DNA of 21,695 nt from Methanotrichaceae archaeon (GTDB taxonomy: Archaea > Halobacteriota > Methanosarcinia > Methanotrichales > Methanotrichaceae), in the NCBI GenBank assembly GCA_963813075.1, contig CAWEXU010000021.1, positions 1 to 21,695 on the forward strand, written 5' to 3'. The translations under genes were made by a program, and so were the position numbers. The notes under the pieces are model-generated. The model was given only the letters and a program-made list of their open reading frames with translations, made no database searches and was not told the origin of the DNA. This document shows positions 1 through 21,695 of this stretch, one piece after another (within the stretch, counting starts at the first letter, position 1; each line of letters opens with the position of its first letter).

Positions 1-52
1 CTACTCTATCATCTCAGCGACAAATAGCATACGGCCGTGATTCAATAATGGA

Positions 53-2671
53 TCATACCCCGGTCATATAGAACGCGGCCCAGTAGAATGGATGTCGGAA
101 TCGCTCATCCTCTCGCAGCTCTCTTTGGGCCTCGGCCAGGGCCTGCACTGGCTGCTTGCCTTCCGTCCGCCAGAGCTGATAAAAGCGAGTCATGAGCATG
201 GCTGTGCTCTTTTCCGATACCGTCCAGAGTGAGCCGATAGCTCCAGCAAAGCCCGCTCGGATGAAAGCGGAAGGCAGCGATACCACCTCGTCCGGGACCC
301 GGGTTCCCGGCACTCCCGTCTCGCAGGCGGAGAGGGTGGCCAGACGGGCTCCCACCAGGTGTAGCTCGAAAAGATCCTTGATGGTCAGTACCTCGCCATT
401 GGCCATGATAAGGCCGCTATTCTCGGGATCACCCCAATTTGCCGCCCCGTGGCAGGAGAAGTGGGCCACCTGGGCTTCTGGTAGCGCCTCCAGGACTGCT
501 CTGCGGGTTGCTTTTTCTTGCTCCAGGATTTGGGGATCATGGAAGTGGCTGCTTATGGCCAGAACCTCATCATGGGAGTTGGGAAGAGGCGAGGGCTTGA
601 GCAGCCTGGGCTCGTCAATGGCCAGCAGCAGATCTGCACTTCTGGCATTGCGTCTGGCATGGGATAGGGCGCGGGCCGAGGGGATGTAGGATATGGGCTG
701 CAGGTCCTGGAAGTACTCCCTTTTGCCGCCCTCATCCCTCCAGGCAGCGTGCAGGGGCAGGAGGGCGAGCAGGCCGGTGGTAATCAGGAAGGCCTGATCT
801 GGCTTGAGCGATTGAAGAGCAGCATACACCGGCTCTGCCACCTCCTGCCAGAGTTCGCCTGTGACCGCCTCAATGGCATCAAACCACTTGCTTTGAGCTT
901 GAAGATATTCTCCCGCATCTATCTTATCCGCGATCAGCTTCTGCAGTGCCTCCTGCCAGCCGCCATAGGAATCGAACCAAGTCTTGAGATGCTCTTGCAG
1001 CCGCTCTTCCGAGAGGCCATCCATATCGACCGCCTGCACAGAGACATCACCACCAGATCGGCTGACGATCAGGGCCACTCCGCCCCCCGGAGCAGCCGCA
1101 ATATAGACCAGTGGCTGGCCTTCAACCACAGCAGTCGCGATCTCCTCCCACCCCGGCTCCGCGAGGAAGCTCTCATAGCCTGGGATGCGCCTGATGCGAT
1201 CTAGCGCTCTGTCCAGCCTGGACCGAGCCTGCATCATCAGATCGCGCAAGGGAGGCAAATCCTTGCCTTCGGCCAAGTCTCCTTTTCTCTCCTGAGATTC
1301 CAGGTTCTGCAGCTCTTCCACCGCCTGGCTGTAGAGCTCGTAGGCCCGGGAATCCACTTTCCGGACCTTCTCCAGGTCTGCCCGGTCCCTGGCCAGAGCG
1401 TCTCCCAGGCCCCGCGCCCGGCCCTGCTCCAGGGCCACTGCAGCGTTCTTCAATTTATTTGATTTTGCCAGAGCATATCCCGCTCGCCGGTAAAGGTTTC
1501 GCGTCTCTGCCAGCTCCGCCTCCCTGCTGGCTTGAAAGATAGAGGATCTGTAAAGCTCCTTTGCCGCCTCTATCCCTGTAAAGTAGGAATCTGCTGCTGG
1601 AGAGTAGCGCTGAACTTCCAGAAAGAGATTACCCAAACGATAAGCCGTCCGCCAGCAGCGGTTGGGAAATCCTTTTGGAGTGTAGATCATTAGGGCCAGG
1701 CTGTAGTGTTCGATCGCCTGCTCGATGTTCTCCGCCCTGTCGCCCCCCCGTATGCGTTCGCTGTAGGCATTGGCCAGGTTGTTCTGGGTCTCGGCCCGGT
1801 CCTGCGGGAAGTCCTCCTCGGTCCTGATCTTCAGTGCCAGGCTGCCGTGCTCGATTGCCTGCTCGATATTCTCCGCCCTGTCGCCCCGTATGCGTTCGCT
1901 GTAGGCATTGGCCAGGTTGTTCTGTGTCCCGGCCCAATTCTGCGGGAAGTCCTTCTCGGTGTAGATCTTCAGTGCCAGGCTGTAGTGCTCGATCGCCAGC
2001 TCGATGTTCTCCGCTCGATCGCCCCGTATGCGGTTGTTGTAGGCTAGGGCCAGGTTGTTCTGGGTCATGGCCCAATCCTGGGGGAAGTCCTTCTGGGTCC
2101 TGATCTTCAGTGCCAGGCTGTAGTGCTCGATCGCCAGCTCGATATTCTCCGCCCTGTTGCCTCGTATACGGCTCCAGTAAGCAGCGGCCAGGTCGTTCTG
2201 TGTCGCAGCCCAGTCCTGGGGGAAGTCCTTCTGGGTGTAGATCTTCAGTGCCAGGCAATAGTGCTCGATTGCCAGCTCGATGTTCTCCGCTCGATCGCCC
2301 CGTATGCGGTCGCTGTAGGCTATGGCCAGGTTGTTCTGTGTCATAGCCCACTTTTGCGGGAAGTCCTTCTGTGTGTAGATCTTCAGTGCCAGGCTGTAGT
2401 GCTCGATTGCCAGCTCGATGTTCTCCGCCCGGTTGCCCAGGGGAAACTGGGACAGGCTATTTGCCAGCTCATTCTGCAATTCTGCCCACAGCTCGGCATT
2501 CTGCTCGCGGGAGACCAGCTCTAAAGCCCTCTGGCACAGATCGATGCGCTTTGGCATATCCACCAGACGGGGTGGCCGGGAGAGCTCCTCCAGTATCTGG
2601 GAGAGTTCTATTCCCTCCTTGGATTTCTGCGTTGCAAGGGAAGACCTAAGACCCTTCTTTCTCCTTCCCAA
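53..2671 (-). CDS. TPR-repeat CHAT-domain (caspase-like, clan CD) cysteine protease
   Basis: 872-aa ORF with a TTG start preceded by GGAGG. Six 46-aa TPR-like repeats (ENIELAIEHY...FPQxWAxTQNNLAxAY). The C-terminal CHAT domain has the intact His motif HFSCHG and Cys motif LSACETG, plus LALLPLHAA, GSLWTV and a terminal HPFYWAAF. Confidence 0.93.
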   Translation of the reverse strand: MGRRKKGLRSSLATQKSKEGIELSQILEELSRPPRLVDMPKRIDLCQRALELVSREQNAELWAELQNELANSLSQFPLGNRAENIELAIEHYSLALKIYTQKDFPQKWAMTQNNLAIAYSDRIRGDRAENIELAIEHYCLALKIYTQKDFPQDWAATQNDLAAAYWSRIRGNRAENIELAIEHYSLALKIRTQKDFPQDWAMTQNNLALAYNNRIRGDRAENIELAIEHYSLALKIYTEKDFPQNWAGTQNNLANAYSERIRGDRAENIEQAIEHGSLALKIRTEEDFPQDRAETQNNLANAYSERIRGGDRAENIEQAIEHYSLALMIYTPKGFPNRCWRTAYRLGNLFLEVQRYSPAADSYFTGIEAAKELYRSSIFQASREAELAETRNLYRRAGYALAKSNKLKNAAVALEQGRARGLGDALARDRADLEKVRKVDSRAYELYSQAVEELQNLESQERKGDLAEGKDLPPLRDLMMQARSRLDRALDRIRRIPGYESFLAEPGWEEIATAVVEGQPLVYIAAAPGGGVALIVSRSGGDVSVQAVDMDGLSEERLQEHLKTWFDSYGGWQEALQKLIADKIDAGEYLQAQSKWFDAIEAVTGELWQEVAEPVYAALQSLKPDQAFLITTGLLALLPLHAAWRDEGGKREYFQDLQPISYIPSARALSHARRNARSADLLLAIDEPRLLKPSPLPNSHDEVLAISSHFHDPQILEQEKATRRAVLEALPEAQVAHFSCHGAANWGDPENSGLIMANGEVLTIKDLFELHLVGARLATLSACETGVPGTRVPDEVVSLPSAFIRAGFAGAIGSLWTVSEKSTAMLMTRFYQLWRTEGKQPVQALAEAQRELREDERFRHPFYWAAFYMTGV
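1664..2440 (-). repeat. 138-bp tandem repeat (6 copies) encoding 46-aa TPR-like units
   Basis: The anchor GAT(G/A)TTCTCCGC recurs at 2417, 2279, 2141, 2003, 1865 and 1724, giving spacings of 138, 138, 138, 138 and 141. Confidence 0.95.
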
Positions 2672-2675
2672 ATAT

Positions 2676-2738
2676 TCAACCTCCGCCCGCGTCTATTTTT
2701 GATGTATTCTGCACTATAAAAGTAATATTCCTGTTGCC
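2676..2738 (-). pseudogene. Detached native C-terminus of the 3-TM membrane protein gene
   Basis: After removing the IS and one TSD copy, the frame continues ...DSGAIS-GNRNITFIVQNTSKIDAGGG* with TGA at 2678-2676, 4 nt before the CHAT TTG. Confidence 0.8.
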
Positions 2739-2746
2739 TGAAATTG

Positions 2747-3920
2747 GGTCGTGAATCTGCAATCGGCTGTTATTTATATAACCTATTCATATATGCTACG
2801 TGGGGTGTAGCAAAATGGGCAAAAGAGGTCCAAAGCCTCGATTCTTAGATGTAGCATGTCCGAATGAGCAGTGCAGTCTATTTGGAATTGCTGGGAAAGG
2901 TAACGTCACTGTGTACGGAACCTACAAGATAAGCTCCGGTAAGGTCAGGAAATATGTTTGCCACACATGCGGCACCAGATTCTGCGATAGAACTAACACT
3001 GCATTCTATGACTCAAGAACAAACGAAGAAAAAATCAAGCTGGCTCTAAAAATGGCCATGCGTGGAATGAGCGTTTTAGGAATAGCTGAGATCGTTGAGT
3101 CAAAACCATCTACGGTAAGCACCTGGATCTCGAAAGCAGCAAAGCATAGCGAAAAAGTCAATGAAGTTGTCTTGAAGGATGTAGAGACTCCAAAGGTAGA
3201 GATGGACGAGGCATGGACTTTTGTGGGGAAAAAACACTACCCAGAGAAGGTGAATACGAAGACAAGGGAACCTGGATCTGGATAAGCATGGCCGCAAATT
3301 GTAGGTTAGTGCTTTCCCATGTTATCGGTGAGCGATCTCAGGAAAATGCAGATCAGCTCGTTTCAAATACCGCCAAAAGACTCAGATCAATGCCGCTCTT
3401 TGTGACGGATGGATTAAGACTATATGCAGCAGCTCTTCGAAAGCAATATGGAAAACTACAGCCATTCGCATCAACGGGCAAGCGAGGGCGACCTCGAAGT
3501 CCTAAATTAATCGTAGATGACCTATTAAAATATGCTCAAGTCATTAAAATGAGGATCGACGGCAGGCTAAAAAAAGTGGTCAAGAAAATCATATTTGGTA
3601 AAGATATAGACCACAAAATGATATCTACCAGCTACATTGAACGGCAAAACCTGACATGCAGACAAGATAATAACCGCATATCTAGGAAAACCATAGGTTT
3701 CTCTAAGGAGACTAAAGAATTGGATAACCAAATGACCCTATATTTCGCGCACTTCAACTACTGCCGAAAGCATCGCGCTCTAAAATATAGAAATGAGATG
3801 GGCATAACGAAGTTCAATAGTCCTGCGAAGCAAGCTGGCTTAATCGATCATGTCTGGAGCTTGCAGGAACTCTTGACTTTTCCATATTACAAAACTAAAA
3901 CCTATTAGGGGGTCACGACC
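2747..3920 (+). mobile_element. IS1-family insertion sequence, complete (1174 bp)
   Basis: Terminal inverted repeats GGTCGTGA (2747-2754) and TCACGACC (3913-3920). Flanking 8-bp direct repeat TGAAATTG at 2739-2746 and 3921-3928. Two overlapping transposase ORFs. Visibly more AT-rich than its flanks. Confidence 0.93.
2815..3908 (+). CDS. IS1-family transposase (InsA-like 2815-3285 plus InsB-like frame to 3908, joined by a probable -1 frameshift)
   Basis: ORF1 has a Zn ribbon (CPNEQC...CHTC), an HTH and EMDEAWTFVGKK. ORF2, in the -1 frame, has WIWISM, FVTDG and TSYIERQN, the DDE remainder. A slippery GGGG-AAAAAA-C lies at 3225-3235 in the overlap. Confidence 0.88.
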
Positions 3921-4478
3921 TGAAATTGCACCTGAGTCTTTTTCTATAGCATATGCCAATATAAGGCCGGACAGATTCTTTGATTTGCCGATATCATCCC
4001 CGACTATCACCAAATGCACTGTCTCTTCATCAGACTTCGCATCCTCTACCGGCCCAGTCCCCAGCCAGAGGATGGAGATCGATGTTGCAGCGAGAGCTAT
4101 AACGAAGAGGACCGAGCCGATCTTGAGCCGGTGTCTCTTATTTCGGCTGACATCCATGGTGACAATTGCGATATCGCTGGGACTCCGGGCATTGAACCGC
4201 AGGCGGTTAGGGAAATAGACCCAGGCAAGAGAGCTTATGCACAACAGCCAGAGGACGATGGGAGTGCAGATTACCACCCAGTCGAGCAGATCCGACGCCC
4301 TCTCATTGAACTTGAAGAGGGCCAGGGCTCCAGCATAAACGGTGAGTAGAGATGAGCCCAGGGTCAGAAAGGATTTGGCCGCTTCATCCAGGACATTGGG
4401 CGACTCCTGAATCATCTGTCGGCCGTACTTAAGCCACTCTATGTCCTCCTCATAGGGCTCCTGCCCAACGATTGGCAT
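3921..4478 (-). pseudogene. 3-TM membrane protein (PycTM-like), N-terminal 186 codons, interrupted by the IS
   Basis: ATG lies 1 nt after the upstream stop. Three hydrophobic helices at about aa 37-56, 64-88 and 120-140. The frame now reads into the IS antisense strand, adding a 26-aa foreign tail that ends at 3840. Confidence 0.8.
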
Positions 4479-4479
4479 A

Positions 4480-4653
4480 TCATCCCTCTGAATGGGGTAT
4501 TACTATTCGGTTGGCATAGCTGCAATGCGGGCATCTCTCGATGATCACCATCTGGCCTGGGGACTTGAAGGCCTCACCATCATCTCCATCCGTCTCGCAG
4601 ACAAACTCTCGCCCGCACTTCTCGTTCTTGCAGATAACCCAAATCCTTGCCAC
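4480..4653 (-). CDS. Small Zn-ribbon protein (57 aa; CKNEKC...CPHC)
   Basis: GTG at 4653 follows a strong GAGGAGG RBS. Two Cys pairs flank an acidic loop. The stop is 1 nt before the next ATG (GGA TGA T ATG). The longer 130-aa ORF in the track is probably an over-extension. Confidence 0.75.
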   Translation of the reverse strand: MARIWVICKNEKCGREFVCETDGDDGEAFKSPGQMVIIERCPHCSYANRIVIPHSEG

Positions 4654-4812
4654 TTGCCAACCCTCCTCTTGTCTGATCACAGCATTTAATCCTGAACTGA
4701 TCAGCATTTCGGTTGAGGAGATCTGAGGGCAAAATTGCAAATATGACAGAATCACTGCAATATTATGGCTCTTCGCTGAATTATGTGGGTGGGCACAGCA
4801 GAGATTATAGCC

Positions 4813-4882
4813 TCTGTTCCTCTGTGTCTCTGTGGTTGGGTCAGAGCATAGCGGTTCACCACATAGGCACAAAAGACACAGA
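4813..4882. repeat. Imperfect inverted repeat (REP-like, ACCACAGAGACACAGAG-type arms)
   Basis: Arm 1 TCTGTTCCTCTGTGTCTCTGTGGT (4813-4836) pairs with arm 2 ACCACATAGGCACAAAAGACACAGA (4858-4882). The inner 16 bp match at 13 positions, with a 21-nt spacer. Confidence 0.5.
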
Positions 4883-4924
4883 AAATTTCCGATTCAAGTC
4901 CACTCATGCTAAATAGCGAGGAGC

Positions 4925-4960
4925 CAAAAAAGAAAAATCTGCGGCCGCAATGGCCGCATT
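4925..4960 (-). terminator. Hairpin plus U-tract terminator of the LTD gene
   Basis: On the minus strand TGCGGCC-ATTGC-GGCCGCA is followed by GATTTTTCTTTTTT, just after the stop at 4966. Confidence 0.7.
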
Positions 4961-4965
4961 AAGCT

Positions 4966-5769
4966 CTAGTACTGAATCCTATCCTTCCAGGGATCGACAT
5001 ATTCAGTTGCTACCTCTGCTGCAGCAGTGGTGACATCATAGCTGGTTAAGGTATTTCCCGCAGCATCCTTTAAGGTAACGATATTATCGATCCAGAGGGG
5101 CTCAATGCTGTTGGTATAGATATCGGTGGCAGTTCCGGCGCCCATTCCCTCATGAACCTTGATCGATGTGCTAGCATTCAGGACCAGTTCGGGGAAGACG
5201 AAGGTGGCAACTCCTGCAGACTCCAGCGTCCAGCCGGTCATATCCCACTCGCCAATGGCCTCATTGGTCACCTGGACGTACTTATCCTCAGCAGTATTAA
5301 CTACATTGGTGATGGTTACCTTCACCGAAGGAGCCGGGATTCCAGAATCGCGGCTGAATACGGCAGCCCGATCTGCGGATGTGGCCACATCAGAATAGCC
5401 TTCCGGAAGAGCTTTACCCAGAACCAGGGAGGTGCCCGCGGTGTAATTGGAGAGCTGCTTAAACCTTGATGCAGTCTCCTCAACGACAGCGACCTCTTCC
5501 GCGGGTGTCTCGTTCATTGGGGTCTCGTTCGCTGGGGTCTCAACTACTGGAACCTCTTCTACAGGGGCCTCTGTGACATTAATTGTCTCTATTGCAGCAG
5601 TTGCATTGGTGACGGCTGTCATATTTGTGACATTGGTGGCGTTCGTGAGATTGGTGAGATTGGTGATGTTCATATCTGCGAGGGCAGCGATATCTACGTC
5701 CTGGGCAAAAACCAGCCCAACGGAGAAGGCTACCATCATGGATAGAATCAACATTCCTGTACACTTCAT
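4966..5769 (-). CDS. Secreted lamin-tail-domain (LTD) glycoprotein
   Basis: Signal peptide, then an N-x-T-rich and E/P/T-rich stalk. The C-terminal LTD-like domain has YVQVTN...DMTGWTL...FVFP...IKVH...LW...VTLKDAAG. The ATG at 5769 fits GAGGT RBS spacing; 5775 is an alternative start. Confidence 0.8.
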   Translation of the reverse strand: MKCTGMLILSMMVAFSVGLVFAQDVDIAALADMNITNLTNLTNATNVTNMTAVTNATAAIETINVTEAPVEEVPVVETPANETPMNETPAEEVAVVEETASRFKQLSNYTAGTSLVLGKALPEGYSDVATSADRAAVFSRDSGIPAPSVKVTITNVVNTAEDKYVQVTNEAIGEWDMTGWTLESAGVATFVFPELVLNASTSIKVHEGMGAGTATDIYTNSIEPLWIDNIVTLKDAAGNTLTSYDVTTAAAEVATEYVDPWKDRIQY

Positions 5770-5803
5770 ATTCATACCTCAATCAAAACGTATTCGCAGA
5801 AAA

Positions 5804-5817
5804 ATATAAGCCTTTCT
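5804..5817 (-). promoter_or_regulatory. Probable BRE/TATA promoter of the LTD gene
   Basis: AGAAAGGCTTATAT on the minus strand, about 35 nt upstream of the start codon. Confidence 0.55.
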
Positions 5818-5966
5818 TATGGCTTCTTTCGATCCATCCATAATGCCAATATAATTTATTGCTGCTTATGGCCATTGGGCAAAAATGAATGGCAAGAGAA
5901 TATAGGCCCTAATCCGCTCGTTTTGGCGATTTTGCTGAGCCACCATCTCCTGACCTGGGATTTGAT

Positions 5967-6194
5967 TTACTCTTCAGCGGTCTCAGTAACAGTAACGTTT
6001 TCGGCTTCGATAGTCACATTGGTTATGTTTGTCATGTTGGTAACGTTGGTCATATTAGTTACATTGGTCATGTTTGTGGATTCGTTCTCGCTGGCATTAA
6101 GGGTCTCATCCATTACTTCCTCGCTCAAGGCAGCTCCAATTGATAGAGCCATCAAGAGAGAGAAGAGTACCAATCCGCTTGATATTTTGCTCAT
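5967..6194 (-). CDS. Small secreted acidic protein with tandem N-x-T sequons
   Basis: 75 aa with a signal peptide and a GGAG RBS, containing NESTNMTNVTNMTNVTNMTNITNVT. Confidence 0.75.
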   Translation of the reverse strand: MSKISSGLVLFSLLMALSIGAALSEEVMDETLNASENESTNMTNVTNMTNVTNMTNITNVTIEAENVTVTETAEE

Positions 6195-6240
6195 AGTTTA
6201 CACTCCATTTGCTTATATGCGCGTGAAAATCTTTATTGAA

Positions 6241-6253
6241 TATAAACTTTTCC
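6241..6253 (-). promoter_or_regulatory. Probable BRE/TATA promoter of the small glycoprotein gene
   Basis: GGAAAAGTTTATA on the minus strand, about 47 nt upstream of ATG 6194. Confidence 0.6.
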
Positions 6254-6344
6254 ATGACAAAAAAATTACATATCTCAGGATAAGAGGCTAATTGATCAGC
6301 AAAAACAAGCTTTCCTCTTTTACAGATATTGCGGATATCCAGTT

Positions 6345-7733
6345 TCAACTCCTCCTGTATGCACGACAGCTTTCAATGAATTTATTATCAGATACCGAAT
6401 AAAAGTGGGCATGCAGGTATCCAGCCATGGTGTTGTTCTCCACCAGACCGTCCCGGCCATCAGCGATTCCTTTTCCCCGGGAAAGCTTCAGGCAATAGCG
6501 GGCATCCCTATCACAAATGCAGCGCGAATAGTGAAACTCATGACCTCTAAGGCTCCTGCCCACATCGGCCAGAGGGTTTCTCTCCGATACCTCGGCCTTC
6601 ACATATCCAAGAGCCATGAGCCTCTTCTCCATGAACGTGGTGCAGGGAAGGGCCCCAGCCATTTTAAACGAGCCTGCCTCCGATTCCAGGGCAGCTCCCA
6701 GATACATCAGGCCTCCGCACTCTCCGTAGATGGGCATGCCATCCTCGGAGGCCTTCTTGATCTGCTTCCTGGCAGGAGCCCTCTCCAGCTCAGAGGCATA
6801 GAGCTCTGGATAGCCTCCACCGATATACAGTCCCTCCACATCGGGCAGCTCGTCTTCCAGAGGGCTGAAATAGACCAGATCCGCACCATGCCTCTCCAGC
6901 TCCAAGAGGTTCTCATGATAATAAAAGCAGAAGGCTCGATCCCTGGCCACTCCTATTCGCACCGCCCCTTCCCCATCTCCTTTTGTCCCTGCCAGTTCAA
7001 CAGAAGCGGCTATCGCGGGTGGCCGGGCCTGGCCCGGAAGCTTGAGAATTCCGTCGATATCGGCATTCTCCTCCAGGAAGGTCGCCAGGAGTCCTGGATC
7101 ATGATCCTTCTCAAAGCCCATAACCAGCCCCAGATGGCGGCTTTTCATCTCCATCTCTTTATCCCTGGGCAGGGCTCCGAAGACGGGCTTCGCCAGGCAG
7201 CTTTTAAGCATATCCAGATGCCTCTTGCTTCCCACCCGGTTGAGAATCGTCCCCGCTAGCCGCACCTCTGGATCATAGCTGATAAATCCCAGCTCCATGG
7301 CTGCAGCACTTCGCGACATGCCGTGCACATTGATCACCAGGAGAACGGGTATATCCAGTATCTTGGCCACCTGGGCAGTGCTGCCAACCTCTGTACCATC
7401 CATGCCGTCGAATAGACCCATCACCCCTTCCACCACTGCCACATCTGCTCCCTCGAGGGCAGAGAAAAAGGAGCGACGGACTCCATCCTCGCCCATCATA
7501 AAGGGGTCCAAATTGAAGGAAGGCCGTCCACAGATAGCAGTATGATGGGAGGGATCTATGAAGTCCGGGCCCACCTTATAAGGCTGAACCACCAGACCGC
7601 GAGCGCGCAGGGCGGCCATCAGACCTAAGGTGATCGTCGTCTTGCCTACTCCGCTATGGGTGCCGGCGACGAGCACCGCTGGAACCGATCTTATCCGTGA
7701 GCTCTCCGATGATTTCTCTGATAATCCTTCCAT
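6345..7733 (-). CDS. cbiA: Cobyrinate a,c-diamide synthase (CbiA/CobB family)
   Basis: P-loop AGTHSGVGKTT, YKVGPDFIDPSHH, VEGVMGLFDG and SRHLGL. The glutamine amidotransferase domain has GGGYPE, GECGGLMYL and GHEFHYS. The start is probably ATG 7733 (alternative 7772). Confidence 0.88.
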   Translation of the reverse strand: MEGLSEKSSESSRIRSVPAVLVAGTHSGVGKTTITLGLMAALRARGLVVQPYKVGPDFIDPSHHTAICGRPSFNLDPFMMGEDGVRRSFFSALEGADVAVVEGVMGLFDGMDGTEVGSTAQVAKILDIPVLLVINVHGMSRSAAAMELGFISYDPEVRLAGTILNRVGSKRHLDMLKSCLAKPVFGALPRDKEMEMKSRHLGLVMGFEKDHDPGLLATFLEENADIDGILKLPGQARPPAIAASVELAGTKGDGEGAVRIGVARDRAFCFYYHENLLELERHGADLVYFSPLEDELPDVEGLYIGGGYPELYASELERAPARKQIKKASEDGMPIYGECGGLMYLGAALESEAGSFKMAGALPCTTFMEKRLMALGYVKAEVSERNPLADVGRSLRGHEFHYSRCICDRDARYCLKLSRGKGIADGRDGLVENNTMAGYLHAHFYSVSDNKFIESCRAYRRS

Positions 7734-7823
7734 AGATCCATCCAACCATCTCTCCGAGCTTGCCGGGCGCATGAGTCCCTCTTCTCCGGCAAGGATATTA
7801 ATACGCTGGCCGATCCCTTCTGC

Positions 7824-8564
7824 ATGCTGGTTGGGGTAATCAAAAGAGGAAAATACGGCGAACGCCTTCTAGAGACCATAAAAGACCATACCGACTTCGA
7901 AGTGGTATCGGTTGATGTCCCGGAGATCCTGCCGGGATTCATAGAGGATCCGGAGGAGTTCGTCCGGGAGCTGAATTTGGACCCGCAAATCTTCCAGGCT
8001 GACCTGCTCATTCTCTACACATTTCATCCGGACCTCACTCCGGAGATCGTCCGCCTGGCAGGAAAAGAAGGGGTTAAGGCGGTCATAATTCCCGGCGGCA
8101 TAGGCCGGGCGGGCTCCATCACTGAGCTGGAGAAGATCGCTGAGGAGTATAATATCCACATCGAGGTTGATGAGATCTGCTGCACCCTGGAGGAATGCGG
8201 CGTCCCGACGATCGACCAGTTCGCGAAAAAGCTGGGAAAACCGGAGCTAGAGGTCCAGACAAAGGACGGCAAGATCAGCGGCGTGCGCGTCTTGCGCGGC
8301 TCTCCCTGCGGGGCGACATGGCATGCCGCCTCCGGCATAGTGGGAAAGACTGTGGCTGAGGCCTCGTCCCTAACCGGCCTATTCTGCCAGCAGTATCCAT
8401 GTCGCGCAGTGAGGGGAGGTCCGGGGGGCATCCACACCTCCGGAGACCTGCATAAGGATGCCATGGAGAGGGCTCTGGGTAAGGTCACCCGGCTTGTCCT
8501 TCCCGAGCAGTCCAAGCCCATCAAGATCGAGCCGGGAAAGAAGGGCAAGAAGTTGGAAGGGTAA
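7824..8564 (+). CDS. DUF166-family protein
   Basis: 246 aa with HPDLT, EICCTL, RGSPCGATW, YPCRA and IHTSGDLH motifs typical of archaeal DUF166. Confidence 0.75.
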   Translation: MLVGVIKRGKYGERLLETIKDHTDFEVVSVDVPEILPGFIEDPEEFVRELNLDPQIFQADLLILYTFHPDLTPEIVRLAGKEGVKAVIIPGGIGRAGSITELEKIAEEYNIHIEVDEICCTLEECGVPTIDQFAKKLGKPELEVQTKDGKISGVRVLRGSPCGATWHAASGIVGKTVAEASSLTGLFCQQYPCRAVRGGPGGIHTSGDLHKDAMERALGKVTRLVLPEQSKPIKIEPGKKGKKLEG

Positions 8565-8569
8565 AGGAG

Positions 8570-9475
8570 ATGGGAGAGAATCAGATGATAACTAGCTCTC
8601 AGGTGACAGATGCCACCGTTCGCGCCCTATATCTAGCTGAATCCTCTCTTCCTCCCTGGGTCTTGGAGAGAATAAAAGAAGGGCTTGAAAGGGAGACCAA
8701 TCCACTGGCCCGCTCTCAGCTCCAGTTCATGCTGGACAATGTTAGCCTTGCCGGAACAAGAGGCCTGCCCATCTGCCAGGACACGGGCCTGGCTATATTT
8801 CATGTTCTGATGGGCCAGGATCTGATCCTGGACTTCGATCTTCAGGAGGCCATAGCTCAAGGAGTGAGGAGAGCAACATCCCAGATACCTCTCCGGCCCA
8901 ATGCCGTCGATCCCTTAACAAGAGAGAACAGCAAGGACAATACCGGTCCCGGGATGCCGGACATCATCCTGGACCGGACCTGTGGCCAGAGCCTGAGCAT
9001 CACCGCTTTTCCCAAGGGAGCGGGATCTGAGAACATGAGCCTCGTCATGATGCTCAATCCGGCAGACGACCCAATTGAGTTCATCGTCGATGCGGTCAGG
9101 GAGAGGGCAGCCAATGCCTGTCCACCTCTGTTCCTGGGAATAGGGATCGGCGGCAGCTTCGATCTGGCCGCCCGGCTGGCTAAGCACGCTCTGCTCAATA
9201 TGCACTGCCTCCAGCCAAATTCTCTGGAATCCTCCCAGAGAGGCGACCGCTGCATCACCCATACCAGCTCGCCTGAAGAGACGAAAAGGCAGAGGTTTGA
9301 AGAGAACCTCATGAAGAGGCTGAACCGCCTGGGCATCGGCCCCATGGGCCTGGGCGGGGACACCACCGTCCTCGGGCTGAGAATCGAGAAGGCGCTATGC
9401 CATACCGCCTCCCTGCCGGTGGCCATAAACTTCCAGTGTTGGGCAAACAGAAGCGCTACCGAGGTGATTTTATGA
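8570..9475 (+). CDS. Fe-S hydro-lyase (fumarate/tartrate) alpha subunit
   Basis: PICQDTG, LRPNAV, PKGAGSEN, ACPP, GIGPMGLGGDTT, HTASLPVA and CWANR. Confidence 0.92.
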   Translation: MGENQMITSSQVTDATVRALYLAESSLPPWVLERIKEGLERETNPLARSQLQFMLDNVSLAGTRGLPICQDTGLAIFHVLMGQDLILDFDLQEAIAQGVRRATSQIPLRPNAVDPLTRENSKDNTGPGMPDIILDRTCGQSLSITAFPKGAGSENMSLVMMLNPADDPIEFIVDAVRERAANACPPLFLGIGIGGSFDLAARLAKHALLNMHCLQPNSLESSQRGDRCITHTSSPEETKRQRFEENLMKRLNRLGIGPMGLGGDTTVLGLRIEKALCHTASLPVAINFQCWANRSATEVIL

Positions 9476-10008
9476 CCATATTTCATCTCCAGACTCCCCT
9501 TTGCCAGGAGGATGTGAAAAAGCTGAACGCGGGAGATATAGTATTTCTGAAGGGCAAGGTGTTCACCGCTCGGGACAAAGCCCATGCTCTGATCCGCCGC
9601 CAGGGCAGCCCAGTACCTTTAGAGGGAGCGGCGCTCTATCATTGCGGCCCCATCATTCAGGATGATTCAGTCATCTCTGCCGGGCCTACCACCAGCGGCC
9701 GAATGGCGCGCTATACCGAGGAGATTCTGGCTTTAGGGGTGAAGGCCATAATTGGCAAAGGAGGCCTGCCAGGAGAGCCGTTCTTGAATAGAGCGGTCTA
9801 TCTTGCCTATCCGGGGGGTTGCGGTGCGGCGGCTGCATCACAGCTTCGGATTCGTGCTGTCCATCTCCCGGAGCTTGGGATGGCGGAGTCCATCTGGGAG
9901 CTGGAGGCCGAAGAACTTGGTCCGATGGTGGTGGCAGTGGACGCGCATGGTCGGGATCTGTTCCAGGATGTGAGACTGTCGGCGAAGGCTGCAAGAGAGA
10001 AGCGATAA
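9472..10008 (+). CDS. Fe-S hydro-lyase (fumarate/tartrate) beta subunit
   Basis: ATGA overlap with the alpha subunit, preceded by GAGGTGA. Motifs TARDKAH, YHCGP, AGPTTSGRM, IGKGG and GMAESIW. Confidence 0.92.
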   Translation: MTIFHLQTPLCQEDVKKLNAGDIVFLKGKVFTARDKAHALIRRQGSPVPLEGAALYHCGPIIQDDSVISAGPTTSGRMARYTEEILALGVKAIIGKGGLPGEPFLNRAVYLAYPGGCGAAAASQLRIRAVHLPELGMAESIWELEAEELGPMVVAVDAHGRDLFQDVRLSAKAAREKR

Positions 10009-10649
10009 AAGCAAAAACGGCAAAAGCCCTGGAGGAGGCGAGGTATCTGGTGGACCGGGGCTACCCCAAGGATTCTGCAGTCAGGTTCATCTCCAATCAC
10101 CATCGATTGGCGATTGAAGAGAGGTTCATCCTGATGAGGGTAATAGTGAAATCGGACGTTGCTCGGATCAGAAGGTCCAGGATGCAGAAGTTGGAGGACC
10201 TGAAGGATCAGGCCATCTTCATTGACGGCTACAATGTCCTTATCACCACCGAGAGCCTCCTCGGAGGCTATCCCGTCTATTCGTGCGATGACGGCTTCCT
10301 GCGAGACAGCAGAGGGATCTTCAGGAGCTATAAAATCTCCTCGCTCACCGCTCTTGCCCTCAACCAGATACTTGATCTTCTGGCCCAGGCCGGTCCAGCC
10401 CGAACAGAGGTGCTGCTGGACCAGCAGATGAGCCGCAGCGGGGAGATTGCGGAGATGATAAGAGGAATGATGGCGGAGCGGCATCTCTGCGGCACGGCCA
10501 GAACCGCCAGAGATGTCGATCGCCTTCTAAAGGCAACCAGGGGAATAGTGCTGACCGGCGACGGAAATGTGATCGATAGCTTGGATCATGTTATGGACCT
10601 TCCCCGAGAGATTGCCAGAAGATCGGGCATAAGGCCTCTGACTCTCTGA
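10005..10649 (+). CDS. DUF434-domain protein (NYN/PIN-like); start uncertain
   Basis: RYLVDRGYPK, IDGYNVLIT, CDDGFLRD, SRSGE, DVDRLLK and TGDGNVID. Candidate starts are ATA 10005 (overlapping the upstream TAA) or GTG 10050. Confidence 0.8.
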   Translation: MKAKTAKALEEARYLVDRGYPKDSAVRFISNHHRLAIEERFILMRVIVKSDVARIRRSRMQKLEDLKDQAIFIDGYNVLITTESLLGGYPVYSCDDGFLRDSRGIFRSYKISSLTALALNQILDLLAQAGPARTEVLLDQQMSRSGEIAEMIRGMMAERHLCGTARTARDVDRLLKATRGIVLTGDGNVIDSLDHVMDLPREIARRSGIRPLTL

Positions 10650-10761
10650 CAATTGCCTGACACCATCTTTTATCTCTATTATCCAATCGTTATCTTTTTA
10701 TGCTACATGGATTAATATACTATTGGGGTTTGAAAAGCTTTCAAAGTTATGGTGAGTGGTA

Positions 10762-11211
10762 ATGAGAACGAGAGTATTTGCTTTAGTGGCGTTGGCATTG
10801 TTGCTCATGGGCGGAGGGGCTCTGGCATCCCATCCTATGTTCTTTCCCCTTAGCGAGCATACCATAGCCAAGGATATTACCGATAGCGGCATGCCGCTAT
10901 ACAGGACAAACACATTTACCACCGATGATGAGCAGGCCGTCTCCTGGTTGCTTATCTGGCGGGACTCAAAGCCGCATACTGTGGAGTGGAGATGGTACTG
11001 GCCTGAGGGCAGGACCTATGCCCGGTCGTTTTCCACCATTCCGCCCATCGACGGATTCACGGGAATGTGGGCGGCACCCGTCTGGAGCTGCCTGAAGATC
11101 AAGGGAACTGATGTTGCCAGGCTTCCGGGAAACTGGAAGGTGGATGTGATAGTGGACTTCAAGAAGGAGCTCACCGAGTACTTCACCATCAACACTCCTT
11201 ATGCCTGCTGA
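10762..11211 (+). CDS. Secreted hypothetical protein (small beta-rich domain)
   Basis: Signal peptide MRTRVFALVALALLLMGGGALA, GGTGA RBS, and VEWRWYWPEG...PGNWKVDV beta-strand pattern. Confidence 0.75.
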   Translation: MRTRVFALVALALLLMGGGALASHPMFFPLSEHTIAKDITDSGMPLYRTNTFTTDDEQAVSWLLIWRDSKPHTVEWRWYWPEGRTYARSFSTIPPIDGFTGMWAAPVWSCLKIKGTDVARLPGNWKVDVIVDFKKELTEYFTINTPYAC

Positions 11212-11247
11212 GTCCTTTAAATAAAGGTCCTGAATGATAAGACTGGC

Positions 11248-11272
11248 AAGCTAAAGCGTTAGCTTTGCTTTT
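11248..11272 (+). terminator. Hairpin plus T-rich tract
   Basis: AAGCTAA-AGCG-TTAGCTT followed by TGCTTTT, downstream of the stop at 11211. Confidence 0.45.
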
Positions 11273-11353
11273 GGTCTTTCCATTCCATTGCTCGAATGCC
11301 AGTGGAAGACCATTTAAATGCAGGAGGTCCTGAGGAGAGCGGTGGCATAGAAG

Positions 11354-12073
11354 ATGGATCTAGAATTTGGTGGCAAGACCAGAGAGCCTGATATTCGCAG
11401 GCTCTTTGACATGAAAGACGTCATATTCGATCAGAGCTGGCTGGCGGGAAGAGAGAACTTTGAGCTTTACTATATGTTCCGCGACCTATTTTTGAGCCGG
11501 GCGGACGGGGATAAGCTCCGAGACCAGAACTTGAGATACGATATCACCATAATCCCTCCAGGGATGATGGGCAGCGAGTACATTAAGACCGCAGGCCACT
11601 ACCATCCACAGGCACCGGGGTCTGCCGTCACCTATCCTGAGCTCTATGAGGTGCTGGAGGGTGAGGCGCTCTATCTCCTGCAGAATGAGGACCTATCCGA
11701 TGTGGTGGCCATAAACGCAGCCGCCGGGGATAAGGTACTGGTTCCCCCCAATTACGGGCATATCACCATCAATCGATCCAATAAGATCCTCAAGATGTCC
11801 AATTTCGTCGCCAGGGACTTCTCATCCCTCTACAATCCCATAAAGGAGAAGGGAGGGGGGGCATATTTCTTTACCCGCGATGGGTGGATCAAAAATCCGC
11901 GCTGTCCGGAGGCGTCTGAGCTGCGGCGGGCCGACGCACCAGGTGGCAGAACCCTTTCCCAGCTGGGTCTGGCCAAAGGCAAGGAGATGTACCCTCTGCT
12001 CAAGGAGCATGGCCGGCTGGATTATCTGACCCGGCCCGGGGATCACCTGGATCTCTTTTCAGGAGTAATCTGA
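11354..12073 (+). CDS. pgi: Cupin-type glucose-6-phosphate isomerase
   Basis: LYYMFRD, LRYDITIIPPG, EYIKTAGHYHP, YPELYEVLEG and VPPNYGHITIN cupin motifs. Confidence 0.85.
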   Translation: MDLEFGGKTREPDIRRLFDMKDVIFDQSWLAGRENFELYYMFRDLFLSRADGDKLRDQNLRYDITIIPPGMMGSEYIKTAGHYHPQAPGSAVTYPELYEVLEGEALYLLQNEDLSDVVAINAAAGDKVLVPPNYGHITINRSNKILKMSNFVARDFSSLYNPIKEKGGGAYFFTRDGWIKNPRCPEASELRRADAPGGRTLSQLGLAKGKEMYPLLKEHGRLDYLTRPGDHLDLFSGVI

Positions 12074-12117
12074 GAGCATAGTATTCGAAGAATGACCCAG
12101 AGAGAAATTTGAATAAA

Positions 12118-13056
12118 ATGTCAACCCAAGGATTCTCAAGCTTCAGAGCATATATCGAGCTGCTACGCCCTCCGCTCGCGCCCATGGACATCGCCATGCC
12201 AGCAGCCTCGGCTCTCTTGGCAGTCTATGCAGTGGAAGGGACTCTTCCTCCTCTGATTCCCTTTGTCATAGCAGTGCTCGGAGCCTACTGTGCCATCACC
12301 AGCTCTTATGTCTATAACGACTGCTGCGACGTCGACGTGGATAAGGTCGGCATGCCCTGCCGGCCACTGCCTTCGGCAAAGCTGGACAAGAGGCAGGCCC
12401 AGTTCTGGTCAGTATTTCTCTTTCTCGTCGCCCTGTCTGCCGCCCTCTACCTGAACCCTGAGAGCTTTGTCGCCCTCGTCGCTGCCACCATACTTGCAAG
12501 CATCTACTCCGCCTGGGCCAAGAGGAATACCCCCTTCTCCTGGATCTTCGTGGGCTTATCCTATGGATTGGTGCCTTTAGGCGTCTGGCTGGCCATGGAG
12601 CCGGCGGGGATTCTCAAGGCCGGCGCCGGCATCCACCCTGCCTCTCTGATCCTGGCGGCGATGATATGCATCACCGATTGGGGATTTACCAACTGCGATG
12701 CCTCCCGTGATGTTGAGGGCGACAGAAGAGAGGGAATTCCCACCACTCCCGCCACCTTCGGCATTCCAATCACCGCAAAGATGGTGGCCCTCTTCTGGCT
12801 GGTAGGAATCGCTCTTTCCATTGCCCTGGGATTGGCCTCGGGCCTGGGATGGTTCTATTTCATCGCAGCCATTGTATCCGGCGGCTGGCTGCTGGGTCAG
12901 AACCTTGATTTCGTGCGCCATCCGACGGCAAAAAGAGGGGAGCAGTTCTTCTATCAGTCCGCCAACTACCGCGCGTGGCTCTTTGCGGCTCTGATCATCG
13001 ATGTGCTGCTCAGAGCAACCCTGCTCCAGGCCCTGCCTCAGTTGGGTTGGCTTTGA
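12118..13056 (+). CDS. UbiA-family prenyltransferase
   Basis: ELLRP, Asp-rich YNDCCDVDVD..RPLPS, second motif DASRDVEGDRREGIPT, and multiple TM helices. Confidence 0.88.
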   Translation: MSTQGFSSFRAYIELLRPPLAPMDIAMPAASALLAVYAVEGTLPPLIPFVIAVLGAYCAITSSYVYNDCCDVDVDKVGMPCRPLPSAKLDKRQAQFWSVFLFLVALSAALYLNPESFVALVAATILASIYSAWAKRNTPFSWIFVGLSYGLVPLGVWLAMEPAGILKAGAGIHPASLILAAMICITDWGFTNCDASRDVEGDRREGIPTTPATFGIPITAKMVALFWLVGIALSIALGLASGLGWFYFIAAIVSGGWLLGQNLDFVRHPTAKRGEQFFYQSANYRAWLFAALIIDVLLRATLLQALPQLGWL

Positions 13057-13076
13057 GCACAAATGGCTCTTGCATT

Positions 13077-13090
13077 CGAAAGCCTTTTAT
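13077..13090 (+). promoter_or_regulatory. Promoter-like motif CGAAAGCCTTTTAT (copy 1)
   Basis: Begins 48 nt before ATG 13125. An identical copy lies at the same distance from the paralog. Confidence 0.65.
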
Positions 13091-13124
13091 TGCCAAGAGT
13101 CCTTTCAACACCAGTGGGGTCAGT

Positions 13125-13670
13125 ATGAAGACTGCATTTGCAGCAGCAATGGCATTGCTGATAGCATGCCTCTTGGCCGGAAACGCCCTTGCTCAGGAGA
13201 AGAGCAGCTTCCAGAGCATTGGTGGAGACTACGGCAGAAATGTATTGAGCAACATCGAAGCATCGGATGCCGAGACGGCATCAAAAAGCGATAGCAATCA
13301 AAGTCTATGGAGCTGGGGAGGAGCGCCCAAAGGCAGCCTGATCGTGGACGGGAATATCATCGGCGATCCCCGGTACACACTGAAGAACCTGAGCGTTATT
13401 CGCGATTGGCTGGGCGATTCGTTCGTGGATCCCTATGGAGACACCCCTGCTTATTCCTATTTCGATCCGGTCACTGGGGAGAGAGTCAAAACATATGTGG
13501 ATCCAATCACCGGGCAGCATTACTATACATACACAGATTCCAATAGCGGAAAACTGGTCTACGTCTACTTTAATCCGGAGACTGGCGAGCCGATATATGC
13601 CAGCTTCACTCCCATATCCGGCCAGTACATCGAAGAAGAGCAATACTCATTGCCTTCAATACTCAGATAA
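13125..13670 (+). CDS. Secreted hypothetical protein (paralog A)
   Basis: Signal peptide MKTAFAAAMALL..., LWSWGGAPKGS..VDG motif, repeated YxDPxTG hairpins, and C-terminal YSLPSILR. Confidence 0.8.
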   Translation: MKTAFAAAMALLIACLLAGNALAQEKSSFQSIGGDYGRNVLSNIEASDAETASKSDSNQSLWSWGGAPKGSLIVDGNIIGDPRYTLKNLSVIRDWLGDSFVDPYGDTPAYSYFDPVTGERVKTYVDPITGQHYYTYTDSNSGKLVYVYFNPETGEPIYASFTPISGQYIEEEQYSLPSILR

Positions 13671-13688
13671 AATTGATTAAATGACCTG

Positions 13689-13702
13689 CGAAAGCCTTTT
13701 AT
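13689..13702 (+). promoter_or_regulatory. Promoter-like motif CGAAAGCCTTTTAT (copy 2)
   Basis: Begins 48 nt before ATG 13737 and is identical to 13077-13090. Confidence 0.65.
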
Positions 13703-13736
13703 CATCAGGCATCAATCTCAGCATGGTGGGTTCGGT

Positions 13737-14222
13737 ATGAAGACTGCATTAGCAGTGATTGTGTTGGCATTAGCTTGTCTCTTGCTAGCGAACTCTTCTG
13801 CTCAGAGCACTGGCAGCTATCAGGCTCTAAGTGGAGATTCCGGCAGGTCTATCCTGGCAAGCCTGGAGGCCATTGATTCCCAATCAAAGGAAAGAAGCGA
13901 GAATACGAGCGAGAATGATACTCTTTGGAGCTGGGGAAGCGCGCCCAAGGGAAGCGTTCTTGTGGATGGAGAGGTCCTGACAGATCCATTCAACAGCTGG
14001 AAGGATTTCAACATCACAGAGAGCGGAATAGCTCAAGTGGGAGTCGATCCCTTCAAGGGGTATCCGATATATGCCTACAAGATCCCCCGGACTGGGGAGA
14101 CGAAGTACTTCTACCTGGATCCTTACACCAATGAGCCATTCTATGTGGATGGCTATGCCGGTGCAGACATCCCTGTTGTGGCGAAGAGCAGCAATTACTC
14201 ATTGCCACCGGTGTTAAGATAG
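13737..14222 (+). CDS. Secreted hypothetical protein (paralog B)
   Basis: Signal peptide MKTALAVIVLAL..., LWSWGSAPKGSVLVDG, DPFKG/DPYTNE hairpins, and C-terminal YSLPPVLR. Confidence 0.8.
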   Translation: MKTALAVIVLALACLLLANSSAQSTGSYQALSGDSGRSILASLEAIDSQSKERSENTSENDTLWSWGSAPKGSVLVDGEVLTDPFNSWKDFNITESGIAQVGVDPFKGYPIYAYKIPRTGETKYFYLDPYTNEPFYVDGYAGADIPVVAKSSNYSLPPVLR

Positions 14223-14357
14223 GAGCTTCCAGGATATATCTTGAAATGACTGGAATGGATGGCCGCTCTGCTCACATACAGAATGAGGGCGGAGTTTGAT
14301 ATTATTGGCAGAAATGCTGCCGTTAATGAGTGCAATCGAATAGAGGAGTGATTGAAT

Positions 14358-14888
14358 ATGAAGAATAAAATTGTATATATTTCGATATTTCTTTGTCTGG
14401 TGGGCCTGGCAGTGGCCGCAGAATATACTGATTGGCAGAACGGAGCCATTGAGGGCTTAAATAAGGGGTTTATGATGGGTCAAGCATACCAGCTTGCCCT
14501 TGACGGAAAGAATATCAATGACTTCAATGCCAAGGTTGACGAATACAATGCCTGGGTGAGGGCCAACTTCGGAGAAGATCCAAATATGCTGATGCAGAAG
14601 ATGACCGCTCCAATAGATCTTAGCAAGCCGGTTCTCATCACCAATAACACCACCAGCTCGAAGGGAATAGCGCATGAGATCGATGGATCGTCAGGCAACA
14701 AGACATTTTCCACCAATGACATGAACCTGCTTTCGGATGCGGCTCTCAATAAATTGTCCGAAAGGTGGCGAATATCTGGGCGGGATCTGAAGCTTCCGCC
14801 ACCAGCTTCTTTTTTGTTCGGGCGATCTGCCAATCCGGATCCCATAAAAGATGGGGCAAGGCTAGCACTTGAATGCAGACATTTTTAG
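14358..14888 (+). CDS. Secreted hypothetical protein, probably frameshifted near 14762 (native stop possibly 14790)
   Basis: GAGGAGTGA RBS and a signal peptide. The +1 frame at 14764 gives GGEYLGGI* followed immediately by a hairpin and T6. Confidence 0.7.
   Translation: MKNKIVYISIFLCLVGLAVAAEYTDWQNGAIEGLNKGFMMGQAYQLALDGKNINDFNAKVDEYNAWVRANFGEDPNMLMQKMTAPIDLSKPVLITNNTTSSKGIAHEIDGSSGNKTFSTNDMNLLSDAALNKLSERWRISGRDLKLPPPASFLFGRSANPDPIKDGARLALECRHF
14789..14815 (+). terminator. Hairpin plus T6 terminator
   Basis: GAAGCT-N9-AGCTTC followed by TTTTTT. Confidence 0.55.
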
Positions 14889-15065
14889 GAGATCATGCAT
14901 CCTCAATAAAGGCCTCATGGATTGACTTTTCTCAAGAGGCCGAAGATTGCCTGCCATGATCCAAAGGTGCTCAGAGGAGGCAGTGGAAAAGGTGGATCTG
15001 TTGGGCAGAAACTGCTGGATAGAAGACTGCAATCCTCATATACTTGCAGCTCTAACAGAAGGCAG

Positions 15066-15347
15066 ATGCAATGGGAACTGGTTGGCTGGTGTGCAGCTCT
15101 TTTGACGATGTTCGGATTCGTCCCCCAGATCCTCAAAATCTATCGCACTGAATCGGTCTCAGATGTCAGCCTGATCATGCTCCTGCAGTTCTCTCTGGGA
15201 ATGTTCCTCTGGCTGCTCTATGGCCTGTATATTCAGGATCGAATTCTGATCGTCTCCAATGCGATCTCCTTTCTCACCCTGACAGTGGCCACCGGGATGT
15301 ATATGAAGTACAGAAAAAGTGGTGCCAGTCCTCTGTTGCACCCATAA
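15066..15347 (+). CDS. SemiSWEET / PQ-loop (MtN3) family transporter
   Basis: 93 aa with 3 TM helices: FVPQILKIYRT..V.DVS, LWLLYG and IVSN. Confidence 0.88.
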   Translation: MQWELVGWCAALLTMFGFVPQILKIYRTESVSDVSLIMLLQFSLGMFLWLLYGLYIQDRILIVSNAISFLTLTVATGMYMKYRKSGASPLLHP

Positions 15348-15361
15348 TATGCAGTCATTTC

Positions 15362-15667
15362 CTATCCGTCTTTTTCCATCTCACTCATCTTATTTTTGAT
15401 CCTCTCTTGCATCCTCTCCAGAGAGGCTTTTGTGCTCAGGCGGTTGTCACAGGGAGAAGTGTCTTTGGGGTTGCAGCCAGCCAGAAGGTCCATCACTCTG
15501 TCGGCCATATCAAAGGCCTCAAGCTCCTCCAGATGCTGCAATAAGATACTGGCGCGGGAGTTGAAATCCCGGCATTTTCCCGTCTGCGAGATAGCAGCCT
15601 CGTGCATTTCATAGAGCAGAGAAAGCTCCTTATTGATCTGCAACCAGTCCTCCCTTTTTATCGCCAT
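15362..15667 (-). CDS. Hypothetical helical protein
   Basis: 101-aa ORF (MAIKREDWL...) filling the gap between convergent and divergent genes, with a plausible composition and a C-x6-C near the C-terminus. Confidence 0.6.
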   Translation of the reverse strand: MAIKREDWLQINKELSLLYEMHEAAISQTGKCRDFNSRASILLQHLEELEAFDMADRVMDLLAGCNPKDTSPCDNRLSTKASLERMQERIKNKMSEMEKDG

Positions 15668-15754
15668 CCGGGAAAGGTATCCATCATTCAGAAATATTAA
15701 GGCGATGATCAAGGCGATGCTCTCGCTTGAATATGGAAGACTGACAATATCGTA

Positions 15755-15782
15755 TTATCGTCTTATGGCGATAAGTTTATAT
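15755..15782 (+). promoter_or_regulatory. Putative ArsR operator plus TATA box
   Basis: Inverted repeat TTATCG-N8-CGATAA (15755-15774) abuts TTTATAT (15776-15782), about 29 nt upstream of the arsR ATG. Confidence 0.6.
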
Positions 15783-15810
15783 CTGAATATGCAATAATCG
15801 CGCTCTAATC

Positions 15811-16155
15811 ATGGCTCAAAAGAATGTCTCTGAACTGCGCCTAAAGATTCTGAGCGCTCTGTCCGATCCCACCCGTCTGGAGCTGCTCGAATACCTGAGC
15901 GGGGGCGAGCGATGCGTTTGCGAGATCCTCCCCGCCTTCTCCAGATCTCAGTCCACCATATCCAAGCATCTGAACATCCTCTTCGAGGCCGACATTCTGG
16001 ATCGCAGAATAGACGGGAAAAAGACGCTCTACAGCATAAAAGACCCTCAGGTTTTCGAATTGGTTCGCCTTGTAGACCGGATGGCCTTAAAGCAGATATC
16101 GCAGCTCGCAGAAGCAGGAAGGATTCTCGAGGAGTCATTGAGCAACGGGAGATGA
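15811..16155 (+). CDS. arsR: ArsR/SmtB-family transcriptional regulator
   Basis: ALSDPTRLELL, the alpha3 metal site ERCVCEI, and SQSTISKHL HTH. Confidence 0.9.
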   Translation: MAQKNVSELRLKILSALSDPTRLELLEYLSGGERCVCEILPAFSRSQSTISKHLNILFEADILDRRIDGKKTLYSIKDPQVFELVRLVDRMALKQISQLAEAGRILEESLSNGR

Positions 16156-17246
16156 TATTTACGGTAACTTATACCATCATGGCAGCCTTGGAGGCCGGGC
16201 TGGCAACGCTGCTTGAATACCTTTCGGCCCATGTCTTAACCTGCCTTGTGCCAGCATTCTTCATAGCCGGTGCAATAGCAGCTCTTTTGAACAAGGATAC
16301 TGTGCTCAAGTACTTCGGTGCTGATGCTCCCAAGTGGCTCTGCTACAGCGTGGCTTCCACCTCGGGGACGATACTGGCAGTGTGCAGCTGCACCATCCTG
16401 CCCATGTTTGCAGGAATCGAAAAGAGAGGCGCAGGCATCGGGCCGGCAACGGCCTTCCTCTTCTCCGGACCGGCAATAAACCTCATGGCCATCATCCTCA
16501 CAGCCAGGGTCCTGGGCCTGGACCTGGGCATAGCCAGGGCAGTGGCCGCGGTGGTCATGGCCGTGGTCATAGGTCTGATCATGGCAGCTATATTCCAAAG
16601 ACATGACCCAAGCTGCAAAACCGATGTTGCTCCTTCTATGATTCAGGCCGATCCAGACCCGGATCAAATGAGCCGGCCCAATTATATCACAGGCATATTC
16701 ATGGCCGTGCTGGTGGCCATACTGCTCGTTGCCACCTCAAGCGCCATAGAGCTCCTGCCCAAGGCAATAATCGTGGGAGCGCTGATAGCAGTGGCTGCCT
16801 ACATCATGAATAGATTCTACCAGCCAGAGGAAAAGAGCGCCTTCCTGGAAGAGACCTGGTGGCTGACCAGGAAGATCTTTCCTCTGCTGGTAGTGGGCAC
16901 ATTTGTAACCGGGGTGATCGGCTACTTCCTGCCGGTTGAATGGGTCAGGACAATCTTCGGCACCAGCAGCTTTATGGCCTGTTTTCTGGCCTCAGTGATC
17001 GGCTCAGTGCTCTATATGCCCACATTGCTTGAGGTGCCGATCGTCGGCACTCTCTTCGGCTATAGCACGGGAGTTACGGCTGCCGGGCCTGCTCTAGCCC
17101 TTCTGCTTGCTGGCCCATCCCTGAGCCTTCCCAGTATGATAGTTATCTGGAGGATCGTTGGAGCGAAAAAGGCCAGCGTCTACATCAGCCTGGTGGTGAT
17201 CTTATCCACATTGGTGGGGATGCTCTACGGCGCCATCGTTTCATAA
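16152..17246 (+). CDS. ArsP / DUF318-family permease
   Basis: ATGA overlap with arsR. Motifs HVLTCLVPAFFIAG, LAVCSCTILP, FLFSGPAIN, YMPTLLEVP and LLAGPSLSLP. Confidence 0.85.
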   Translation: MIFTVTYTIMAALEAGLATLLEYLSAHVLTCLVPAFFIAGAIAALLNKDTVLKYFGADAPKWLCYSVASTSGTILAVCSCTILPMFAGIEKRGAGIGPATAFLFSGPAINLMAIILTARVLGLDLGIARAVAAVVMAVVIGLIMAAIFQRHDPSCKTDVAPSMIQADPDPDQMSRPNYITGIFMAVLVAILLVATSSAIELLPKAIIVGALIAVAAYIMNRFYQPEEKSAFLEETWWLTRKIFPLLVVGTFVTGVIGYFLPVEWVRTIFGTSSFMACFLASVIGSVLYMPTLLEVPIVGTLFGYSTGVTAAGPALALLLAGPSLSLPSMIVIWRIVGAKKASVYISLVVILSTLVGMLYGAIVS

Positions 17247-17272
17247 TTGATAAGATTGGGAGGATATCTTAT

Positions 17273-17842
17273 TTATTTTGAGATTCCCGGTTCTACCTCG
17301 GACACCCGGCCGCCTTCTACCTTGACTCTGACCATGGTCTTCAGGTTGTAGCCTTTGGACCTCAGCAGCTCTGCTCCGTTTCCTCTCTCCACCACGATCA
17401 CTGTATCCATAACCTCAGCCCCGGCCAGCTTTAGAGAGTCCAGCGTTGCTTGGAGGGTGCCGCCGGTGCTGATCACATCATCCACCACGATCACCCTGTC
17501 TCCCCTGTTTATTCCGTTCAGATAGAGCTGCGAACGGGAGTAGCCGGTGACCTGGCTGATCTCGACCTCATTCGGGAGCCCGTACTTTCTCTTCCTTATT
17601 ATCACCAGGGGAATATCGCAGAGGATGGAAAGCACTATGCCTATGGGAATTCCCATGGCCTCAACAGTCACTATCTTGTCCACATCCAGATTGGCGATCC
17701 GCACGATATTGGCGGTGACCTCCCTGATCAGATCCGGCTTGATCTCGGGAACTCCGTCTGTGATGGGATGGATGAAGTAGTCATACTCTCCCCGTTTGAA
17801 TACGGGGGCTTCCAGCAATGATTTTTTGAGCCTTTCCAGCAT
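17273..17842 (-). CDS. hpt: Archaeal hypoxanthine/guanine phosphoribosyltransferase
   Basis: YDYFIHPITDGVP, EAMGIP, RKRKYGL, TGYS and the PRPP loop VDDVISTGGT. Confidence 0.88.
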   Translation of the reverse strand: MLERLKKSLLEAPVFKRGEYDYFIHPITDGVPEIKPDLIREVTANIVRIANLDVDKIVTVEAMGIPIGIVLSILCDIPLVIIRKRKYGLPNEVEISQVTGYSRSQLYLNGINRGDRVIVVDDVISTGGTLQATLDSLKLAGAEVMDTVIVVERGNGAELLRSKGYNLKTMVRVKVEGGRVSEVEPGISK

Positions 17843-17946
17843 AGGTGAGTTCTTTCATACTATTTTCCTTTTCAAGTTATTGGTCCCTAAGGCTCATGCT
17901 CCGGCAGGGCGGAAAAGCTATGTGCTGTCCGGTAGGGATGTTGTTG

Positions 17947-18714
17947 ATGACAGAGAAAAGCGTATGGGAAGAGTTCTTCGATGCTCATGCACCGATCTAT
18001 GAAGAAAACGTATTCACAAAAAATACTATTCTGGAGGTCGATTTCCTTATAGAGATGCTGGCGGTGAGTGATGGGGGCTCAATTCTTGATGTTGGATGCG
18101 GGACAGGACGTCACTCCATTGAGCTGGCCAGGCGGGGTTATGCTGTCACCGGGCTTGATCTGTCCGCAGAGATGCTTGCCAGGGCCGCGGATGCTGCCAG
18201 GAGCAAAGAAGTAAATGTGCAATGGGTTCGTTCTGATGCTACCCGGTTTCAGCTGCCGGATAGGTACGATGGCGCCATTTGCCTGTGCGAGGGCGCCTTT
18301 GGGCTTCTGGGCAAGGGCGATGATCCTATTGGCCAGCCTCTGTCCATCCTGTGCAATATCTCCCGCAGCCTGAAACCGCAGGCAAAGGCAGTATTCACCG
18401 TTCTCAACGCACTGGCATCGATTCGCAGGAACACGAATAAGGACGCTGAGGAGGGAAGATTCGATCCTCTGACACTTGTTGAGTCTTCGGAATGCCCGCC
18501 CCGAGAGGGGGTGCCTGCAGTTGCAGTTCGAGAGAAGGCATTTGTGCCAACAGAGCTCGTCCTGCTCTTCCGCCTGGCGGGAATGTCTGTGATAAACATA
18601 TGGGGCGGAACTGCAGGAAACTGGGGGAGAAGGCCCGTCGACCTGGATGAGATGGAGATCATGGTTGTGGCATGCAAAACAGGCGAGCCTCTGGATGGGG
18701 ACATGCAAAGCTGA
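17947..18714 (+). CDS. Class I SAM-dependent methyltransferase
   Basis: ILDVGCGTGRHS, VTGLDLSAEML and YDGAICLCEGAFG. The start is probably MTEKSVWEEFF. Confidence 0.85.
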   Translation: MTEKSVWEEFFDAHAPIYEENVFTKNTILEVDFLIEMLAVSDGGSILDVGCGTGRHSIELARRGYAVTGLDLSAEMLARAADAARSKEVNVQWVRSDATRFQLPDRYDGAICLCEGAFGLLGKGDDPIGQPLSILCNISRSLKPQAKAVFTVLNALASIRRNTNKDAEEGRFDPLTLVESSECPPREGVPAVAVREKAFVPTELVLLFRLAGMSVINIWGGTAGNWGRRPVDLDEMEIMVVACKTGEPLDGDMQS

Positions 18715-18734
18715 CCGTTAAGGGATGTGTCACC

Positions 18735-19238
18735 ATAGAACGGCTGGTATCCTCTCCGGTGGAGGTCTGGGCCCTTCTTCTAGGAGACGTCTTCGCTTCG
18801 TTCGTCTTTGGATTGCTGATCTCCATCATGCCCCTGGCCGTCGCCGTATTGATGGGCGTGGAAGTTGTGCACCTCCTGGTCTTCTGCCTGGGCATGATTT
18901 TGGCAACCTTCTGTTTTGCATCGTTGAGCATATTGCTGTCAGTCTATCCGCCTACGGATGTGCCTGCCACTGTGATGATGCTATCCTCGCTGGTGAGGTT
19001 TCCTCTGGTCTTCATCAGCGGTGTTTTCGTCCCGGTAGAAGAGATGCCTGCATGGGGGCAAACCATCGCATCAGCTTCACCGCTAACCTATTTCATTGAC
19101 CTGGCAAGATATTCGACAACGGGCATAAGTTATTACTCGCTTCCCACAGATCTGGCCGTCATGGCGGTGTTCACCCTGCTCTTCCTCGTGGTTTCCATAA
19201 AGCTTCACGAGAGGTTCCTGCCTCAGCGCCTGTCATAG
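18735..19238 (+). pseudogene. N-terminally truncated ABC-2 type permease
   Basis: Homology begins abruptly at IERLVSSP, which is normally internal. FISGVFVPVEEMP.W and SPLTY follow. There is no convincing start and no adjacent ATPase gene. Confidence 0.65.
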
Positions 19239-19505
19239 GTAGAGCTGGCCGTACGAGGGAGTCTGCAGTATGAATGAGTCTATAGAATGAAGGAGTCTAT
19301 ATAGATATTGAAGCAAAACCATTTATACTTGGAAAGCAAACCCCTCAATCAGAGTGGGCAAATAGCTGCAAATTTAAGAGAGACTTGCCAGGGATCAAAA
19401 TGGAGTGTATCCATCAGAAATATAGCCTCTCAGATATACGCATAGATAGGGCGTAAAGCAACCTAAAGTTGAGCATGAGGCTTAATATTTGGAAGGAGAT
19501 GACCC

Positions 19506-20921
19506 GTGAAGCATGCTTTAACTATTATCCTGGTTGGATTGGTTTTGATCTTTTGCACTCCCCTGAAGGCTCTTGGCGAATCGGAGACTGTGGTAGCAGC
19601 CGATGATATAATGATCAAAATGAGGCTGGGCTTGCCAGTGGAGTACGAAAATACGGTCATAAAAGGAAACCTTACATCTGACCGGCTGGGTATGACTGCC
19701 AAGCAGATCTTGCGCATCCCCTTTGAGGTGAAGATGCCGCAATCCAAGCAGATGCAGGTCAATTCATCTGTCGTGATCAAAAATTCCATTATATGCGGCA
19801 GAGTGGACTTTAACAACACACAATTTCATAAGCAGGTCAGCTTCGAGAATGTGTTTTTTGTCGAAAATGCATTATTTGTAAACTCAACTTTCAATGACGA
19901 TGCTGCATTTAATCATTCTATATTTTTAAAAGAAGGAAGCTTCGAAGGATCAAGGTTTGACGGCAAGGCGAATTTCTTCCAAACCCGTTTCAGCCGGCCG
20001 GCATCATTTAATGCCGCCAAATTTGGCGGCATTGCTGATTTCTCCCTCGCCCAGTTCCTCTCAGTTGGCAATTTCGCCTCCAGCCAATTCTCATCTGATG
20101 CCCTCTTTGATAAAACAGATTTTAAAGGAGAAGCCAAATTCATAGCATCTCAGTTCAATCAGGATGTGGAATTCAATGGAACCAGATTCGAAAAAGAGAC
20201 CTCATTTGAGGGTGCAAAATTCTCCGGGTCTGCTCAATTTTCTGAATCTGTATTCAACGAATCTATAGCCCTCAATTCAGTGCAGTTTGAAAAGGAGGTT
20301 CGATTTGATCGGACTCAATTCGAGGGTCCGGCATTCTTCGCAAGGGCCAGGTTTGATGATCTAGTCGAGTTCGGCGACTGTAATTTCCTTAAAAACGCCA
20401 CCTTCAAAGAATCCGATTTCCAGGTTGATGCCACATTCAATAATACATCTTTTCTTGAACCAGCAGAATTCAGCGGAAGCAATTTCCTTGGATTTGCCGA
20501 TTTTGGAGGTTCGAAGTTTGCATATGATGCTGATTTCAGCGATTCCATCTTCAGCGGTCCGGCCGACTTCAGCAGAACTGCGTTCAGCGATAGAGTCAAT
20601 TTCTATAATACACAGTTTAAAAAGAATGTCCATTTCGAGAGCACCCAGATTAATACCATCAATTTAACTGGAGCTGGATATGATTGGCTCTATTTAAAAT
20701 GGGATTGCATAAGTCATCTTGAGTTCGATGATGCTGCTTACCAAGACCTCATTAACAATTATAAGAGACTTCAATGGCTGACGGATTCATCGGATTGCAG
20801 TTCCACTTACCTGAAAGAGATAATCAAGGTTGCGCCAGACGATAGCCATAAATGGATCATAGATGGCATATTATCGATGGTTGCAGGCACAAATTCAAGC
20901 AACTCCTCCCACAAAGGATGA
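19506..20921 (+). CDS. Secreted pentapeptide-like (11-residue FxxxxFxxxxx) repeat protein
   Basis: GTG start after GGAAGGAG, a signal peptide, and about 25 consecutive 11-aa repeats. Confidence 0.85.
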   Translation: MKHALTIILVGLVLIFCTPLKALGESETVVAADDIMIKMRLGLPVEYENTVIKGNLTSDRLGMTAKQILRIPFEVKMPQSKQMQVNSSVVIKNSIICGRVDFNNTQFHKQVSFENVFFVENALFVNSTFNDDAAFNHSIFLKEGSFEGSRFDGKANFFQTRFSRPASFNAAKFGGIADFSLAQFLSVGNFASSQFSSDALFDKTDFKGEAKFIASQFNQDVEFNGTRFEKETSFEGAKFSGSAQFSESVFNESIALNSVQFEKEVRFDRTQFEGPAFFARARFDDLVEFGDCNFLKNATFKESDFQVDATFNNTSFLEPAEFSGSNFLGFADFGGSKFAYDADFSDSIFSGPADFSRTAFSDRVNFYNTQFKKNVHFESTQINTINLTGAGYDWLYLKWDCISHLEFDDAAYQDLINNYKRLQWLTDSSDCSSTYLKEIIKVAPDDSHKWIIDGILSMVAGTNSSNSSHKG

Positions 20922-21006
20922 GCATTTTTAATAGATCTATACAATCAGAAAATAGATAAAGGAAAATCAGGCCTCTAATCCCCAAATCCCGGGCCTGATC
21001 CCACCA

Positions 21007-21695
21007 TCATAGCGGTTTGATGGCCCTTACCTTTATGCTGGATACGGAGTCTGCAAATCCGTTGAAGGCGGATTCCTCAATAACTGCGACTTCGTCGAAG
21101 CCTGCAGATCTTATCGCATCCAGATAGACATCTTTCATAACTGCTCCCGAGATGCAGCCCACATAGCCTTCGATCGAATTCTTTATGCCAAGAGGCAGCT
21201 CCTGGCGCAGGACGAGATCTGAGACCATCAGCCTGCCGCCGGGCTTGAGCACCCGGAAGGCTTCTTTGAAGGCCTTCTCTTTGTCGGGCACCAGGTTGAT
21301 GACGCAGTTGGAGATGACAATATCCACGCTATTATCCTCAACCGGCAGATCCTCCAGCTCGCCAGGCCTGAAATGTACATTGCTGTAGCTTCCAATAGCT
21401 GCATTCTCTCTTGCCCTGTTGATCATCTCCGGGGTCATATCCACTCCGATGACCTTTCCTGTCGGTCCGACCCTGCTGGCGGCAAGGAAGCTGTCAAATC
21501 CCGCCCCCGAGCCCAGGTCGAGCACAGTCTCCCCTTCTTTGATCGATGCCAGCGCGATTGGATTGCCGCAGCCCAGGCCCAGATTAGCCCCCTGGGGCAC
21601 GGCATTCATCTCTTCCTCTGAGTAGCCGATACCTTTGCTGATCTCCTCCGGGGGAAGAGTTCCACAACATGAGCCCTTGGTGGGGCAGCACGAGC
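21007..21695 (-). CDS. arsM: Arsenite S-adenosylmethionine methyltransferase (5' end beyond the window)
   Basis: The frame is open to the window edge: SCCPTKGSCCG...IGYSEEE, then LGLGCGNP, VLDLGSGAGFD, ISNCVINL and GCISGA. Confidence 0.9.
   Translation of the reverse strand, partial: SCCPTKGSCCGTLPPEEISKGIGYSEEEMNAVPQGANLGLGCGNPIALASIKEGETVLDLGSGAGFDSFLAASRVGPTGKVIGVDMTPEMINRARENAAIGSYSNVHFRPGELEDLPVEDNSVDIVISNCVINLVPDKEKAFKEAFRVLKPGGRLMVSDLVLRQELPLGIKNSIEGYVGCISGAVMKDVYLDAIRSAGFDEVAVIEESAFNGFADSVSSIKVRAIKPL

Follow-up and report, generated by a model that had tools for sequence, protein, structure and literature searches.

Bacterial gasdermins are cleaved by adjacent CHAT proteases, as described in 10.1101/2021.06.07.447441, and a further point of comparison is the Craspase pair Csx29 and Csx30 (PMC10028731; PMC11506125). 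The specificity of CHAT enzymes differs, with Met or Leu recognised by Craspases and Leu by the Runella enzyme. For separase, a consensus (S/D/E)xExxR is given in PMC11506125, and section 9 of PMC4626109 models Asp1082 as the anchor of the P1 Arg. A caspase-TPR conflict system, CATRA, is named in PMC8195603.

The window, which is the whole stretch of 21,695 nucleotides analysed, contains a Methanothrix locus on the minus strand encoding a Zn-ribbon protein of 57 aa (4480..4653, GTG start), a membrane protein with three predicted hydrophobic helices (3TM protein; 206 aa without an insertion sequence, IS), and a TPR-CHAT caspase-like protease of 872 aa (53..2671, TTG start). The original prediction of three tightly packed genes was borne out: the Zn-ribbon frame (4653-4480) is followed after 1 nt by the TM gene starting at 4478, the IS-free TM frame ends at 2676, leaving a 4-nt gap to the protease TTG at 2671, and the sequence places the protease ribosome-binding site, GGAGG, within the final TM codons. 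A promoter and terminator scan at the locus gave chance-level signals only, and Rfam had no match at 4600-5000. RNA-library contigs of relatives hold the Zn and TM genes in a single piece and the protease in parts, though such contigs cannot show co-transcription.

The TM gene is interrupted by an element of 1174 bp on the plus strand (2747..3920), transcribed opposite to the operon and assigned to the IS1 family by a PF03400 match above cut-off, terminal inverted repeats and a target duplication. Its terminal repeats are 8-bp sequences (GGTCGTGA), the flanking 8-bp target-site duplication lies at 2739-2746 and 3921-3928, and the two plus-strand transposase ORFs inside it (2800/2815-3285 and 3213-3908) both match NF033558, each below the whole-protein cut-off. 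Contigs of other studies span the left (X5) and right (X9) junctions, and excision had no read support in four DNA runs. Codons 1-186 of the 3TM gene are found at 3921..4478 and its detached 3' end at 2676..2746, both on the minus strand, the latter comprising the last 20 codons with one target-site copy and carrying the GGAGG of the protease. The 206-aa protein reconstructed earlier by removing the element has a counterpart in database protein P0001, also of 206 aa and 97% identical across the 186 residues searched, and the empty site is present in an IS-free allele, L020; these two findings confirm the reconstruction independently. As a correction, the TM gene is not destroyed by the insertion, the interrupted frame (3840-4478) still encoding 212 aa with only residues 187-206 exchanged for an IS-derived tail; these residues are the least conserved part of the protein (column conservation 0.33 vs 0.78 for residues 1-145). 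All three core products would remain in the IS allele, in which the element probably uncouples the protease from the operon transcript.

The protease consists of a TPR-like array followed by a CHAT domain (aa 604-871), which matches PF12770 with E=1.5e-59 and 202 bits against a cut-off of 24. Both catalytic motifs are kept, as had been noted, HFSCHG holding His741 (nt 449-451, minus strand) and LSACET holding Cys783 (nt 323-325, minus strand), and the dyad motifs are intact in 45 of 47 CHAT proteins linked to the cassette described below. The array is built from units of 138 nt (46 aa; 1665..2438, minus strand) that share 81-91% DNA identity within the window, with hypervariable positions 4, 14 and 15, and homologs contain between 3 and 14 repeat motifs.

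A lack of linkage between the two small genes and CHAT genes in other genomes had been set beforehand as refuting the original prediction. The opposite was observed: their homologs are tightly linked to CHAT genes, and the linkage extends well past the genus and spans several protease clades. The proposal of a three-gene unit holds in that this linkage recurs, but the constant unit is the Zn-3TM pair rather than the three-gene set; an NLR-like CHAT-STAND-TPR protein, missed earlier, is the commonest partner. In the conserved core formed by the Zn-ribbon and 3TM genes, the former lies directly upstream of the latter in 60 of the 71 loci fetched, a same-strand CHAT gene is found within 5.5 kb in 42, contig ends cut 15 more, and 14 are without one, among them the fused forms L095 and L097. 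Weak matches at the phylum level (L162, L164-L172, L174; E 1e-7 to 1e-12) are left out of this count, being taken as unrelated membrane proteins without Zn or CHAT neighbours. For close homologs, the Zn gene is upstream in 28/28 loci and a TPR gene downstream in 23/28, the remaining five stopping at contig ends. The 14 loci without a same-strand CHAT gene, which also include L149 with ATPase-TPR genes and no CHAT detected, count against the gating model given below. Viewed from the protease, the 392 genomes of the class gave about 264 CHAT matches, and of the best 150 of these, 44 lie within 5.5 kb of a 3TM match, each paired with the same undescribed two-gene cassette. No description of a Zn-3TM-CHAT module was found in the literature searched, supplements excepted, such as the gene-neighbourhood data accompanying Kaur et al. 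2020. Related genomes in all these counts are not independent samples.

That the three genes adjoin by co-mobility alone, functionally unlinked, is very improbable and largely refuted by the linkage counts and the matching of tree clades. The pair does occur without a protease, and the C26 paralog in the source genome lacks a CHAT gene, but the cassette recurs beside four CHAT clades (identity 21-38% between and 64-74% within them), mostly of the NLR-like CHAT-STAND-TPR type, and beside one clostripain (L058), in three gene orders with gaps or overlaps of 1-10 nt, where chance would account for less than 1% by our estimate, which starts from a total of about 264 CHAT matches over the 392 genomes. 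Clades of the 3TM tree, a quick search with long branches flagged, agree with both Zn type and protease type. Fusions of the Zn-ribbon to the 3TM protein number 12 among 144 representative matches.

A non-immune signalling or developmental switch, acting in envelope stress or in filament or aggregate remodelling much as HetF or DdvA might, is an improbable reading. It draws on the regulatory roles reported for these two CHAT proteins, and on flanks that consist mostly of housekeeping genes: the defence-island enrichment suggested earlier was not seen in an uncontrolled survey of the flanks of 38 loci (133 proteins), where the plausible defence neighbours came to no more than one fragment of a type I methyltransferase and two toxin-antitoxin genes of the nucleotidyltransferase type. 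The PADLOC check proposed with it gave no significant component match, the window proteins reaching E=0.014-0.066 at best. However, a patchy distribution (90/392 genomes), insertion at many different sites, the frequency of frameshifts and IS insertions among the loci, variation in repeat number together with site-specific variation of the repeats, and NLR-like partners fit conflict systems, and neither a sigma factor nor another regulator was seen beside the mapped loci. A last point in favour of this switch is that the variable, predicted extracellular tail of the window-type 3TM protein conserves an N-x-S/T sequon at 168-170 (46 of 50), a putative glycosylation site suggesting a surface role.

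The 3TM protein itself is predicted to start with an amphipathic helix (aa ~13-35) followed by hydrophobic helices at ~36-55, 64-88 and 119-140, and its sequence suggests an undescribed family that is remotely PycTM-like. The structure model is all-helical, with a mean pLDDT of 63.5 and residues 145-206 below 50; neither Foldseek (best E=0.1) nor a wide fold search (generic helical bundles, best Z 10.6) gave a significant match with it, and a broad 3TM profile found no PDB sequence below E=0.1. Searches of viral contigs and plasmids with three queries yielded no relatives (P0217, P0246, P0248 and P0255 were among the queries of these searches). Bacterial-looking homologs also exist.

The Zn-ribbon protein (CxxxxC...CxxC; C8, C13, C41 and C44) was modelled by AlphaFold2 as all-beta with a mean pLDDT of 80, and a fold search with this model gave no significant match, Cren7 coming first (Z 4.7) and other zinc ribbons next. 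The two Cys pairs are separated by a loop modelled with low confidence as an exposed, extended strand, and in it lies E27-A28-F29-K30-S31 (4561..4575, minus strand), a candidate protease site with a cut predicted after Lys30 as P1. The motif E-x-[FY]-[KR] is present in all 20 distinct Zn proteins of the window clade between variable flanks, and a basic residue is conserved in those of other clades (B2 30/31, B3 5/5 and, in the tail, B1 16/16), these clades being defined from the 3TM tree and not from the motif. The sole B2 exception, L136, adjoins a protease whose His-Gly motif is broken; against the cleavage model, the Zn protein of L122 retains its Arg beside a dead protease (Cys-to-Tyr). 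On the protease side, Glu702 and Glu820 are the putative S1 acids, which from sequence would match the basic Zn-ribbon residue, and Asp or Glu occupies the position equated with separase Asp1082 in 8/8 proteases of clade A and 22/23 of clade B2, the equivalence being based on motif spacing rather than structural superposition. The match is not clean, because the B1 proteases lack the second acid (0/14) while their Zn proteins keep the tail Arg, and since CHAT specificity varies, a preference for Arg or Lys is itself inferred.

Direct, gasdermin-style cutting of the 3TM protein in its N-terminal amphipathic helix or cytoplasmic loop, with the Zn-ribbon as a mere chaperone or adaptor, is quite improbable: the basic residues R20, K35, R92, K114 and R117 are nearly invariant in predicted cytoplasmic parts, and in fusions an inter-domain cut would be equivalent, but these residues sit in predicted helices and are compatible with the positive-inside rule. 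The Zn motif, by contrast, sits in an exposed extended strand and varies by protease clade. R92, K114 and R117 could nevertheless be the target in place of the Zn-ribbon.

The Zn-ribbon may instead be a substrate-like inhibitor or docking adaptor, comparable to securin or PCi, with the 3TM protein tethering the complex at the membrane or sensing envelope damage and the protease finding its lethal or signalling targets elsewhere, an unlikely arrangement on balance. Canonical inhibitors stay bound after cleavage, as a Zn-clasped loop could once cut, and Zn type tracks protease clade; PCi both inhibits PCaspase and is cleaved by it (10.1101/2023.06.23.546230). An inhibitor role does not, however, predict Zn-3TM pairs or fusions without a neighbouring protease (L090, L091, L095, L097, L138), and about 70% of the best 150 of about 264 CHAT matches have no 3TM gene nearby.

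The preferred reading, held tentatively and at a little under even confidence, is that the Zn-3TM pair is a protease-gated membrane effector with gasdermin-like logic and new parts, in which cutting the Zn-ribbon frees the 3TM effector. Sensing of a ligand, probably viral or non-self, would fall to the variable TPR array (in most relatives, to a STAND-TPR module) and would switch on the His741/Cys783 dyad, an activation modelled on Csx29. The protease would then cut the conserved, exposed E-x-[FY]-[KR]-S of the Zn-ribbon between the basic residue and Ser, and the cut protein, whose binding to its partner is suggested by gene adjacency and fusions, would no longer restrain the 3TM protein. Once freed, the latter may oligomerise and, through its amphipathic helix and three TM helices, depolarise or rupture the membrane, at the cost of a single cell in a filament or aggregate. 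A bolder version, which we consider rather doubtful, is an inflammasome-like death of methanogens whose executioner is not a gasdermin: sensors of the NLR-like CHAT-STAND-TPR or TPR-CHAT type would cut a Zn-ribbon 'safety pin' at a separase-type Arg/Lys site and free a membrane-rupturing 3TM protein, the portable cassette being shared by five or more lineages of caspase-fold proteases and serving about a third of the strongest CHAT genes of the class; the rupture could be PycTM- or NINJ1-like in action. If true, these ideas would widen the set of protease-gated membrane effectors beyond gasdermin, supply a compact kill switch under protease control, and extend NLR-caspase cell-death logic to the filamentous or aggregate-forming methanogens that drive anaerobic digestion. 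As a specific predicted scissile bond (Lys30, between K and S of E-A-F-K-S) and a C783A control can be named, the substrate question is reducible to a simple in vitro test.

Several known systems share parts of this design. TPR-CHAT architecture is also that of Csx29 of the Type III-E Craspase, and a sequence comparison with solved structures placed the Craspase ones nearest (E about 6e-8), but the protease is not a Csx29 (NF041237, 52.8 bits against a cut-off of 300, E=3e-14), and neither a CRISPR effector nor a sigma factor belongs to the locus; no cas genes were recognised among the window ORFs by inspection or in the flanks, a Cas12f-type flank match resembling a TnpB fragment. Where the window protease has its putative S1 acid, Csx29 has Ser, and it cuts after Met or Leu. 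Components of the CATRA system are the CATRA-N, CATRA-C and CATASP domains, for which the three window proteins had no Pfam match. A CHAT-clan fold and acids at both putative S1 positions are shared with separase, and the Zn-ribbon loop E-x-x-[KR] resembles, by motif-level analogy, the separase site consensus (S/D/E)xExxR; separase, however, is the eukaryotic cohesin protease, and no separase profile match was obtained for the window enzyme. The EACC1-caspase system of Kaur et al. 2020 (PMC7159879) likewise sets a membrane gene beside a caspase-STAND-repeat protein in multicellular prokaryotes, but EACC1 spans the membrane once and lacks a Zn-ribbon partner; the 3TM protein has three hydrophobic helices, and EACC1 was absent from the 25 of 62 Pfam families listed. 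The likeness to NINJ1, the eukaryotic membrane-rupture protein with an amphipathic helix preceding its TM helices, is a lead only: Foldseek ranked it first for the 3TM model, but without significance (E=0.1, TM-score 0.29/0.47), and in the wide search ninjurins did not stand out (NINJ2 at rank 49, Z 7.8).

Similar in build is the Pycsar effector PycTM, also a small three-helix membrane protein, with weak profile similarity: the PADLOC PycTM profile hit 16/109 members of the 3TM family at E<=0.01 (best 4e-6), and the nearest Atlas clusters include PycTM-named ones. PF18967 matched 4/109 members at E<=0.05 (best 4.9e-5), none seen over the cut-off, and one of 48 members scanned with scores (17.7 bits vs a gathering score of 27.2), with no match in the window TM protein or P0001. 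PycTM structures were absent from the listed fold-search rows, which held generic bundles only, and no adjacent pyrimidine cyclase PycC turned up, either on the gene maps or among the 133 proteins from the flanks of 38 loci. Unlike PycTM, the cassette is coupled to proteases and a Zn-ribbon and not to a nucleotide signal. Pfam, NCBIfam and PADLOC recognised no gasdermin domain in the 3TM protein, whose model is all-helical, yet as in a gasdermin system a caspase-like protease with a repeat or NTPase sensor is adjacent. The gasdermin operons with CHAT or C14 proteases described by Johnson et al. share with this locus a caspase-like protease fused to a TPR/NACHT-type sensor, a membrane-acting neighbour and an exchangeable protease type, whereas the locus described here is archaeal, pairs its all-helical 3TM protein with a separate or fused Zn-ribbon, and has its cut predicted after Lys or Arg rather than Leu.

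The three minus-strand genes of the original prediction are confirmed at their coordinates and comprise a four-cysteine zinc-ribbon (Zn) protein of 57 aa (4653-4480), a gene starting at 4478 for a three-helix membrane protein (3TM), and a TPR-CHAT protease of 872 aa (2671-53; E=1.5e-59 to Pfam CHAT) whose catalytic dyad, His741/Cys783, is intact, as had been proposed. The 3TM gene contains an IS1-family element (2747-3920) with 8-bp terminal repeats and an 8-bp target duplication; its in-silico excision restores, as foreseen, a 206-aa reading frame with a 4-nt gap to the protease gene, a reconstruction matched by a database protein that has the same 206-aa length and is 97% identical, and by a locus with an empty insertion site. 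Both IS junctions are spanned by contigs from other studies. Because the gene, interrupted at codon 186, still encodes 212 aa and loses only its 20 least conserved residues, the damage is likely to be a polar effect on the downstream protease.

The source genome is 83% complete, and close homologs carry the name Methanothrix. The genome also holds cassette paralogs on contig C10, heavily frameshifted, and on C26, without the protease. The C10 copy (1-4434; Zn-3TM-TPR-CHAT) lies downstream of a glutamyl-tRNA synthetase gene, the commonest cassette site in relatives (L031, L038, L043, L057, L092, L093). A cobyrinate-synthase/lamin-tail-domain block occurs three times, on the window contig (C21), C26 (8000-12100) and C4 (9200-14000), each copy preceding a different cassette state (full with IS; Zn-3TM only; CHAT C-terminal fragment only), reflecting either a strain mixture or a site of recurrent insertion and decay. 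Orphan CHAT C-terminal fragments (C9:76952-78528 and C4:9241-9660 in this genome; also loci L025, L026, L028 and L046) repeatedly adjoin a gene for an acylphosphatase-like coiled-coil protein, a pattern that suggests the protease end is being shuffled by recombination. Directly upstream of the Zn gene lies a non-coding repeat of ~170 bp with hairpin potential (4760-4930), which has seven matches in the genome and none in Rfam. In both DNA and RNA-library runs its summed contig depth is very high, and it may be a Methanothrix MITE or REP-like element. The window further encodes a secreted lamin-tail-domain protein (4966-5775; PF00932) and a small secreted protein (5967-6194), both rich in N-x-T repeats and likely heavily N-glycosylated at the surface, and a 471-aa secreted protein of, by inspection, pentapeptide-like repeats (19506-20921).

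Among 28 close-homolog loci, near-duplicates included, the Zn gene is upstream in all 28 and a TPR gene downstream in 23, the other five stopping at contig ends. Profile searches with 3TM return 453 representatives at E<=0.001, and a broad profile has matches in 90 of 392 class genomes (five families) and in some other classes of the phylum. In 71 fetched loci, 11 plus 60 of the strongest among 123 rows of the class search, the Zn motif directly precedes 3TM in 60, and a same-strand CHAT gene lies within 5.5 kb in 42, bearing out the predicted linkage to CHAT genes elsewhere; 15 loci are contig-cut and 14 have none. These 14 include loci with an adjoining clostripain (L058), a neighbouring pair of CHAT-STAND genes in opposite orientation (L126), a preceding truncated CHAT-STAND remnant (L133), or preceding ATPase and TPR genes with no CHAT detected (L149). 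Conversely, a 3TM match lies within 5.5 kb of 44 of the 150 CHAT matches listed, of about 264. A chance neighbourhood is very improbable: such adjacency is estimated to arise by chance at <1%, and since the relatives are not independent, weight is placed on the number of distinct partnerships rather than on a p-value. The commonest partner is not TPR-CHAT but an upstream CHAT-STAND(NB-ARC-like)-TPR protein; linked CHAT domains form four groups (21-38% identity between groups), there are three gene orders, Zn-3TM fusions account for 12 of 144 representative hits, and on a quick 3TM tree loci cluster by Zn and protease type. Together with Zn adjacency, these data make the Zn-3TM pair the constant unit and the sensor-protease the exchanged part. 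Variants include two tandem Zn genes before 3TM (L059, 1044-2337; L090, 7023-8337), with neither a nearby protease nor a clear basic loop motif; 3TM homologs of 306-338 aa with a second profile match (L141, L144; the type of proteins P0155, P0168 and P0175), which have no upstream Zn-ribbon gene and in L144 adjoin an AAA ATPase gene; and, in L126 (6795-16803), two tandem CHAT-STAND-TPR genes enclosing a 3TM fragment and facing a complete pair on the opposite strand.

The dyad is intact in 45 of 47 linked CHATs. The window protease carries a 46-aa repeat array, with 3-14 motifs in eight of nine genes examined (the ninth is split); both this number and repeat positions 4, 14 and 15 are highly variable (at these positions, over 87 within-gene pairs, 61-68 codon differences are non-synonymous and 2-9 synonymous), as would be expected of a ligand-binding surface. 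Enrichment near defence islands, proposed as a check, finds no support among 133 flanking proteins of 38 loci, where PADLOC, run with no control set, gave generic matches except for two nucleotidyltransferases of toxin-antitoxin type and a fragment of a type I methyltransferase. These neighbours would suit non-immune signalling, which is nonetheless unlikely, as patchiness, decay and repeat variation fit a conflict system. The accessible text of 10.1101/2020.01.06.895854 reports that NLR-like proteins abound in Methanosarcina and links them to a multicellular habit.

The model of the Zn protein (pLDDT 80) shows a beta zinc ribbon, in which a loop of low confidence is predicted to form a short strand at residues 28-31. 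One basic residue following hydrophobic ones is kept in every protease-linked Zn type: with clades taken from the 3TM tree, E-x-[FY]-[KR] occurs in 20/20 distinct sequences of the window clade (A), while the flanking loop varies, [DEN][GS]-x5-[RK] in the loop of 30/31 B2 proteins, IY[KR] in 5/5 of B3 and [VIL][TVIL]R in the tail of 16/16 of B1. This residue is a candidate cut site, and the clade A motif is similar to the (S/D/E)xExxR consensus of separase given in the available portion of PMC11506125. In a separase model (PMC4626109), two acidic residues anchor P1-Arg, a Glu that follows the first strand and an Asp with which helix 4 begins. Motif spacing would equate these positions with Glu702 and Glu820; the second is acidic in 8/8 clade A, 22/23 B2 and 0/14 B1 proteases. 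In the B1 proteases of L049, L053, L056 and L098, a CxxC...CxxC zinc-finger insertion directly follows the catalytic His motif, and the second putative S1 acid is missing. The sole B2 Zn protein without Arg (L136) adjoins a protease whose His-Gly motif is broken, which supports a cut site; against it, Arg is retained beside a Cys-to-Tyr enzyme (L122) and in B1 tails despite the missing acid. A Zn-ribbon acting as substrate-like inhibitor or adaptor, comparable with PCi as far as the accessible text of 10.1101/2023.06.23.546230 describes it, is rather unlikely. The favoured reading, that cleavage of the Zn-ribbon frees a membrane-damaging 3TM protein, is held tentatively, at somewhat under an even chance, and draws on gene content, linkage, fusions, intact dyads and the conserved site. 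The sensor would perceive a ligand and activate the protease, which would cut the Zn-ribbon and release a previously bound 3TM protein to damage the membrane, presumably against viruses.

The 3TM model has three long helices (residues 10-54, 64-88, 100-140), and the sequence shows three hydrophobic peaks and a strongly amphipathic stretch at ~13-35. The tail is variable, yet 46/50 homologs have an N-x-S/T sequon there, which fits a putative N-in/C-out topology. Direct cleavage of 3TM by the protease is improbable. The family has no assignment in Pfam, NCBIfam or PADLOC, and fold searches were uninformative (top Foldseek row NINJ1, only E=0.1). The only recurring similarity, a weak one, is to the Pycsar membrane effector PycTM (16/109 members at E<=0.01 in PADLOC; 4/109 at E<=0.05 in Pfam) and to 8xMP (6/109), echoed by PF18967 on 11-21% of members in nearby Atlas clusters.

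The Zn-3TM pair with its protease is a real, conserved protease-linked membrane module, and apparently an undescribed one: full-text searches of the literature, covering main texts, yielded no description, nor did the accessible text of PMC8195603, PMC13069673 and PMC13581612. Membership of Pycsar is rejected, 3TM scoring below the PycTM cut-off with no cyclase found among the neighbours, as are Craspase and, from the available part of PMC7159879, the EACC1-caspase system. Csx29, the TPR-CHAT protease of Craspase, differs from the window protease in having a non-acidic second anchor position and cleaves after Met or Leu. The suspected novelty appears to stand as regards a published description and less so as regards working logic, which would be akin to that of bacterial gasdermin-CHAT operons as presented in the accessible text of 10.1101/2021.06.07.447441; lacking gasdermin, the archaeal module does not belong to that class and would follow its logic with different parts.
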